Shown here: positions 1-64,000 of the stretch, one piece after another
Layout of the letters: each line of letters starts with the position of its first letter
How positions within the stretch are numbered: the stretch's first letter is position 1
Assembly: GCA_005788175.1 (NCBI GenBank)
Contig: SXYX01000014.1
Location: 87,277 to 151,276 of the forward strand
DNA: 64,000 nucleotides
Direction: 5' to 3'
Source: Acidobacteriota bacterium
GTDB lineage: Bacteria > Acidobacteriota > Holophagae > Holophagales > Holophagaceae
Notes under the pieces: generated by a model
Seen by the model: the letters and a program-made list of their open reading frames with translations, nothing else
Told to the model about the DNA's origin: nothing
Database searches by the model: none
Position numbers and translations under genes: made by a program

Positions 1-1
1 G

Positions 2-772
2 TCTATTTCAGATGATCTTATTGAAAGTGAATTATTTGGCCATATTAGGGGAAGTTTCGCTGGGGCTCTCAAAGATGCCCGTGGATGCTTCAGGGAAGCC
101 GATGGGGGAACGCTATTCCTCGATGAAATAGGCGATATGTCACTTCGAACTCAAGCCAAGGTACTTCGGGCTCTTCAGGAGGGACAAATTACCCCCCTTG
201 GATCTGATACATCACTTAAAGTTGATTGTCGCGTCATTGCTTCTACCAACAAAGATCTTGGCGAGTTAATTAAGTTGGGCCAGTTTAGAGAAGATCTGTA
301 TTTTCGACTCGCTGTAGTCCCACTGAGAGTTCCGTCACTCCGAGAGCGACCAGAAGACATTCTGCCTCTGTGCGAGTTGTTTATTAAACAAATTGCCAAA
401 CATTATGGGAAGAATCCCAAAAGTCTAACCCCAGAAGCGCGTAGCATTCTCACTTCGCATGATTGGCCGGGCAACGTTCGAGAACTAAAAAATTTGATGG
501 AACGTGCCATGATTTTGTCGCGTACATCTGAAATCCATAAACGAGATTTGCTTCCTCTTCCTTCTCGACAAATACATAATATTGATCCCTTCTCATTTCC
601 TGAATTCGCCACACTTAAAGATGCGAGAGATTGGTTTGAGAAGATATATTTGGAGAGAGAAATCCAACTACAAAAAGGAAATATGACTCGAGTTGCTGAA
701 AAAGCTGGGGTCGACCGATCAAATTTATATAAACGCCTTAAAGCATTAGGCATTGAACATCGGGAAAATTAA
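2..772 (+). CDS. sigma-54-dependent transcriptional activator (NtrC-family AAA+ domain plus Fis-type HTH); 5' end lies outside the window
   Basis: The frame is open from nt 2. It reads ESELFGH..GSFAGA...GGTLFLDEIGDM, then QAKVLRALQEG, FREDLYFRL, LRERPEDI and a C-terminal HTH (GNMTRVAEKAGVDRSNLYKRLK). Confidence 0.9.
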   Translation, partial: SISDDLIESELFGHIRGSFAGALKDARGCFREADGGTLFLDEIGDMSLRTQAKVLRALQEGQITPLGSDTSLKVDCRVIASTNKDLGELIKLGQFREDLYFRLAVVPLRVPSLRERPEDILPLCELFIKQIAKHYGKNPKSLTPEARSILTSHDWPGNVRELKNLMERAMILSRTSEIHKRDLLPLPSRQIHNIDPFSFPEFATLKDARDWFEKIYLEREIQLQKGNMTRVAEKAGVDRSNLYKRLKALGIEHREN

Positions 773-1191
773 TGCAACAACTATGGTTTAAAATTGGTGA
801 CGCAGCTCGAATTATTGGTGTTACACCTAAAGATCTGAGGTATTGGGAACTCAATCTAGAGTCTTTCAAGTCGAAAAGGAGCCAAGGGAATTTAAGATAC
901 TACCACCGCGATGATCTTCCTATTTTTCAAAAGATGAGGCAACTTATCGATTCCGGTTTATCTATTCGTGAGGCCGCCCGAGAAGCTTCTAAAATTACTC
1001 TGCCTCAAGATCCTGACATCTTTGTTCCTCATAATGAAATATTACTGGATCAGAATTCAATAGTCATCACAGATAAAGATACAGATAGCGATCTCATGAT
1101 GCAAATGAGACGACGAGAACAGATTCAGGTTGCAAAAGCGTCTCTTCGTGAAATGATCGATCAATTGAGTCGTCCGATTATCATTACTTGA
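772..1191 (+). CDS. MerR-family HTH protein
   Basis: The N-terminus [21 protein letters not shown]...[14 protein letters not shown] follows the MerR HTH pattern. Its ATG overlaps the upstream stop (TAATG). Confidence 0.7.
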
Positions 1192-1224
1192 CGAATCTCT
1201 TCAACACCTTTAAAGTTATAAATT

Positions 1225-1301
<77 letters not shown>

Positions 1302-1343
1302 ATCTAGATTAAATTTTTTAAAATAAAACTTCAGTGGATGATA

Positions 1344-2180
1344 CTAGACCAAGTGCATCCTGACTTCCCAAAGTAGGGGAAAGTATTTGGGCTCTGTTCG
1401 GCTCTTTAGATAATGAACCCCTGCCTCTCTAAAGGCTTGCCCCGATTCGCTTGGAGGTAAGGGAGTAGAATCTTCATTTTTAATTTTACTGACCTCTTGT
1501 TGTCCAGTGCCCGGCTTGAAACCTATCATGCGTTCCGCCATCAAAAAATGGCGATGTCGCCAGACCCTGAAAGATTCGTCATAATCCATCAAAGATTCGC
1601 AAAAGAAATGAAGTGAATCCCACTTTGGGTTGGTATAAATTATTTTTAACGATGCCAATTGATCTTTTTCTTCTTCAGTCGTAAATCTTTGTAGTTGGAG
1701 ATACTTCATAAACGCATCCCAAATCGTCGGTTCGAGAAAAGCTTTAGTCAGCGCATTATGACCAACAGAACCTGCCTCATAGAGTCCAAGGTAGCGCTCA
1801 TTTTTTAATCCAGACATAAACTCTAGGCATCGAAATTGATAACTTTGTAAGCCTGAGGCTGGATTAAGGAGATTTCTGAATCCAAGAAAAGATGTAGGAC
1901 TCATGGTTTCCATAACTAGTATCTGTTGATTTAAGACAGTAGTGATTTCATTACATCTTTTCATAATAGAAATTGATTGTGATAAATTTCCTTGCTCAAG
2001 ACAAGAAATCATTGCTTTGATCTCATGTGTAAGAAGTTTAAACCATAATTCATAAGCCTGATGAACCACAATAAATTGCATTTCGTCATGAGACATAGGC
2101 TGCGATAAAGGAGATTGGAGGCCTGTTAATTCAGAAATCTTTAAATAAGACTCATAATTGATAGGAGTTTTATTATTCAT
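1344..2180 (-). CDS. kynA: tryptophan 2,3-dioxygenase
   Basis: HDEMQFIVVHQAYELWFKLLTHE and the overall length and pattern are typical of bacterial TDO. Confidence 0.85.
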   Translation of the reverse strand: MNNKTPINYESYLKISELTGLQSPLSQPMSHDEMQFIVVHQAYELWFKLLTHEIKAMISCLEQGNLSQSISIMKRCNEITTVLNQQILVMETMSPTSFLGFRNLLNPASGLQSYQFRCLEFMSGLKNERYLGLYEAGSVGHNALTKAFLEPTIWDAFMKYLQLQRFTTEEEKDQLASLKIIYTNPKWDSLHFFCESLMDYDESFRVWRHRHFLMAERMIGFKPGTGQQEVSKIKNEDSTPLPPSESGQAFREAGVHYLKSRTEPKYFPLLWEVRMHLV

Positions 2181-2196
2181 CAGTGCACCTTAGAAA

Positions 2197-2652
2197 TTAT
2201 TGACATTGAGGACATACTCCAAAAAATTCCAGAGAGTGGCGCAGTGAGGTAAAGCCTGTTTGTTTTTCTATTTGCTCAATACCGTTAATCTCACAATGTT
2301 CGATTGCTTCCACCTTAGAGCATTTAATACAAACCACATGATGGTGATGGTCACTATCTCGGAGATTTGACTCGTAACGGATAATTCCATCTCCAAAGTC
2401 AATTCGTCTTAAGAGATTTATCTCTTCAAATTTAGCTAAGGAGCGGTAGATAGTGACCTTGTCTAAATTCTTATTCATTCCTTGGACGGTATCGGTGGAG
2501 AAAGGTCCCTGATTCTTAATAAAAAATCTGATCAAGGCTTCTCGATGAGCAGTTCTTTTGTATCCAGCTTGCTTGAGTAAATTCATAGCTTGGTGAAAAA
2601 GTCCGTCTTGAAATTCAAGTGCTGGAGGGGAATGAGGATGTTCTTTAGCCAT
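2197..2652 (-). CDS. Fur-family metalloregulator (Fur/Zur/PerR type)
   Basis: A winged-helix N-domain is followed by DHHHHVVCIKCSKV...CPQC (His cluster plus two CxxC pairs). Confidence 0.85.
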   Translation of the reverse strand: MAKEHPHSPPALEFQDGLFHQAMNLLKQAGYKRTAHREALIRFFIKNQGPFSTDTVQGMNKNLDKVTIYRSLAKFEEINLLRRIDFGDGIIRYESNLRDSDHHHHVVCIKCSKVEAIEHCEINGIEQIEKQTGFTSLRHSLEFFGVCPQCQ

Positions 2653-2739
2653 AAGGTCGAATAAAGAAATGAAGAAAGAGTTATGGAAGGGCTATTTAAG
2701 TGAGAATATATAAACATACCTTATCGTAATCGAGGAACA

Positions 2740-3486
2740 ATGAGCGAACGACTTATTTTAGTTACTAATGACGACGGGATTCAATCTGAAGGTATCGATC
2801 TTTTGGCCACAATAGCCTCAGCCTTTGGCAGAGTTGTTGTTATTGCTCCAGATCGGAATAGATCCGCTATATCAAGCGCCCTATCTCTCCACGTTCCAGT
2901 CAGAATGAACGAATTGGGTTCCGATCGTTATTCATGTGATGGCACTCCTGTTGATTGTGTCAATTTGGCATTCTATAATAAGTTGGAAAGAAAACCAGAT
3001 TGGGTTCTCAGTGGAATCAATTATGGTTGGAATTTAGGAGAAGATGTTTTCTACTCTGGTACGGTGGCAGCAGCTATTGAGGGGTGTCTACTTGGAGCGC
3101 GATCGGCGGCTTTTTCTTTAACAACTAAAGGTGATCTCAAAAATACTAAGCCTTTCTTGACAAAATTTTTAGAGCAGTGGGAAAAAATGCCACTACCGCA
3201 ACAAACTATTTGGAATATCAATTTCCCCCAACAGAAACCCATCGGTGTTCGATTAACGGGTCAAGATAATCGGGCATATCACGATGTTGTCGAACAAAGA
3301 AATGATCCTCGAGGTAAACCTTACTATTGGATTGGTGGAGAAAGCGCTCCTACCTATTCTCGACAAGAAGGTTGCGATGCAGATGCAGTCTTAGATCAAT
3401 GGATCAGCGTCACACCCCTTAAATTGGACTTGAGTCACCGAGATGTCATGGCTCGCCAAGATGAATTTAAGAATCTTTTTGGATAA
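2740..3486 (+). CDS. surE: 5'/3'-nucleotidase SurE
   Basis: N-terminal ILVTNDDGIQSEGI and YSGTVAAAIEG motifs. Confidence 0.9.
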   Translation: MSERLILVTNDDGIQSEGIDLLATIASAFGRVVVIAPDRNRSAISSALSLHVPVRMNELGSDRYSCDGTPVDCVNLAFYNKLERKPDWVLSGINYGWNLGEDVFYSGTVAAAIEGCLLGARSAAFSLTTKGDLKNTKPFLTKFLEQWEKMPLPQQTIWNINFPQQKPIGVRLTGQDNRAYHDVVEQRNDPRGKPYYWIGGESAPTYSRQEGCDADAVLDQWISVTPLKLDLSHRDVMARQDEFKNLFG

Positions 3487-3489
3487 TCA

Positions 3490-5574
3490 CTAAACAGGAA
3501 GAGTAAGGACAAAACGACTTCCCTTTGGTAATGCTTCATAGTGGGCTGTTCCACCATGATCTTCAACGATTTTTTGAACAATTGCAAGACCTAGTCCTGT
3601 ACCCTTTCGCTTCATTGAGAAATAAGGCTCAAAGAGCTGCTCCTGATTTTCGGGTCTTACACCAGGGCCGTTATCCTCGATTTTAAACGAGACTTTAGAT
3701 CCTGTACGCTCTAGTATAAGTCGAATTGTTGGTGACTCTCGAACAGGCGGATGCTCATTCAATATCGATAGCGCATTGTCAATCAAATTAATGAGAGCTC
3801 GTTTGATCATATCTTGATCCCACTTAGCAAAAGTACAACTTGGATCGGAAGTAATAGACCATTGGATCCCAGGATGATTAGGTTCATATAAAGCCGAGAC
3901 AGATCGAAGTAAATCAATAGGATTACATGCTTGAAGAACGGGTGTTGGAAGCCTTGCGAATTTGGAAAAACTATCAACAAGATTTGAGATACTTGCGACT
4001 TCTGACAATATGGTTTGAGAACCTTCCTCAACGGAACTAATATCTAAACGACCCTCTCTGCTTTTTCGGAGCATCAATTGGGCTGTGAGTTGAATCGGAG
4101 TCAGGGGATTTTTGATTTCATGCGCCATACGTCGAGCCACTTCCTGCCAAGCAGCCCGCTTTTCTGCTTGCGCTAGGAGAGATAAATCTTCGAGAACAGC
4201 TAGAATTCCCCCATCAGACTGGAGTTCCAAGATGGCACGAATAAGTCGGCCCTCGCCTTCTCCACCAATACGAAATTCTTCCTGAAGACGTCGGCCGGTT
4301 TCTTTGACGGTTTCTTTTAATCGATGAAGCGTATCGATGCCTGGTAAATCTTTAATAGCGTCCCATTTTTGAAGATCGTGTCGAAATATTTTCAATCCAA
4401 ACAGATGAGAAGCAGAATTATTCATAATAGCTAACTCTCCGGACGCGCGCCAACTAATGACTCCGACTGGAAGAGTATCTAATAACTTATCTAGGTAGAG
4501 ACGTTGTTGTTCAATATTTTGAGATTGTTCTTGTATGGATGTCTGACTTTTTTTTAAGTCACGCGTCATGGCATTAAAACTTTGTGCCAAGAATGTTAAT
4601 TCATCTTCACCGGTAATGGCTAAATCAACATCTAAATCACCAGATCCTACCCGTTGAGCTGCTTTTGCTAAACTTCGGATAGGTTCCGATAAGGATTTGG
4701 CAAGAGCGAGTCCGAACCATACAGCAATAAAAAGCGTGAGGAGAGTTAATAAAGTAAAAGTACGTTGAGGCAGGATTTCAATCACTTCTCGTGCGCTTAT
4801 CAAATCGCTCTCTTCTCGGTAGCGTTGACGTATGGTGAGAATCCGATTGTAAGTTTCCAATGGAATTAGAACCCCAATAACCCATCGTTCCCCATTTTGA
4901 TCAATATTCTGAAAAATCCACTCTCCTTCCGGAGAGATAATTCTTTTTTTTATAGCTGTCGTTTTGGGCCACAATGGAGATTTCAATCCGTTTTTAATAT
5001 CTACAGTTTTAAGTTGCCAAGCTCGTCCATCTTTATTGGAGAGAGACCCCAATAGATCCACACCAATGTCTTTAGATTTGAGGGAAGAGAAATTCCGAGT
5101 CTTTTTGACCTCTAAAGATGCATTTGATAAACGATTCTGGTAAGTACGCTCCAGTTCATCAGCGATTTTCTTTCCGCTCGAAAGCACATTTTGAACTTCG
5201 GGCTCAAACCAGCGATCAACATTTTTAGAGATAAAGTTGCGTCCAACAAAGAAAAGTATAAGACTCGGAATAATACTGACTGCAAAAAGAGTAGTAACTA
5301 ATCGTGATCTTAGTTTTGATCCTAGAATGCCCCGCCGCCTCTCAAAATATAACTTGGCAATAATGCGAACCAACATAAAGAGTAGTGCAGCAATCGCAAT
5401 GACATTTATGATACCTACGCCAACTAAAATCCATCTCGATGGGGCATCAAGGCTACCGCCTACTTGAGCACTGAGTGTCTTATAGATTCCAAAAATAACC
5501 CAAATGACAGCAACGAGTCCTGCTCCAAGATAGAGACGAGTAAGTTCTGGTTCACGTTTTGGTTGCAAATTCAA
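3490..5574 (-). CDS. membrane sensor histidine kinase (NtrY-like: TM-HAMP-PAS-HisKA-HATPase)
   Basis: N-terminal TM helices, H-box MAHEIKNPLTPI, N-box LINLIDNA, and G-boxes EDNGPGV / GTGLGLAIV. Confidence 0.85.
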   Translation of the reverse strand: MNLQPKREPELTRLYLGAGLVAVIWVIFGIYKTLSAQVGGSLDAPSRWILVGVGIINVIAIAALLFMLVRIIAKLYFERRRGILGSKLRSRLVTTLFAVSIIPSLILFFVGRNFISKNVDRWFEPEVQNVLSSGKKIADELERTYQNRLSNASLEVKKTRNFSSLKSKDIGVDLLGSLSNKDGRAWQLKTVDIKNGLKSPLWPKTTAIKKRIISPEGEWIFQNIDQNGERWVIGVLIPLETYNRILTIRQRYREESDLISAREVIEILPQRTFTLLTLLTLFIAVWFGLALAKSLSEPIRSLAKAAQRVGSGDLDVDLAITGEDELTFLAQSFNAMTRDLKKSQTSIQEQSQNIEQQRLYLDKLLDTLPVGVISWRASGELAIMNNSASHLFGLKIFRHDLQKWDAIKDLPGIDTLHRLKETVKETGRRLQEEFRIGGEGEGRLIRAILELQSDGGILAVLEDLSLLAQAEKRAAWQEVARRMAHEIKNPLTPIQLTAQLMLRKSREGRLDISSVEEGSQTILSEVASISNLVDSFSKFARLPTPVLQACNPIDLLRSVSALYEPNHPGIQWSITSDPSCTFAKWDQDMIKRALINLIDNALSILNEHPPVRESPTIRLILERTGSKVSFKIEDNGPGVRPENQEQLFEPYFSMKRKGTGLGLAIVQKIVEDHGGTAHYEALPKGSRFVLTLPV

Positions 5575-5603
5575 ATTAGTACCTCATAACAAGGCTATCT
5601 GAT

Positions 5604-6008
5604 CTAAAGCCATTTTTCATAGAGATGAGCATTTTCGCCGTCTGGATAATACGCAATTCTTTCATGAAAAAAAGACCAGCCAAGGTTTTGATAGAGTTTA
5701 AGGGCTGCCGTGTTACTTTCTCGGACTTCTAATAATAAATGCTCGATTTCAAGATCCATGAAGTATCGTTCGCTAGATAGAAGCAGCTGTTTAGCTTTCC
5801 CCTTTCTTTGCTGAGAGGGATTAGTTTGAACTCGCAACAGTTCAGCCTCTTTTGCAATCACGTTGAGGCTCCATCGAGCATAAGCCCATGGAGCTTCAAT
5901 AAATAAAATTTCTTGAGCGGATAAGGGGGGCCAAGGATTAGAAAAAATATGTGTTTCGAGTTCGCTGATCCAAGAGGGGTAAGCATCTGAGGGAGTTAGG
6001 TGATTCAT
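5604..6008 (-). CDS. rimI: GNAT acetyltransferase, probably ribosomal-protein-alanine acetyltransferase RimI
   Basis: GNAT acetyl-CoA motif QQRKGKAKQLL. The gene sits directly downstream of tsaB, which is the usual arrangement. Confidence 0.7.
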   Translation of the reverse strand: MNHLTPSDAYPSWISELETHIFSNPWPPLSAQEILFIEAPWAYARWSLNVIAKEAELLRVQTNPSQQRKGKAKQLLLSSERYFMDLEIEHLLLEVRESNTAALKLYQNLGWSFFHERIAYYPDGENAHLYEKWL

Positions 6009-6015
6009 GGTTCTA

Positions 6016-6693
6016 TCACTTTAGAGAAGAAGTGTTGCTTCTAGATGATCTTAAGTGTATCTCTGCGTCCGTTTCGCGAATATAAATTGGTACAAGTGGT
6101 TTCTGAGGTGTCATTTTAATTTTTAATCTACTAATGTCTACCAAACCTTGGAGCGTTATTACTTCCTCTTGGGCAGACAAAGATAATGGACTAGTAAAGT
6201 TCTGTATATTTGTGGATACAGAGTTAGGTACCCACCAAGGATCTTGTCCTACTGTTTCTTTGAAGCGCTGAATAGACATCAATGTGGCAGGTGCTAGAGG
6301 GGCCTCGTGGCTCCAAGGTTGAACAAACAAATCGCCACGTTGGCCCTCAAGAGCAATCCAGCAAAGGGGAATGTGTTGATCAAGATTGAGTGCGGCATGA
6401 CGAAGTTCAAATGAAGTAAAGCTCCAGGAAGGTAAACCGCCAACGGCTAGTCCCTCAGCCGTGGCAACTCCCACTCGTAAACTAGTAAATCCACCTGGAC
6501 CCACTCCGCAGACCACACCTTGAATCTGATCACGATCCAAATTATGCTTTTCAAATAATGTATTTATGGACGCCATTAGGAGCGCACTATGACGCTTCCC
6601 TTTCTCAGACGGGATGGCCACACAAAAGGATTTTGTATCATTGAATACAGCTAAGTAAATAACTTCGGTGGCAGAATCGAGGGCGAGAATCAT
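6016..6693 (-). CDS. tsaB: tRNA t6A biosynthesis protein TsaB (YeaZ)
   Basis: MILALDSATEV N-terminus and GVGPGGFTSLRVGVATAEGLA motif. Confidence 0.85.
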   Translation of the reverse strand: MILALDSATEVIYLAVFNDTKSFCVAIPSEKGKRHSALLMASINTLFEKHNLDRDQIQGVVCGVGPGGFTSLRVGVATAEGLAVGGLPSWSFTSFELRHAALNLDQHIPLCWIALEGQRGDLFVQPWSHEAPLAPATLMSIQRFKETVGQDPWWVPNSVSTNIQNFTSPLSLSAQEEVITLQGLVDISRLKIKMTPQKPLVPIYIRETDAEIHLRSSRSNTSSLK

Positions 6694-6731
6694 GATCCTT
6701 ACCTAACCCTTGGAGAAAAAACCCAAAGAAA

Positions 6732-6953
6732 CTAAGCGGTTTTTTTTACGCGACTTAACCCTCTAGGCGCTTTAGTAATTTTTCCTGCCTGAATACAAGC
6801 AGTACAAACCGAAATACGTTTGGGTACGCCGTCAACAAAAGCCCGAACAGTTTGGAGATTGGGATTCCATCGACGTTTAGTCACATTATTAGAGTGTGAA
6901 ACATTGTTACCAAATTGTGGTTTTTTTCCGCAGACAAAGCATTGACGAGACAT
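6732..6953 (-). CDS. rpmB: 50S ribosomal protein L28
   Basis: [34 protein letters not shown]. Confidence 0.95.
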
Positions 6954-7199
6954 GGGAACCCTCGGTTTTAAGTCGATTTTCGTGATTTATTAGTTTATCA
7001 GCGAACTCCAAAACTCGCAAAGTGTGATTTCAAAGGGCAGTGGCCCCTTATGTTTACCTGAACTGTCCGATGGTTGAAGGTAGCGGCAATCTCCTTGGGC
7101 AAAATACATTTTTTTTGAACCAACAAATTACCTAATGAATCATTGGGGTTCATGTGGTTTTGACCCCCCCCATAAAGAGATTGGTCAACGAAAGACCTA

Positions 7200-7230
7200 T
7201 TGACAGACCCCTATGGGGATGCCTCATTAT
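7200..7230 (+). promoter_or_regulatory. candidate sigma-70 promoter for topA
   Basis: A perfect TTGACA (7200-7205), an 18-nt spacer and TCATTA(T) lie about 35 nt upstream of the GTG start. The -10 element is weak. Confidence 0.25.
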
Positions 7231-7264
7231 CCGCTATTAACCCTTATGTGGAGACGAAGCCCTC

Positions 7265-9820
7265 GTGAAACTCGTTATTGTTGAAAGTCCAACTAAATCT
7301 AAAACTATCAGTAAATATCTAGGAAAAGATTTTAAAGTTTTAGCTTCGGCTGGTCATATTCGAGATCTTCCTCCACAAGAAACAATTACATTAACTGAGG
7401 GCAAAAGAGAGACCATTGATGTCGAAAATGATTTTGAAGAATATTATGAGATCCCCGAACGTCAAAAAAAGAATGTCGCTGAACTTAGAAAATTTTCTAA
7501 ATCAGCAGATCAAATCTATCTAGCAACAGATCCTGATCGAGAAGGAGAAGCCATAGCTTGGCACTTACTCGAAGTTATCAAACCTCCTAAAAATCTACCG
7601 GTTCACCGTATTTTATTTAATGAAATAACACCCAATGGAATTAAGGTGGCTATGCAACATCCTAGAGATGTTGATCAACACCTTGTAGATGCTCAAAGAG
7701 CACGTCGTGTCTTGGATCGCCTTGTGGGATATAAAGTCTCAAAAGTTTTATGGGATAAGGTCCGACGGGGTCTTAGTGCAGGCCGAGTCCAGAGCATTGC
7801 CTTACGACTAATTGTGGACAGAGAAAGAGAAATTGAAGCCTTCAAGCCCATTGAATATTGGATATTCAAAGGTGAGTTTAAACCCCTGCGAAATGTTAAA
7901 CCTTCGACTTTTTGGATGCGCCTAAAAAAAATAGACGACCAGATGATTCAATTTGGAAACGCGGAGCAGAAAATTAGAATTGGTAACGAAAAAGATGCTC
8001 AGATTCTTCATCTAGAACTTAGAAAAGCTAAATATACAATTACAGATTTGAACACAAAGGAAAAGCGTCGAAATCCGGCAGCTCCATTTACTACTGCGGC
8101 TCTTCAACGAGAAGCTTCTAATAAATTAGGTTTCGGTGCAACGCGAACTATGCAAACTGCTCAGCGTCTTTATGAGGGTGTCGACTTAGGTTCAGGAGAA
8201 CCAATTGGTCTGATCACCTATATGCGAACTGATTCTCCACGCATGGCATCCGAAGCTATTGAAGGTGCCAGAGGGTTCATTGAACAAAAATACGGAAAGG
8301 AGTTCCTCCCTAAAGAACCGCGCATCTATAAGGGAAAATCGGATGCTCAAGATGCCCATGAATCCATACGCCCTACCGATTTTAATCGAACTCCCGAGTC
8401 CATCCGGGGACACCTAGATCCTTCACAGTTCAGACTTTATGCACTAATTTGGCGCCGGGCTGTAGCCTCGCAAATGGAATCTTCTCGTTTCGATCTTACA
8501 ACCGTCAATGCTTCGAGCACTTTAACCAATAAACAAGAAGTAATCTTTGAGGCTAAGGGTGAAATTGAACGATTTTCTGGATGGCTAAGTGTTTACAGAG
8601 CTGACGAAGAAGAGTCTATGGCAGAAAGCATTAAAGATGCGACTAAAAATCAAGGCGAGGAGGAAGAAGAAGAATCTATCGGGCTACCCGATCTACAACC
8701 TAACGAAATACTTGAACTCGTTAATACCGATGTTAATCAGCAATTTACTAAACCTCCTGCACGATATAACGATGCATCCCTTATTGAGAAATTAGAAAAA
8801 GAAGGTATTGGTCGTCCAAGTACTTATGCGGCCATTATAGAAACTGTTCAAAAGAGAGAGTACGTAGTCAAAATTGAAAAATCATTTAAGCCAACGCAAC
8901 TTGGAATGGTAGTTGGTGATCTGCTAGTAGAAGGATTTCAAGAACTTATGGAAATGGGTTACACCCGACACCTCGAGGAAGATCTAGATTTAATCGAAGA
9001 AGGTAAAAAAACATACGCGGCTACTCTCCACGAGTTCTATAAGCCTTTTATCAAACTAGTTAATTCAGCTGGTAAGAAAATGCAGGATTTAAAGGCAGGA
9101 GTACCTACGGGTGAGACGTGTCCTAAGTGCGGGGAAGAGCATGGCGGTAAGTTAATCAAACGAATCGGTCGTAATGGTTTGTTTTTAGGATGTACGCGAT
9201 ATCAAAAACCTAAAAAAACAAAAAAGAAAAAAATAGAAGAAGCGGTTGATATACATACATGTGACTACACAAGAGACTTAGAGGAAATTGACCCCAATAT
9301 TGACCCCCCTGAGTGTCCGCTTTGTGGTGCAACACCCATGATACTTAAACGCGGACAATATGGTCCTTTTTGGGCTTGTCCTAATGGACCCAAGGATTGC
9401 AAAGGTATCGTGAAGGCAGATCCAAAGGGCATTCCAGCTCCTCCGGACGAACGTACGGAAGAAAAATGTCCTAACGGCGATGGGTATTTTGTTAAACGAT
9501 GGGGACGCTATGGTCTTTTCACCTGTTGCGAGCATTATCCAACATGTAAAACAGTCAAGCGAGAAATTCTTGAGGGCTTCCAGTGTCCTAAGTGTCAATC
9601 AGATATTTCTCCTCGGAAAAGTCGATTTGGCAAAATCTTTTATGGGTGTACTAACTATCCAAAATGTGACTTTATTACATGGGATAAACCGCGACCTATT
9701 TCTTGTCCACAATGCTCCAATTCCTATATGGGCGAAAAGGTAAGAAAACCGAGGGGCAAAGACCCCATTACGGTGCTGTTATGTCCGGAGTGCAAACACG
9801 AAGAGCCACTTCCTACCTAA
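7265..9820 (+). CDS. topA: DNA topoisomerase I with a C-terminal array of about 5 zinc ribbons
   Basis: GTG start. TOPRIM region (LVIVESPTKSKTI, ATDPDREGEAIAWH), LITYMRTDS active-site Tyr region, and repeated CxxC...CxxC ribbons. Confidence 0.95.
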   Translation: MKLVIVESPTKSKTISKYLGKDFKVLASAGHIRDLPPQETITLTEGKRETIDVENDFEEYYEIPERQKKNVAELRKFSKSADQIYLATDPDREGEAIAWHLLEVIKPPKNLPVHRILFNEITPNGIKVAMQHPRDVDQHLVDAQRARRVLDRLVGYKVSKVLWDKVRRGLSAGRVQSIALRLIVDREREIEAFKPIEYWIFKGEFKPLRNVKPSTFWMRLKKIDDQMIQFGNAEQKIRIGNEKDAQILHLELRKAKYTITDLNTKEKRRNPAAPFTTAALQREASNKLGFGATRTMQTAQRLYEGVDLGSGEPIGLITYMRTDSPRMASEAIEGARGFIEQKYGKEFLPKEPRIYKGKSDAQDAHESIRPTDFNRTPESIRGHLDPSQFRLYALIWRRAVASQMESSRFDLTTVNASSTLTNKQEVIFEAKGEIERFSGWLSVYRADEEESMAESIKDATKNQGEEEEEESIGLPDLQPNEILELVNTDVNQQFTKPPARYNDASLIEKLEKEGIGRPSTYAAIIETVQKREYVVKIEKSFKPTQLGMVVGDLLVEGFQELMEMGYTRHLEEDLDLIEEGKKTYAATLHEFYKPFIKLVNSAGKKMQDLKAGVPTGETCPKCGEEHGGKLIKRIGRNGLFLGCTRYQKPKKTKKKKIEEAVDIHTCDYTRDLEEIDPNIDPPECPLCGATPMILKRGQYGPFWACPNGPKDCKGIVKADPKGIPAPPDERTEEKCPNGDGYFVKRWGRYGLFTCCEHYPTCKTVKREILEGFQCPKCQSDISPRKSRFGKIFYGCTNYPKCDFITWDKPRPISCPQCSNSYMGEKVRKPRGKDPITVLLCPECKHEEPLPT

Positions 9821-10812
9821 GGCATTAAAAAAGCGATCTCTTGAAGAACCATAATAGCGGAAGGATTCCTGTCGACATGCCTTAAGGCATCAAAGAGTTT
9901 TTCTTCAAGTTGTCGCAGGGGTATCTCTCGCTCGCTTATAATTCTTAATCTATCAGCATAAAAAAGTAACCTAGGTTCCGCATCATCCTGAATACGCTTC
10001 ACATCGTTGACAATACTCAAAAGTAATTCAAGTGACTCTCGTAACCAAAGGTTTGATGCTGTATCTTCATCTTGTTTCTTTTGCTCTAAAAGATTATCGA
10101 TATCTCGAAGATCACCCTTCCCCTCTAGTATCTTGAGCCAGGTATTCATCTGAAGATGAACTCGATCGTATCGCTCGCTATCAATATAGCGACAAGTACC
10201 ATTCGCAAGGGAAAGCATGGTCATTATTTCTCCTCTATCCCAAGATTGGGATAGAGCAATTTGTTCAATTTCATTAGAACCTAAAGGTGAGAGTACTACT
10301 CGCTCACAACGGCTTTTGATAGTTGGAAGCATGGCCTCGGGTCGATGAGTAATCAAAATAAAATATACATTTTTAGGTGGCTCTTCGAGGAGTTTGAGTA
10401 ACATATTTCCTGAAGTACTATTCAGTTGATGTGCATCGTCAATAATGACAAATTTGTGCAGGCTAGACCCAAGAGAAGTGCCTAACCATTCGAAAATACC
10501 CCCCTCAAGACTATGTGCATGTCTAAGACTTTCGACTTTAATCTGGCCCGCTTTACCCTCAGGTGCAATAAAAAGAAGATTCGGAGGGGGTGTATCGATA
10601 AAATTTGTTTGTAGATATAAACGACAAGCCTCGCATGTACCACATCCTGTTTTTTTTTCACAAAGGTCTTTTTGTGCTAACTCTAAAGCGACGAGCTTTT
10701 TCCCAATTGAATCTGGACCTTGAAACAGGAGTGTTTTAGCTAAGGTTTGTGTCTCAAATCGCTTTGCTAATTGTGAACGTATCGCACTATGGCCTATTAA
10801 ACGAGGTGGCAT
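9817..10812 (-). CDS. holB: DNA polymerase III delta' subunit
   Basis: LLFQGPDSIGKKLVALELAQ...CGTCEACRLY. The preferred start is the ATG at 10812, which forms an ATGA overlap with the tmk stop. The ORF track extends to 10863. Confidence 0.8.
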   Translation of the reverse strand: MPPRLIGHSAIRSQLAKRFETQTLAKTLLFQGPDSIGKKLVALELAQKDLCEKKTGCGTCEACRLYLQTNFIDTPPPNLLFIAPEGKAGQIKVESLRHAHSLEGGIFEWLGTSLGSSLHKFVIIDDAHQLNSTSGNMLLKLLEEPPKNVYFILITHRPEAMLPTIKSRCERVVLSPLGSNEIEQIALSQSWDRGEIMTMLSLANGTCRYIDSERYDRVHLQMNTWLKILEGKGDLRDIDNLLEQKKQDEDTASNLWLRESLELLLSIVNDVKRIQDDAEPRLLFYADRLRIISEREIPLRQLEEKLFDALRHVDRNPSAIMVLQEIAFLMP

Positions 10813-11495
10813 CAGGAAACCAGATGACCATGAGCTTTGAGGGTTTTCGATACTCGATCCCATACCGCTTCAAAAACCTCATCAGGAGAGCGGTGGGCTT
10901 TAACAATATGAATTCGATGTGGTTCTTGATGAGCAATATCTAAAAAACGGCGACGGACTTCTTGATGAAAATCCAAGGCTTCTTGGTCATAACGCCGTTC
11001 ACTGAATTCACCGCCTAAGGATAAATTTCGGCTTTCTACGCGTTGTAGACTAAACTTCGATTCTATATCCAATAAAATAGTAAGATGGGGCTTTGTGGAT
11101 CCAATTATAGTTTCTGAAAGCTGATCCAATAGAATCTTGGAAACACCCAAGGTACCCTGATAGGCACGACTGGAATCTTCAAATCGATCAACTAAAACAA
11201 TTTTATTTTCAGAAAGAGCAGGACGGATAACTTCTTTGAGGTGTTGCGCCCGGTCTGCATAAAAAAGAAGGAGTTCTGATTCGGGTGAACATGTTTCTAG
11301 TTTAGGATCTCGATCTAGTAAAATTTTTCGAATTTGTATACCGAGTGATGTACCTCCTGGCTCCTTAGAGACAATTAAAGGTAATCCCATCTGCCTCAAA
11401 CGCTCAGACAAGAGAAGCATCTGGGTACTTTTGCCAGATCCCTCTATTCCTTCAACCGTTAAAAACACACCGGAGGCCACAATGGCACCTATCAT
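10812..11495 (-). CDS. tmk: thymidylate kinase
   Basis: P-loop FLTVEGIEGSGKSTQ and DRFEDSSRAYQG. Confidence 0.9.
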   Translation of the reverse strand: MIGAIVASGVFLTVEGIEGSGKSTQMLLLSERLRQMGLPLIVSKEPGGTSLGIQIRKILLDRDPKLETCSPESELLLFYADRAQHLKEVIRPALSENKIVLVDRFEDSSRAYQGTLGVSKILLDQLSETIIGSTKPHLTILLDIESKFSLQRVESRNLSLGGEFSERRYDQEALDFHQEVRRRFLDIAHQEPHRIHIVKAHRSPDEVFEAVWDRVSKTLKAHGHLVS

Positions 11496-11618
11496 TTGTT
11501 GTGAATATCTAGTCTAAAGAGTCCCAAGAGATACTCCAAGGACTGTTTCATAAGAACTTTATAGACCATAGTTTTAGACTGAGATTATGATGCTTGGTAT
11601 ATTCAAGAGAGGCAAACT

Positions 11619-12134
11619 ATGAACATAAACCCTACCCAAATATATAAAAATTGTGCTTTCCTGGGTATGATTTTAGCTTGTTCATGTGCACCCCTTCAAA
11701 TACGTAATGTAGATCAACAAGAATCCATTCTTAAAAATCCAGCTGATGAAAAGACTTCCCCTCTAAAAAGCTTAGGGCATTCAAAACTACCGTTTCAATG
11801 GGACAAAATTATCCGCGTTGAAAACGAAGTTGATGGCCTCATTATCAATCACATTAGTTTCACACAGCAGAAGTCTCTATTTTTTTTGAAGAGTTCACAA
11901 GTTAAGATCAAAGCTGATGTCCAAGTCACCAATGCAAGTAACATAGAAAAGCATCCTTACTTTTCGATCGCGGTCTTCAATGAAGAGGGTGTCCTGCTGG
12001 GCGTAGCCGGGGGGGGAACTTGGATCAGAGGGGTAAAATCTAAAGAAACAACTACCTTCACCTTGGCTTTTGAGCCTATGAAAGAAAGGGTTCCTATGGG
12101 AACCCTCTTTCATCTTTCAGTTGAACTTAACTAA
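11619..12134 (+). CDS. hypothetical lipoprotein
   Basis: Signal peptide with lipobox-like ILACSC. No family was recognised. Confidence 0.5.
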   Translation: MNINPTQIYKNCAFLGMILACSCAPLQIRNVDQQESILKNPADEKTSPLKSLGHSKLPFQWDKIIRVENEVDGLIINHISFTQQKSLFFLKSSQVKIKADVQVTNASNIEKHPYFSIAVFNEEGVLLGVAGGGTWIRGVKSKETTTFTLAFEPMKERVPMGTLFHLSVELN

Positions 12135-13119
12135 TCAAAGCCTGATAAAGTTCGTCCTGCGTCACAAAGCTGGTTCCAACCTTAGAGACAACTATTCCTG
12201 AAGCTAAATTAGCTAGAGAAGCCGCTATTTCCCAGGAGGCCCCCGAAGCAAGAACTGCTGTGAACACCGAAATCACCGTATCGCCGGCTCCGCTGACGTC
12301 TATCACTTTACGAGCGAGCGTAGGTACATGAATTACTGCCGCTGTGGGCGAAGGGAAAAGTGACATACCCTTATTTGAGCGTGTAATTAGTAAACCCCCA
12401 AGGTTCAGTTCGGAGATAAGTTTTCTACCGGCATGTTCGACTTCTTCATCAGAATTACACGGTAGCCCAGTTAAATCTGAAGCTTCTTGCGAATTAGGAG
12501 TTAATAATTTAGCATTACGATAAAAATCCTTATGCTGTGGTTTTGGATCTACAATCCATGGGATGTTGTGAGATTGACAGGCCTCATGAATTAGATTCAC
12601 CAATATTTCATCTATAACGCCTTTTGCGTAATCTGAAATTAGAACGGCTGAAACATTAGGTAGTGTGTCTAAAATTGATCGAACTAGATCGTTGCGCAAA
12701 ATAGGATTAAGATTTTCACGAGTCTCTCGGTCATATCGCATCCTATGATGATTAGGCAGTTCAATCAGTCGTGTTTTAGTAGTGGTAGGACGATGTGAAT
12801 CGAGAAATAAGCCCGAAAGAGAGATGTCTGCTTCTATTAGATGCTGAGCCAATATTTCACCTGCCTCGTCCACCCCTCGAACCCCAAAAGGAATGGGGTC
12901 GCACCCTAATTTTTTCAAATTCACTGCGACATTCCCAGCGCCACCCGGCATAAATTTATCGAATTGAATATCTAATATAGGAACTGGTGCTTCAGGTGAC
13001 TGTCGATAGACTGTACCAAAAATAAAATGGTCTAAAATGAAATCGCCTAAGACGATGATTTTGAGACCCTTTAATTTCTGAATCTGCTCTTTAAGTGATG
13101 TTGCGTCAATGGGAGTCAT
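12127..13119 (-). CDS. hldA: D-glycero-beta-D-manno-heptose-7-phosphate kinase (RfaE domain I / PfkB family)
   Basis: IIVLGDFILDHFIFG...PVPILD...PGGAGNVAVNLKKLG...DVSGAGDTV. The start was moved to the ATG at 13119 (ATGA overlap with the upstream stop). Confidence 0.75.
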   Translation of the reverse strand: MTPIDATSLKEQIQKLKGLKIIVLGDFILDHFIFGTVYRQSPEAPVPILDIQFDKFMPGGAGNVAVNLKKLGCDPIPFGVRGVDEAGEILAQHLIEADISLSGLFLDSHRPTTTKTRLIELPNHHRMRYDRETRENLNPILRNDLVRSILDTLPNVSAVLISDYAKGVIDEILVNLIHEACQSHNIPWIVDPKPQHKDFYRNAKLLTPNSQEASDLTGLPCNSDEEVEHAGRKLISELNLGGLLITRSNKGMSLFPSPTAAVIHVPTLARKVIDVSGAGDTVISVFTAVLASGASWEIAASLANLASGIVVSKVGTSFVTQDELYQALIS

Positions 13120-13274
13120 GAAGGTTTTCGGGCTCTCTCCAAAAGCATGACAGGGATACCATCTTCGATAGGATATCGAAGTCCACATTCTGTACAGACA
13201 ATCTCGTTATCAGACAAGACAACATCCCCTTGGCAAACAGGACAACAAAGAATATCAAGCATTTTGGGATTCAT
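13116..13274 (-). CDS. Trm112/YcaR-family small zinc-ribbon protein
   Basis: MNPKMLDILCCPVCQG...VCTECGLRYPIEDGIPVML. The start was chosen at M47 of the tracked ORF so that it does not run into the ETF-QO gene. Confidence 0.75.
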   Translation of the reverse strand: MNPKMLDILCCPVCQGDVVLSDNEIVCTECGLRYPIEDGIPVMLLERARKPS

Positions 13275-13281
13275 AAAGATC

Positions 13282-15051
13282 TCAACACAAAGTATATTTG
13301 GGTCCGCCTCCACCTTCTGGAGGTGTCCAAATAACATTTTCTTCAGGACACTTGATATCACACGTTTTACAATGAACGCAATTGGAAAATGCAATATCAA
13401 CTTGATGGACATGGCCTAAGGCATCCGGATGCATTTCGTAAACCTGTGCAGGACAAAAGACGGTACAAGGTGCTCCTTTTTCTTCATAACATTCAACACA
13501 TACATCATTTCCCTTAACAATCTTTAAATGACATGGTTGATGTTCGTCATGGTTAGTTCCACTAGCATAGACATCATCTAACTTTGAGAATTGTAGATTT
13601 TCTGTCTTGATTAGGTCGTGAATATCAGAATGCTTCAGGCTTTTCTTTCCGTAATATTTTTCAGTAGTTTCTGTTTGATGTGCATCTGTATTAATGCGGA
13701 GCGGATCGCCGGGAACCCAACCATTACTCACAAGAGCAATATTTAGTTTAGCTAGGGCAGATGGGGTCAATCCATGTTGAACAATTCCGTGAAAATTTCT
13801 AGAGGTATAGAGTTCTGCCCCTGCCCACGAGCCCATAAAAAGTTCAGAGTAGTTATTGAGACGATTGAGCGAGAAATCTTGGCTTACTAGACAAGTTACG
13901 ATTGTTTCGGCTGCACACATCCCACCTTTCATCGCTAGATGAATCCCTTTCAGTCGGGCCGCATTGACCATTTGGGCTGCGTCTCCAACTAACATCCCCC
14001 CGGGAAAAGAAAGTTGAGGCATAGAATACCAACCTCCGATTGCTAGAGCTTTCCCGCCGTACTGAATCATTTTGCCTCCTTTAAGAAAAGGGGCTATCTT
14101 GGGATGATTTTTAAAGGCCTGTAAAACTGAATGGCCATCAACGAAGGGATCACGAGAATCAAGGCTAACAACATAGCCGATAGAAACTTTATTATTAGCA
14201 AGGGCATAAACCCAAGATCCTCCTATCTCTCCCTCTGGAAGAGGCCAGCCAGTACTATGCAAAACAAATCCTTCTTGGATATTTCCATGCGGAACTTCCC
14301 ATATTTCTTTGACACCCATTTCATAGACCTGAGGGTTAATAGCGGCAGATTGTAAATTAAGGACCTCATCTAGCTCTCTCGATAGATGACCTCGAGGGCC
14401 TTCTCCAAAAATTGTAATTTTTGCATGCAGGCAGTTACCAGGTTCGAAATTTGACTTGGGATTTCCGCTTCGATCCACTCCTTTGTCGGCCGTTTGGACT
14501 CCTTTAACGCGAAGGGTGCCTGCAGATTCTTTCTCCCATAGAACTTTCATAGCTGAAAATCCAGGGAGTATCATTACATCTACACCCTCGATCGATCGCT
14601 TTTCGATCTCTGAGGCTAGCCAACGACAAACTTTAGATAAAGAAATAATGTGATGACCTATATTGTGGAGAAAAGGTGGCACAACTGGTGACCGTACACC
14701 CTGTCTCTCAGAAGTTAAAAACCATACTTCCTCTTGTGTTACACATCCTTCTGAAGGAAACCCGCGCTCAAGATAATCAGGCATAGCTTCCTCAATGGCC
14801 CGAGGATCAAGTACAGCACCACTAAATATATGATCGCCAATTTGATCCCCTTTTTCAATCAAACCAATAGTAAGAGGTGCGATGAGTTGGCCGTTTTTCT
14901 TGGCCTCGTCAATTTTGTTCAATAAATGCCATAAACTTATTAAATTCCCTGGACCCCCGCCGACATAGAGAACGTCGAAATCAAGAACTTCTCTTTCGAG
15001 TTCCTCTCGCTGAGGATTTTGGGATGACCAATTGGTTCCAATATCTTTCAT
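13282..15051 (-). CDS. electron-transfer flavoprotein:ubiquinone oxidoreductase (ETF-QO)
   Basis: FAD fold DVLYVGGGPGNL and a C-terminal 4Fe-4S region CPAQVYE...NCVHCKTCDIKCP. Confidence 0.9.
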   Translation of the reverse strand: MKDIGTNWSSQNPQREELEREVLDFDVLYVGGGPGNLISLWHLLNKIDEAKKNGQLIAPLTIGLIEKGDQIGDHIFSGAVLDPRAIEEAMPDYLERGFPSEGCVTQEEVWFLTSERQGVRSPVVPPFLHNIGHHIISLSKVCRWLASEIEKRSIEGVDVMILPGFSAMKVLWEKESAGTLRVKGVQTADKGVDRSGNPKSNFEPGNCLHAKITIFGEGPRGHLSRELDEVLNLQSAAINPQVYEMGVKEIWEVPHGNIQEGFVLHSTGWPLPEGEIGGSWVYALANNKVSIGYVVSLDSRDPFVDGHSVLQAFKNHPKIAPFLKGGKMIQYGGKALAIGGWYSMPQLSFPGGMLVGDAAQMVNAARLKGIHLAMKGGMCAAETIVTCLVSQDFSLNRLNNYSELFMGSWAGAELYTSRNFHGIVQHGLTPSALAKLNIALVSNGWVPGDPLRINTDAHQTETTEKYYGKKSLKHSDIHDLIKTENLQFSKLDDVYASGTNHDEHQPCHLKIVKGNDVCVECYEEKGAPCTVFCPAQVYEMHPDALGHVHQVDIAFSNCVHCKTCDIKCPEENVIWTPPEGGGGPKYTLC

Positions 15052-15126
15052 TAAGCAAACTCCAATAGATAAGTTTAGCCTCCGTATGGGACGATAGATA
15101 ATGTAACTATGGCTTGGGGTTTTTAA

Positions 15127-15495
15127 ATGAAAGAAAAATCTAGTAAATATGTGTTTGAGGCGGCAGTCCAGCGTCCTCTAGGTATAGTTTTTCTTCATCC
15201 AAATGGCACTTGGGAGGGTCATGATTACTTGGTCGAAGTGGTAGTTGAGCGAGAAGGGCTAGATAGTTTCGATGTCGTAATGGACTTCAGGGAACTCGAA
15301 GCTCATCTTGATGTTATTCTTGATCCTTTTCGAGGAAAACTTTTATCAGATTTGGGTATTAAAAATCCTATTGAATTAGCGAAACATTTAGTGAATCAAC
15401 TCGAAAGACAGGTTCTAGCTCCAGCGCAAATTAAAGAAATCAATTTGATCGATGGGCACCAACAGCGTATTACATACCGAGTTGATCGTGGATAA
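15127..15495 (+). CDS. 6-pyruvoyl-tetrahydropterin synthase / QueD-fold protein, apparently degenerate
   Basis: Its size and the FEAA...EGHDYLVEVVV...DVVMDFRELE pattern match the PTPS/QueD fold, but two expected Zn-ligand His residues are replaced (see findings). Confidence 0.55.
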   Translation: MKEKSSKYVFEAAVQRPLGIVFLHPNGTWEGHDYLVEVVVEREGLDSFDVVMDFRELEAHLDVILDPFRGKLLSDLGIKNPIELAKHLVNQLERQVLAPAQIKEINLIDGHQQRITYRVDRG

Positions 15496-16777
15496 AATCA
15501 CTATACGTGGTGGATCTCACCTAGATGGATCTATAGAAATATCCGGAGCCAAGAATGCTGCACTACCATGCATGGCAGCATGTTTACTCACCGATGAAAC
15601 ATTAATTCTAAGGAATTTACCAGCAGTAGTAGATATACGAACCATGGAAAAGGTTCTAGGTACCTTGGGAACTCATGTTTCTCACGAAACGACCCCATCT
15701 TTACTTTCCATTACTCAATCCCTAACGTGTAATGAACCAAGTGAATACAAGGCTCCATACGAATTAGTAAAAACAATGCGGGCTTCGATTTTAGTTTTAG
15801 GCCCACTTCTAACACGCTTTGGAAAGGCTTCGATATCATTTCCTGGAGGATGTTCTATTGGTGCAAGGCCGATTGATCTCCACTTAGAGGTGATGTCTAA
15901 AATGGGGGCTTCAATTGATATACACCATGGCTATGTCGAAGCCTCGCTTCCTTCGGGGAAGAGATTGAAAGGTATCGACCATACCTTTCCATATATTAGT
16001 GTAGGAGCAACAGAGAATAGTTTGCTCGCTGCAGCGCTTGCAGATGGGAAAACTATTCTAAGAAACGCAGCAAAAGAGCCTGAGATTTCTGATCTCATTT
16101 CTCTTTTGATTAGCATGGGTATACCAATTGAGGGTCTCGGCACTTCAACTCTTGCAATTGAAGGACAACGGCAAGCTCATGGGACTCATTACACGATCAT
16201 TCCAGATCGTATTGAAGTAGGTACTTTCATATGCGCTCTAGCTATTACCGGTGGCTCGTTGTGCCTTCAAGGGGTTGTATTGGAGCATGTGTCATCCCTC
16301 TTAGAAGTAATAGAACGATCGGGATGTAAATACCGCTACGATGTAACAAAAAAGGTCCTTCATTTAGAGCGCTCGCCATCGGATCGTCTTGAGCCTATTA
16401 ATATCAGTACAGCTCCTTATCCGGATTTTCCCACTGATTTACAAGCTCAGTTTATGGCTGTCCTAACACAGGCCGATGGAACATCTACGATAATTGAAAA
16501 TATTTTTGAAAACAGATTCCAACATGTGATGGAACTTCAGCGCTTGGGAGCCTCGATCGATATGGATGGTCGTACTGCACGCATTCATGGCCCCACTCTT
16601 CTATCAGGTACTACCGTGATGGCTTCCGACTTGAGGGCGTCAGCCGGACTTGTCATTGCAGGCCTTGCTGCCGAGGGAACCACTACGATTGAACGTATTT
16701 ATCATCTTGATCGAGGCTACGCCCATCTCGACCATAAACTTCGATCAGTTGGTGTTGAAATTGAACGCATAAAATAA
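15488..16777 (+). CDS. murA: UDP-N-acetylglucosamine 1-carboxyvinyltransferase
   Basis: ITIRGGSHLDGSIEISGAKNAALP. The likely start is the GTG at 15488, overlapping the upstream stop. The ORF track starts at 15452. Confidence 0.9.
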   Translation: MDKITIRGGSHLDGSIEISGAKNAALPCMAACLLTDETLILRNLPAVVDIRTMEKVLGTLGTHVSHETTPSLLSITQSLTCNEPSEYKAPYELVKTMRASILVLGPLLTRFGKASISFPGGCSIGARPIDLHLEVMSKMGASIDIHHGYVEASLPSGKRLKGIDHTFPYISVGATENSLLAAALADGKTILRNAAKEPEISDLISLLISMGIPIEGLGTSTLAIEGQRQAHGTHYTIIPDRIEVGTFICALAITGGSLCLQGVVLEHVSSLLEVIERSGCKYRYDVTKKVLHLERSPSDRLEPINISTAPYPDFPTDLQAQFMAVLTQADGTSTIIENIFENRFQHVMELQRLGASIDMDGRTARIHGPTLLSGTTVMASDLRASAGLVIAGLAAEGTTTIERIYHLDRGYAHLDHKLRSVGVEIERIK

Positions 16778-16842
16778 AAGGAAATGGTCTTATTTAGTTT
16801 TCATAGACCTTGGGTTCCGTTAGAATAGTAAAAGGGGCGATT

Positions 16843-17790
16843 ATGCTGGGAGAAATGAAGATTTTTTCTGGAGGCAGTCACCCAAATCTTGCCAAGTCAA
16901 TTGCAGGACACATGGGAATACCGTTAGGTGAATTGAAAATAACCCGATTCAGCAACGAGAATATTAAGATTAAAATTGAAGAAAATGTACGTGAAAGTGA
17001 TGTATTTGTAGTCCAGAGCACAACGCCCCCCGTCAGTGACCATTTACTCGAGCTTTTGATACTCATTGATGCTCTCAAGTTTGCATCTGCTGCCCGCATC
17101 ACTGCAGTATTACCCTACTTTCCATATGCCCGTAGCGACAAGAAAGATGAGGCACGTATTTCAATCACAGCCAGACTGGTAGCAGACCTCTTAGAGACAG
17201 CCGGAGCTGATCGAGTCTTGACCATGAATTTGCATGCTCCTCAAATTTTAGGCTTCTTTAGAAAACCTGCTGATCACCTTTTAGCCTCCCCTATACTGGC
17301 TCAATATTTTATGACTAAAGATTTATCTAACTCTGTCATTGTTGCTACGGATGCTGGAGCCGCAAAGTTTGCTGGAACGTTTGCCAAACGATTAGGTATT
17401 CCATTGGCTATCATCGACAAACGTCGTTCAGATGATTCAGAGCAAGCACACAGCGTTGCTTTGATTGGAGAAGTAAAAGACATGGATGCGATCATTTATG
17501 ATGATGAAATCTCTACAGGCGGTTCAATCAAAGCTGCGAGTCGAATGTTAAGAGAGGCTGGCGCTCGCTCAGTCCGAGTTGGGGTTACTCATCCGGTATT
17601 ATCTGGCAATGCCGTGGAATGTCTGAATGAAGCCCATTTAGATGAAATTGTTGTTACTGATACGATTCCCATTTCGATCGATAAGCTATCTGCCCTAAAG
17701 GGCCTCAAAGTATTATCGACAGCTTCTATGTTCGGCGATGCCATCATGAGAATTCATGGGGGACGAAGCATTTCCGAAATGATGGGTTAG
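16843..17790 (+). CDS. prs: ribose-phosphate pyrophosphokinase
   Basis: KIFSGGSHPNLAKSIA..., PYFPYARSDKK and DDEISTGGS. The ATG at 16843 follows AAAGGGG. An alternative ATG is at 16855. Confidence 0.9.
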   Translation: MLGEMKIFSGGSHPNLAKSIAGHMGIPLGELKITRFSNENIKIKIEENVRESDVFVVQSTTPPVSDHLLELLILIDALKFASAARITAVLPYFPYARSDKKDEARISITARLVADLLETAGADRVLTMNLHAPQILGFFRKPADHLLASPILAQYFMTKDLSNSVIVATDAGAAKFAGTFAKRLGIPLAIIDKRRSDDSEQAHSVALIGEVKDMDAIIYDDEISTGGSIKAASRMLREAGARSVRVGVTHPVLSGNAVECLNEAHLDEIVVTDTIPISIDKLSALKGLKVLSTASMFGDAIMRIHGGRSISEMMG

Positions 17791-17791
17791 A

Positions 17792-18469
17792 TTGGAAACG
17801 CTTCGTCATCTTTTAGTTCAACGAGCAGCTAGATTACAAGATCGACCCGCTCTGAGTTGTAAAGCTTGGGGAACACTTAACTATAGTCAATTTAGAAATC
17901 GAGTCGAGGGAGTGGCCCTAGGCTTAATGGCTACCTCTCAATCTATAGGTACTCTTTATTACACCGGTGAAAGGGGCGAGGCCAATAATATTCATGACCA
18001 TGCTGAAATTGATATACAACGGCCCACCTACGAACCTTGGATCTGGATTGCAGAAGTCGCCGCTATTGCCTGTGGTTTCATTTGGAGTTCCCAGGGTGAT
18101 TTGATTAGTCCCTCTATCTTAGGGGGAAGACACTTTAACAATGAAGAGGGTCGAGGGCCGTTTCATGATCGCGATGCCGAGCTCACGGGATCCTGCTTTG
18201 CCGTACCGGGTTTATCTCACCAACAGATTTTACTCAGAATGCAGCGAGAAAATGAAAAACTTGGGTGGGATCATACTACAAAACTTGAACTATCTCAGCC
18301 AGATGTGACCACTTCAAATGGACGCGCATTACTTTGGAACGCTCTTTATGCTGGAAGTCATGTCGTATTGACTGAACCTATTGGTTCCTCTTTTCTTGAA
18401 TCGTTGTTCCTAAATAAGAGATCAGATCCCGTTTCGGCAAAAGCTTTAGATAATTTTTGGCTAACTTAA
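17792..18469 (+). CDS. hypothetical protein resembling a truncated, degenerate adenylate-forming (acyl-CoA synthetase-like) N-terminal domain
   Basis: TTG start 1 nt after the prs stop. RAARLQDRPAL...LNYSQFRNRVEGVALGL is FadD-like, and the P-loop position reads LTGSCFAVPGLSHQQIL. Confidence 0.4.
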   Translation: METLRHLLVQRAARLQDRPALSCKAWGTLNYSQFRNRVEGVALGLMATSQSIGTLYYTGERGEANNIHDHAEIDIQRPTYEPWIWIAEVAAIACGFIWSSQGDLISPSILGGRHFNNEEGRGPFHDRDAELTGSCFAVPGLSHQQILLRMQRENEKLGWDHTTKLELSQPDVTTSNGRALLWNALYAGSHVVLTEPIGSSFLESLFLNKRSDPVSAKALDNFWLT

Positions 18470-18581
18470 CCTAAAGTTGCAACGATTCTCAATAACTCAA
18501 TAAATGAGAGTGCTCAAGGCTTTCATGCTTCTCGGCGTGTGACAAAGTGCCAAGCGGGCTAGGATTAATTGAATATAAGAT

Positions 18582-18656
18582 TGGTAGTCCCAAGGGGAAT
18601 CGAACCCCTGTTACCGCCTTGAGAGGGCAGTGTCCTAACCGCTAGACGATGGGACC
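18582..18656 (-). tRNA. tRNA-Glu (anticodon CUC)
   Basis: The reverse complement folds as GGTCCCA-TC-GTCT..GGAC-CTGCC[CTCTCAA]GGCGG-AGGGG[TTCGATT]CCCCT-TGGGACT-A-CCA. Confidence 0.9.
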
Positions 18657-18667
18657 AATTTTTTTGT

Positions 18668-18742
18668 TGGTTGGGGAGGAAGGATTCGAACCCTCACCTG
18701 ACAGAATCAGAATCTGTTGTCCTACCATTAGACCACTCCCCA
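18668..18742 (-). tRNA. tRNA-Gln (anticodon CUG)
   Basis: The reverse complement folds as TGGGGAG..ACAGA[TTCTGAT]TCTGT..GAGGG[TTCGAAT]CCTTC-CTCCCCA-A-CCA. Confidence 0.9.
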
Positions 18743-18757
18743 GAGAGTGGAATCGGA

Positions 18758-18786
18758 ATTCTATCAAGGTGACTGAAAGAACCCAA
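18758..18786 (-). promoter_or_regulatory. candidate promoter for the tRNA-Gln/tRNA-Glu pair
   Basis: On the minus strand, TTGGGT-17 nt-TAGAAT ends about 16 nt upstream of the tRNA-Gln 5' end. Confidence 0.35.
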
Positions 18787-18826
18787 CTGTTGACTGACTA
18801 ATGCAATGACGAACTTGGATGCCATT

Positions 18827-18860
18827 AAAAAAAGGGCCTGATATGTCAGGCCCTTTTTTA
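18827..18860 (-). terminator. rho-independent terminator after the HU gene, bidirectional in form
   Basis: An 8-bp GC-rich stem GGGCCTGA/TCAGGCCC (18834-18853) with a 4-nt loop, flanked by an A-run and a T-run. Confidence 0.8.
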
Positions 18861-18876
18861 GGCATTCAGAAGGAAA

Positions 18877-19158
18877 TTACTTCTTGCCTTTTTTCTGAGC
18901 AGAAGCAGCTTTGAAGCCGATGGATGAAGAAGCTTTGATTTGGATGGCTTCGCCCGTTTGTGGATTACGACCCACACGAGCCTTGCGTTGGCGCAAGGTG
19001 AAGGTACCAAAACCAAAAATGCTCACACGGTCACCCTTGTGTACGCCTTTGGCGATGTGGTCAAAAACGTTCTTCAGGGCATCATAAGTAGCAGACTTAG
19101 GTGCTCCGAGTTCGTCGGCTAGCGAGTCAGATAGCTCGCGGAGTGATAGATTGGCCAT
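18877..19158 (-). CDS. HU-family DNA-binding protein with a short Lys-rich tail
   Basis: FGFGTFTLRQRKARVGRNPQTGEAIQI. The ATG at 19158 is preceded by AAGGAG. Confidence 0.85.
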   Translation of the reverse strand: MANLSLRELSDSLADELGAPKSATYDALKNVFDHIAKGVHKGDRVSIFGFGTFTLRQRKARVGRNPQTGEAIQIKASSSIGFKAASAQKKGKK

Positions 19159-19355
19159 AATGATCTCCTTGGAGGTTGTCCTCATTCAAATCCTATCAGG
19201 AGAAATAGCCAATATATATGCGGAAAATATGAGTACGTGTAGAATTTTCCCTTGTTGGGATAGGCCCTCGAGTGGGAAGATGGGTCAAGTCCGCTACAAA
19301 AAAGGGCAATTTTCGTATTTTATAAATACTTTTTTCTTCCCTGGATACATTTTAA

Positions 19356-20300
19356 ATGTTGCAAATAATGCAGATAGTTATCATTTCATCCCTTACGGCT
19401 CTGATAGACGGAGTCTTGGCACATCGCTTTCGCTCCCTACCCTTATACCGAAGGCACTTCTACTTGTCGGTGGCCTTGATCTTCATCCCCCTAGACCTCA
19501 TGGGGGTGCACCTTAGTTGGGGCACCCGGGTTATCGGTGTTTTGGTGGGATTGACCCTTCCCGTGCTTCTTAAAATGGTGTCCCGATCTTGGTATACCCA
19601 TTCCTGGGCAAAAGGCTCATTCAAACGACACGACGCCAAAAGGTCCCTTGTCATTATTGCAGATCCACACTGGTCAAAAGATACAGGTTACTTAGATGAG
19701 ATCCAAAAAAAATATACCGGCGTAGATTGGTTATTTTTAGGGGACTGTTTTGATATTTGGATCGGCCTTCCAAATTATGAGACGTCTGCACAAAAAGGAT
19801 TTTTAGAATGGGTCGATCATCGTCGTCAGGAAGGTGCCTGGGTAGGTCTTTGGTTGGGTAATCGTGAATATTTTCTTGATTACTTAGCTCCACGATTCGA
19901 CTTAATGGGCGAGGGAACGGGTGGTTACCTTATGGATGAATCCTTCCATTTTGAACATGGAGACCTTATTAACTCAGAAGATATACAATACCGTTTTTGG
20001 AATCTAGCCTCACGATCTTCTTTGGTATGGATTTTATTTCGAATGATACCTGCAAGATGGGGTCAGCGTTTAGGATCTTGGTTGGAATCTAAATTGAAGA
20101 CTACTAATCAGAACTATAAGATTGAATTTCCAAAAGATGCATTTGGGAAAGTTGCTCGCTCTTTTTCTCCTTCAATTTTCATCGTCGGTCATTTCCATAC
20201 AGAACACCGCATCGAAAACGGAAGAGTGATTCCATGGAATTACTCTGGAACCCATGCAATATGGGCCGAAGGCCATCTCGATATTAAATCGATACATTAA
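19356..20300 (+). CDS. LpxH-like metallophosphoesterase (UDP-2,3-diacylglucosamine diphosphatase family) with an N-terminal membrane extension
   Basis: IIADPHW, LFLGDCFDIWIG, GNREYF, FEHGD and VGHFH motifs follow about 95 hydrophobic N-terminal residues. Confidence 0.65.
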   Translation: MLQIMQIVIISSLTALIDGVLAHRFRSLPLYRRHFYLSVALIFIPLDLMGVHLSWGTRVIGVLVGLTLPVLLKMVSRSWYTHSWAKGSFKRHDAKRSLVIIADPHWSKDTGYLDEIQKKYTGVDWLFLGDCFDIWIGLPNYETSAQKGFLEWVDHRRQEGAWVGLWLGNREYFLDYLAPRFDLMGEGTGGYLMDESFHFEHGDLINSEDIQYRFWNLASRSSLVWILFRMIPARWGQRLGSWLESKLKTTNQNYKIEFPKDAFGKVARSFSPSIFIVGHFHTEHRIENGRVIPWNYSGTHAIWAEGHLDIKSIH

Positions 20301-20370
20301 TCCAGACGATTCAACTCTTTCTTGATCAACCCGAAGGCTCCTGATAGGGTCTTATGAAATAGGGGCTTTT

Positions 20371-20976
20371 ATGTTTAGAAAATATTATGGATACCTTCTT
20401 CCTCTCCTTTTTATCCTTGCGTGTGGCCCAGCCATTAAATTTAATTACGACCCAACTATCAATTTTGGGCCGCTTAAAACATGGGCTTGGTCAGAACAAA
20501 GCGAATTCTCGGAAGATATTACGAATAACAGAAGGCCTCGTCGAAGCGAGCGACTTTTAGAAGATAATAGAAGATCTGGTCGAAGCGAGCGTCCTTTAAT
20601 TGATAGGCGAATTGGATTAATTTTAGAAAAAGAACTTATCGCACTGGGTTATCAAAAGGTATCGCCCTCAGAAGCTCAATTTCTTGTCAAACAATATGCT
20701 AGATACAAAGAAGTTCCTGTGGAATATAGAACGCGAATATCTTCGGGGGGTTGGGGTTGGTATCCTCACTATGGAATCGGATTGAATACCTCAACAGTTT
20801 CAAGACAGACCTACGAAGAAGGAACTGTATCTATTGAAATTTACGATGCAAAAACTAATAAACTCATTTGGGAAGCCAAAGCGGTTGGAGCCTTATCCGA
20901 GATTCGCGGTCCTGAAGAAGCGGATAGAGAAATTACAAGAGCCGTTAAAGGGGCTTTAGACAAACTACCCAGGTAG
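20371..20976 (+). CDS. DUF4136-like lipoprotein with an Arg-rich internal duplication
   Basis: Lipobox LFILAC. NYDP...FGPLKTWAW and C-terminal GTVSIEIYDAKTNKLIWEAKA match the DUF4136 pattern. Confidence 0.6.
   Translation: MFRKYYGYLLPLLFILACGPAIKFNYDPTINFGPLKTWAWSEQSEFSEDITNNRRPRRSERLLEDNRRSGRSERPLIDRRIGLILEKELIALGYQKVSPSEAQFLVKQYARYKEVPVEYRTRISSGGWGWYPHYGIGLNTSTVSRQTYEEGTVSIEIYDAKTNKLIWEAKAVGALSEIRGPEEADREITRAVKGALDKLPR
20530..20607 (+). repeat. in-frame 39-nt tandem duplication (2 units)
   Basis: agaaggcctcgtcgaagcgagcgacttttagaagataat is followed by agaagatctggtcgaagcgagcgtcctttaattgatagg. The units encode RRPRRSERLLEDN / RRSGRSERPLIDR. Confidence 0.7.
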
Positions 20977-21027
20977 ATTTAATTTACTTAACAAACATGA
21001 GAAACTTGAAGTTTACAAGGAGAGTTT

Positions 21028-21525
21028 ATGGCCCAAGTGATGCTCGGCGGTAATCCCGTTCAGACTAATGGGGAATTGCCAAAGGTAGGTAGCGTTTGCC
21101 CTTCCATTTTACTTATAAAGAATGATTTTTCTGAACTGACATTAAAAGATCTTCGAGGGAAAAAAGTTATTTTAAATATCTTTCCCGGTATTGATACCTC
21201 CATCTGTAGCAAATCTGTCATGTACTTCAATACAAAAGCTTCTGACAAACCTAATACCGTCATTTTGTGCGTGAGTGCAGATCTACCTCAGACGCAAAAA
21301 CGGTATTGCGCCAGTGAAAAAATTGAAAACGTGATGACTGTTTCTACATTTAGAGATCCTAATGCACTTGATCGTTTGGGAATTCGTCTCATCACAGGTA
21401 AATTAACAGACTTACCGGCACGATCTATTATTGTGTTAGACGAAGAGGGAAAAGTCATTTATACCGAATTGGTCAGCGAGATAGCCAACGAGCCAAATTA
21501 TGAATCAGCTCTGAGTGTCGTCTAG
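21028..21525 (+). CDS. tpx: thiol peroxidase (Tpx, atypical 2-Cys peroxiredoxin)
   Basis: GKKVILNIFPGIDTSICS...LCVSADLPQTQKRYC. Confidence 0.85.
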   Translation: MAQVMLGGNPVQTNGELPKVGSVCPSILLIKNDFSELTLKDLRGKKVILNIFPGIDTSICSKSVMYFNTKASDKPNTVILCVSADLPQTQKRYCASEKIENVMTVSTFRDPNALDRLGIRLITGKLTDLPARSIIVLDEEGKVIYTELVSEIANEPNYESALSVV

Positions 21526-22752
21526 GCGATCCAATTTTCGCAGTGCAGGGATTTTCCAAGCAACAGCCCCGACTGTCACCAGTGTCATTATTCCCCCAAA
21601 GACCACACTCGGGATCGTTCCTAAAAGTTTCGCTGCGAGGCCGCTCTCAAAAGCACCGATTTCATTACTGCTTCCTATGAAGAAAGAGTTAACTGCACCC
21701 ACCCGACCCATGAGATGTCGAGGTGTCTGAAGCTGTATAAGAGCTGATCTCATAATCACACTCACATTATCAGCCGCCCCACAAATAATCAGAATCACAA
21801 AACTAATAATAAATGAACTAGAAAGCGCAAAAGCTATCCATCCGAGGCCAAAAATAAAGACACACATCAATAGCTGTCGTCCCATATGACGATCTGGTGG
21901 GTTAAAAGCTAACCATAGAGATATCACAATAGAGCCAATGGCGGGTGCGCTTCGTAAAAGACCAAATCCCTTTTCGTCGACCTGTAAAATATCCCGAGCA
22001 AAAATTGGCAATAAAGAGATGGCTCCTCCAAAGAGAACCGCGAATAAATCCAAAGTCAGGGCGCCAAGAACTATTTTTTCCGTAAATACAAAGCGAACTC
22101 CATCAAAAAATCGGGTTTCATCGGTAGACTTTCTTTCAAAACGATGAAGGGGTTTGATTTTCATATACGAAGCCAGAGTAAATAAAACGAGAAGACATAC
22201 AAAAGCATAAGCCGTCCGATAGCCTAGGGGGATAAGGAAACCTCCTACAACGGGCCCAATAACCATAGCGATATGAAAAGTACTGCTTCGCATCGTGGAC
22301 GCATTAACGTAACTCTCTTTAGGAATGAGATCAGATACAAGAGCTTGATAAGCAGGTCGAAAAAAAGCGCGTCCAACACCTCCGAGAGCCTGAGCACCAT
22401 AAAAAATCCACACTTGTTCGACAGAGTTACTCCAATTGGTCACCATCAAAAGAATACTTCCGGCCAAAATAGGCAATAACGAAATAAGACAAAGCCTCTT
22501 TCGATCAAATCGATCAGCTAGATACCCTCCAAAAAGAGTAAGGCTCAAAAAAGGTAGGGCCTCAGATAAACCAATGAGACCCAACGAAAGAGGGTCTTTC
22601 GTCAGGCTATAAATTTGCCAACCCAAGACAACCAACTGAATTTGAGTAGCAATGAAGAGGGTAAATCCCCCTATTAGAAACCAGCGATAGGGGTGATAAC
22701 GAAGAGACTCGAAAGGCGAAGTCTCAGGCTCACTCATACCGAAGGGCATCAA
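21505..22752 (-). CDS. MFS transporter (EntS/MFS_3-like)
   Basis: About 12 TM segments and a GGYLADRFDRKR loop motif. An alternative start lies at 22737. Confidence 0.75.
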   Translation of the reverse strand: MMPFGMSEPETSPFESLRYHPYRWFLIGGFTLFIATQIQLVVLGWQIYSLTKDPLSLGLIGLSEALPFLSLTLFGGYLADRFDRKRLCLISLLPILAGSILLMVTNWSNSVEQVWIFYGAQALGGVGRAFFRPAYQALVSDLIPKESYVNASTMRSSTFHIAMVIGPVVGGFLIPLGYRTAYAFVCLLVLFTLASYMKIKPLHRFERKSTDETRFFDGVRFVFTEKIVLGALTLDLFAVLFGGAISLLPIFARDILQVDEKGFGLLRSAPAIGSIVISLWLAFNPPDRHMGRQLLMCVFIFGLGWIAFALSSSFIISFVILIICGAADNVSVIMRSALIQLQTPRHLMGRVGAVNSFFIGSSNEIGAFESGLAAKLLGTIPSVVFGGIMTLVTVGAVAWKIPALRKLDRLDDTQS

Positions 22753-23953
22753 TCACATCTAGATTGGCGGCTTTCAAAGCAGGAAGGAAACCAGCCGACA
22801 GGCCAATTATGGATGAAAATCCGATCCCGAGTAATACAGCCCATGAAACAACAAGGGCCTGCATGTTGAGGGCCTGCATTAAAGCGATCAACAAGAAAGA
22901 CAATAAAACCCCAACGAGACCCCCCATGGAGGAGAGCACTGAAGCTTCAATCAAGAACTGAAAAAGAACGCTTCGTCGGGTAGCTCCCATGGCTCGACGA
23001 ATACCGATCTCTCGAGTTCGCTCGGTGACACTTACCAACATAATATTTCCAATTCCAATTCCACCTACAACAAGAGATATAGAGGCGGCTACGGCTAAAA
23101 GTGTTGTGATGATAGCGCTCTGTTGAGCAGAAGCAGCTAACCAATCATTTTGTTTTCTGATGGAAAAGTCATTTTCAGCATTTGAGGATAGCCGATGACG
23201 TTGGCGCAGAAGCGATGTGATTTCTGATTCAGCAAGATCCACTTTGTCTTCTGAGAGGGCTGACGCTATAATTTGCTGTATTTTGTCGCGACCCATTAAC
23301 TTTTTCATGACCGTTGTATAGGGCGCATGAATTACATCATCTTGATCTCCCATGGGGCCCGAGCCTTTTCGTGTTAAGACGCCAACAATTTCAAACGGCA
23401 TGGTACCAATTCGAATCGTCTTGCCAACTGGATCTTCTCCCGTCGGAAAAAGATTATCTTGAACCGTTTTTCCGATGACACAGACTTTTGCTATGGAACG
23501 AACCTCTTGGGCATTGAAATATCTACCTCCGTCAAGAGCCCAATCTTTGATATCTAAATATTGGTCATTAGCGCCATGAATTGAGCCTGCTAACCAATTG
23601 TTAGATAAATAGATCGCTGGTTTAGCGGTTCTCACAAAAGGAGTGGAATAAGCAATAGAATTCGGAAGTTCATATTGAAGGGAATCTGCATCCTCCGGAG
23701 TCAACGTTTCGACTCCACCTTGACCTACGGGACCCCAAGATCCTTTGGGTGCAGAACCGGGAACTACGTAGATCATATTGGTGCCCATTGAACGGATAAT
23801 AGCTTCCGTAGCTTCTTTAGACCCCTGGCCGATACCAATCATCGTAATTACAGCGCCGACACCAATGATGATGCCGAGCATGGTCAACGTAGCGCGAGTT
23901 TTATTTCGCAGAATCGAGGTAAGTGCAATTTTTAAAAATTCAAGATATTCCAC
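22730..23953 (-). CDS. MacB/FtsX-type ABC transporter permease with no ATPase domain
   Basis: N-terminal LRNKTRATLTMLGIIIGVGAVI, a periplasmic domain and a C-terminal FtsX 3-TM bundle (ERTREIGIRRAMGA). Confidence 0.85.
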   Translation of the reverse strand: MEYLEFLKIALTSILRNKTRATLTMLGIIIGVGAVITMIGIGQGSKEATEAIIRSMGTNMIYVVPGSAPKGSWGPVGQGGVETLTPEDADSLQYELPNSIAYSTPFVRTAKPAIYLSNNWLAGSIHGANDQYLDIKDWALDGGRYFNAQEVRSIAKVCVIGKTVQDNLFPTGEDPVGKTIRIGTMPFEIVGVLTRKGSGPMGDQDDVIHAPYTTVMKKLMGRDKIQQIIASALSEDKVDLAESEITSLLRQRHRLSSNAENDFSIRKQNDWLAASAQQSAIITTLLAVAASISLVVGGIGIGNIMLVSVTERTREIGIRRAMGATRRSVLFQFLIEASVLSSMGGLVGVLLSFLLIALMQALNMQALVVSWAVLLGIGFSSIIGLSAGFLPALKAANLDVIDALRYE

Positions 23954-23972
23954 AGCGCAACCTTATGTAATT

Positions 23973-25679
23973 CTAGCGACCTCGACCCATACCGCCGCCC
24001 ATCGGAGAAGCGGTCGTGGGTGCTGATCCACTCTTCTTAGGTAATTCAGTTATTCCAACAAGCACTTCAGCCCCTTCAGGGAGATCAGCAGATATTATTT
24101 CTGTGAATTGGCCATCAGTAAGCCCTATGTTAACTCGCACACTTTTTAGTTCGCCTTTCGAGTCGACAATCCAAACACGATCGTCTCTTCGACTGGCAAA
24201 TCCTCTTCCACCGCCTCCAACCATCACAGGAGCCGTCGTATTAGAAGGAGATCTAGAGGGTTTGGAATCCTTAATATCTGGAGAATTACTTTGCTTACTG
24301 TTTTTAGGTCTAGCTCCCCCAGCCGGAGAGCCCTGTGCGTCAGGTGCTCTTCTACCTTCAGGGCCTTGGCTAAATCCTTGTCCCCCGCTAGCCTCACGCC
24401 TCTTTCTTAAGGCTTCGATTTGCTCAGGAGTCATATTATTCCTGAGGGCTTGAATTTGTTCAGGAGTCATATTTCTCCGCCACTGACCACCGCCTGTATC
24501 AGCGGGTTGTTCTGCTGGAGAAGTTTGGTCGTTATTATTTTTAGGTTGACTAGTGGCTTCGGAAGAACGTTTGGGCTTAAGTGACTCAGGTATCTGATTA
24601 ACTCCGGGGGGCGTAGGAGTGGCGGGATTGGTCGAATTTTGCGACTGAGCCATCCTTTTTTTCATTTCTTCCTGAGCTTTATTTCTTTCATCCTGTAATT
24701 TTTTATTGTATGCCTCTTGCGCTTTTGGGGGCAAAAAGGTTATTGGATTAAAGCGAAGAGCAGCGGCGGGCACACGAAGGGCAGAATCTTTGCTAGCCGT
24801 AAAAATCGTAACATTGGCTGTCATGCCCGGGCGAATCTTAAGTTCACTATTGTCGACTGCAACTTGCACTGTGTAATTAACCACATTCTGTTGAATACGG
24901 GGATCTATACGGACTAACATAACTCTTCCCACGAACTGTAAATCTGGATAAGCGTCAACACTGAAAAAGGCTTGTTGATCAACCTCGATCTGGCCGATAT
25001 CTGCTTCATCAATGTTGGCTTCAAGCTTCATTTGCCTCAAGTCTTGAGCAATGACAAACATATTAGGGGTGTTGAAACTAGCTGCTACCGTTTGACCTCT
25101 ATCAACTAAACGACTAACGACTACACCATCGAGAGGAGATTTAATTGTGCAGTAATCAAGATTAACTTTTGCTCTCACGAGTGATGCTTTTGCTGAAGTA
25201 AGATTTGATTCGGCAGAAACTTTAGCGGACTCTGAATCCTGTAAATCTTTTTCGGAAATTAATTTAGCTGCAAATAGTCTTTTTTGTCTTTCGAATTGGC
25301 GCTTACTGTCATTGAAGATTTGTGTTGTTCTTTGAACAGTAGCTTCAGCATCACTTACCTGAGCAGCATAAATAGTGGGATCAATTTCAGCTAATTTTTG
25401 ACCTTTTTTGACAGGCGTGTTGAAGTCTACATATAAATTTGAGACGATGCCCGAAATTTGAGATCCAATATTTACTTGAAGTAAACCTGAAAGAGTTCCC
25501 GTTGAGGTGATACGCTGACGAATAGCTCCGCGATCAATTTTTGCTTTTTTCCATTTGGGCATTTCTTCGGACTTGAAGATATTGTAGATTGAGCCGACAA
25601 GTAGAATCAAAAATAATCCAGCAATAATCTTTTTCTTTTTCAAGGAAAAATCTTTCCAATTTAATGTTTTAATCTTCAT
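23973..25679 (-). CDS. HlyD/MacA-type periplasmic adaptor (membrane fusion protein) with a long low-complexity insert
   Basis: TM anchor, lipoyl/hairpin region (GQKLAEIDP...LDYCTIKSPLDGVV) and beta-barrel, then about 170 aa rich in P/S/Q/G/N. Confidence 0.85.
   Translation of the reverse strand: MKIKTLNWKDFSLKKKKIIAGLFLILLVGSIYNIFKSEEMPKWKKAKIDRGAIRQRITSTGTLSGLLQVNIGSQISGIVSNLYVDFNTPVKKGQKLAEIDPTIYAAQVSDAEATVQRTTQIFNDSKRQFERQKRLFAAKLISEKDLQDSESAKVSAESNLTSAKASLVRAKVNLDYCTIKSPLDGVVVSRLVDRGQTVAASFNTPNMFVIAQDLRQMKLEANIDEADIGQIEVDQQAFFSVDAYPDLQFVGRVMLVRIDPRIQQNVVNYTVQVAVDNSELKIRPGMTANVTIFTASKDSALRVPAAALRFNPITFLPPKAQEAYNKKLQDERNKAQEEMKKRMAQSQNSTNPATPTPPGVNQIPESLKPKRSSEATSQPKNNNDQTSPAEQPADTGGGQWRRNMTPEQIQALRNNMTPEQIEALRKRREASGGQGFSQGPEGRRAPDAQGSPAGGARPKNSKQSNSPDIKDSKPSRSPSNTTAPVMVGGGGRGFASRRDDRVWIVDSKGELKSVRVNIGLTDGQFTEIISADLPEGAEVLVGITELPKKSGSAPTTASPMGGGMGRGR
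24411..24473 (-). repeat. 36-nt periodic duplication inside the MFP insert
   Basis: ggcttcgatttgctcaggagtcatatt (24411-24437) and ggcttgaatttgttcaggagtcatatt (24447-24473) encode NMTPEQIQALR / NMTPEQIEALR. Confidence 0.7.
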
Positions 25680-25770
25680 TTGAATCCTAAAAAATAATTA
25701 TTCTATTGAGAGCAAAGAGGTGATCTCTAACTTTCCCATAATTCCTCAGACACAACTAGGGTGATAGAGG

Positions 25771-27288
25771 TTAATTCCCTGTAATAAAAGGCTCAATGAG
25801 CCTAAATGGTTGCTCAGTGGTAGGGACGGCAACATTGTCTAGAGTCCATTGAGGCCATATGCTCAAAGCAACGATGGCTGTGAAACAAATCAATACCGAT
25901 AAGCTACTCCAAAAATATGGGCTTAACCCGTGATGATCTTTGGCGTAATTAAATCCCTGAAGGGGTTTTTCCATAAAAAGGACCATGGAAAGGCGAAGAT
26001 AAAAATAAATACCTACCAAACTAGCCAATACGGCGAGGATGGCTAACCATACATGACCACTTGAAATTAATTCTCTAAAGATAAAATACTTTGCATAAAA
26101 ACCTGCAAAGGGGGGAAGCCCCGCAAGACTCAAAAGTAAAACAAGAGTAATGATACCTAGAAAGGGTCTCTTCCAACCCTGTCCTCTTGCATGATCAAAA
26201 TCGGTTTGAGAGCCGACCCATCCAAAGGCTGTAAGAATTCCAAAAAGCCCCATATTCGTGAACCCATAGATCACGAGATAATAAAAAATATAATGTATGC
26301 TTTGCTCCGTTCCAGATACAAAAGCCAATAGTAAATAACCTGAGTGAGCTATCGAGGAAAATGCCAACATCCGCTTGATATTGGTCTGCGCCAATGCGGT
26401 AAGATTACCCAAAAAGAGAGTCAGAATTCCAATCATTGATAGTAGATGTTGAACAGTTGCAGATAGTCCCTGGGACTCTGTCAGAAAACCCCAAATAAAA
26501 AGACGAATGAAAACGATGAATACGGCAGTCTTGGTTGCAACACTCATGAATCCTGAAATAGGATGGGGAGCGGCCTGATATACATCGGGCGTCCATTGAT
26601 GCATAGGTACGGCACTCATCTTGAACAATAAACCAAACAGAATCAAACCAAGGCTCAAAAGCATCAAGGAATCTGACCAACCTTGTTGTTGGGCAAATTG
26701 GGAAATCTTCATAAGATCTAAAGATCCTGTTAAACCGAACAGAAGTACTATGCCGAGTAACATACAACTAGATGCTACAGCTCCAGAAATAAAGTACTTA
26801 AGGCCTCCTTCGGCCCCCTCTCGTCTAACCCGAATAGCACCCGTCAATGTATAAAGAGGCAAACTGAAAAATTCAAGAGCCAAGAATAAAACCAATAAAT
26901 GTGTTGTGGCCATGAAAATCATGAGGCCAGTGACTGAAAACAAGAATAAGGCTAGGGTCTCACCCTTGAACCATCCTTCGTGATGAAGATGGTCCCATAA
27001 CTGCAGAACCGTTATCGCTGCACTACCCAAAACAATTAGTGAGCCAAATTGCGTTAATCGATCAACCAAAAGGGGTCCATAACTTGGTTGATGTCCCCCC
27101 ATCCATAGTTGCATCAAAGCCCTAATCGCTGCGTAGAGGACCCAAAGACTCGTTAGCCAAACCGTCCACCTGACAATCTTTTCATTTCGGACAGTTCGAG
27201 TGAGAACCATTAAAGGAATAACGAGAGCCCCTGCGAGAGGGAAAAGAAATGGAATGAGGGCTGACCATTGAATATAAGTAAGCGTCAT
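25771..27288 (-). CDS. nuoN: NADH-quinone oxidoreductase subunit N
   Basis: An antiporter-like polytopic protein in the last position of the H-I-J-K-L-M-N series. Confidence 0.85.
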   Translation of the reverse strand: MTLTYIQWSALIPFLFPLAGALVIPLMVLTRTVRNEKIVRWTVWLTSLWVLYAAIRALMQLWMGGHQPSYGPLLVDRLTQFGSLIVLGSAAITVLQLWDHLHHEGWFKGETLALFLFSVTGLMIFMATTHLLVLFLALEFFSLPLYTLTGAIRVRREGAEGGLKYFISGAVASSCMLLGIVLLFGLTGSLDLMKISQFAQQQGWSDSLMLLSLGLILFGLLFKMSAVPMHQWTPDVYQAAPHPISGFMSVATKTAVFIVFIRLFIWGFLTESQGLSATVQHLLSMIGILTLFLGNLTALAQTNIKRMLAFSSIAHSGYLLLAFVSGTEQSIHYIFYYLVIYGFTNMGLFGILTAFGWVGSQTDFDHARGQGWKRPFLGIITLVLLLSLAGLPPFAGFYAKYFIFRELISSGHVWLAILAVLASLVGIYFYLRLSMVLFMEKPLQGFNYAKDHHGLSPYFWSSLSVLICFTAIVALSIWPQWTLDNVAVPTTEQPFRLIEPFITGN

Positions 27289-28826
27289 GGATTCACCCCA
27301 GATGAGATAGGTATTGAGGGGATTATCTGAGTGACAATACTCTTCATAATTAGTTCACTATCAATCATGAAGGTTTGTGGATGAATGCCCATCCAAAAAA
27401 TTAAAATGATCAGTGGTAAAAGAACTAATCCTTCTCTCCATGTAAGATCCTTAGCTAGATAGATATTCCCTTTAGCTGCTGGATTATCGTAAGAACCCCA
27501 GAATATACGTTTAAACATCCAAAGCAGGTAGGCGGCACTTAGGACAACTCCTAGAGAGGCCACCATGGCCAAGATAGGTCCCCATTGAAGGGTTGAAGTG
27601 AATGTGCCATTGAGAATCAGAAATTCGCCGATAAACCCATTCGTCAGTGGAAGGCCTATACTACTCAGTACAACAATAAAAAACAAAGTGGTCAGGATTG
27701 GAAGCCTTAGGGCAATACCACTGAAATCTGCAATGTTTCTTGTGTGTGCACGGTCGTAGATCATACCTACTAAAAAGAATAGTGCGCTAGTACTAACTCC
27801 ATGATTGAGCATTTGTAACATAGATCCCTGAAGACCAATGAGTGTAAAACTAAAAATACCTAGAATAACGAAACCCATATGGGAAACCGAGCTATATGCC
27901 ACGAGTTTTTTCATATCCTCTTGGACAAAGGCAACCCAGGCTCCATAAAGAATGGCAATAACAGAAAGAATGCTAAGGGCTCGACTCATACTCAAGGCGA
28001 TTTCGGGAAACATAGGAATTGCAAATCGGAGTAACCCGTACCCACCTAATTTGAGCAAGATACCCGCTAGAATTGCTGATCCAGCCGTTGGAGCCTGAAC
28101 ATGCGCATCGGGAAGCCATGTGTGAAATGGAAATAAAGGAACTTTAATGGCGAAAGCCAATACAAAAGATAGAAATAGCATTTGTTGGATATGAATCGAC
28201 TGGTTTTTTGCGGCTAAAGATAAAAGAGTGGGATTGAAGCTACCGGCAAGATTGGCAAGAAAAATCAGGGAGAGAAGCCAAACTAAACTACCTGCAAGGG
28301 TATAGAGAATGAATTTACTAGCGGCATATTTTCGCTCGCTTCCTCCCCATATTCCAATCAGAAAAAACATTGGAATCAGCATTACTTCCCAAAAAATATA
28401 AAAAAGTAAGAGATCTTGGGCCAATAAGGCACCAAGAATACTTGATTCAAGAATAAGAAAGAGTCCAAAAAATATAGGTTCTTTTTCTTTAATATTTCTC
28501 CATGAAGCCAATAGCGCTAGAGGAAATAAAAGTGTGGTGAGTTGTATTAACCAAAGATTTAGACCATCTAATACTAAGACATAGTTAACAGAAATATTTG
28601 CAAGGGTAAACCAAGAGCGAGATTCTATTATTGAACCGATCGTCCGAATGGGAAGGATAAGAAGAAGGCCATATAGAAAAATTAATAAAGAAAATCCGAG
28701 TCCAAAAAACTTAGCTGCTTTAACTGATCGATACCAAGGTAGTAATACAAGACACATACCCACCATCAGAGGAAGAACAATAAGGCCAGTTAAAGCAAAA
28801 TTTGTTTCCGCGAGAAGGAAGGCCAT
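27285..28826 (-). CDS. nuoM: NADH-quinone oxidoreductase subunit M
   Basis: FHTWLPDAHVQAPTAGSAILAGILLKLGGYG motif. Confidence 0.9.
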   Translation of the reverse strand: MAFLLAETNFALTGLIVLPLMVGMCLVLLPWYRSVKAAKFFGLGFSLLIFLYGLLLILPIRTIGSIIESRSWFTLANISVNYVLVLDGLNLWLIQLTTLLFPLALLASWRNIKEKEPIFFGLFLILESSILGALLAQDLLLFYIFWEVMLIPMFFLIGIWGGSERKYAASKFILYTLAGSLVWLLSLIFLANLAGSFNPTLLSLAAKNQSIHIQQMLFLSFVLAFAIKVPLFPFHTWLPDAHVQAPTAGSAILAGILLKLGGYGLLRFAIPMFPEIALSMSRALSILSVIAILYGAWVAFVQEDMKKLVAYSSVSHMGFVILGIFSFTLIGLQGSMLQMLNHGVSTSALFFLVGMIYDRAHTRNIADFSGIALRLPILTTLFFIVVLSSIGLPLTNGFIGEFLILNGTFTSTLQWGPILAMVASLGVVLSAAYLLWMFKRIFWGSYDNPAAKGNIYLAKDLTWREGLVLLPLIILIFWMGIHPQTFMIDSELIMKSIVTQIIPSIPISSGVNP

Positions 28827-30745
28827 TACGCCCTCCCCGCAAAAAGTAAAATCAAGAGACCCAATAGGCCTAGCATCGAGAAAAGAGTGTAATTCCTCAA
28901 TCGTCCAGTCTGAAGGTGAGATCCAAGATCACCAATTAGTCGAGTGATGGCTCCTGGTAAATTAACGCCGATTCCATCTATGACGATGACATCACCTAAT
29001 TTCCAAAACACTTTACCCATAACAAAAAAGGGGGTAACTATCAGAGCTTTCACGCCTTGATCTACGAAATATTTTTCTCGTATCATTTGATAGGTTCTTG
29101 AATATTTTTGTTCAAATCTCTTTTCCCAAATCAAGCCACCTGAGTAAAGTCTCCAAGCAACTCCAGCGCTAATTAAACTGAGAGTGGTGGATAGAAATGC
29201 TAGTTGCAGGGCTAAGGTATGATCTGAAGAATGAGCCTCGGGTTGGACGTTTTGGCCGAAAGTAAATGCAGACGCAAGCCAAGTAGCAATTGTATTGTGG
29301 CCTCCGAAAGATTCTGGCCAACCTATGACGACAGACAATAAGGAACCAAGAGACAGCAGAATCAAGGGAACCGTCATCCATTGAGGGCTTTCATGAGCGT
29401 GCGAAAATCTCTCTAAATGACGTGGTTTACCCGCAAAGACCAGGACCATTAGTCGCGTAATATAAAATGCCGTGCAAAGCGCCGCTAAAACCCCAAAGCT
29501 CCAAAGTGCTGGACTGTGCAAATAAGCTAAATAGAGAATTTCATCTTTACTAGCAAAGCCACTAGTACCCGGAAATCCCATTAAACAGAGTGCGCCGATA
29601 AGCATGGTAAAGAAAGTAATAGGCAATTTTTTTCGAAGTCCTCCCATTTCGAAGAGATCTTGCTCATGATGCAGGGCCAGAATGACACTTCCTGCACCTA
29701 GGAAGAGAAGAGCTTTAAACCATGCATGGGTAAAGACGTGGAAGAAGCCAGCGGAAAAACCCGAAACACCTAGGCCTAAAAACATAAAACCGAGTTGAGA
29801 AACTGTGGAATAGGCCAAGACTTTCTTGATATCTCTTTGGAAAAGAGCCATGGTGGCAGCAAAGAGGGCCGTTGCTACACCGATCCATGCAATTAAGTTG
29901 AGAGTGATAGGTGTTAATGAAAAGAGAGGGGCTAATCGACAAATAAGATAAACGCCACTGGTGACCATCGTGGCTGCATGGATCAGGGCCGAGACAGGTG
30001 TTGGACCCGCCATGGCATCTGGTAACCATAGGTACAGTGGGATTTGAGCACTTTTCCCAGTGCAACCGATAAACAACATGAGAGTGGCAAGTGTGATTAA
30101 TCCAAAGTGGGTTTCGACCCCCAATTGAGGTATCTGTTTCAAGAGATCGCTCAAAGTCAGCGTCTTAAAAACTGCAAATAAGGTCATCATGCCTATGAGA
30201 ACGCCGACGTCTCCGACGCGATTATATAAGAAAGCTTTGAGCCCTGCGCGAGGCGCTTCGTCGGTTTGGTAATAATATCCAATCAGAAGATAAGAACAAA
30301 GACCTACCCCTTCCCAACCTACAAAAAGAAGGGGGAGACTCGAGCTGAGGACAAGAAGGGTCATAAAGAATACGAAGAGGTTCAAGTAGGCAAAGTAACG
30401 AGATGTACCTTTCTCGTGGTGCATGTAACCAACGGAGTAAATATGAATTAGAAGCCCGATTCCAGTTATGACTAGAAGCATGACGCTACTTAACGCATCT
30501 AAAACGAATCCCAAAGGAATATTAAGATTACCTACCTGAAACCATTGGCCAAAAAAAAGATCGATACGATTTTCAGGACTTTCGAGAACTCGAATAAACC
30601 AAATGCAACTCAATAGAAAGGATGTAGCGATAGTCGAACAAGCGATGAGGTTCACAATAAAACGAGGTAACCGATGGCCTATTAGACCGTTTAGTAAAAA
30701 ACCTAAAAGAGGAATGAGGGGGATTAAAATTGCCGAATTCATCAA
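28826..30745 (-). CDS. nuoL: NADH-quinone oxidoreductase subunit L
   Basis: YLWLPDAMAGPTPVSALIHAATMVTSGVYL and a 639-aa length that includes the C-terminal lateral helix region. Confidence 0.9.
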   Translation of the reverse strand: MMNSAILIPLIPLLGFLLNGLIGHRLPRFIVNLIACSTIATSFLLSCIWFIRVLESPENRIDLFFGQWFQVGNLNIPLGFVLDALSSVMLLVITGIGLLIHIYSVGYMHHEKGTSRYFAYLNLFVFFMTLLVLSSSLPLLFVGWEGVGLCSYLLIGYYYQTDEAPRAGLKAFLYNRVGDVGVLIGMMTLFAVFKTLTLSDLLKQIPQLGVETHFGLITLATLMLFIGCTGKSAQIPLYLWLPDAMAGPTPVSALIHAATMVTSGVYLICRLAPLFSLTPITLNLIAWIGVATALFAATMALFQRDIKKVLAYSTVSQLGFMFLGLGVSGFSAGFFHVFTHAWFKALLFLGAGSVILALHHEQDLFEMGGLRKKLPITFFTMLIGALCLMGFPGTSGFASKDEILYLAYLHSPALWSFGVLAALCTAFYITRLMVLVFAGKPRHLERFSHAHESPQWMTVPLILLSLGSLLSVVIGWPESFGGHNTIATWLASAFTFGQNVQPEAHSSDHTLALQLAFLSTTLSLISAGVAWRLYSGGLIWEKRFEQKYSRTYQMIREKYFVDQGVKALIVTPFFVMGKVFWKLGDVIVIDGIGVNLPGAITRLIGDLGSHLQTGRLRNYTLFSMLGLLGLLILLFAGRA

Positions 30746-31083
30746 TGACTCAACGTAGAATGCTGATCTGCATCAGTTGTATTTTTAAGCCGATACAGTT
30801 CAACAATGAGTGCAAGACCTACAGCCGCTTCACAAGCCGCTACTCCAATTATGAAAAGATAAAAGACTGAAGCTGTTGGAATACCACCTTGCCATTTTCC
30901 AAAAGCCAAAAGAATAATATTGATGGCGTTTAACATAAGCTCAATGCCCATGAACTGAAGAAGAAAAGATCTACGAAGTAAAACAGTCATCAGTCCAATA
31001 ATAAACAAGAGAAACCCTACTACAAGGTAGCCCTGAAGGCCACCCGTCCAAAGGGACTGGAGAAAAGAAGCATGGGTGATCAC
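30742..31083 (-). CDS. nuoK: NADH-quinone oxidoreductase subunit K
   Basis: A 3-TM small subunit with MGIELMLNAINI and AACEAAVGLALI. Confidence 0.85.
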   Translation of the reverse strand: MITHASFLQSLWTGGLQGYLVVGFLLFIIGLMTVLLRRSFLLQFMGIELMLNAINIILLAFGKWQGGIPTASVFYLFIIGVAACEAAVGLALIVELYRLKNTTDADQHSTLSH

Positions 31084-31574
31084 AGGCGTTTTTTGACTAA
31101 GCTAATGGCGCCAATCATGGAAACCAACAGGAGTAACCCGATTATTTCAAAAGAAATAACATGGTTTGTCATCATTTCGGCTCCCATTTGATTGAGAGAT
31201 ACAGGAGCTATGTGATGTACTTGTTGTTCCGATAGCGACTGAAGAAGTTGTGATTGTCGGATTAGGATGATACTTCCTCCTATCAAAACTATTCCTAATC
31301 CTAGAGCAATATAACGTTGAAAATAAAGATCATCTTGAGCGGGTTCTTCTTCGTGGGCGTTTAACATCATGATAACGAAAAGAAGAAGGACCAGAATGGC
31401 TCCAGCATAAACAATAATTTGTAATGCGGCAGAGACAGGGTTAGAAAGCAGAATAAAAAGACCGGCAACTCCGATAAAAGTAGCTACTAAAAATAAGCCT
31501 GCCACAATGACATTCTTTTGGAAGGCCATCGCTAGTGCAGAACCAATAGTCAACAAAGCAAAGGCAAGGAACAT
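31080..31574 (-). CDS. nuoJ: NADH-quinone oxidoreductase subunit J
   Basis: Hydrophobic, about 160 aa, NPVSAALQIIVYAGAILVLLLFVIMML, and correct gene order. Confidence 0.8.
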   Translation of the reverse strand: MFLAFALLTIGSALAMAFQKNVIVAGLFLVATFIGVAGLFILLSNPVSAALQIIVYAGAILVLLLFVIMMLNAHEEEPAQDDLYFQRYIALGLGIVLIGGSIILIRQSQLLQSLSEQQVHHIAPVSLNQMGAEMMTNHVISFEIIGLLLLVSMIGAISLVKKRL

Positions 31575-31576
31575 AG

Positions 31577-32167
31577 TTACATCGTGACAAAATTACGAGG
31601 GGGCGACGGAGGTAACTCATTATCTTCAGATTGGACTGGCTTTCCATCCGTAACAGCATAGGTATTCATAAGATCCCATTTGCCATAATTAAGAGAGAGG
31701 CGATCATAAGCGGCTAACTCATAGTCTTTTCTGAGCCAAATAGCATCTTTGGGACAAGCCTCTTCACACATACCGCAATAAATACATCGCAACATATCAA
31801 TTTTAAATATTTTGGGACGCTTTTCTTCATACCCTTGAGTGAAATTTAAATCGCTAAATTCTTCTGCTTCGATGGTGATGCATCGGGCAGGACAAGCTTC
31901 CTGACACATAAAGCAGGCTACACACTTGATGGATCCATCTTCAAATTGCTTTAATTCGTGTAGGCCTCGGTATCCCTCAGGCATTTCTTTTTTCATCTCG
32001 GGATACTGAATTGTAAATCGTTTAGATGTGGGGGTGAGCAATTGTCGAATGAAGTGTCCAAACGTAACCCACATCCCCTTTAGAACCGCAGGAAAATAGA
32101 GGCGATCCCACCATGACAATTGGACTTTTTTAACTAAAATAGCCACTCTTTTTACCTCGTCAGCCAC
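31577..32167 (-). CDS. nuoI: NADH-quinone oxidoreductase subunit I (2x[4Fe-4S])
   Basis: CVACFMCQEACP and CIYCGMCEEACP ferredoxin motifs. Confidence 0.9.
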   Translation of the reverse strand: MADEVKRVAILVKKVQLSWWDRLYFPAVLKGMWVTFGHFIRQLLTPTSKRFTIQYPEMKKEMPEGYRGLHELKQFEDGSIKCVACFMCQEACPARCITIEAEEFSDLNFTQGYEEKRPKIFKIDMLRCIYCGMCEEACPKDAIWLRKDYELAAYDRLSLNYGKWDLMNTYAVTDGKPVQSEDNELPPSPPRNFVTM

Positions 32168-33204
32168 CAGGCATTTACAACTAGATTGATAAGACTTAAT
32201 GGGAACATGATTTTCCAGCCAATATGCATCAACTGGTCATATCTAAATCTTGGCAGAGTCCATCGAACCCAGACAAATACCCAGCACAGAAACAAAAGTT
32301 TAGCCAAGAAAGAAGCCACTGTGGCCAAAACGGGCCAAGAATCCCCGTCCCTACTGAAAGGGATACTCCATCCACCCAAATATAAAGTCACAATAAGGGC
32401 TGAAGCTACAATAATGTGAACATATTCTGCCAAGCCCATCAATCCAAATTTCATGGAACCAAACTCAGTATGAAAACCTGCAACAATTTCTGATTCGCCT
32501 TCGGCAAAATCAAAGGGAAGTCGATTTGTTTCCGCAAACTGACACACAAAGAAAACCAGAAACCCCAAGGGTTGTCGCCACAGATACCACCCGTGCTGAA
32601 CCTGGTCTAGAATTACTTGATGAGGATCGTAACCTCCTACGGTAACGAATAGTGCGATTACAGAAAGCCCTAGTCCTAGTTCGTAACTTACCATTTGTGC
32701 ACTCGCGCGCATTCCACCTAAAATAGACCATTTATTATTACTGCTCCATGCTGCAACCAGAACTCCGTAGACCGCAAGTCCACCGATAGCCAAAGGATAC
32801 AAAAGGCCCATTCCATTATTTGGATCAATAAGACTTAAATGATAAGTTGTACCTTCTAATTCAAAACTCCGTCCGACAGGAATAACAGCAAATCCAAGAA
32901 GAGCAGGTATAAAAGCTAAAGCGGGTGCAATCCAAAAAAGGGCGCGATTAGCATCCTTGGGGATAAGGTCTTCTTTAAAAAAGAACTTGAGCCCATCAGC
33001 TAAGACATGTGCTAAACCTAATATTTTTATTTTTCCAAAAAGTGCTGCTCGATTCGGTCCAATTCGATCTTGAATCATGGCACTACCGCGGCGTTCGACC
33101 CAAGTCAAAGGAGGAGCTAGTAACATCAGAAAACCGATACATACTAATACTTTGATTAGCATCCATGAAAGTTCAGGAGCGAGGGATAAAATACCGAGGA
33201 TCAA
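32152..33204 (-). CDS. nuoH: NADH-quinone oxidoreductase subunit H
   Basis: ERRGSAMIQDRIGPNR and FAETNRLPFDFAEGESEIVAGFHTEF. TTG start. Confidence 0.9.
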   Translation of the reverse strand: MILGILSLAPELSWMLIKVLVCIGFLMLLAPPLTWVERRGSAMIQDRIGPNRAALFGKIKILGLAHVLADGLKFFFKEDLIPKDANRALFWIAPALAFIPALLGFAVIPVGRSFELEGTTYHLSLIDPNNGMGLLYPLAIGGLAVYGVLVAAWSSNNKWSILGGMRASAQMVSYELGLGLSVIALFVTVGGYDPHQVILDQVQHGWYLWRQPLGFLVFFVCQFAETNRLPFDFAEGESEIVAGFHTEFGSMKFGLMGLAEYVHIIVASALIVTLYLGGWSIPFSRDGDSWPVLATVASFLAKLLFLCWVFVWVRWTLPRFRYDQLMHIGWKIMFPLSLINLVVNAWWLTR

Positions 33205-33296
33205 AGAAGTGATTCTCCCAAATCAAGTCTATTAATTAAAGAAAATGCAATTCTTCAAGTTACCACTTCAACAAAAAGATGGCTAGAGAGAAGGCA

Positions 33297-34769
33297 CTAA
33301 ATCCAACGAAGTAATCGACGTCTAACTTCTTCTTCTCCGAGGAGCAATAGCGTCTCGTGAATAGGTGGGCTAATAGTCCCCCCCGTAAGAGCAACCCTCA
33401 GGGCTTGAGCTAGATCTTTCAACGCTATCTTATGTTCAAACAGTATCCGATCGAGCCCATCGCGAAGACCCTGTGGGGTCCAATCCTCGAGTAAGTTCAG
33501 GCTACGAATAGCCGAGCGATTAGATTCTGTAAGATGCTTTATGATCAATTTTTCTTCAAAAATTTGAGGCGCTTCCCAGCAAAAGGCTAAAGACTGGGCC
33601 ATTTCTTTTAGCGTACGCGAGCGCTCCTTGGTACAACTTACGGCTAAATTTTTCCATGCTATATCTTGCGTTTGCCATACAGATGGCATGAAAGGCTCTA
33701 GTGACTTCATCAAAAATTCATTTGTAGAATTCATAATTAATTTTTGATTGATCCAATAAAGCTTATCGATATCAAAAACAGACGGGCTAGTTTGAATATC
33801 TTCTAAATTAAAGGCATCAATTAACTGAGCATCGCTAAGGATTTCTTCTTCTGCCGACTCAGCTACTTTTCCATCAATTTTTGGAGTCCAACTTAACTTA
33901 GCAAGAGTTAAACGAACAGCTTGAGCCAAAAAGCCTAGATCTTTGAATTCAGTAATACTTGCAGCTCCATGACGTTTACTTAACTTCTGCTTATCTTTAC
34001 CAAGAATCATAGGTACGTGGGCAAAAACGGGAAGCGTGTAGCCAAGAGCTTCAAAAAGCGGGATCTGTTTCGGTGTATTAGCAACATGATCATCTCCTCG
34101 AATAACATGCGAGACTTTCATAGCTACATCATCCACAACGACAGAGAAATTATAGGTGGGGACACCGATTTCTCCAGGCTCCGACCAACGTGCGATGATC
34201 CAATCGTCTAAACTGTCGGAAGGAAATTTAATCATCCCTTTGATAGCATCTTCTAAAATAATATCTCCACCGAGAGGCATAGCAAAACGAACGGAACTAG
34301 GCAATGAATCATCATGGTGTTTATCCCTACATCCTCGCCCAAAATCCATACCCCGATTATATTGAAAAGGCTTCCCTGAGCGCTCAGATTCTTTACGTCT
34401 TTCTTCTAAAGATTCCTTGGTACATCGACACCGGTATGCTTTACCTTGATCAAACAATTCAGTAATTTTAGATTTGTAAATATCCATACGTAAAATTTGA
34501 CGATAGGGACCATGATCACCTAACCATGAACCCAAATGTTGAGGATCAGGACCTTCATCCCAATCTAGCCCGGACCACAACATACCTTCTTCAATAATGC
34601 GAATATTATCTTCTGTTGAGCGATCGGTGTCAGTATCTTCAATACGCAAGATAAATCTACCCGAATTTTTTTTTGCAAAAAGCCATGCAAAAAGGGCTGT
34701 ACGAACGCCTCCAATATGCAACATCCCTGTCGGAGAGGGGGCAAACCGTGTCACCACTAAACTAGACAA
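33297..34769 (-). CDS. gltX: glutamyl-tRNA synthetase
   Basis: RFAPSPTGMLHIGGVRTALF (HIGH) and KLSKRHG (KMSKS). Confidence 0.95.
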   Translation of the reverse strand: MSSLVVTRFAPSPTGMLHIGGVRTALFAWLFAKKNSGRFILRIEDTDTDRSTEDNIRIIEEGMLWSGLDWDEGPDPQHLGSWLGDHGPYRQILRMDIYKSKITELFDQGKAYRCRCTKESLEERRKESERSGKPFQYNRGMDFGRGCRDKHHDDSLPSSVRFAMPLGGDIILEDAIKGMIKFPSDSLDDWIIARWSEPGEIGVPTYNFSVVVDDVAMKVSHVIRGDDHVANTPKQIPLFEALGYTLPVFAHVPMILGKDKQKLSKRHGAASITEFKDLGFLAQAVRLTLAKLSWTPKIDGKVAESAEEEILSDAQLIDAFNLEDIQTSPSVFDIDKLYWINQKLIMNSTNEFLMKSLEPFMPSVWQTQDIAWKNLAVSCTKERSRTLKEMAQSLAFCWEAPQIFEEKLIIKHLTESNRSAIRSLNLLEDWTPQGLRDGLDRILFEHKIALKDLAQALRVALTGGTISPPIHETLLLLGEEEVRRRLLRWI

Positions 34770-34878
34770 ACGAGTCCTCCAAGAACTTTATTAAGTTTGA
34801 CCTAGAACGGGAAATCTTGTGAATGAAGGGGCTTATCCTTCAACCTCGATCAAGGTAGCCTAATAGATTGGAGCCTCT

Positions 34879-36249
34879 GTGAAAGTCGGATTCGTTAGTT
34901 TAGGTTGCCCTAAAAATCTTGTAGATAGCGAGGTCATGCTGGGCCATTTGAGACTTAAGGGTTATCAGATCACCTCAAAAATGGATGAAGCTCGCATTCT
35001 TGTTGTGAATACTTGTAGTTTCATCGAAGACGCTAAGCGTGAGAGTCTCGATGCTCTTTTTGAAGCGGCCTCGATGAAAAAAAAGGGGGCATGCGAAAAA
35101 TTAATTGTTGCCGGTTGTATGGTAGAGCGCTACAGAGAAACTCTATTAAAAGATATTCCTGAAATTGATGCCTGCCTAGGGACAAGAGACATTGAAAAGA
35201 TTGCTGAAGTTATTGGAGGATCGGGATGGGGGGAGTTGGACCGCAATCCATCTTATCTTTATGATGAACGTTCCCCTCGATTGATTACAACTCCGAAAGC
35301 TACGGCTTATTTAAAGATCAGTGAAGGTTGTGATCATAGCTGCGCTTTTTGTATCATTCCGAAAATTCGCGGTAGCCAACGTAGTCGATCTGTGGACAGC
35401 GTCGTTGCTGAAGCGCAAAAACTTGTAGATCAGGGTGTCTTAGAGATTTGCCTAGTGGCCCAAGACACGACTGATTATGGCCGAGATTTAGGAGAACCTG
35501 AGGCTCTGGCTACCTTAGTTCGCGAGCTTGGAAAAGTTAAGGGACTTGAGTGGTTTCGTATTCATTATGCTTATCCCAATCGATTATCTAACGAGATGAT
35601 TCGAGCGATTGCTGAAACAGATAACTGTGCTAAATACCTTGATATGCCCCTTCAACATGCAAGTCAGAGTCTTCTGAAGAAAATGTCTCGAGGTGGATCA
35701 GCAGAAAGCTTTAGTCGATTGATTCAAGACATCAGAGAAGTTTGTCCCAAAATTCATCTGAGATCTAATTTTATTGTTGGATTTCCTGGGGAATCAGAAT
35801 CAGACTTTGACGAACTTCAATCTTTCATCTCAACCATGCAATTCGATCACGTAGGCGTCTTTACCTATAGCCAGGAAGAAGAAACTCCGGCTTTTGCATT
35901 AGGTGATCCAATCCACTTATCAGAAAAAATTCGGAGAAAAAATAAAATTCTTAGTGTGCAGCAAGATATCGCAAGATCAAAAAATCAACTCAAGATTGGG
36001 AAAACGCTCAAGGTATTCATCGAAGGAGCCCATGAAGAAACGCCGATGGTCTTCAAAGGTCGGCACGAAGGTCAATCGCCAGATATCGATGGAAACGTAC
36101 TAATTGTCGATGGCAATCCAAAACCACAAACCTTTCAATGGGTGAAAATCATTGAAGCCCATGCCTATGATTTAGTTGGCGAGATCAAAGAGGGTGGATT
36201 AGAGTCAACTATAGAATCTTATGAAAAAAATTACCGAAACCACCTCTAA
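34879..36249 (+). CDS. rimO: ribosomal protein S12 methylthiotransferase RimO
   Basis: GTG start. FVSLGCPKNLVDSE, radical-SAM CDHSCAFC and a C-terminal TRAM domain. Confidence 0.9.
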   Translation: MKVGFVSLGCPKNLVDSEVMLGHLRLKGYQITSKMDEARILVVNTCSFIEDAKRESLDALFEAASMKKKGACEKLIVAGCMVERYRETLLKDIPEIDACLGTRDIEKIAEVIGGSGWGELDRNPSYLYDERSPRLITTPKATAYLKISEGCDHSCAFCIIPKIRGSQRSRSVDSVVAEAQKLVDQGVLEICLVAQDTTDYGRDLGEPEALATLVRELGKVKGLEWFRIHYAYPNRLSNEMIRAIAETDNCAKYLDMPLQHASQSLLKKMSRGGSAESFSRLIQDIREVCPKIHLRSNFIVGFPGESESDFDELQSFISTMQFDHVGVFTYSQEEETPAFALGDPIHLSEKIRRKNKILSVQQDIARSKNQLKIGKTLKVFIEGAHEETPMVFKGRHEGQSPDIDGNVLIVDGNPKPQTFQWVKIIEAHAYDLVGEIKEGGLESTIESYEKNYRNHL

Positions 36250-36790
36250 TTCTGAGTCCTCATGTCATCGGAGATCCTGGCTGCTTGCCACAGGATTCGG
36301 CACAGGCTTCTTCCCTTTTGCTCCAGGAACTTGGGGGAGTTTTGCTGCTCTAGTTGCATGGATGGGCTTTTTCATTCTTGGACTTATGTTGGACTTAAGA
36401 AAAACTACAGCCGGTTTTGTTTTTTTAGGTCCTCTTTTACTATGGTGGTTAGGCTCACAAAGCATCAAGAACATTCAATCTGAATTCGATAATCAAGACC
36501 CCTCGTATATCGTGGTTGATGAGTGGGTAGGCATGTGGATCGCACTCATGCCCTTAGCGTCTGTAATCGCAAGGGACCCTTTTGCCTCATGGCAAGAACA
36601 GCTTTTAAGATGCGCCATACCATTCACCCTCTTTCGAATTCTTGATATATGGAAGCCGGGACCCATTCGTCGAGTTCAAAAAATAGGGGGAGCTTCGGGG
36701 ATTATGATGGATGATGTTCTTGCTGGCCTGGGAGCTGCTTTACTGACCAGACCTTTGATAAATCTTGCCCATCGTTTTTTCATAGTCTAA
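36221..36790 (+). CDS. pgpA: phosphatidylglycerophosphatase A
   Basis: LATGFGTGFFPFAPGTWGS, VDEWVGMW and DIWKP motifs. It overlaps rimO by 29 nt. Confidence 0.85.
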   Translation: MKKITETTSNSESSCHRRSWLLATGFGTGFFPFAPGTWGSFAALVAWMGFFILGLMLDLRKTTAGFVFLGPLLLWWLGSQSIKNIQSEFDNQDPSYIVVDEWVGMWIALMPLASVIARDPFASWQEQLLRCAIPFTLFRILDIWKPGPIRRVQKIGGASGIMMDDVLAGLGAALLTRPLINLAHRFFIV

Positions 36791-36806
36791 ATAACGCTGG
36801 TCACTC

Positions 36807-38525
36807 TTATTTTTCAGATATCGGAGCAAGTCCGCCATCTCCATCGAGGTGGCGACTTTGAATATGATATTTGTACCCTTGTTCCGTCAAAAAAAGCTGC
36901 CGATTTCTGGCAAACTCTTGTTCGGTTGTGTCTCGACTAATCAACGTATAAAAGTAACTCACATTTTCTGCATCTTTAGGCCGAAGAATACGACCCAAAC
37001 GTTGAGCTTCTTCCTGCCTGGAACCGAATGTTCCTGAAACTTGAATGGCAACACTTGCATCGGGTAGGTCAATTGCAAAGTTGGCTACTTTGCTGACGAT
37101 TAAAATTTTTAATTCACCCTTTCGAAAAAGACCAAAAAGCCTTTCTCTTTCTTTTTCGGGTGTTTGACCCATGAGAAGAGGAGCTTGAAAATGCTCTGAG
37201 ATCATTTTAAGTTGCTCGATATATTGACCAATAACCAATACGGAGTCTTGAGGATGGAGCGTGAGAATTTCACGAATCACCTTAAGCTTGAGTGAATTCT
37301 CAGAAGCGATTCGAAAACGCAGTCGTTGATCCGCAACGGCATAATTCATTCTTTCTTCGCTTGGAAGAGGGATTCTGATTTCCAAACATTGTGCGGTGGC
37401 AATAAATCCATCTTTCTCCAATACTTTCCAAGGAACATCAACCCGTTTGGGGCCAATGAGAGAAAATACATCTTCTTCCTTGTGGTCTTCGCGGACTAGC
37501 GTGGCAGTTAACCCCAGCCTTCGACGAGCTTGAAGTTCAGCTACCGCCCTAAAAATAGGAGCAGGGAGCATGTGGACTTCGTCATAAATAATTAATCCCC
37601 AGTTAGAAGCTTCGAAGATTTTGAAATGATCAAAGGGCCCATTTTTATCTTTACGATAAGTCAGTATTTGATAAGTTGCGATCGTAACAGGTGCTATTTG
37701 TTTGCTTTCACCGCTATAAAGGCCGATTTGATTGTCTGCCAGGGTGGTTTTATCAAGTAATTCTTGTTTCCACTGCTTCACAGCCGTTACATTAGTTGTC
37801 AAAATAAGCGTGTGTGTCTGCAGACCGGTCATACAGGCCATTCCAATAACCGTTTTACCAGCTCCGCAAGGAAGGACAAGAACCCCTGCTCCCCCTTCAG
37901 GTCCACCTCCTGCGTGAAAAACATCTGCCGCTGACTGTTGATATTTTCTAAGCGCAAATGGTTTACTATTTTCTTTGAGCTCAGATCTCAATTCAAAAGA
38001 AAGGGGTTCACCGTCTTTGAAGCCTGCCAAATCTTGAACGGGGTGGCCGAGTCGAATAAGTTGTAGCTTGATTTCACCTCTTGATCCTTCACGTATATAA
38101 ATTCCCTTTTGATCACCAAAGGGCTCTTGAAGAAAATCTCGGAGTGTTTTTTGATTAGAAATTTCCCAAAATAGTCCTCGATCTTCAATGTCAAGTGCTA
38201 AGCGATTATCTTTTTTGATTAATTTAATTTTCCCGTATCGGGTGGAATGGTCTTTAATTTCTTGAATAATATTTTGGGGTATTTCATATTTGGACCACAT
38301 TAATAGAATTTCAATGATAGTGTTTTCGATAACTCCCGAAGCTGACGCATTCCAAAGACTTAAAGGGCTTATACGATAGGTATGGATGTGCTCCGGGCTT
38401 TTTACCAATTCAGAAAACCGAGAGATCTCATCTCGAACTCGCTCAAATTCAGGATGAGCAACTTCTACCAATAAGGTCCGGTCGCTTTGGACGATAAGGG
38501 GATTATCTGGACGAAGGGGGGTCAA
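36807..38525 (-). CDS. XPB/Ssl2/Rad25-type SF2 DNA helicase
   Basis: An N-terminal XPB-type domain is followed by LRKYQ, Walker A LPCGAGKT, DEVH and GLTATLVRED (the XPB 'RED' motif), then a helicase C-domain. TTG start. Confidence 0.85.
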   Translation of the reverse strand: MTPLRPDNPLIVQSDRTLLVEVAHPEFERVRDEISRFSELVKSPEHIHTYRISPLSLWNASASGVIENTIIEILLMWSKYEIPQNIIQEIKDHSTRYGKIKLIKKDNRLALDIEDRGLFWEISNQKTLRDFLQEPFGDQKGIYIREGSRGEIKLQLIRLGHPVQDLAGFKDGEPLSFELRSELKENSKPFALRKYQQSAADVFHAGGGPEGGAGVLVLPCGAGKTVIGMACMTGLQTHTLILTTNVTAVKQWKQELLDKTTLADNQIGLYSGESKQIAPVTIATYQILTYRKDKNGPFDHFKIFEASNWGLIIYDEVHMLPAPIFRAVAELQARRRLGLTATLVREDHKEEDVFSLIGPKRVDVPWKVLEKDGFIATAQCLEIRIPLPSEERMNYAVADQRLRFRIASENSLKLKVIREILTLHPQDSVLVIGQYIEQLKMISEHFQAPLLMGQTPEKERERLFGLFRKGELKILIVSKVANFAIDLPDASVAIQVSGTFGSRQEEAQRLGRILRPKDAENVSYFYTLISRDTTEQEFARNRQLFLTEQGYKYHIQSRHLDGDGGLAPISEK

Positions 38526-38667
38526 GGGGGTACCTAACCCTCAAGGCTAAAGGCATATTGCTCGGTGGTCAAATACCAATGTTGAAGTTGTTGCTGAGGA
38601 AATAATAAATTTATGTAAACTATCCTCTTACAGTAACGATTATTTACAGTTCTCTTGGGAGAAAAGC

Positions 38668-41394
38668 ATGAGTGCCATTAAGAAATTTTTTATAGTGATG
38701 ATGATTGTGCTTATGAATCACACAATATCAGCGCAAGACGGAACGCAAGATAAACCACTAGGAAGTTTAGGAGAGAGGCGAAGGAATTTACCCGCTCGAG
38801 TGGGTCCCAATGTATTGAAAGGCCATGATTTGGCAGAAGAGAGACAAAAGTGGGCTCTGGAGTGGTTTGGTAATTCGTCTGTAGAGTATCTCGATGCTAT
38901 AAACAAAATTGCTGAAAAAGAAGTTAGTAAATATCGATCTAAAGTTCCCGTACCTGTGTTTTCAGGATCCTCCGCTACCTTAACGTATCCACTTCTAGAG
39001 GGTGCTATCGGTTCTTTCGGCGGAGGGGTGTGGACCAACATCGGGCCTTTCGGTAATTTGATTGATTCCGTCTGGCCGGACCATGACACTGGGCGAGTGA
39101 CTCGTATTACACCTCACCCAAATTGGCCTACGACTCCGACCCTCTATTTGTCCTTCGCGGGAGGGGGAGTTTTCAAATGTACAAATGCAGACCCCACTGC
39201 AGGCGCGACGGGTTGGTCCTGGGTTTCCATCACGGATAGTCTTCCCGCCATTGGTTCTGATGGCAGTCAAGCTGTTGGAGCTTTGGCTATCGATCCCAAT
39301 AATGCGAACACTCTTTACCTAGGATTAGGAGACTTCGTCGATGGCGAGGGACGAGGATTTTATAAATCGATCGATGGCGGCGTAACTTGGTTTGCTGCGA
39401 CTGGTTTGGGATCTGCAACTCGAAGTCATGACATTCTTGTGATGAATGATGGTCGTATTTTTTGGGCAACCAATGATGGTCTCAAGGTAAGTACATCCAA
39501 TACTTCCTCAACCCTAACGTTTGTACCAATCGGATCTACACAGGGAATTACGGGAGTAGTATGGACTATAAAAAAACTCGATGAAAATAGTTTAGTTTGT
39601 AGCGTTGAGGGTTCGGCTGGCACCATTTTTTACTCAACCAATGGGGGCTTCACTTGGTCTTCATCTTCGATTCAAGGTGTTACAGGTTCAATATATCGAA
39701 TTACTTTAGCGGCGATGGCCTCAAAAGTAGTTGGAATTTTTGAGACAGGAGGTTCAATTTCAAGAGGGCTACTCGTTAGTACTAACGGGGGATCAAGCTT
39801 TACCTATCAAGCCCAAACTGGTTCAGGCGCTACGGGTCTCTTTCACAACAGTGGGGGGAATGGTGACGGAGGTCAAGATTGGTACAACCAACTCCTAGCG
39901 ATTGATCCAAATAATGGAAACAATATATTTGTGGCTGCTAATTTAGCTTCCTATCGTAGTCAAGACGGAGGGTTGACCTGGCAGCAGATGTCTCATTGGT
40001 ATGGGGGAGGGAAAGTCTACATGCATGCCGACCACCATACGGCGGCCTGGTCATCTAATGGACAGATTTTACTGATTGGAACTGATGGAGGGCTTGCAAT
40101 TTTACGTGACCCTTTTCGGGCAGTTGTACCCTCTGCAGCGGGAACGACGAGCGTTCCTGCCGACGTCACCTTTATAGACCATCGTCGCAATTTCGGTCTG
40201 TCTACCCATCAAATTTATAATTTAGGGTCGACCAATGCTACTACTCCCTCGGATTCCAAGTACCGAGTGATCATCGGCCTTCAAGATAACGGAACCCGGG
40301 TGAGACAAGCGGTGGCTAATACCGGATTAATTGGCACCACGGGACCTCTACAAAACAGTGGAATATTCGAAGATACGATCGGTGGAGATGGGTTTTCCTC
40401 AGTGATCCATCCGGAGAATGGAAACCTTATGCTCGGGTCTCTTTATTACACACGCATATTTAAGAGCGTAAATGGAGGAACGTCAAGCTTCTCGTCGTCC
40501 GGTACAGGAATCGTAGGAGCAGGATCAAGTACAACATCACCTTTTTACCCTAAAATGCATTTAGGTAATTCTATTGCCCCTGATTCCGTATACACCCAAA
40601 CCAATTATGTTCTTTATAAAAGTGGAAATTTTGGTTCGAATTGGTCTGCGTTACCTATGACAGGGTATCCCACGAATAGTGCTATTCGTAACTTTCATAC
40701 CTCGGAAGTTAATCAGGCCCTGCATGTCATCGTAGGAGGTAATGGTACTTTTTACAAAGCTCGAATTCCAGAATTAAACAATGATGCCTTTGTCGATGCG
40801 CTAGATTTACTTGTTGTAGCGAAACATCATGGGTCATCGACCGCAACGGCTAGAAAATGGGCTGATGTCAATGGTGATGGAAGCGTTGGAGATTCAGATA
40901 TTACCGCTACGATTGGGGTTCTTGATGGGGCGGCGAACAATGTCGCCACCTGGACTCAATTAGGTGGAACAGCCAATCCGGCCGTAAATAACTCATGGGT
41001 ATGGATAGACACCACAAATGAGCAAAACATGTATATTGGGTCAGCCACGAGAAATTTGAGTAGTTCGTCGCTTCAGTCAAAATTATATAAATCTACCAAC
41101 GGGGGTACTACATGGTCTGCTATCGGCGATGCCTCGAGTGGACTTCCCTTTGGAGTACCCGTTCATGTAATCAAGAATATTCCTGGAGACGGCTCAAAGT
41201 TATTCTGTGGAACTGATTTTGGTATTTACTATTCAGAAGACTCTGGAAATACCTGGGTTCGCTATGGCGCTGGTCTACCCTTAGTGTCCGTTCGAGATAT
41301 TTATATTGCCCCGGATAAGTCCTTCATTCGAATTGCTACTTACGGAAGAGGTGTGTGGGAAATCAATAATCCCACTTACACTGCTTCTGAATAA
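38668..41394 (+). CDS. secreted Asp-box (BNR/sortilin-VPS10-like) double beta-propeller protein with an inserted dockerin-like module
   Basis: A signal peptide and at least 8 Asp-box-like repeats (SIDGGVTW, STNGGFTW, STNGGSSF, SQDGGLTW, SVNGGTSS, SGNFGSNW, STNGGTTW, SEDSGNTW). Confidence 0.8.
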   Translation: MSAIKKFFIVMMIVLMNHTISAQDGTQDKPLGSLGERRRNLPARVGPNVLKGHDLAEERQKWALEWFGNSSVEYLDAINKIAEKEVSKYRSKVPVPVFSGSSATLTYPLLEGAIGSFGGGVWTNIGPFGNLIDSVWPDHDTGRVTRITPHPNWPTTPTLYLSFAGGGVFKCTNADPTAGATGWSWVSITDSLPAIGSDGSQAVGALAIDPNNANTLYLGLGDFVDGEGRGFYKSIDGGVTWFAATGLGSATRSHDILVMNDGRIFWATNDGLKVSTSNTSSTLTFVPIGSTQGITGVVWTIKKLDENSLVCSVEGSAGTIFYSTNGGFTWSSSSIQGVTGSIYRITLAAMASKVVGIFETGGSISRGLLVSTNGGSSFTYQAQTGSGATGLFHNSGGNGDGGQDWYNQLLAIDPNNGNNIFVAANLASYRSQDGGLTWQQMSHWYGGGKVYMHADHHTAAWSSNGQILLIGTDGGLAILRDPFRAVVPSAAGTTSVPADVTFIDHRRNFGLSTHQIYNLGSTNATTPSDSKYRVIIGLQDNGTRVRQAVANTGLIGTTGPLQNSGIFEDTIGGDGFSSVIHPENGNLMLGSLYYTRIFKSVNGGTSSFSSSGTGIVGAGSSTTSPFYPKMHLGNSIAPDSVYTQTNYVLYKSGNFGSNWSALPMTGYPTNSAIRNFHTSEVNQALHVIVGGNGTFYKARIPELNNDAFVDALDLLVVAKHHGSSTATARKWADVNGDGSVGDSDITATIGVLDGAANNVATWTQLGGTANPAVNNSWVWIDTTNEQNMYIGSATRNLSSSSLQSKLYKSTNGGTTWSAIGDASSGLPFGVPVHVIKNIPGDGSKLFCGTDFGIYYSEDSGNTWVRYGAGLPLVSVRDIYIAPDKSFIRIATYGRGVWEINNPTYTASE
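40771..40929 (+). other. dockerin-like duplicated Ca-binding segment (protein domain, aa 702-754)
   Basis: ELNNDAFVDALDLLVVAKHHG is followed by a linker and ADVNGDGSVGDSDITATIGVLDG. This is a two-segment DxNxDGxxxxxD-plus-helix pattern like type I dockerins. Confidence 0.6.
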
Positions 41395-41408
41395 ACTTGA
41401 GGATCATT

Positions 41409-42236
41409 ATGAAACAATTGCGTCATCGTTTTGGTTTTGGAATTTTAGGAATTTTGACTACTCTTATCATCGCTTGCGGAGGCGGTGGCGGTGGCGGTGG
41501 ATCCTCACAACCACCAACGCCTGCGCCCATAGCTACGTCACTTACGGCAGGTGCAGCCACAATCTCCCCGGGAACGAGCACCACCCTCACGGCCATTTTT
41601 AGTAACGGAACCGGCCTTATAACGCCAGGAAACACGCCGGTGCTTTCGGGGGTAGCTATTTCTGTTACACCGATGGCCACCACGACTTATACCCTCACCG
41701 TCACCAACAGCGTTGGTCTCACGGCAACAGCGACCGCCACTATCACGGTGGGTAGTACAACTAAAACTCTTAGCTATGTTGATCCAACCAGCGGTACATA
41801 TCGTTGGATAAAAAATTCATCGCTGAGTACTAGTAACTTAATAGTTTTTGATCTTGTCACCACAGATTCTCAGCTTGTTTCAGGGATTGCATTCACCATG
41901 AACACAGATTTCTCAAAGGCAGTTTTTAGTAAAGTAAATAGTTCAGATAATATGTATGTCCAAAATGGAACAGTATTCAATATAGGATCTTCTATTCCTA
42001 TTTTTTATTCCAATCAAGCGTCGAGCACTCTCACAGCAGTAGTAGCACAAAAGGGATCTTCGGGGATTCCCATAAATGGTTCATCGGCCGTCCTAGCAAG
42101 AATCGCTCTGGTCGCAAATCAAACGGGCACGGTGGGCACTGTTAATTTGACCCCCATCCGGGCTCAAATTAATGTTCAAGGCATCCCTAATCCAGTGAAT
42201 ATTACGATAACGGCTGGAACGTTAACGCTCAATTAG
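41409..42236 (+). CDS. lipoprotein: poly-Gly/Pro linker, Ig-like domain, and a C-terminal cohesin-like beta-sandwich (tentative)
   Basis: The ATG at 41409 is preceded by GAGGA. Lipobox LIIAC is followed by G8SSQPPTPAP. The C-terminal LIVFDLVTTDSQLVSGIAFTMNTD...AVLARIALVANQTGTVGTVNL pattern is cohesin-like. Confidence 0.6.
   Translation: MKQLRHRFGFGILGILTTLIIACGGGGGGGGSSQPPTPAPIATSLTAGAATISPGTSTTLTAIFSNGTGLITPGNTPVLSGVAISVTPMATTTYTLTVTNSVGLTATATATITVGSTTKTLSYVDPTSGTYRWIKNSSLSTSNLIVFDLVTTDSQLVSGIAFTMNTDFSKAVFSKVNSSDNMYVQNGTVFNIGSSIPIFYSNQASSTLTAVVAQKGSSGIPINGSSAVLARIALVANQTGTVGTVNLTPIRAQINVQGIPNPVNITITAGTLTLN
41478..41501 (+). repeat. (GGC GGT)n simple-sequence tract encoding Gly8
   Basis: gga ggc ggt ggc ggt ggc ggt gga lies immediately after the lipobox Cys codon. 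Confidence 0.8.
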
Positions 42237-42389
42237 TCTAAGTCTAAGCCTAAGCATATCGATGCCGAAAAAGAGGGTTGTAAACTCTCTTTTTCTTACC
42301 TGTGGGTCGTGGGGCTATATACCAGTTTTTTATATTTTTTTTGACATTCCAATGAGACACTATAGGGTGATTCTTTGGGTACTATTTCC

Positions 42390-44315
42390 ATGAGTGAAGC
42401 ATCGATTCATTTTCAATTACTCTCGTATTGTACAGAAGAAGAATTGGAATTAATTTGTAAAAGGCGACGTATAACTATTCCTATACGATGGAAGGATAGA
42501 CCTGATGGATTAAGATCTTTGATCAAGAGTATGATCTATCGTCTTGAGGATCATCGTCACTTATCCGATGTTCTAGCATCACTTCAAGAGCCTGAGTTGA
42601 TCGCCTTGAAGCACCTTGCCGAGGGAAAACAGCCCTCTATCACAGCTATTCCAAGTTTATTTTCCCTAGGGTTGATTCTGCCTATTGAGACTCACACAAG
42701 AGACCTATGGACCCTATCCGAGCGTGTACGCGCTGCTTTAGATGATTTTGATGACTTAGCTTTGTCTTTACAGGCTCCAGCGGGTACCCTCCTGCGCCAG
42801 AGTGGATCCTTCCGTTTTTCCTTGGCTCTTGTCGTGATCTTATTACGATGTGTTCATGGAGTCAGGGTTCTCAAAGCCGGATTACCTGCCAAAAAAGAAT
42901 TGGATCACATCACTCGAAACAATACTTTTTTTTCTCCGAGCGCCCTAGGCGAAGAAGATGCGTCTCTCCTTTTTACTTTACTGCATCGACTTGGCTTACT
43001 ATGGCAACGTGAAGGGAGGGTTGAAACCCTAATACCTGCGGTCTTATCTCATCCCCCAAGGTGGATTGCCGAACGCACATTTGCTTATTTGATCGAGCAT
43101 GATTTAGATGCCTGGCAAATGCCAACTTGTGAAGATCGCCTTTTTTTTCTCCGGCATCTTTTAGATCGACCTAAGCAAATTCTCAAAATTGATCCCTTTT
43201 TAGATTTTTTAGGAACTCTTAGGCAGTTCGATGCTCAAAGTATTAAGCTTAGATTCCTGCCCTTCCTACACCGTATTGGTTTATTGGATATGGATTCGAG
43301 TGACAATTACTTTGCCCTTTCTGAACATGGTCTAGCTCTAACTGAGGAGTATATCCATAGAAATCCCGCTTCTACCCGAGCCCATTGGGCTATGTTTGAA
43401 TCCTCTCAAGATCTAGTGATTCAGCCAAATTTTGAAATCCTGACACCACTCCTTCAAAATCCGCATCGGCTTCTTCGGTTGGCCGAAATCTCGTCATTAG
43501 AATCCGTGGATACATTGGCAAACTTTAAACTTTCACATGACTCAATAATAAAAGCCGTTGATTTAGGTGTCACGATAAGTGAAATACGCGATACGCTAGG
43601 CTTGAAAATTCCAACAACGGTCAATGATTTATTGAACGATCTAGATCGTCGAATCGGCGAAGTAGAAATTAAGCAAAATATACGTCTTATTGAAACCAAG
43701 ACACCAGAGCTTGCAAATGAGATTATGGTACGGCCAGAGTTTATTCCTCTTGGTCTCAAACAAATTGGAGCCAACCTTATTGAGGTCCATGGTGAAGGGA
43801 ATATTAATAGTTTTCTCAAAGAGGCGGGTTATCTTCCTAAACCCTCGCGCTTTCTCCCTTTGAGTATTGACGCACAAGAAGATCTTTATCTTTGGTCACT
43901 TGCGGGCCTTGCTTTTATTGACGAGAAAGGCCTCAATCATCATTTAGATCCAATCCGCCAAATGATTCGTCAATCCCTCCAGCAGATTCGAGAAGAAAAC
44001 CCTGCCTTATTTCAGCAAATCCAACGTCGAATCCCTATGCTTCATCTATCAGGAGACCAACAACCCGTCGAAGAAACTCGGGGTATTTTGGACTATGCAA
44101 CCATGCATAATTTAGCTGTCGAAATAACCTATTTGCCTCCCGCTGCCCACCGAACCCAATTTCGAAAACTCAGCCCCAAGTCAATCGAAGAAGATACTTT
44201 GGTAGCATTTTGCCATTTACATCAAGAGGATATGGTTTTTAGACTTAAGCGCATTCACGGGGTCCGTCTTCTGAACGAAAAAGGATGGAATCGCGATACG
44301 CCTCAGGTCGGTTAA
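42390..44315 (+). CDS. XPB-N-terminal-domain (Helicase_C_3-like) protein with a C-terminal WYL-like domain and no helicase core
   Basis: The ATG at 42390 is in frame with the tracked TTG at 42375. Residues from about 341 to 487 parallel the N-terminal domain of the XPB gene in this window. The C-terminus reads LAVEITYLPP..RTQFRKLSPKSI..LVAFCHLHQEDMVFRLKRIHGVRLL. Confidence 0.6.
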   Translation: MSEASIHFQLLSYCTEEELELICKRRRITIPIRWKDRPDGLRSLIKSMIYRLEDHRHLSDVLASLQEPELIALKHLAEGKQPSITAIPSLFSLGLILPIETHTRDLWTLSERVRAALDDFDDLALSLQAPAGTLLRQSGSFRFSLALVVILLRCVHGVRVLKAGLPAKKELDHITRNNTFFSPSALGEEDASLLFTLLHRLGLLWQREGRVETLIPAVLSHPPRWIAERTFAYLIEHDLDAWQMPTCEDRLFFLRHLLDRPKQILKIDPFLDFLGTLRQFDAQSIKLRFLPFLHRIGLLDMDSSDNYFALSEHGLALTEEYIHRNPASTRAHWAMFESSQDLVIQPNFEILTPLLQNPHRLLRLAEISSLESVDTLANFKLSHDSIIKAVDLGVTISEIRDTLGLKIPTTVNDLLNDLDRRIGEVEIKQNIRLIETKTPELANEIMVRPEFIPLGLKQIGANLIEVHGEGNINSFLKEAGYLPKPSRFLPLSIDAQEDLYLWSLAGLAFIDEKGLNHHLDPIRQMIRQSLQQIREENPALFQQIQRRIPMLHLSGDQQPVEETRGILDYATMHNLAVEITYLPPAAHRTQFRKLSPKSIEEDTLVAFCHLHQEDMVFRLKRIHGVRLLNEKGWNRDTPQVG

Positions 44316-44809
44316 TTACTTTTGTTTCTAACTTTTAATACATCAAGTTCATTGACTGATTTTTTTCTATCAGGTAGTGGCAGTACAGGATACTGTTTGT
44401 AATCTTTAGCTAGTTGTAATTGTGCATCCTGAATGGCTTTTTGAAGATTTTGATTAGTATCTACAAGACGTTGCTGTTCCAGTCTATTCAGTTCAATTTG
44501 TTGGGCTAGGGCTTTTGCTTTTTGATTCTGTGAGATACCCCATATCGCTGTGGCAAAAATGATAGGAATCGAAGCGGCGGCGAGAATCCAGCTTAGGCTA
44601 GAGCGATGTCGAAGCGTACGACGGCGGCGAAGAGCTTCGAGATAAAGACTTTGCGCGAGCTCTTCATGATGATGAGATTCGGCTGTTATGTCTTCATCAG
44701 GTTGTGTTTTCAAGCCAAGCATTTGACTTATATCTGATCGTAGTTGGACGTCATCGATTGATTCAATCCTTTGAGAAGTTTTCTTCAAACGAGACTTAAA
44801 CCATGACAT
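44312..44809 (-). CDS. putative anti-sigma factor (single-pass membrane protein with an extracytoplasmic coiled coil)
   Basis: It overlaps the upstream ECF sigma gene by 14 nt. It has one TM (SWILAAASIPIIFATAIWGI) and no HxxxCxxC motif. Confidence 0.5.
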   Translation of the reverse strand: MSWFKSRLKKTSQRIESIDDVQLRSDISQMLGLKTQPDEDITAESHHHEELAQSLYLEALRRRRTLRHRSSLSWILAAASIPIIFATAIWGISQNQKAKALAQQIELNRLEQQRLVDTNQNLQKAIQDAQLQLAKDYKQYPVLPLPDRKKSVNELDVLKVRNKSN

Positions 44810-45299
44810 GGTGACCTCCTGGATTGAGCTGATCTCTGAGTTGTGCTTTTGCTCGATGAATGCGAGTCTTCACTGTTGCTTCTGGAATTTCTAGAATATG
44901 TGCAATTTCACGAATTGAAAGTCCGTCGACTACAAATAGCCAAATGGCTTCCCTAAAAGTAGGAGGAAGTTTCTGTATCTCTTTTCGTATTTCAGATGTA
45001 AGTAATGCATCATAGGCATCGCCTTCCTTGCCCTGATCAACAACAAATTCAAGGGAAATATTCTGATTTTTGAGAGGACGCCTTTCGGTTAACGCAAGTG
45101 TCCGTGTTGTTCCATATAAAAAAGCGATAGGATGATCAATTTTATCTTCTCGCTGCATGAGAATAACAAATGCTTCTTGGGTAATGTCCTCTGGATAGAT
45201 AGCTCCAAACCGGCGCGCATAGCTCACTAGTTTTGGATAATATTCTGAAAAAGCAGCGTAAAACGCTTCGCCAGTTCCAAAGGGGCTAAAGTCACTCAT
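44796..45299 (-). CDS. ECF-type RNA polymerase sigma-70 family factor
   Basis: Region 2 (DITQEAFVILM) and region 4 HTH (LPPTFREAIWLFVVDGLSIREIAHILEIPEATVKTRIHRAKAQLR). Confidence 0.85.
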   Translation of the reverse strand: MSDFSPFGTGEAFYAAFSEYYPKLVSYARRFGAIYPEDITQEAFVILMQREDKIDHPIAFLYGTTRTLALTERRPLKNQNISLEFVVDQGKEGDAYDALLTSEIRKEIQKLPPTFREAIWLFVVDGLSIREIAHILEIPEATVKTRIHRAKAQLRDQLNPGGHHVMV

Positions 45300-45334
45300 G
45301 TGGAATTTCCTGAGAATATGCCTATTATGACTTG

Positions 45335-45360
45335 TATGACCTGAAATCGATGAAAGTTCC
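45335..45360 (-). promoter_or_regulatory. candidate autoregulated ECF-type promoter
   Basis: On the minus strand, GGAACTT (45354-45360) is followed by TCATA (45335-39), 16 nt after the GGAAC core and about 36 nt upstream of the sigma-factor ATG. Confidence 0.3.
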
Positions 45361-45374
45361 TTAAACTTAGCTAT

Positions 45375-46142
45375 ATGACTAAGGAAATCGAAGACTGGAA
45401 GGCTACTTTACGTGATCTTGGGGTAACCTCCTTGATTCGGCCCGAAAATCAACATATCCCGTCTAAAGAGAGTCACTCGGTGAGTCCCAAAAAAATTAAG
45501 AAATCAGAGCATGTTGATTCGCTTCCATATGAGCAACCGACAGATCCTGCTCGGAATCCGCCCATAGAAATTATTAGTGCATGTACAAATTTACAACAGT
45601 TATCCGAGGCGATAAGCGGTTGTCAAAAATGTGTACTAGGGACCACGCGTAACCAGCTAGTTTTTGGAGAAGGTAATCCTGACGCTGAAATGATGTTTAT
45701 AGGAGAGGGACCGGGAAGAGATGAAGATCTTCATGGAAGACCTTTCGTTGGCCGTGCAGGTGATCTTTTGGAAAAAATGATAATTGCAATTGGACTCAAG
45801 CGATCTGAGGTCTATATTGCGAATATTGTTAAATGTCGTCCTCCTGATAATCGGATTCCAATGCCTGAAGAAGTTCGCTCTTGTTTAGGTTACTTACATA
45901 AACAGATCGAATTGATTCAACCCAAGGTAATCATCACTCTTGGCGCTACACCCCTTAGAGAACTCTTGGGAATTACTGAAGGCATCACGAAAATTAGGGG
46001 TACAGTCCAGTCCTATAAGTCGATCCCTGTAATTCCCACTTTTCACCCTGCCTACGTGCTGAGAATGTACACACCCGAAGTCAGGAAAGCCGTATGGGAT
46101 GATCTTAAATTTGCTAAGTCTAAAATTGAAATCCCTAATTAA
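45375..46142 (+). CDS. family-4 uracil-DNA glycosylase with a roughly 70-aa N-terminal extension
   Basis: CQKC...FGEGNPDAEMMFIGEGPGRDEDLHGRPFVGRAGDLL...NIVKCRPP...HPAYVLR. Confidence 0.85.
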   Translation: MTKEIEDWKATLRDLGVTSLIRPENQHIPSKESHSVSPKKIKKSEHVDSLPYEQPTDPARNPPIEIISACTNLQQLSEAISGCQKCVLGTTRNQLVFGEGNPDAEMMFIGEGPGRDEDLHGRPFVGRAGDLLEKMIIAIGLKRSEVYIANIVKCRPPDNRIPMPEEVRSCLGYLHKQIELIQPKVIITLGATPLRELLGITEGITKIRGTVQSYKSIPVIPTFHPAYVLRMYTPEVRKAVWDDLKFAKSKIEIPN

Positions 46143-46145
46143 AGA

Positions 46146-46466
46146 TTAATGGGACTTGGGTCTTTTAGTTTGCATAGGCGTCGTTTCTGGAAGAAAATCC
46201 AATTCACTATGCACTTTTCTTTTTTCTATGATTTCTATAAAAGACCATTGTTCTTTGACGGTAATTTTAAAAGTTGGAAAAGCAAGGACGCGTACTTGAT
46301 ACTGATCATTAAATAAGGTGAACTCGATGACCTCTCCTCCGGAAAGATTATAGAGGCCGCGTCGAGGAACTCCATTCACGCGTATGGAACCTTCCTCGCA
46401 TAAATAATTAATAATGTCTTTTCGTAGAATGAGGGCAGTATTCCGTAGAAAAGTATCAAGACGCAT
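46146..46466 (-). CDS. S4-domain RNA-binding protein
   Basis: MRLDTFLRNTALILRKDIINYLCEEGSIRVNG follows the S4 pattern. Confidence 0.5.
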   Translation of the reverse strand: MRLDTFLRNTALILRKDIINYLCEEGSIRVNGVPRRGLYNLSGGEVIEFTLFNDQYQVRVLAFPTFKITVKEQWSFIEIIEKRKVHSELDFLPETTPMQTKRPKSH

Positions 46467-46500
46467 GCAGTAATCCTAGACTGAATTTAACCGAAAAGGG

Positions 46501-47646
46501 TTAGCCTTTTATTAATTGTTCCTTAGAAATCATATAGCGAATATTAGCCCGGGTACGTAGGTCATTCATAAATTGTTCAATAGCAGATTCAGCTTTAGGC
46601 TCTTGAACTTTGGTCATGAGTTTATCTTTCACCTCTGAAAAAGACTGATAAGGCGAGGCCTCTCGGTCTATTAATTGAACAAAATAATAGTCACGGGCTG
46701 TTTCAACCACAGGCGACACATCTCCTTGATTGAGAGCTAGGGCCGCTTCCTCAATGGAAGGACGGAGCATACCTTTATTAAACCAGCCGGCATCTCCCCC
46801 AAGATCTTTAGTCGGAGCAGTGGAATAGATACGGACCAAGGACTCAAAATTCTTTTTTTCTTCAATTTGCTTCCTAATTTCCAGTAAAATTTTTTCAGTT
46901 TTAGTTTTTTCTTCCGCAGTAACACCTTTCGGGATAACTAATTCTCTTATACGAAATCTTTCGGGTAACCGATATTCATCTTTGTTTTTTTCATAATAGG
47001 CACGTACTTCATTTTCAGTAACAGCTATCTTGGAGTAAACCTCTCTCCCGAGAACCTGTTGTTCCAATATGAGGCGTTTTTGATTTTTCCTAAACTCAGT
47101 TAATCCGATGCCCATATTGGCCTTTAAAACTCTTTCAAATTCCTCATCAGAATCAAATTTATTTTCTTTTTTGATCTGCTCGATACTAGAGTTTATATAG
47201 TCATCAGGAATTGAAAGATTCATCTCGCTAGCTTTATCTTCTATGAGAAAAGAATCAATGAGTCCTTGTAGGGTTTTCGCTCGAGCTTCAGATAGCTTTT
47301 CATCAAGTGCTTTCCCCGAAAATTGTCGATATAAAGAAGCATTTTGTTGTTCAAAGGCTTGCTGAAATGATTTACGAGTGATGATGTGGTCATTGACAGC
47401 AACTAAGATTTCCTCTTGAACAACTAGATTGCTTTTACTCATAGTGGGTTCTTGAGGAGTAGTGAGGGTTTTTTCTTTCTCCTGTTGGACGATCTTCTTT
47501 TCTTTTTCAATGGTTGCATTTTTAGTTAGAAATGTAGCAAGCAAAGTGTTCGCATTAGAATTTTTACTTTTTTTCAGGGAAGAGCTTATGGGATTACTAC
47601 AGCCGATGGTGATTAGGACAAGTATTGAAATTAAAAGGGCGATCAC
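46501..47646 (-). CDS. SurA/PpiD-like parvulin peptidyl-prolyl isomerase (lipoprotein)
   Basis: Lipobox ITIGCS, a SurA-N-like chaperone region and a PpiC domain (GGDAGWFNKGMLRPSIEEAALAL..GDVSPVVE..YYFVQLIDRE). Confidence 0.8.
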   Translation of the reverse strand: MIALLISILVLITIGCSNPISSSLKKSKNSNANTLLATFLTKNATIEKEKKIVQQEKEKTLTTPQEPTMSKSNLVVQEEILVAVNDHIITRKSFQQAFEQQNASLYRQFSGKALDEKLSEARAKTLQGLIDSFLIEDKASEMNLSIPDDYINSSIEQIKKENKFDSDEEFERVLKANMGIGLTEFRKNQKRLILEQQVLGREVYSKIAVTENEVRAYYEKNKDEYRLPERFRIRELVIPKGVTAEEKTKTEKILLEIRKQIEEKKNFESLVRIYSTAPTKDLGGDAGWFNKGMLRPSIEEAALALNQGDVSPVVETARDYYFVQLIDREASPYQSFSEVKDKLMTKVQEPKAESAIEQFMNDLRTRANIRYMISKEQLIKG

Positions 47647-47883
47647 GTTGGTTTCCTTTGTGAAATGGGGCTCAAAGATTCATAATAATTCATAAGAGGA
47701 TGTATAACTACTGAGCAGACCTATAACATTGGTACCGATAAACTATCGGTCAATAAAATGGGGTTTGTTTTGGAGTTCTTCATACAGTCCTGGCCTTTCG
47801 TCTACAGTTACCGTCGGAGTCCTGGAGGTATTTGAGGTTATTTTACAATTTAGATAGCTTGGTTTTTGAGCGTTATCATTCTT

Positions 47884-47912
47884 TTGTTATATTTGTAAAA
47901 ATTGTATATATT
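47884..47912 (+). promoter_or_regulatory. candidate sigma-70 promoter for the Oar-like receptor gene
   Basis: TTGTTA (47884-89), a 17-nt spacer and TATATT (47907-12) would give a 5' UTR of about 170 nt. Confidence 0.4.
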
Positions 47913-47936
47913 GGACTTAAACTATCTATCCTAAGA

Positions 47937-47969
47937 TTAGGCCATACTTTGTATGGCCATTTGGCCTAA
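47937..47969 (+). promoter_or_regulatory. mutually exclusive hairpins built on three GGCC cores
   Basis: GGCCATA-CTTTG-TATGGCC (47940-58) competes with TTAGGCCA (47937-44) pairing to TGGCCTAA (47962-69). Confidence 0.4.
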
Positions 47970-48015
47970 CTCTAGGGAAGATGTTAATTAATGCTTAAAG
48001 CATCAGAACTATGGC

Positions 48016-48048
48016 ATTCTTTGTTGCCAAAGAATTTACTGTCTTTTT
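48016..48048 (+). promoter_or_regulatory. leader hairpin followed by a T-run
   Basis: ATTCTTTG-TTGC-CAAAGAAT (48016-35) is followed by ttactgtcTTTTT, about 40 nt before the ATG at 48088. Confidence 0.35.
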
Positions 48049-48087
48049 CCTCTAACGTCGCTTTCTAACCCTAAGCAAAGGAATGAT

Positions 48088-51063
48088 ATGAAGAACCTTA
48101 AAAATACCCCGATCTATTTAGCCGCCTTAAGCGTCTTTTCCTTAACCCTTGTTGGCCAAAGTTCGTCCGTCACAACCTCGGACCTGAAGGGAGCCGTCAG
48201 GGGGCAAAACGGTGCGCCTGTTTCTAAATCAACGATCCGCCTTATCTCGGAGACGACCAATCTCACGAGAACCACTGTTTCTGATGAGGATGGTAATTAC
48301 ACTTTTCGTTTGATTAGCCCGGGATCTTATTCCCTACTAGTTGAAGCAGACGGATATTCTCCAAAAAAATACGGAAATCTCACCCTACGTTTGGCCACTA
48401 CTTTAAATTTTGACGTCACTCTAAATAAAGAAAATCTCTCGGCAACAGTTGAGGTTACTGGTCTAGGGAATGTAGTAGATCCTTCAAGAACTCAAGTTTC
48501 AACTGTCATAACCAATGATGCGATTATGAATCTTCCTATTAATCGAAGAGATTTCACAGCTTTTAGTTTAACGACTCCAGGTGTCACGGAAGCCAATGGC
48601 CCTGAGAGCCGAAAAGGTGGCGCCGCAACTGATTCGGGCCTATCCTTCGCCGGTATTAATCCAAGATCCAATAACATCATGGTTGATGGAATGGACAATA
48701 ACGATGCGGCCGTAGGTTCAACGCGAACTACTTTCGGTCAAGATTCAATTCAGGAATTTCAGATCGTTACTAATGGATTCAGTGCAGAATATGGTCGTGC
48801 CGCGGGTGGAACTCTCAATGTGATCACCAAGAGTGGTGGTAATGATTATCAGGGATCTGCTTTCTATTTTGGACGACGTGCTCGTTTTGATTCCAAGACA
48901 CCAATTGCTAACCTGCCCTCATCGCAAACTCAAGATCAATATGGATTCAGCGTTAGTGGCCCAATCATTAAAGATCAATTGTTCTATTTCATATCAGTTG
49001 AATCGCTAGGCAAAAAAGACGCCATCAACGTTGCCTTCAGTCAAGACCCAGCAACGAATCAGACCATTGTTTCAGCTATTAACTCTAAGGGCTATAGCGT
49101 TTCACCAGGCCTGACGCCATTCAAAGAAGAATCTACCTCTAACTTAATTAAACTTGACTACATCATTACACCAAACCAACGCTTAAGTGTTCGCTACTCA
49201 CACACTGAGGAATTCAATGGAAGACAACTTGACTTTGGTGGTCAAATTGACCGAAGTTCTGGTGGCGCGAGAGAGATTACAGACGATACTTTTAGTATCA
49301 ATCATCAATGGACATCTAATACTTGGGTAAACGAATTGCGTTACATGGATTCGATGCGTGACCACAATTTAACTAGCTTGAACACAACGGGTACTCCTTG
49401 GATTTCCATCGCAGGTTTTGCCCAGTTTGGAACACAAAGATTTTTACCCCAGTTGAGAACAGAGAAATCGCGTCAAATTTCTGACACATTTTCCTTTTTC
49501 ACAAAAGACCATTCTTATAAAATTGGTGCGGATATCATCACTACCAATGTAAGAGGTGTCTTACCTCTTCAATTTGAAGGTGTTTATAGATTTGGTGGTT
49601 TTCCTGCTGCCACGGGAATCCCTTATACAAATGGACTCACCGCTTTCATCAACAATGCGCCTCTCGTGTATTTACAAAATTTCGGCAGATTCAAATCTGA
49701 CGCCACACAAACCTATGTAAGTACATTCATTCAGGATGATTGGGCAATAACCAAAGACTTTACCCTAAAGCTTGGTCTTCGTTATGACCGAGAAGATAAC
49801 GGAAATTTCCTTTCTAGGAATACAGGACAAATTCCTGCTGCGTACACCGCACTTGCAACACCCGACCACACCACGTCTTTGGGAGTTAATGTTGGTCCAA
49901 TAAGAATTGCTCCAGCATTTCAACAATACCCATATGACAAGTTATTTAAATCCTATCCTTACCCCAACAGCGCTAGGGTTTCTCCAAGAACCTCATTCAG
50001 TTGGCAGGTAGACTCCGACCTTCGGTTATATGGTGGTTATGGAGTATTTTCGGGTAGAACACAAATGGGTCCCATGGGCGCCCTTTCGCTTTCGAATGGT
50101 ACCGATATGCGTAGCATCGTCCTTCAGGGAATTCCCGCTTTTGCATTGTGGAGCAATGCACTCGGTAATACCAATCGACGATTCCAAGTTGAACCCACAG
50201 CTAACCCCGCAGCAGGAATATCCAATTCACTGCTCCTTCCTGGAAAGATTCAAATGTCACGAAGTATTCAGAGCACTTTAGGTGCAGAATACAAATACTC
50301 TGACACACTCTTGTTGACTTTTGATTTAATTCACTCAACTGGTGATGGATTCCTTCAGACCCGTGATATCAATCCAACTGTTCTTAATCCATATGCAAAT
50401 TTTGCTGCAGCAAACTCAGCAACAAATCCATATGTCCGTCGTCCCGATGCGCGCTTTGGCCCTATTTTTCTATATGATTCCTCTGGAACGAGTTCATACA
50501 ACGCAGCTACCGTGACCGCAAATTGGCGCCCGCAGTCAAACTTCGCCGTCAATGCGAACTACACTTTCAGCCGCACAATGGATAACTATATTGATTGGTT
50601 GACTGACTACTATGTCAACAATGGCTTTGATACAGCTGGAGAACAAGGGCCATCCAATCAGGATCAACGTCATCGATTGAATCTCACCATGATTTACAGC
50701 GTGGATTCATGGACATTTTCAATGATCAGTAAAATGTATACCGGCCGACCCTATAATATTTTTGCTGGGGCCGATCTCAATAACAATGGTGATGGTGGCG
50801 CAGGAGACCGACCAGTAGGCGTAGGTCGTAATTCTGAGTATCTACCAAGTAGCCATAATATTGATTTTCGCGTCTCGAAGAGCTTTGCCCTCAAGGGTAA
50901 ACAAAAACTTGAACTTATGGTTGATGTTTTCAATGCGACAAATCACTATACGGTCACACGAGTTCAAAATGTGGCTGCTGTTGCTTCAACCTTTGGTCAA
51001 CCCATTGTCCAAAGCTACGACTTTAGACGTCAGTTCCAATTTGGAGCGCGTTTCAGTTGGTAA
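48088..51063 (+). CDS. Oar-like TonB-dependent outer-membrane receptor (carboxypeptidase-regulatory-like N-domain, plug and barrel)
   Basis: A signal peptide, a CarboxypepD_reg-like segment (GAVRG..G.PVS...I.L......TRTTVSDEDGNYTF..L.PGSY.L) and a C-terminal ...FQFGARFSW ending in an aromatic residue. Confidence 0.8.
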   Translation: MKNLKNTPIYLAALSVFSLTLVGQSSSVTTSDLKGAVRGQNGAPVSKSTIRLISETTNLTRTTVSDEDGNYTFRLISPGSYSLLVEADGYSPKKYGNLTLRLATTLNFDVTLNKENLSATVEVTGLGNVVDPSRTQVSTVITNDAIMNLPINRRDFTAFSLTTPGVTEANGPESRKGGAATDSGLSFAGINPRSNNIMVDGMDNNDAAVGSTRTTFGQDSIQEFQIVTNGFSAEYGRAAGGTLNVITKSGGNDYQGSAFYFGRRARFDSKTPIANLPSSQTQDQYGFSVSGPIIKDQLFYFISVESLGKKDAINVAFSQDPATNQTIVSAINSKGYSVSPGLTPFKEESTSNLIKLDYIITPNQRLSVRYSHTEEFNGRQLDFGGQIDRSSGGAREITDDTFSINHQWTSNTWVNELRYMDSMRDHNLTSLNTTGTPWISIAGFAQFGTQRFLPQLRTEKSRQISDTFSFFTKDHSYKIGADIITTNVRGVLPLQFEGVYRFGGFPAATGIPYTNGLTAFINNAPLVYLQNFGRFKSDATQTYVSTFIQDDWAITKDFTLKLGLRYDREDNGNFLSRNTGQIPAAYTALATPDHTTSLGVNVGPIRIAPAFQQYPYDKLFKSYPYPNSARVSPRTSFSWQVDSDLRLYGGYGVFSGRTQMGPMGALSLSNGTDMRSIVLQGIPAFALWSNALGNTNRRFQVEPTANPAAGISNSLLLPGKIQMSRSIQSTLGAEYKYSDTLLLTFDLIHSTGDGFLQTRDINPTVLNPYANFAAANSATNPYVRRPDARFGPIFLYDSSGTSSYNAATVTANWRPQSNFAVNANYTFSRTMDNYIDWLTDYYVNNGFDTAGEQGPSNQDQRHRLNLTMIYSVDSWTFSMISKMYTGRPYNIFAGADLNNNGDGGAGDRPVGVGRNSEYLPSSHNIDFRVSKSFALKGKQKLELMVDVFNATNHYTVTRVQNVAAVASTFGQPIVQSYDFRRQFQFGARFSW

Positions 51064-51080
51064 ACTAGGTGTCTTCGACA

Positions 51081-51110
51081 AAAAAAGGTGCCACTTGGCA
51101 CCTTTTTTTG
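51081..51110 (+). terminator. rho-independent terminator
   Basis: AAAAAAGGTGCC-ACTT-GGCACCTTTTTTT lies immediately after the receptor stop codon. Confidence 0.8.
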
Positions 51111-51161
51111 TATCTAGAGATCGAATGACGTTGGCTAGACTAAAAGTAATAGGGATTTCAT

Positions 51162-52181
51162 ATGAAGCTCATTAGTTTTAGACACAAAAGTGAAACTCGA
51201 ATCGGAGCTTTGATCAGTTCGAATCAAGGGGTTGATTTTTCTAAACTTCCAGAATCGATTCCACTCACGATGCTCGAACTCATACAACAACAGGAACAAT
51301 ATTTACCTCACCTTAAAAAAGCTCTCTTGAGTCCTCCTGAATTAAGTATATTCAATCTGTCTGATGTTCAAATATTGAGTCCTATAACCAACCCTATCTC
51401 AGTGAGAGATGCCTACGCTTTTCGTCAACACGTAGCCACAGCGCGAAAAAATCGTGGCTTAGAAATGATTCCTGAGTTTGATCAGTTTCCTGTGACGTAT
51501 TTCACCAATCACCTAGCGGTAACCGGGCCTGGTAACGTTATGGTTCAACAACATCATCTTGCCAAATTGGATTACGAACTAGAGGTTGCGGTTGTTCTTG
51601 GAAAGGCTTTGTGGAATGCTACGCTTGAAGAGTGTGATGATGCCATATTTGGATACATGATTATGAATGATTGGAGCGCACGTTATCTGCAAATGGAAGA
51701 AATGAAGCTCTCGCTAGGTCCCGCTAAAGGTAAAGACTTTGCAACAAGTTTGGGTCCCTGGCTAGTCACGAAGGATGAGCTTAAAATTCGATCGACACCG
51801 GGTGGTCATGTGCTTGATGCAACCATGAAGGCTTTCGTGAATGATAAAAATCTCTCGGAGGGTAATGCTAACTCAATGCATTGGACCTTTGCTCAAATCC
51901 TTCAAAGAACCTCTTACGGTATTCACTTGGTACCCGGAGAGATTATCGGATCTGGAACCGTAGGGACGGGTTGCCTTTTGGAACTTAATGGCTCTGGGGT
52001 AACGGATAACCTATGGCTTCAGCCTGGAGATCAGGTTCGGATGGAAATTGAAGGTCTAGGGTCGTTATCCAACGTAGTGGTTCTGCAGGAAGAGCGGCTT
52101 CAAGGAGTATCTCCGTCTCTTTTGGGAGGATCGTTGGGGGATCTCTCCCACCAAACTCCCTCTGGCGAGTCGGGAAACTAG
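51162..52181 (+). CDS. fumarylacetoacetate hydrolase (FAH)-family protein
   Basis: KLDYELEVAVVLGK, MNDWSAR and GPAKGKDF motifs. A tail of about 35 aa follows the usual ...GLGSLSN end. Confidence 0.8.
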   Translation: MKLISFRHKSETRIGALISSNQGVDFSKLPESIPLTMLELIQQQEQYLPHLKKALLSPPELSIFNLSDVQILSPITNPISVRDAYAFRQHVATARKNRGLEMIPEFDQFPVTYFTNHLAVTGPGNVMVQQHHLAKLDYELEVAVVLGKALWNATLEECDDAIFGYMIMNDWSARYLQMEEMKLSLGPAKGKDFATSLGPWLVTKDELKIRSTPGGHVLDATMKAFVNDKNLSEGNANSMHWTFAQILQRTSYGIHLVPGEIIGSGTVGTGCLLELNGSGVTDNLWLQPGDQVRMEIEGLGSLSNVVVLQEERLQGVSPSLLGGSLGDLSHQTPSGESGN

Positions 52182-53045
52182 ATGAATAACCGAATGAAGA
52201 CTGTTGAAGCCAAGGATCTGAATCCAATAGAGACTAATGCTTGGCTATGTGGAGGTATCACGCCGCGACCTATTGCTCTTGTGAGCACAGTTAATAGTGA
52301 AGGTGATCGAAATCTTGCACCCTTCTCTTTTTTTAATGCTTTCGGAAGTAATCCTCCAACAATTGCCTTTGCGCCAAACCGACGAGGTCGTGACGGAAGT
52401 CTCAAGGATACCTATCATAATGTCAAAGCCACTGAACAGTTCGTAGTAGCAACAGTTAGTTATGCTATGACAGAACAAATGAATATTAGTTCGGCAGACT
52501 ATCCATCAACTATTGATGAATTTGTAAAATCTGGATTCACACCGGAGAAAGCAAAATTTATACGACCGGCTTTAATTAAGGAAAGTCCTTTTCAAATGGA
52601 ATGCAAATTGAATCAAATTATTGAACTTGGTGCCGGTCCTGGATCTGGACTAATGATTATTGGCGAAGTTATATGTTTCCATATCGCTGAGAATTGTCTC
52701 CTAAATGGTCTTCCGGATCCAGAGCGCCTTGACCATATCGGCCGTAATGGCGGTTCTTTTTATACTCGTGCTCATGGAGATGCCTTATTTAAGGTTTCTA
52801 AGCCTGCTGGAAAACCAATCGGTTATGACGCGCTACCTAGCCAGATAAGAAAGGCATTTTTTTTAACAGCTAACGACCTGGGGCGTCTCGCAAATTCTGA
52901 CCACATTCCATCTTTTCAAGATTTACGTTCGCCCCAAGATGCCACTGTTTCCTCTGGCAAGATGGAAGAAATTATCTGTGAATCCATTCGTCATAATCGG
53001 TTTGATGACGCTTGGTATTGGATTCAACTTTATAAAGGTAAATAA
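52182..53045 (+). CDS. flavin reductase-like (FMN-binding split-barrel) protein with a C-terminal extension
   Basis: PRPIALVSTVNSEGDRNLAPFSFFNAFGSNPPTIAF. The ATG immediately follows the upstream TAG. Confidence 0.7.
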   Translation: MNNRMKTVEAKDLNPIETNAWLCGGITPRPIALVSTVNSEGDRNLAPFSFFNAFGSNPPTIAFAPNRRGRDGSLKDTYHNVKATEQFVVATVSYAMTEQMNISSADYPSTIDEFVKSGFTPEKAKFIRPALIKESPFQMECKLNQIIELGAGPGSGLMIIGEVICFHIAENCLLNGLPDPERLDHIGRNGGSFYTRAHGDALFKVSKPAGKPIGYDALPSQIRKAFFLTANDLGRLANSDHIPSFQDLRSPQDATVSSGKMEEIICESIRHNRFDDAWYWIQLYKGK

Positions 53046-53048
53046 TTT

Positions 53049-54206
53049 ATGTTTAAATCCTCTCCAATTCGTTATACATCTCTTACGCTTCTCGCGTTCG
53101 CAACATGGATTAGTTTTTGCCATGGGGGGGCCTATCTGTGGCTCGTATTACTTCTAAACCCTTTTGGCTTGATTTTATTTGAAAATACGCTCGGTCATGA
53201 TGAATCAAATGAAGCCTATAGAGGAAAAGGTGTTCTTAATTTTCTGCTGCATTTTACGCTTCCCATGCTTGTACTTCTTCACTTAACGGCTTGGTGGCTA
53301 GTAACGCCTGTCGATCAAGATCCATTCCATTTTGGCTATCTCATCTATCGTCTTTTTGGATTTGATCTCATCCAGGTAAAGCAATCCATGACAACAGCTC
53401 AGTGGGTAGTCTTCGTATTCAACTTAGGTCTTATTAATGCAAATATGTCTTTAGGAGTAGGCCACGAACTCTCTCATCGAGTTAAGAATAGATTTTCTAT
53501 GGCCACTGGTCGTTGGCTAACAGCCTTTGCCGCCGATGCCGCCTTTTCAATTGAACATGTTGTAGGCCACCATGCTCATGTTGCAACTGAAGCAGACCCA
53601 GCCACTGCGAGACGGGGCGAAACAGTTTATGGATTCATTCTTCGGAGTTCTTTGGGACAACTACAAGGTGCTTGGCATATCGAAAAAGCTCGCTGTGAAC
53701 GAAAACACCTTCTTTTTTGGTCCTTAAGCAATCAACTATTTAGAGCTTATCTCATGGTGGGTTCCATTCTTTGCTTGGCTTATCTAGTGGGTCAAGAACG
53801 AGCAGTTGGTCTGTTCTTGATTACCGCAATCATTGCAAAATCAATGTTAGAAATGACTAACTATATTCAGCACTATGGGTTGACCCGTCTCCCTAAAACG
53901 CCTATCGAATCTCATCATTCATGGAACACATGGGTTAATTTAACGAATAGTGTTACTTATAATTTGGCTCGACACTCAGATCATCACATCGAAGGAAGCA
54001 AGCCTTTCTATAAACTTAGATTCCTTGAGAACGTACCCACTCTTCCCTATGGCTACTTAACGATGATCTTCCTTACGTTATTTCCTCCTCTGTTCAAGCA
54101 GATTATGGAACCGGTACTTCGTACCTGGGATCGATCTTTCGCAACAGAGGGCGAAAGAAGATTGGCTCATCGTCATGCCAATGAATTCGGGTGGAATATT
54201 TTCTAG
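53049..54206 (+). CDS. AlkB-family integral-membrane di-iron hydroxylase (alkane 1-monooxygenase-like)
   Basis: All four signature boxes are present: HELSHR, EHVVGHH, NYIQHYGL and ARHSDHH. About 6 TM segments. Confidence 0.8.
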   Translation: MFKSSPIRYTSLTLLAFATWISFCHGGAYLWLVLLLNPFGLILFENTLGHDESNEAYRGKGVLNFLLHFTLPMLVLLHLTAWWLVTPVDQDPFHFGYLIYRLFGFDLIQVKQSMTTAQWVVFVFNLGLINANMSLGVGHELSHRVKNRFSMATGRWLTAFAADAAFSIEHVVGHHAHVATEADPATARRGETVYGFILRSSLGQLQGAWHIEKARCERKHLLFWSLSNQLFRAYLMVGSILCLAYLVGQERAVGLFLITAIIAKSMLEMTNYIQHYGLTRLPKTPIESHHSWNTWVNLTNSVTYNLARHSDHHIEGSKPFYKLRFLENVPTLPYGYLTMIFLTLFPPLFKQIMEPVLRTWDRSFATEGERRLAHRHANEFGWNIF

Positions 54207-54207
54207 C

Positions 54208-55371
54208 CTATTTCCATGAAGCCCAATAATTAAGGGTTTCAACAGCAATAGCTGCTGGTGTTGGATGTAAATAATGAAGAGCATCTACCATTACAGCTAC
54301 TTCATTAGTCCGATCTTTTTTTCGTGATAGCGGGATAGCTTTGGGATGGGGACCATGGTGAATACCGGTAGGGTGCCAAGTGACCATTCCTGCACCAATA
54401 CCATCTCGACTGAAGAAATCACCTTGGCTATAAAATATGACCTCATCGTAATCAATATTGCGATGGAAGAATGGAACTCGCATTGCATCTTCATCTTCTT
54501 CAAATGGTCTAGGTAAAAAAGTACAAACTACAAAATGCGTTGCTAGGAAAGTAGTGTGAATACTTGGAGGTAGATGATAGCGATGACTTGTTACCGGACG
54601 AATATCTTTCACATTAATTTTCATCACTGTTAAATCCCCTTTCCAGCCTACGGCATCTAGGGGGTGAAAGGGATAGGTAACCTTAGTAATTTGATTTTCG
54701 CGCTTAATATGAACCTGATAAACACCAGGGGTGTCTTGATAAACTGCAATTTCAGGCGTATCAATCATTGCAGGATCAAAAAGAGCATTGGGTCCCAGTA
54801 TTCCTCGGTCTGGAATATTTATCTCACTGAAACCTTCTATTAAAAGATACATTTGATCCCCTGCATCAGGGATGTACCGATAAGTTGTTCCTCGAGGTAT
54901 ATAGATATAATCACCTAAAACATAGTTCAAGTTACCAAAGTCAGTTTCTAAAAGCCCTGAACCTTGATGGATATAAAAAAGATCATCACCATCTGCATTC
55001 CGATAAAAGAAGGGCATAGATTTGGGACTTACTAAATGTAAAGCAACATCATTATTTCTTAAAAAACAAATGGGCTTGAATGTGACCTCTTGACTTCCAA
55101 AAGCCGACGCATTTAGTGCGCTTGTGAGATCTTTAGAATTGACTTGCGCATTAATAAAATGATTAAGGTTGTAGCTTCTCGGTCTGAGGGGTCCATCGAT
55201 TTCTGTCCAACTAGTAGGGGGATGTTGTCGATAGAGATGGGACACTTTTCCATAAAACCCTTGGCGACCATGCTCTTCCTCAAACGTTCCTGGAGGCAAA
55301 GAGACGTGCGCCTGGCGGGTATGTATGCCTTTTCGCAGGGGGAATAATGGGGCTGATTTTTTGTTGCTCAT
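54208..55371 (-). CDS. hmgA: homogentisate 1,2-dioxygenase (short bacterial form)
   Basis: FEEEHGRQGFYGKVSHLYRQHPPTSW and a cupin core (YIPRGTTYRY...). Its context with an FAH gene fits. Confidence 0.7.
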   Translation of the reverse strand: MSNKKSAPLFPLRKGIHTRQAHVSLPPGTFEEEHGRQGFYGKVSHLYRQHPPTSWTEIDGPLRPRSYNLNHFINAQVNSKDLTSALNASAFGSQEVTFKPICFLRNNDVALHLVSPKSMPFFYRNADGDDLFYIHQGSGLLETDFGNLNYVLGDYIYIPRGTTYRYIPDAGDQMYLLIEGFSEINIPDRGILGPNALFDPAMIDTPEIAVYQDTPGVYQVHIKRENQITKVTYPFHPLDAVGWKGDLTVMKINVKDIRPVTSHRYHLPPSIHTTFLATHFVVCTFLPRPFEEDEDAMRVPFFHRNIDYDEVIFYSQGDFFSRDGIGAGMVTWHPTGIHHGPHPKAIPLSRKKDRTNEVAVMVDALHYLHPTPAAIAVETLNYWASWK

Positions 55372-55404
55372 AAGAGACCTTAAGTTGTATTTTGTTTGGA
55401 TTGA

Positions 55405-57033
55405 TTAGTCTTTACCCATATAAGGATACCTATAGTCTGTGGGAGGTTGATAAGTTTCTTTGATGGTCCGAGGGCTAATCCATCGAAGTAAATTCAACAT
55501 AGACCCGCCTTTATCGTTAGTACCGCTAGCACGGGCTCCGCCAAAAGGCTGTTGTCCGACCATAGCTCCTGTTGGCTTATCGTTCACATAAAAATTACCT
55601 GCACTATAACGGAGGGCTTTCATAGCTTCTTCAAGCGCAGCTCGATCTTGCGCAAAAACAGCTCCGGTTAGTGCATAGTGAGTGGATTGATCAACGATTG
55701 AGAACATATCTAACCATTTTGCATCCGGATAAACATAAATAGTGAGAATAGGGCCAAAAAGTTCTTCACACATCGTTGTATAGTTTGGATTATCGGTTTG
55801 TATAATCGTAGGACGAATAAAATAACCCTCTCGATCATCATATGTACCACCAGTTAGAATACGTGTCCCTACAACATTTCTAGCTTCTTCGATGGCTTTC
55901 TTGTGGGATGCAAAACTTGGAGCATCGATCACAGCTCCCATAAAATTAGTAAAATCAGAGACATCACCAACTTTGATAGATTCAACCTGATCAATTAATT
56001 CTGTTTCTATTTTTGACCAGACACTTTGTGGAATATAAGCGCGACTAGAAGCTGAACATTTTTGACCTTGATACTCAAAAGAACCTCGAACCAACGCTGT
56101 GATCAAAGCTTTAGGATCGGCTGAAGGGTGAGCTAAAACGAAGTCTTTTCCGCCGGTTTCCCCTACTAGCCTCGGGTAATCACGGTACTGATGAATTCGA
56201 TCTCCTACGGTTTTCCACATATTCTGAAATACAGATGTAGATCCTGTAAAGTGAATCCCCCCTAAATTACGTTGTTGAAGTATCTGGGATCCAATATGCG
56301 AACCTGACCCATAAACTAAATTGATTACACCGTCAGGCAGTCCTGCCTCCGTGAGCAGTTGCATTAAGTAATGAGCACTCAGAGTTGAGGTACTTGCCGG
56401 TTTCCAAACAACCGTATTTCCACAAAGAGCTGGAGCGCATGAAAGATTTGCAGCAATAGATGTGAAATTAAAGGGGGAGACTGCAAAAATAAAACCTTCG
56501 AGGGGCCTATGATCTAATCGATTATTGACTTCGGATGTAGATATGGGTTGTAGTTGTAAGGCTTTTTCATAAAAATGTACATTAAAACGAAAGAAATCAA
56601 TTAATTCACATGATGCATCAATCTCTGCTTGATGAACTGTTTTACTTTGTCCCAATATAGTTGACGCGTTAATGCGATCACGCCATGGACCAGCTAGAAG
56701 ATCAGCGGCATTTAAAAAAACCTGTGCTCGTTTTTCCCACGGCCAAGAGGACCACTCGTAATGACTTTTCAAAGCTGAATCGATAGCTGATTGAACTTCT
56801 TGAGTACCCGCTTGATGATATTGCCCTAACACATGTTTATGACGATGAGGCATGATCGCTTGTCCCATCTTGCCAGTTTGAACAGCCTTACCGTTAATCC
56901 ATAACGGCATGTCGATCGGCTGATTAGACATAGATACCAATGTAGTCTGCAGCAATTTACGCTCAATACTACCTGGTTCATAATTTTTAACGGGTTCGTT
57001 TATAGGCTCTTTTATTTTCAAGGACTCTGGCAT
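55405..57033 (-). CDS. L-glutamate gamma-semialdehyde (delta-1-pyrroline-5-carboxylate) dehydrogenase
   Basis: A 542-aa ALDH-family protein with VGETGGKDF and FEYQGQKCSASSRAY. Confidence 0.85.
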   Translation of the reverse strand: MPESLKIKEPINEPVKNYEPGSIERKLLQTTLVSMSNQPIDMPLWINGKAVQTGKMGQAIMPHRHKHVLGQYHQAGTQEVQSAIDSALKSHYEWSSWPWEKRAQVFLNAADLLAGPWRDRINASTILGQSKTVHQAEIDASCELIDFFRFNVHFYEKALQLQPISTSEVNNRLDHRPLEGFIFAVSPFNFTSIAANLSCAPALCGNTVVWKPASTSTLSAHYLMQLLTEAGLPDGVINLVYGSGSHIGSQILQQRNLGGIHFTGSTSVFQNMWKTVGDRIHQYRDYPRLVGETGGKDFVLAHPSADPKALITALVRGSFEYQGQKCSASSRAYIPQSVWSKIETELIDQVESIKVGDVSDFTNFMGAVIDAPSFASHKKAIEEARNVVGTRILTGGTYDDREGYFIRPTIIQTDNPNYTTMCEELFGPILTIYVYPDAKWLDMFSIVDQSTHYALTGAVFAQDRAALEEAMKALRYSAGNFYVNDKPTGAMVGQQPFGGARASGTNDKGGSMLNLLRWISPRTIKETYQPPTDYRYPYMGKD

Positions 57034-57053
57034 GAAATTTAACCTTTCGGGTA

Positions 57054-57347
57054 TTAAATAGATTCTTTAAGATGCTTTGAGGCTTTGAAAACGACTTTTT
57101 TTCGGGCCGGGATGGCAATCTGCTGGCCCGTTTTGGGATTCCGTCCTATTTTAGGTTTCGTATCTCGTACTTCAAGAATACCGAGTCCGAAAAGATTAAC
57201 TCTACATCCTTCGGTTAATTCAGCAATCATCTTATCTCGGATACGATCCAGTATGATTCTTGCTTTGACCTTTGAAATATCCTGTTCTTCTGCTAAACGT
57301 GAGGCAAGTTCTGCCATTCCTATGGTCGAACTGAGTACTTTTGTCAT
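57054..57347 (-). CDS. HU/IHF-family DNA-binding protein
   Basis: LFGLGILEVRDTKPKIGRNPKTGQQIAIPARKKVVFKAS. The ATG at 57347 is preceded by GGAG. Confidence 0.85.
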   Translation of the reverse strand: MTKVLSSTIGMAELASRLAEEQDISKVKARIILDRIRDKMIAELTEGCRVNLFGLGILEVRDTKPKIGRNPKTGQQIAIPARKKVVFKASKHLKESI

Positions 57348-57366
57348 AAGAAACTCCAATGACTAG

Positions 57367-57825
57367 TTAAGCTTTATCATTTTCTTGAAGAGGGACTACC
57401 TCTACTTCAATTGAAGCAGATATACCCGAGTAAATTTTGACCTCGACAGTGTGGATACCTAAATCCTTGATACGCCCTGCATTGATTTGATGCTTATCAA
57501 CTTTAAAACCTTTTTCAAGAAGTAATGAGGATACTTCTACGTTAGTCACTCTTCCGAATAAATGGCCGTTTTCACCAACTTTTTTAGAAACTGTAACTTT
57601 AGTGCCAGATAACTTGATTTTGAGTTGCTCGGCTTCGAGAACTTCGGTTGCACGAATTTTTTGTGCTTTTTCCTTCTCTAATTCTATTTGTCTTTTATTG
57701 CCGGCAGTGACAGGAATACCAATCTTATTGGGTAATAAATAATTACGTGCATACCCTGGTTTGACCTTAACAATATCTCCCCGGCTTCCGAGACTGATTA
57801 GGTTCTCAATTAATAAAATTTCCAT
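57367..57825 (-). CDS. rplI: 50S ribosomal protein L9
   Basis: MEILLIENLISLGSRGDIVKVKPGYARNYLLP. Confidence 0.95.
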   Translation of the reverse strand: MEILLIENLISLGSRGDIVKVKPGYARNYLLPNKIGIPVTAGNKRQIELEKEKAQKIRATEVLEAEQLKIKLSGTKVTVSKKVGENGHLFGRVTNVEVSSLLLEKGFKVDKHQINAGRIKDLGIHTVEVKIYSGISASIEVEVVPLQENDKA

Positions 57826-57961
57826 AAATACACTCCTAACAGGTGAGAGTCAGCGCTTAGGCGTTGTTCCAATGTGGTTAGACAGTCAGTAGACCGTCAA
57901 AGAGAAGATCTCTCTGTTCCTCATGAGGTTAGACTCGAATGTATATTCTACCGCAAAAAAC

Positions 57962-59083
57962 TCATTGGAAAAAGGACTCAATAATAACTGCGACCTCTTC
58001 CAATTGCTGGAGGCTCATCTCGGGATATACCGGAATACTAACCACTTCACTGGCCGCAAGTTCAGAATGAATAAACTGCCCCTTCTTGTTGCCTAGATAT
58101 TCAAAGCAGGGTTGTTGGTGAAGAGAAATAGGATAGTAAACAGCATTCCCAATCTGGTGTTCATTTAGATAAGCTCTGAAAGCATCCCTTTTTCCTTGTT
58201 TAATTCTTAAGGTGAACTGATTATAGATGTGTCTTCCATTGGGTATTGAAAAAGAAGGGAGGGCAACACGGTCTGAATCTAGATTAGACAACCGAGCAAG
58301 ATACCAAGATGCATTTTTAATACGTCCCTCGTGCCAGGACTCAAGATATTTCAATTTTGCTCTCAGGATCATGGCTTGGAATTCATCAAGTCGACCATTG
58401 ATTCCAACTTCATGGTGAACATAAATAGGTTCCATACCATGTACTCGAAGTCGCTTAACTTTTTTATAGAGCGATTCATCATCAAGAATAGTTGTAAGAC
58501 CAGCATCACCAAAAGCACCTAAATTTTTAGTTGGGTAAAAGCTAAAAGAGCTCATGCATCCCCACTCTCCAGCTTCTCTGCCCCAGCCTCTAGCTCCCAT
58601 ACTTTGGCATGCGTCTTCAACAACAGGAATTTTGAGTGTATTGGCAATTTTCATAATTTCTGGCATGTTAGCTAACTGTCCAAAGAGATGGACAGGCATA
58701 ATAGCTTTGGTTTTCGGAGATATACAACTTTCAAGACTCGAAGAGTCCATATTAAAAGTCAAAGGATCAATATCGGTAAAGATAGGCGTTGCCCCTAAAC
58801 GGGCAACTACGCCAGCAGTTGAGAAAAAAGTGAAAGTCGGAATAATGACTTCATCACCCGGCCCTACACCTAAAGCCATAAGAGCAAGAAGCTGTGCATC
58901 GGTGCCACTTGAAACGCCTACAGCATAGTTAGTATGAGCGTAGACTGAAACTTCTTTTTCAAACTCCGCAACATGCGAACCCAAGATGAATGAGGATCGA
59001 TTAAGTAAATCTTGAAGACCTTCGATAACTTCTTGACGAACTAGATCATTCTGAGCACGCAAATCAAGCAAGGGAACTGACAT
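57962..59083 (-). CDS. DegT/DnrJ/EryC1/StrS-family PLP-dependent sugar aminotransferase
   Basis: SSGTDAQLLAL, SFYPTKNLGAFGDAG and the overall length. Confidence 0.85.
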   Translation of the reverse strand: MSVPLLDLRAQNDLVRQEVIEGLQDLLNRSSFILGSHVAEFEKEVSVYAHTNYAVGVSSGTDAQLLALMALGVGPGDEVIIPTFTFFSTAGVVARLGATPIFTDIDPLTFNMDSSSLESCISPKTKAIMPVHLFGQLANMPEIMKIANTLKIPVVEDACQSMGARGWGREAGEWGCMSSFSFYPTKNLGAFGDAGLTTILDDESLYKKVKRLRVHGMEPIYVHHEVGINGRLDEFQAMILRAKLKYLESWHEGRIKNASWYLARLSNLDSDRVALPSFSIPNGRHIYNQFTLRIKQGKRDAFRAYLNEHQIGNAVYYPISLHQQPCFEYLGNKKGQFIHSELAASEVVSIPVYPEMSLQQLEEVAVIIESFFQ

Positions 59084-59086
59084 AAA

Positions 59087-60604
59087 TTAGATAGTCTCTT
59101 CATTATTATTTGTAGATTTTATGGGGCGCATGAGAGGAAATAAAATGACGTCACGAATACTGATCTGATTAGTAAGCAACATAATCAAACGATCGATTCC
59201 AAGACCCTGTCCTCCCGCAGGTGGCATTCCATGTTCCATAGCCGTTAAAAACTCATCGTCGAGTTGCATTGCCTCTTCATTGCCACTCTCTCTTTCTCGG
59301 GTTTGATATTCAAGTCGCTTTTTTTGATCAACTGGGTCATTAAGTTCTGAATAGGCATTTGAAAGTTCCATCCCGCCAATGTAAAGTTCAAATCGATCAA
59401 CGATTGAAGTACTCCCTGAAACAAGCTTGGTTAGAGGACTGACTTCTATTGGATAATCAGTTATAAAAGTGGGCTGAATGAGGCGACTTTCAACTAAGTG
59501 TTCAAAAGCATAGAATTGTAAAAGTCCGATAGATTTTTGATCGACGTTTGTAGCACCGATAGACGTAGAGTATTTCTTCATAAAATCATAACTATCTACA
59601 TCGCGATCTTGAAGTTTTCCAATCGAAATTAGTGAATCGCGCATGGTGAGCCGGCGAAAGGGTTTTCCATAATCAATCAAGATTTCACCCCACGGAAGGC
59701 TCAATCCACCCATGACCTCTTGAGCCAAAAAGCAAATAAGGCCTTCAAGAAGATCCATCATGTCGCGAAGATCCTGACCAGCGGCATAGGATTCCATCAT
59801 AGTGAATTCGGGATTATGCCTTGTTGATAGTACTTCATTTCTAAAATTTCGATTGATCTCATAAACTTTTGAGAAACCACCAATAATTAATCGCTTAAGA
59901 AATAGTTCGGGAGCAATACGAAGATATAGAGGAATATCTAAAGCATTATGATGCGTAGTAAAGGGGCGAGCAGTTGCCCCTCCTGGAATGGCTTGCATCA
60001 TGGGAGTTTCAACTTCAAGGTAGCCTAATTGATTCATATAAGTTCGAAGAGAGGCAATAAGAAGACTTCGTTTTTCAAAAATTTTAAAGACATTGTCATC
60101 AGAAATGAGATCTAGGTATCGCTGTCTATACCGTATTTCAACATCCTGAAGACCATGCCATTTTTCAGGAAGTGGCAACAGCGCTTTAGCAAGAAAATAT
60201 ATGGCACTAGCTCTAAGTGTTAATTCTCCAGTCTTGGTTCTCATCAAAGTACCTTCAACTGAAATAAAATCTCCAAGATCTACTAAGTGCATTAATTCCC
60301 ATTGATCTGCTGTCAAGGCATCTTGACGGAGATAAGTTTGAACCTTAACTCCTCCTTCAAATAAATGAAGAAATATGGTTTTACCCTGGTCTCTAAGAGA
60401 GACCACTCGACCCATGATTGAAATCACCTTCGTTTCACTCTGGAGTGCTAATTCACTCAGGGGTTGAAACTGATGAATAAATTCCACGAGCGTGTGAGTA
60501 GTATTGGCTTTCCTAGGGTATGCCTCACCAACAATAGCTCGTATTTTCTTTAATTTTTCTTCTCGAACTTGACGAAGCTGATTAGATGAATGGGGAGTAT
60601 CCAC
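59087..60604 (-). CDS. lysS: lysyl-tRNA synthetase (class II)
   Basis: GTG start. FRNE, GGMELSNAYSELNDP and GLGIDRLIMLL motifs. Confidence 0.95.
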   Translation of the reverse strand: MDTPHSSNQLRQVREEKLKKIRAIVGEAYPRKANTTHTLVEFIHQFQPLSELALQSETKVISIMGRVVSLRDQGKTIFLHLFEGGVKVQTYLRQDALTADQWELMHLVDLGDFISVEGTLMRTKTGELTLRASAIYFLAKALLPLPEKWHGLQDVEIRYRQRYLDLISDDNVFKIFEKRSLLIASLRTYMNQLGYLEVETPMMQAIPGGATARPFTTHHNALDIPLYLRIAPELFLKRLIIGGFSKVYEINRNFRNEVLSTRHNPEFTMMESYAAGQDLRDMMDLLEGLICFLAQEVMGGLSLPWGEILIDYGKPFRRLTMRDSLISIGKLQDRDVDSYDFMKKYSTSIGATNVDQKSIGLLQFYAFEHLVESRLIQPTFITDYPIEVSPLTKLVSGSTSIVDRFELYIGGMELSNAYSELNDPVDQKKRLEYQTRERESGNEEAMQLDDEFLTAMEHGMPPAGGQGLGIDRLIMLLTNQISIRDVILFPLMRPIKSTNNNEETI

Positions 60605-60661
60605 GGAACCTCAGACGCATAGAGTGCTTCTACTTAATTTAATCTTTCTAGGGCCTTAAAC

Positions 60662-61156
60662 CTAATGTTTTGGTTGAACCAAGACGATTCCCAAGGCTTC
60701 TTCTTCGAGACCCTCCATTTTATAGGGGGATCCTTGAATCATAATATCCAAACTCTCAGGCACAGTACCATTCTCTAGAGGCTTTAGGGCCTTAAGGCAA
60801 GAATCAAAACTAGTATCAAGTGTCGCTAATTTTTGTCCTTCTGGCGGAAGGCCTTTTTCAATCCATGCAGAAGTGGCTTTAATCACGACACCTGATGTTC
60901 TATCAACCAAGCAAGAGGCTGTATTCAACCTGGACCATGCTTTCCGGTAAGAACCATAATAAAAATTTTGATCTTTTTGAGTGGCTGACATATCAGCCTT
61001 TAAACGACTATTCTCTCGCCAAAAGCGATGTGCCAAGATGGCTGTGAACAAAAGGGCTACGGCCAAGAAAAGGACACCTCGATCCATAGGCTTTGGCGTC
61101 AATTCTTGAATTTGGTTGAAAACTAAAAAAAATTTACTGTGACCCAATATGGCCAT
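60662..61156 (-). CDS. hypothetical membrane-anchored protein
   Basis: One TM (GVLFLAVALLFTAILAH) and no recognised family. The start is uncertain. Confidence 0.4.
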   Translation of the reverse strand: MAILGHSKFFLVFNQIQELTPKPMDRGVLFLAVALLFTAILAHRFWRENSRLKADMSATQKDQNFYYGSYRKAWSRLNTASCLVDRTSGVVIKATSAWIEKGLPPEGQKLATLDTSFDSCLKALKPLENGTVPESLDIMIQGSPYKMEGLEEEALGIVLVQPKH

Positions 61157-61258
61157 TTTTCAACCTCCTGTTGTAACTTAATTTTATCTTGTCAAGAATA
61201 AGATGCAATCCTAGTCTAAAATAAATAATTAGACATCAAAGTGTAATTAAGGAGTCTC

Positions 61259-62389
61259 ATGATACCGCAATACAAATTCAAAGAGGGACTCGAAGATATC
61301 GTTGCAGGTACATCAAGTATTTGTTTCATTGATGGAATACAAGGGCGACTTGTTTATAGAGGTTACGATATCAAAGACTTAGTAAATGGCTCTTTTGAGG
61401 AAACACTTTTTCTACTTTGGAGAGGCAAATTACCGACTGCTACACAACTCAAGGAATTTAATGAAGAGCTCGTATCACACCGTGTGGTGAATCCAGATAT
61501 TTTGAGACATCTTAACGACCTTCCAAGGCAAGGTCATCCTATGGATCATCTACGAACGGCCGTAAGTATTAATGGTATTTACAATAAAACCGGCAGTTCT
61601 ACGGGGGAAGTTGAGGAAAATCTTAATGCCATGAGGTTAACAGCCAAATTTCCAACATTTGTAGCTGCTCTTTATAGATTTTCCAAAGGATTATCTCCTA
61701 TTCTGCCAAGAGATGATCTCAGTCATGCCGATAATTTTTTATATATGATGTTTGGTGAACGACAACCCGATCTTTTTGTAAAAGCAATGGATATGGGTTT
61801 AATTCTGCATGCTGATCATGAGTTTAATGCTTCTACTTTTTCTGCTCGTGAGATCGCCTCTACGATGTCGGATATGTATTCCGCAGTAACGGGTGCCATA
61901 GGTGCACTCAAAGGGCCATTACATGGTGGTGCGAATGAAGCCGTTATGCGCATGCTGCTTGATATTGGTAATATGAGTAATATAGAACCTTGGCTGGCTA
62001 AGGCGCGAAGCGAGCGACGTAAGATAATGGGCTTCGGTCATCGTGTGTATAAAACTAAAGATCCTCGAGCTGTAGTTCTTGAATCAATGAGCGAAGAAAT
62101 TGGAATTGCGACGAAAAATCGAAGCTGGTTCGATATGAGCCGATCCATCGAAGCCTATATGCTTAATTCTGATAAGCCCATTTACCCTAATGTTGATTTT
62201 TATAGTGCCTCAATGTATTACCAAATGGGTATTCCTTTCGAGCTTTTTACTCCAATATTTGCAGTAAGCCGTATTGCTGGTTGGAGTGCTCATATATTGG
62301 AACAACATGCTCGAAATCGTATCATTCGCCCCGCGGCAGAATATACAGGACCTGAGTCGCTTACCTATATCCCTATTACTGATCGATAA
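61259..62389 (+). CDS. gltA: citrate synthase (small, CitZ/archaeal-type; 2-methylcitrate synthase not excluded)
   Basis: LHADHEFNAST, GPLHGGANE and GFGHRVYKTKDPRA. Confidence 0.85.
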   Translation: MIPQYKFKEGLEDIVAGTSSICFIDGIQGRLVYRGYDIKDLVNGSFEETLFLLWRGKLPTATQLKEFNEELVSHRVVNPDILRHLNDLPRQGHPMDHLRTAVSINGIYNKTGSSTGEVEENLNAMRLTAKFPTFVAALYRFSKGLSPILPRDDLSHADNFLYMMFGERQPDLFVKAMDMGLILHADHEFNASTFSAREIASTMSDMYSAVTGAIGALKGPLHGGANEAVMRMLLDIGNMSNIEPWLAKARSERRKIMGFGHRVYKTKDPRAVVLESMSEEIGIATKNRSWFDMSRSIEAYMLNSDKPIYPNVDFYSASMYYQMGIPFELFTPIFAVSRIAGWSAHILEQHARNRIIRPAAEYTGPESLTYIPITDR

Positions 62390-62409
62390 CTTACTTCGGG
62401 TATCCTGCT

Positions 62410-62901
62410 GTGCCAATAATTTATTTTCTGTTCTCATCTTTGCTTTGGGCCCAGGAGCCACAGGATAAGTCAATAACACTACCAGTGCCCACTATTCAAG
62501 AATTATGGGATAAAAATGATGTACTACTCTTAAAGGAAACCCTCTCTATTGGATCTATTGTGGGTTCTAATCTTATCTCTGTAGAAAAAGTTCAAGTTAC
62601 CCAGGGTAATACCAAGGCTGATGGAATAAGTCTAGTTGTAGATAAAGAAGAGCAATATCTATTTTCCGTTAATGAATTAACATTACTGATAAAACAATTA
62701 GAGGCTCTCCTTAGCAAGATGAACGACCCGATGCCTCCAAGGGGTATTTACACTATCTCAACTCGCAACGGTATTCGTATTATTTACTCACCTAAAGGAA
62801 TGACACCAACGATTAGTTTAAATAATATACAGCTCACACGTAGGCAGTTTGATGATCTGCGAAAATTACTTGAAAAAGCCTTGGCTCCTAGTTCGTTTTA
62901 A
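62410..62901 (+). CDS. hypothetical secreted protein
   Basis: GTG start and signal-like MPIIYFLFSSLLWAQEP. No family was recognised. Confidence 0.4.
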   Translation: MPIIYFLFSSLLWAQEPQDKSITLPVPTIQELWDKNDVLLLKETLSIGSIVGSNLISVEKVQVTQGNTKADGISLVVDKEEQYLFSVNELTLLIKQLEALLSKMNDPMPPRGIYTISTRNGIRIIYSPKGMTPTISLNNIQLTRRQFDDLRKLLEKALAPSSF

Positions 62902-64000
62902 TGCTTTTTTGAGCAATTTTTATAACGTTCTCAACTGTTAGGCCATATTTTTTATAAAGCGCAGAAGCTGGAGCACTTGCCCCAAAAGTGTTAATACCTA
63001 GGATATGGCCATGAGATCCTGCAATGATTTCCCACCCCCAGGTAATACCGGCTTCAATCACAATGCGTTTATGAATATTGGGCGGCAAGATTGAGTTGCG
63101 ATATGAAATATCTTGGGATAAAAAAAGTTCTAGACTTGGCATTGAAATGATACGCACCTTGATATTTTGAGATTCGAGTTGATAGCGTGCCTCTTCAGCA
63201 ATCATCAATTCTGAACCACTTGCAACGATAATGAGGTCGGGGTCTACTATGTTCGGATTAAGAATGTAACCACCTTTTTGTAATTGATATGCATATTCAT
63301 AAGTTAGATTCTTCGTCTTTTGCCGCGTCAAAATCAATGCAGTTGGTCCATCATTTCTCAAAAGGGCTTGTTGCCAGGCATATATCGTTTCATAACTATC
63401 AGCCGGACGAATTACGCGCATATTGGGAATCATTCTAAGACTCATTAAATGTTCTATGGGCTGATGGGTAGGTCCATCTTCGCCGAGACCAATGGAATCA
63501 TGGGTAAATATGTAGGTAACAGGTATTTTCATAAGGGCCGCGAGGCGAATACTGGGTCTCATATAATCGGCAAACTGTAGAAAGGTGGCTCCATAAACAC
63601 GAAGTCCGCTATGGATAGCTAAACCATTGAGAATCGCACCCATTGCATGTTCGCGAACACCAAAGTGAATATTCCGACCAATACTATGTCTAGTGAAGTC
63701 TTTTTCTGCCTTCAGATAAGAATTATTACTTGGGGCTAAATCTGAACTTCCTCCAAGTATATTCTTATTAATCGAAGCAAGTGAATTTAGAATTCGACCA
63801 CTAGACTCACGCGTAGCAATAGATTCATCTTGCTTAAAAAGAGCAAACAGGTCTTGTTCATCCACTATCATTTGATTTTTTAAATTATTCTTAAATTCTC
63901 GAGCCAACTCTGGATATTTTTTTTCATAACACATAAAAAGTTCATGCCATTGTTGTTCGGAATGATTTCCTTTAGGAATCGCCTCTCTCCAATGCTGAAG
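62888..64000 (-). CDS. tkt: transketolase, C-terminal two-thirds; the 5' end lies outside the window
   Basis: GLGEDGPTHQPIEHL and FGASAP motifs. The frame stays open from 63935 to the window edge (LQHWREAIPKGNHSEQQWHELF). Confidence 0.9.
   Translation of the reverse strand, partial: LQHWREAIPKGNHSEQQWHELFMCYEKKYPELAREFKNNLKNQMIVDEQDLFALFKQDESIATRESSGRILNSLASINKNILGGSSDLAPSNNSYLKAEKDFTRHSIGRNIHFGVREHAMGAILNGLAIHSGLRVYGATFLQFADYMRPSIRLAALMKIPVTYIFTHDSIGLGEDGPTHQPIEHLMSLRMIPNMRVIRPADSYETIYAWQQALLRNDGPTALILTRQKTKNLTYEYAYQLQKGGYILNPNIVDPDLIIVASGSELMIAEEARYQLESQNIKVRIISMPSLELFLSQDISYRNSILPPNIHKRIVIEAGITWGWEIIAGSHGHILGINTFGASAPASALYKKYGLTVENVIKIAQKSIKTN

What the first reader, a model, noticed from the sequence alone, without database searches (positions are those of the whole stretch)
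42390..44315. Helicase-less copy of the XPB N-terminal domain fused to a WYL-like domain: a candidate sensor partner for the nearby XPB helicase
Residues from about 341 to 487 of this 641-aa protein line up position by position with the N-terminal domain of the XPB helicase 4 kb away. The partner reads LVIQPNFEILTPLL...SLESVDTLANFKLSHDSIIKAVDLGVTISEIRDTLG..IPTTVNDLLNDLDRRIGEVEI...LKEAGYLPKP. The XPB reads LIVQSDRTLLVEV...SELVKSPEHIHTYRISPLSLWNASASGVIENTIIEIL....IPQNIIQEIKDHSTRYGKIKL...LIRLGHPVQD. This protein has no Walker A or DEVH core. Its last 70 aa or so fit the WYL-domain pattern (xVxIxY...RxxxPxxI...LVAxC....E.R.FRLxRI). WYL domains are ligand or ssDNA sensors in PafBC-, BrxR- and CapW-type regulators. 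A paired motor and XPB-NTD/WYL sensor is not a characterised bacterial system as far as I know. It could be a damage- or foreign-DNA-responsive module. The roughly 340-aa N-terminal region has no family I can recognise.
Basis: partly seen in the sequence, partly recalled or inferred. Interest (0 to 1): 0.72.

Follow-up and report, generated by a model that had tools for sequence, protein, structure and literature searches.

The report
Bacterial p52-like XPB partner with WYL
This gene encodes a helicase-less protein related to p52, the TFIIH subunit that docks and activates the XPB motor in eukaryotes; it carries an added WYL sensor domain and sits beside XPB in many bacterial phyla, so it may be the missing partner of the poorly understood bacterial XPB helicase.

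Summary
Window 42390-44315 (+) encodes a 641-aa protein with a Pfam Helicase_C_3 (XPB N-terminal) domain at residues 342-459 (E 3e-11). It has no helicase motifs. Its C-terminal domain is WYL: the Pfam score is below threshold, but the predicted fold and the relatives confirm it.

The interpretation as an XPB partner is supported and extended.
- **Linkage to XPB.** XPB lies on the minus strand 3.9 kb away. In Holophaga relatives the two genes are directly adjacent and divergent. In Streptomyces, a spirochaete, candidate division KSB1 and two unclassified metagenome contigs they are adjacent, overlapping or within about 2 kb. Starting from XPB, 44 of 52 informative metagenomic loci carry such a partner, 37 of them directly adjacent.
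- **The N-terminal 340 aa.** This region is not an orphan. With the XPB-like domain it is homologous to TFIIH p52/Tfb2. Profiles of the bacterial family hit Tfb2/p52 chains at E about 1e-7, ahead of XPB itself. The model without its WYL domain has p52/Tfb2 as its seven best structural matches.
- **The WYL domain.** It is an addition found in a minority of the family.

Most likely the protein docks on the XPB N-terminal domain as p52 does and couples nucleic-acid sensing to the motor. No physical interaction was tested, and I found no paper describing this module.

The parts
42390..44315 (+). Gene for the 641-aa helicase-less XPB partner: a p52/Tfb2-like core plus a WYL domain.
   Evidence: ORF and translation. 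Full-length conservation in 25 Holophagae homologues. Full-length homology to relatives in other phyla (hhalign E 9.6e-52).
42390..43409 (+). N-terminal region, residues 1-340. It holds three winged-helix-like modules, each with the motif L..[LI]GL[IL] at residues 90, 198 and 293, followed by a two-helix connector.
   Evidence: AF2 secondary structure with pLDDT 80-94. Motif positions. For the model of residues 1-490, the seven best Foldseek matches are p52/Tfb2, followed by MarR-type winged-helix proteins. The A5 family profile aligns to Tfb2 from about 180 positions before the XPB-like domain.
43410..43841 (+). Helicase_C_3 domain, residues 341-484. It is the counterpart of the XPB N-terminal domain and of the p52 clutch plus C-terminal region, and is the proposed XPB-docking surface.
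   Evidence: Pfam PF13625 at E 3.1e-11. hhalign to XPB residues 3-182. The family profile aligns to human p52 residues 305-453.
43842..44066 (+). Linker, residues 485-559, with three predicted helices of low model confidence.
   Evidence: pLDDT 41-71. Conserved in sequence within Holophagae.
44067..44273 (+). WYL domain, residues 560-628: one helix followed by a five-stranded Sm-like barrel.
   Evidence: Foldseek top hits are CapW, BrxR, PafBC and DriD. Pfam WYL scores 17.8 bits, below threshold. Homologues pass the threshold. The A2 family profile hits the PafBC WYL domain at E 3e-14.
36807..38525 (-). XPB helicase gene, 572 aa, the proposed motor partner.
   Evidence: NCBIfam repair_heli_XPB at 851 bits. 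Pfam ERCC3_RAD25_C, ResIII and Helicase_C. GAGKT and DEVH motifs present.
38130..38498 (-). XPB N-terminal domain (Helicase_C_3, residues 10-132), the proposed docking site for the partner.
   Evidence: Pfam PF13625 at E 2.3e-31. Role inferred by analogy with the XPB NTD-p52 clutch dimer (PMC6422496).
38544..38572 (-). Sigma-70-like promoter of XPB on the minus strand: TTGACC, 17 nt, TAGCCT. It is conserved in Holophaga loci as TTGACC-17-TAGGCT.
   Evidence: Read directly from the intergenic sequences. Promoter function is inferred.
42353..42361 (+). Conserved motif TGAGACACT (family consensus RTGRGAnnCT), 29-37 nt before the partner's ATG. It may be a TG-extended -10 element.
   Evidence: Found at the same relative place upstream of the partner gene in Holophaga, Geothrix and the window's closest relatives. 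Function is inferred.
42268..42296 (+). Terminator-like hairpin followed by a T run after the upstream 279-aa gene. It separates that gene's transcript from the partner gene.
   Evidence: Sequence. A stronger hairpin, AAAAAGAGGG..CCCTCTTTTT, sits at the same place in L001.

Best explanation
The 641-aa protein is the regulatory and targeting subunit of a two-protein bacterial XPB machine, and it is a remote homologue of the TFIIH subunit p52/Tfb2.

**Shown here.**
- It has three winged-helix modules.
- It has an XPB-NTD-like domain that aligns to the p52 clutch and C-terminal region.
- After a linker of about 75 residues it has a WYL domain.
- Genes of this family sit next to XPB across several phyla, often with overlapping stop and start codons.

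**Inferred.**
- Its Helicase_C_3 domain pairs with the homologous N-terminal domain of XPB, in the pseudo-symmetric way that the p52 clutch pairs with XPB in TFIIH. This would hold XPB in an active conformation and stimulate its otherwise weak ATPase and translocase.
- The winged-helix array contacts duplex DNA or another factor.
- The WYL domain binds a nucleic-acid cue, most likely single-stranded DNA as in PafBC, DriD and CapW. The motor would then be recruited or switched on at damaged or unwound DNA.

In this Holophagaceae lineage the ancestral divergent gene pair has been split by an insertion of about 3.6 kb. Both genes keep their own conserved promoters.
For: **Domains.**
- Helicase_C_3 at E 3e-11.
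- WYL by predicted fold and in 20 of 30 distant homologues.

**Homology to p52/Tfb2.**
- The profile of XPB-adjacent partners (A5) hits C. thermophilum Tfb2 at E 1.6e-7 over chain residues 92-329. It hits yeast TFB2 at 4.6e-7 and human p52 at 4.9e-7 over residues 305-453 of 462. All of these rank above the XPB N-terminal domains, which score 2.6e-6 to 5e-6.
- The target aligns to that profile over residues 8-572 (E 9.5e-27).
- Pfam Tfb2 gives sub-threshold hits in 6 of 40 family members. One starts about 60 residues before the Helicase_C_3 domain.
- Foldseek with residues 1-490 returns p52/Tfb2 chains as its seven best PDB matches.

**Linkage to XPB.**
- 55 of 80 Holophagae loci have XPB within 10 kb, and 14 are directly adjacent and divergent.
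- Streptomyces, Spirochaetaceae, KSB1 and two unclassified metagenome loci have XPB adjacent, overlapping or within about 2 kb, in both gene orders. Tsukamurella has it 3.5 kb away.
- 44 of 52 informative XPB-anchored metagenomic loci carry a partner, mostly co-directional and abutting XPB.

**Precedent.**
- The p52 clutch and the XPB NTD form a pseudo-symmetric dimer that recruits XPB (PMC6422496).
- M. tuberculosis XPB was active as a helicase in vitro only in high molar excess over its DNA substrate, and its ATPase was reported as relatively inefficient (PMC3353954).
Against:
- The similarity to p52 is remote. No family member reaches Pfam's Tfb2 gathering score (best 25 bits against 34.5). 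The Foldseek E-values are weak (5e-3 and above) and the TM-scores are about 0.2, partly because the model has several loosely placed domains.
- The target's own WYL score is below threshold, and the ligand is unknown.
- In this window the genes are 3.9 kb apart with separate promoters, so they may not be co-regulated.
- 8 XPB loci with ample flanks lack a partner. Six Holophagae loci, including Holophaga foetida, show no XPB within 10 kb of the partner. A Streptomyces plasmid carries a paralogue with no XPB nearby.
- Synteny within Holophagae is conserved in general: the ECF sigma factor and the uracil-DNA glycosylase are also retained. The within-family linkage is therefore weak on its own.
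Confidence: 0.62

Rival explanations
1. It is a free-standing WYL-type transcription factor, like PafBC or DriD. It would bind promoters through its winged-helix modules, sense single-stranded DNA through the WYL domain, and control transcription of XPB and perhaps other genes, without joining the helicase.
For: - The WYL domain is closest in fold to transcription regulators.
- After p52, the N-terminal model matches MarR-type winged-helix regulators.
- The ancestral arrangement in Holophaga is a divergent gene pair sharing an intergenic region of about 170 bp. That layout is typical of a regulator and its target.
Against: - In other phyla the gene overlaps XPB by 4 bp or abuts it, in the same orientation. 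That is the pattern of complex subunits rather than of a regulator and its target.
- Most family members lack WYL altogether.
- The protein lacks the HTH-WYL-WCX layout of these regulators and ends 13 residues after the WYL domain.
- It carries a domain whose only characterised role, in p52, is to bind XPB.
- No shared palindromic operator stood out in the intergenic regions.
- No PafBC-type promoter motif or LexA box lay upstream of either gene in the actinobacterial loci; the single core match in Tsukamurella sits more than 1 kb from both.
Confidence: 0.15
2. XPB and the partner form an anti-phage or foreign-DNA defence module, with the WYL domain acting as the infection sensor as in BrxR and CapW.
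For: - WYL proteins commonly regulate defence systems.
- The XPB helicase core gives partial PADLOC hits to PbeA and other defence helicases.
- Paralogues occur on actinobacterial megaplasmids.
Against: - PADLOC gives the partner only a weak generic WYL hit, and no defence system is matched.
- The locus lies in a stable chromosomal neighbourhood shared across Holophagae (miaB-like, pgpA, ECF sigma, uracil-DNA glycosylase).
- GC content is uniform at 42-46%.
- Neither protein carries an identifiable nuclease or other effector domain, and no such gene recurs beside the pair in the loci examined.
- Most partners lack WYL.
Confidence: 0.07
3. The proximity to XPB is inherited synteny without functional coupling. 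The protein would act on its own, for example as a nucleic-acid-binding scaffold.
For: - In this window the genes are 3.9 kb apart with separate promoters.
- Some genomes and plasmids have one gene without the other nearby.
Against: Adjacency recurs in at least four phyla, in both gene orders and often with overlapping reading frames. About 85% of informative XPB loci have a partner. This is hard to explain without selection for co-inheritance or co-expression.
Confidence: 0.08
4. It is a decayed XPB paralogue that lost its helicase core.
For: It shares the Helicase_C_3 domain with XPB.
Against: - The domain sits in the middle of the protein, not at the N-terminus.
- The flanking regions are p52-like winged helices and a WYL domain, not remnants of RecA folds.
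- The family profile matches p52 better than XPB.
- The whole length is under strong conservation (mean column identity 74% across the 25-sequence alignment, which includes the window protein itself).
Confidence: 0.02

Closest known systems
TFIIH subunit p52 / Tfb2 (GTF2H4), the XPB-recruiting subunit of eukaryotes
   Same: - A winged-helix array is followed by a domain homologous to the XPB N-terminal domain.
- Profile hits cover human p52 residues 305-453 and C. thermophilum Tfb2 residues 92-329 at E about 1e-7.
- p52/Tfb2 chains are the best fold matches for residues 1-490.
- The gene is tied to XPB. In eukaryotes the tie is physical; here it is genomic.
   Different: - The match is below Pfam's Tfb2 threshold.
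- No Tfb2_C hit was reported.
- The other TFIIH partners that p52 works with in eukaryotes (p8, p34) were not looked for.
- It carries a linker and a WYL domain that p52 lacks.
- It is bacterial, and in many lineages it comes as two tandem paralogues.
WYL-domain regulators PafBC, DriD, CapW and BrxR
   Same: The C-terminal domain has the WYL fold (rmsd 1.7-2 A over about 75 aligned columns with BrxR). It keeps the R..P and FRL.RI sequence pattern. Structures of DriD and CapW bound to single-stranded DNA are among the fold matches.
   Different: - It has no DeoR/HTH_11-type N-terminal domain.
- It has no WCX domain after the WYL domain.
- The WYL domain is attached to a p52-like helicase-docking scaffold rather than to a promoter-binding module.
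Archaeal XPB-Bax1 helicase-nuclease complex
   Same: An XPB helicase works with a dedicated partner that modulates its ATPase (PMC13024598).
   Different: Bax1 is a nuclease that binds the XPB thumb-like and HD2 regions. The bacterial partner has no nuclease domain and resembles the p52 clutch, which binds the XPB N-terminal domain.
Bacterial 'helicase-associated domain-containing protein' (database name), for example M. tuberculosis Rv0862c next to ercc3/Rv0861c
   Same: Same database label and same size class. Streptomyces and Tsukamurella members lie near XPB. Rv0862c is listed as a conserved protein of unknown function of at least 749 aa (PMC3656116), and ercc3 is Rv0861c (PMC10534295).
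   Different: That Rv0862c belongs to this family rests on my memory, its size and its gene number; I did not test it. The Holophagae proteins are about 170 aa shorter at the N-terminus than these relatives.

Membership tests
TFIIH p52/Tfb2 | Sequence membership: Pfam Tfb2 (PF03849) at or above the gathering score. | tested here: not met
   The target has no hit at E <= 0.01. The best family member scores 25 bits against a cut-off of 34.5. Family profiles nevertheless hit Tfb2/p52 chains in the PDB at E 1.6e-7 to 8e-7. The relationship is remote homology, not formal membership.
TFIIH p52/Tfb2 | A winged-helix array N-terminal to the clutch domain. | tested here: met
   The AF2 model shows three helix-plus-hairpin modules, each with a repeated L..[LI]GL motif. 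The seven best Foldseek matches are p52/Tfb2, including the crystal structure of the N-terminal half of p52 (6tru), at weak E-values of 5e-3 to 0.3. The Tfb2 sequence alignment starts about 180 profile positions before the clutch.
TFIIH p52/Tfb2 | A clutch domain homologous to the XPB N-terminal domain. | tested here: met
   Pfam Helicase_C_3 at E 3.1e-11. hhalign to XPB residues 3-182. The family profile aligns to p52 residues 305-453.
TFIIH p52/Tfb2 | Physical binding to XPB and stimulation of its ATPase. | not testable with these tools
   Only genomic linkage was tested. No complex model could be run.
TFIIH p52/Tfb2 | A C-terminal domain that pairs with p8/TTDA (Pfam Tfb2_C). | tested here: inconclusive
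   No Tfb2_C hit was reported in any scan. The family profile does align through p52 residues 400-453, so an equivalent element may be present. A p8 counterpart was not looked for.
WYL-domain transcription regulators (PafBC, DriD, CapW, BrxR) | A WYL domain. | tested here: met
   The target's Pfam score is below threshold (17.8 bits against 21.8). The fold match is clear. 20 of 30 homologues pass Pfam. The A2 family profile hits the PafBC WYL domain at E 3e-14.
WYL-domain transcription regulators (PafBC, DriD, CapW, BrxR) | The architecture N-terminal HTH, then WYL, then WCX. | tested here: not met
   No HTH_11 or WCX Pfam hits were found. The WYL domain is the last domain, and the protein ends 13 residues after it.
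WYL-domain transcription regulators (PafBC, DriD, CapW, BrxR) | Ligand (single-stranded DNA) binding by the WYL domain. | not testable with these tools
XPB/ERCC3 helicase | SF2 helicase core with motif I (GxGKT) and motif II (DEVH). | tested here: not met
   No GK[ST] or DExH motif and no helicase Pfam hits.
Known anti-phage defence systems (PADLOC) | Match to a defence-system protein model. | tested here: not met
   Only a generic WYL model matched, at E 8e-4.

The most novel reading that the evidence does not exclude
The XPB-p52 pair at the heart of eukaryotic TFIIH has a true bacterial counterpart: a widespread two-gene (sometimes three-gene) XPB operon whose second product is a p52 homologue. 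The working form of bacterial XPB would then be a heterodimer. Its poor activity in isolation would be explained. The WYL-bearing variant seen here would be a version in which binding of single-stranded DNA gates the motor. It would also mean that the XPB-p52 module either predates eukaryotes or passed between bacteria and the eukaryotic stem lineage. That would be consistent with the archaeal XPB characterised so far pairing with Bax1 instead.
Probability: 0.45. Interest if true: 0.82.

Novelty: new variant of a known kind. Interest (0 to 1): 0.7.

Why it matters
**The open question.** Bacterial XPB has been known since 1997, yet a 2026 review still calls its function elusive (PMC13024598). 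A 2012 study of the M. tuberculosis enzyme stated that no p52 or p44 homologues had been found in bacteria and that no partner complex had been identified. It also noted that the enzyme was active as a helicase only in large excess (PMC3353954).

**What a partner would change.**
- A conserved p52-like partner gives a concrete hypothesis that is cheap to test: co-express the two proteins and re-measure the activity.
- It links the core of eukaryotic TFIIH to a bacterial operon, which bears on where the transcription and repair machinery came from.
- The WYL-bearing form would be a case of a WYL sensor attached to a helicase-docking scaffold rather than to a promoter-binding domain.

**Relevance to mycobacteria.** The neighbouring genes Rv0861c (ercc3) and Rv0862c have been tied to rifampin tolerance and to growth (PMC10534295; PMC3656116). 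The pair may therefore matter for drug tolerance.

Tried and rejected
1. **Pairwise BLASTP of the target against the window's XPB.** Nothing significant. The relationship needs profiles.
2. **Target alone, or the Holophagae-only profile, against PDB sequences.** No p52 or XPB hit. Profiles built from more diverse relatives were needed.
3. **Foldseek with the full-length model.** The listed top 50 were WYL and Sm-fold chains and included no p52. A second model of residues 1-490 was needed, and it is of lower confidence (pLDDT 71).
4. **Building a eukaryotic p52 alignment for a direct profile-profile test.** I searched with a 68-aa yeast TFB2 segment. The protein collection returned only short fragments, so this was a dead end.
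5. **Word-indexed search with the alignment of distant relatives.** It gave only 13 proteins. Context for the other relatives came from direct look-ups.
6. **One look-up failed.** P0272 was not on record.
7. **DNA-damage promoter signals.** I looked for the PafBC RecA-NDp motif and the actinobacterial LexA box in the Streptomyces and Tsukamurella loci. None lay upstream of either gene; one core match in Tsukamurella sits more than 1 kb from both.
8. **The generic promoter and terminator scan of the region.** It found no more sites than shuffled sequence gives.
9. **PADLOC.** No defence system matched.
10. **Literature searches** for WYL with XPB, Helicase_C_3 or Tfb2, for bacterial p52-like proteins, and for Rv0862c. 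No paper describes this module. The library lacks most subscription journals, so absence there is not proof.
11. **A shared operator in the divergent Holophaga intergenic regions.** I looked by eye and saw only promoter-like elements and a leader hairpin.
Full report
**1. What is in the window.**
The finding's coordinates hold an intact ORF, 42390..44315 on the + strand, of 641 aa from the ATG. Homologues start at the same methionine.

Pfam places a Helicase_C_3 domain (PF13625, the XPB/Ssl2 N-terminal domain) at residues 342-459. The hit has E 3.1e-11 and 43.8 bits, above the gathering score of 34.2. A WYL match at residues 570-626 falls below threshold (17.8 bits against 21.8, E 0.0033).

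It is a clear XPB: NCBIfam repair_heli_XPB at 851 bits against a cut-off of 610. Its own Helicase_C_3 domain lies at residues 10-132.

The target has no GK[ST] or DExH motif. XPB has GAGKT and DEVH.

Pairwise BLASTP sees nothing there.

**2. The WYL domain is real.**
An AlphaFold2 model built on 25 homologues (mean pLDDT 77.6) shows a helix followed by five strands at residues 560-628. Its best PDB matches are all WYL proteins. They are CapW, BrxR (75 aligned columns, rmsd 1.7 A, 24% identity), PafBC and DriD, followed by Hfq-type Sm folds.

Among 30 distant full-length relatives, 20 pass Pfam WYL, the best at E 2.6e-19. A profile of those relatives hits the PafBC WYL domain in the PDB at E 3e-14.

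**3. The family and its spread.**
The closest relatives are 636-654-aa proteins of Holophagae (Geothrix, Holophaga, Mesoterricola). They are 52-86% identical to the target and conserved over the full length. Databases name them 'helicase-associated domain-containing protein' or 'WYL domain-containing protein'.

An exhaustive profile search found 1771 representative proteins at E <= 1e-3. Most are 700-900 aa long. Profile-profile comparison shows these are homologous to the target across nearly its whole length, not just in the XPB-like domain:
- target 43-631, E 9.6e-52;
- against a set of relatives without WYL, target 8-572, E 9.5e-27.

**4.

*Within Holophagae.* 55 of 80 genome loci have XPB within 10 kb upstream, always on the opposite strand. 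In 14 Holophaga-type loci the two genes are directly adjacent and divergent, about 150-290 bp apart. In Geothrix and in the window's lineage, a dockerin/BNR-type gene and a small gene, sometimes more, are inserted between them. Other neighbours (ECF sigma factor, uracil-DNA glycosylase) are also conserved in this family, so this alone is weak evidence.

*Outside Holophagae.*

| Source | Arrangement |
|---|---|
| Streptomyces | partner and XPB about 2 kb apart |
| Spirochaetaceae | XPB stop overlaps partner start |
| Candidate division KSB1 | XPB stop overlaps partner start |
| Unclassified metagenome contig | XPB then partner, overlapping |
| Unclassified metagenome contig | partner then XPB, abutting |
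| Tsukamurella | 3.5 kb apart |

*Starting from XPB instead.* I collected 80 metagenomic XPB loci, mostly about 55% identical to the window's XPB. I searched their six-frame ORFs with the family profile.
- 44 loci have a partner within 7 kb, 37 of them within 300 bp.
- The partners are mostly co-directional and downstream of XPB.
- 8 loci with at least 3 kb on both sides have none.
- 28 loci have flanks too short to judge.
- About 85% of informative loci therefore carry the pair.
- Nine loci carry two tandem partner paralogues.

Exceptions exist. A Streptomyces plasmid paralogue has no XPB within 5 kb. Six Holophagae loci show no XPB within 10 kb.

**5. What the N-terminal 340 aa is.**
The model shows three helix-plus-hairpin modules. 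Each is marked by L..[LI]GL[IL], at residues 90, 198 and 293.

A second model of residues 1-490 (pLDDT 71) was searched against the PDB.
- Its seven best matches are all TFIIH p52/Tfb2 chains.
- These are yeast TFB2 in pre-initiation complexes, the crystal structure of the N-terminal half of p52, and human p52 in excision-repair complexes.
- MarR-type winged-helix proteins follow.
- E-values are weak (5e-3 to 0.3) and TM-scores are about 0.2, as expected for a chain of loosely placed domains.

Sequence evidence is stronger. A profile of 20 XPB-adjacent partners that lack WYL (A5) was searched against the PDB.

| PDB hit | E-value | Region aligned |
|---|---|---|
| C. thermophilum Tfb2 | 1.6e-7 | chain residues 92-329 |
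| Yeast TFB2 | 4.6e-7 | chain residues 337-405 |
| Human p52 | 4.9e-7 | residues 305-453 of 462 |
| XPB/RAD25 N-terminal domains | 2.6e-6 to 5e-6 | ranked below the p52/Tfb2 hits |

Pfam's Tfb2 model gives sub-threshold hits in 6 of 40 family members scanned. One begins about 60 residues before the Helicase_C_3 domain.

The protein is therefore best described as a remote bacterial homologue of p52/Tfb2. The alignment to human p52 runs through residues 400-453. This means the XPB-like domain of the target corresponds to the p52 clutch plus most of its C-terminal region. The WYL domain is an addition after a linker of about 75 residues, not a replacement.

**6. WYL is a minority feature.**
In the XPB-anchored sample, a C-terminal profile found WYL in 4 ORFs, all of them partners, out of the 44 partner-bearing loci. 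Pfam found it in 0 of 10 partners checked. Some of those carry SWIM or SAP domains instead. WYL-bearing members nevertheless occur in Acidobacteriota, Actinomycetota and KSB1.

**7. Local anatomy.**
- XPB keeps a sigma-70-like promoter, TTGACC-17-TAGCCT, on the minus strand at 38544-38572. The same promoter is seen in Holophaga.
- The partner is preceded by a terminator-like hairpin after the upstream gene, at 42268-42296.
- A motif, TGAGACACT at 42353-42361, is conserved across the family just upstream of the ATG.
- GC content is even across the region, at 42-46%.
- The window holds only one partner and one XPB.

**8. Mechanism.**

*Shown:* the domain make-up, the homology to p52, and the conserved genomic pairing with XPB.

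*Inferred from TFIIH (PMC6422496; PMC13024598):* the partner's XPB-like domain pairs with the XPB N-terminal domain as a pseudo-symmetric dimer and stimulates the motor.

*Inferred from solved WYL structures:* the WYL domain binds single-stranded nucleic acid and so directs or gates the motor at damaged or unwound DNA.

This would explain the weak activity of M. tuberculosis XPB on its own (PMC3353954).

*Rivals considered:*
- A free-standing WYL transcription factor. The divergent layout in Holophaga and the winged helices favour it. The overlapping genes elsewhere, the WYL-less majority and the missing HTH-WYL-WCX layout count against it.
- A defence module. There is no PADLOC match and the chromosomal context is stable.
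- Coincidental synteny.
- A decayed XPB copy.

**9. Known or new.**
Databases annotate the family only generically. In the searchable literature I found no description of a bacterial XPB partner, of a bacterial p52 homologue, or of a WYL domain joined to this scaffold.
- The 2012 M. tuberculosis study states that p52 and p44 homologues had not been found in bacteria.
- Rv0862c, next to ercc3/Rv0861c by gene number, is listed as a conserved protein of unknown function whose disruption attenuates growth.
- ercc3 mutants are hypersusceptible to rifampin.
- That Rv0862c belongs to this family is my recollection and was not tested.

The library lacks most subscription journals, so prior mention elsewhere cannot be excluded.

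I rate this a new variant of a known kind: the XPB-p52 pairing in bacterial form, here with a WYL sensor attached.

**10. Limits.**
- No interaction was modelled or measured.
- The p52 relationship is remote.
- The taxonomy of the metagenomic loci is unknown.
- Whole-genome co-occurrence was not computed.

Noticed in passing
window 38668-42236 (+): A 908-aa protein with a dockerin and sortilin/BNR-like repeats, and a 279-aa protein with no family hit, lie between XPB and its partner. Holophaga relatives lack them there and have the pair directly adjacent. This looks like a lineage-specific insertion into the divergent intergenic region, shared with Geothrix.
   Followed up: partly
L105 4824-9390; L124 8800-13412; also L109, L147, L152, L154, L166: Many metagenomic XPB operons carry two tandem partner paralogues after XPB. 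The first copy matches the family profile more weakly and can carry a SWIM or SAP domain. The second has a strong Helicase_C_3 match. This suggests a three-protein complex in those lineages.
   Followed up: partly
L021 about 9960-10000; L008, L013 about 9960-10000; other Holophaga and Geothrix loci: A short hairpin sits between the conserved upstream motif and the partner's ATG, for example CACCTG..CGGGTG, CCTG..CAGG, CATCTG..CAGGTG. Its stem changes on both sides between genera. In Geothrix it ends 3 nt before the start codon, with the GGAGG box upstream of it. It may be a translational control element.
   Followed up: no
window 44312-46142: An ECF sigma factor with a probable anti-sigma gene (minus strand) and a uracil-DNA glycosylase family gene (plus strand) follow the partner gene. 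This arrangement is kept in 70 and 67 of 80 Holophagae loci respectively, but not in the other phyla examined.
   Followed up: partly
L083 1328-4608: The spirochaete partner carries Pfam TP_0021_N before a weak Helicase_C_3 match. It is followed, overlapping, by a NYN/OST-HTH (RNase-like) gene. This may be a third component in that lineage.
   Followed up: no
L089 5034-6806 (Streptomyces sp. F2 plasmid pFRL4): A shorter paralogue named 'helicase-associated domain-containing protein' lies on a linear plasmid beside an IS110 transposase, with no XPB within 5 kb. Some family members are therefore mobile or act without an adjacent XPB.
   Followed up: no
window 36221-36790 and 34879-36249: pgpA and a radical-SAM methylthiotransferase (UPF0004, Radical_SAM and TRAM domains; MiaB-like) lie next to XPB. 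They are retained upstream of XPB in some Holophagae loci (pgpA in 30 of 80, the methylthiotransferase in 9 of 80), which points to a stable chromosomal setting.
   Followed up: partly
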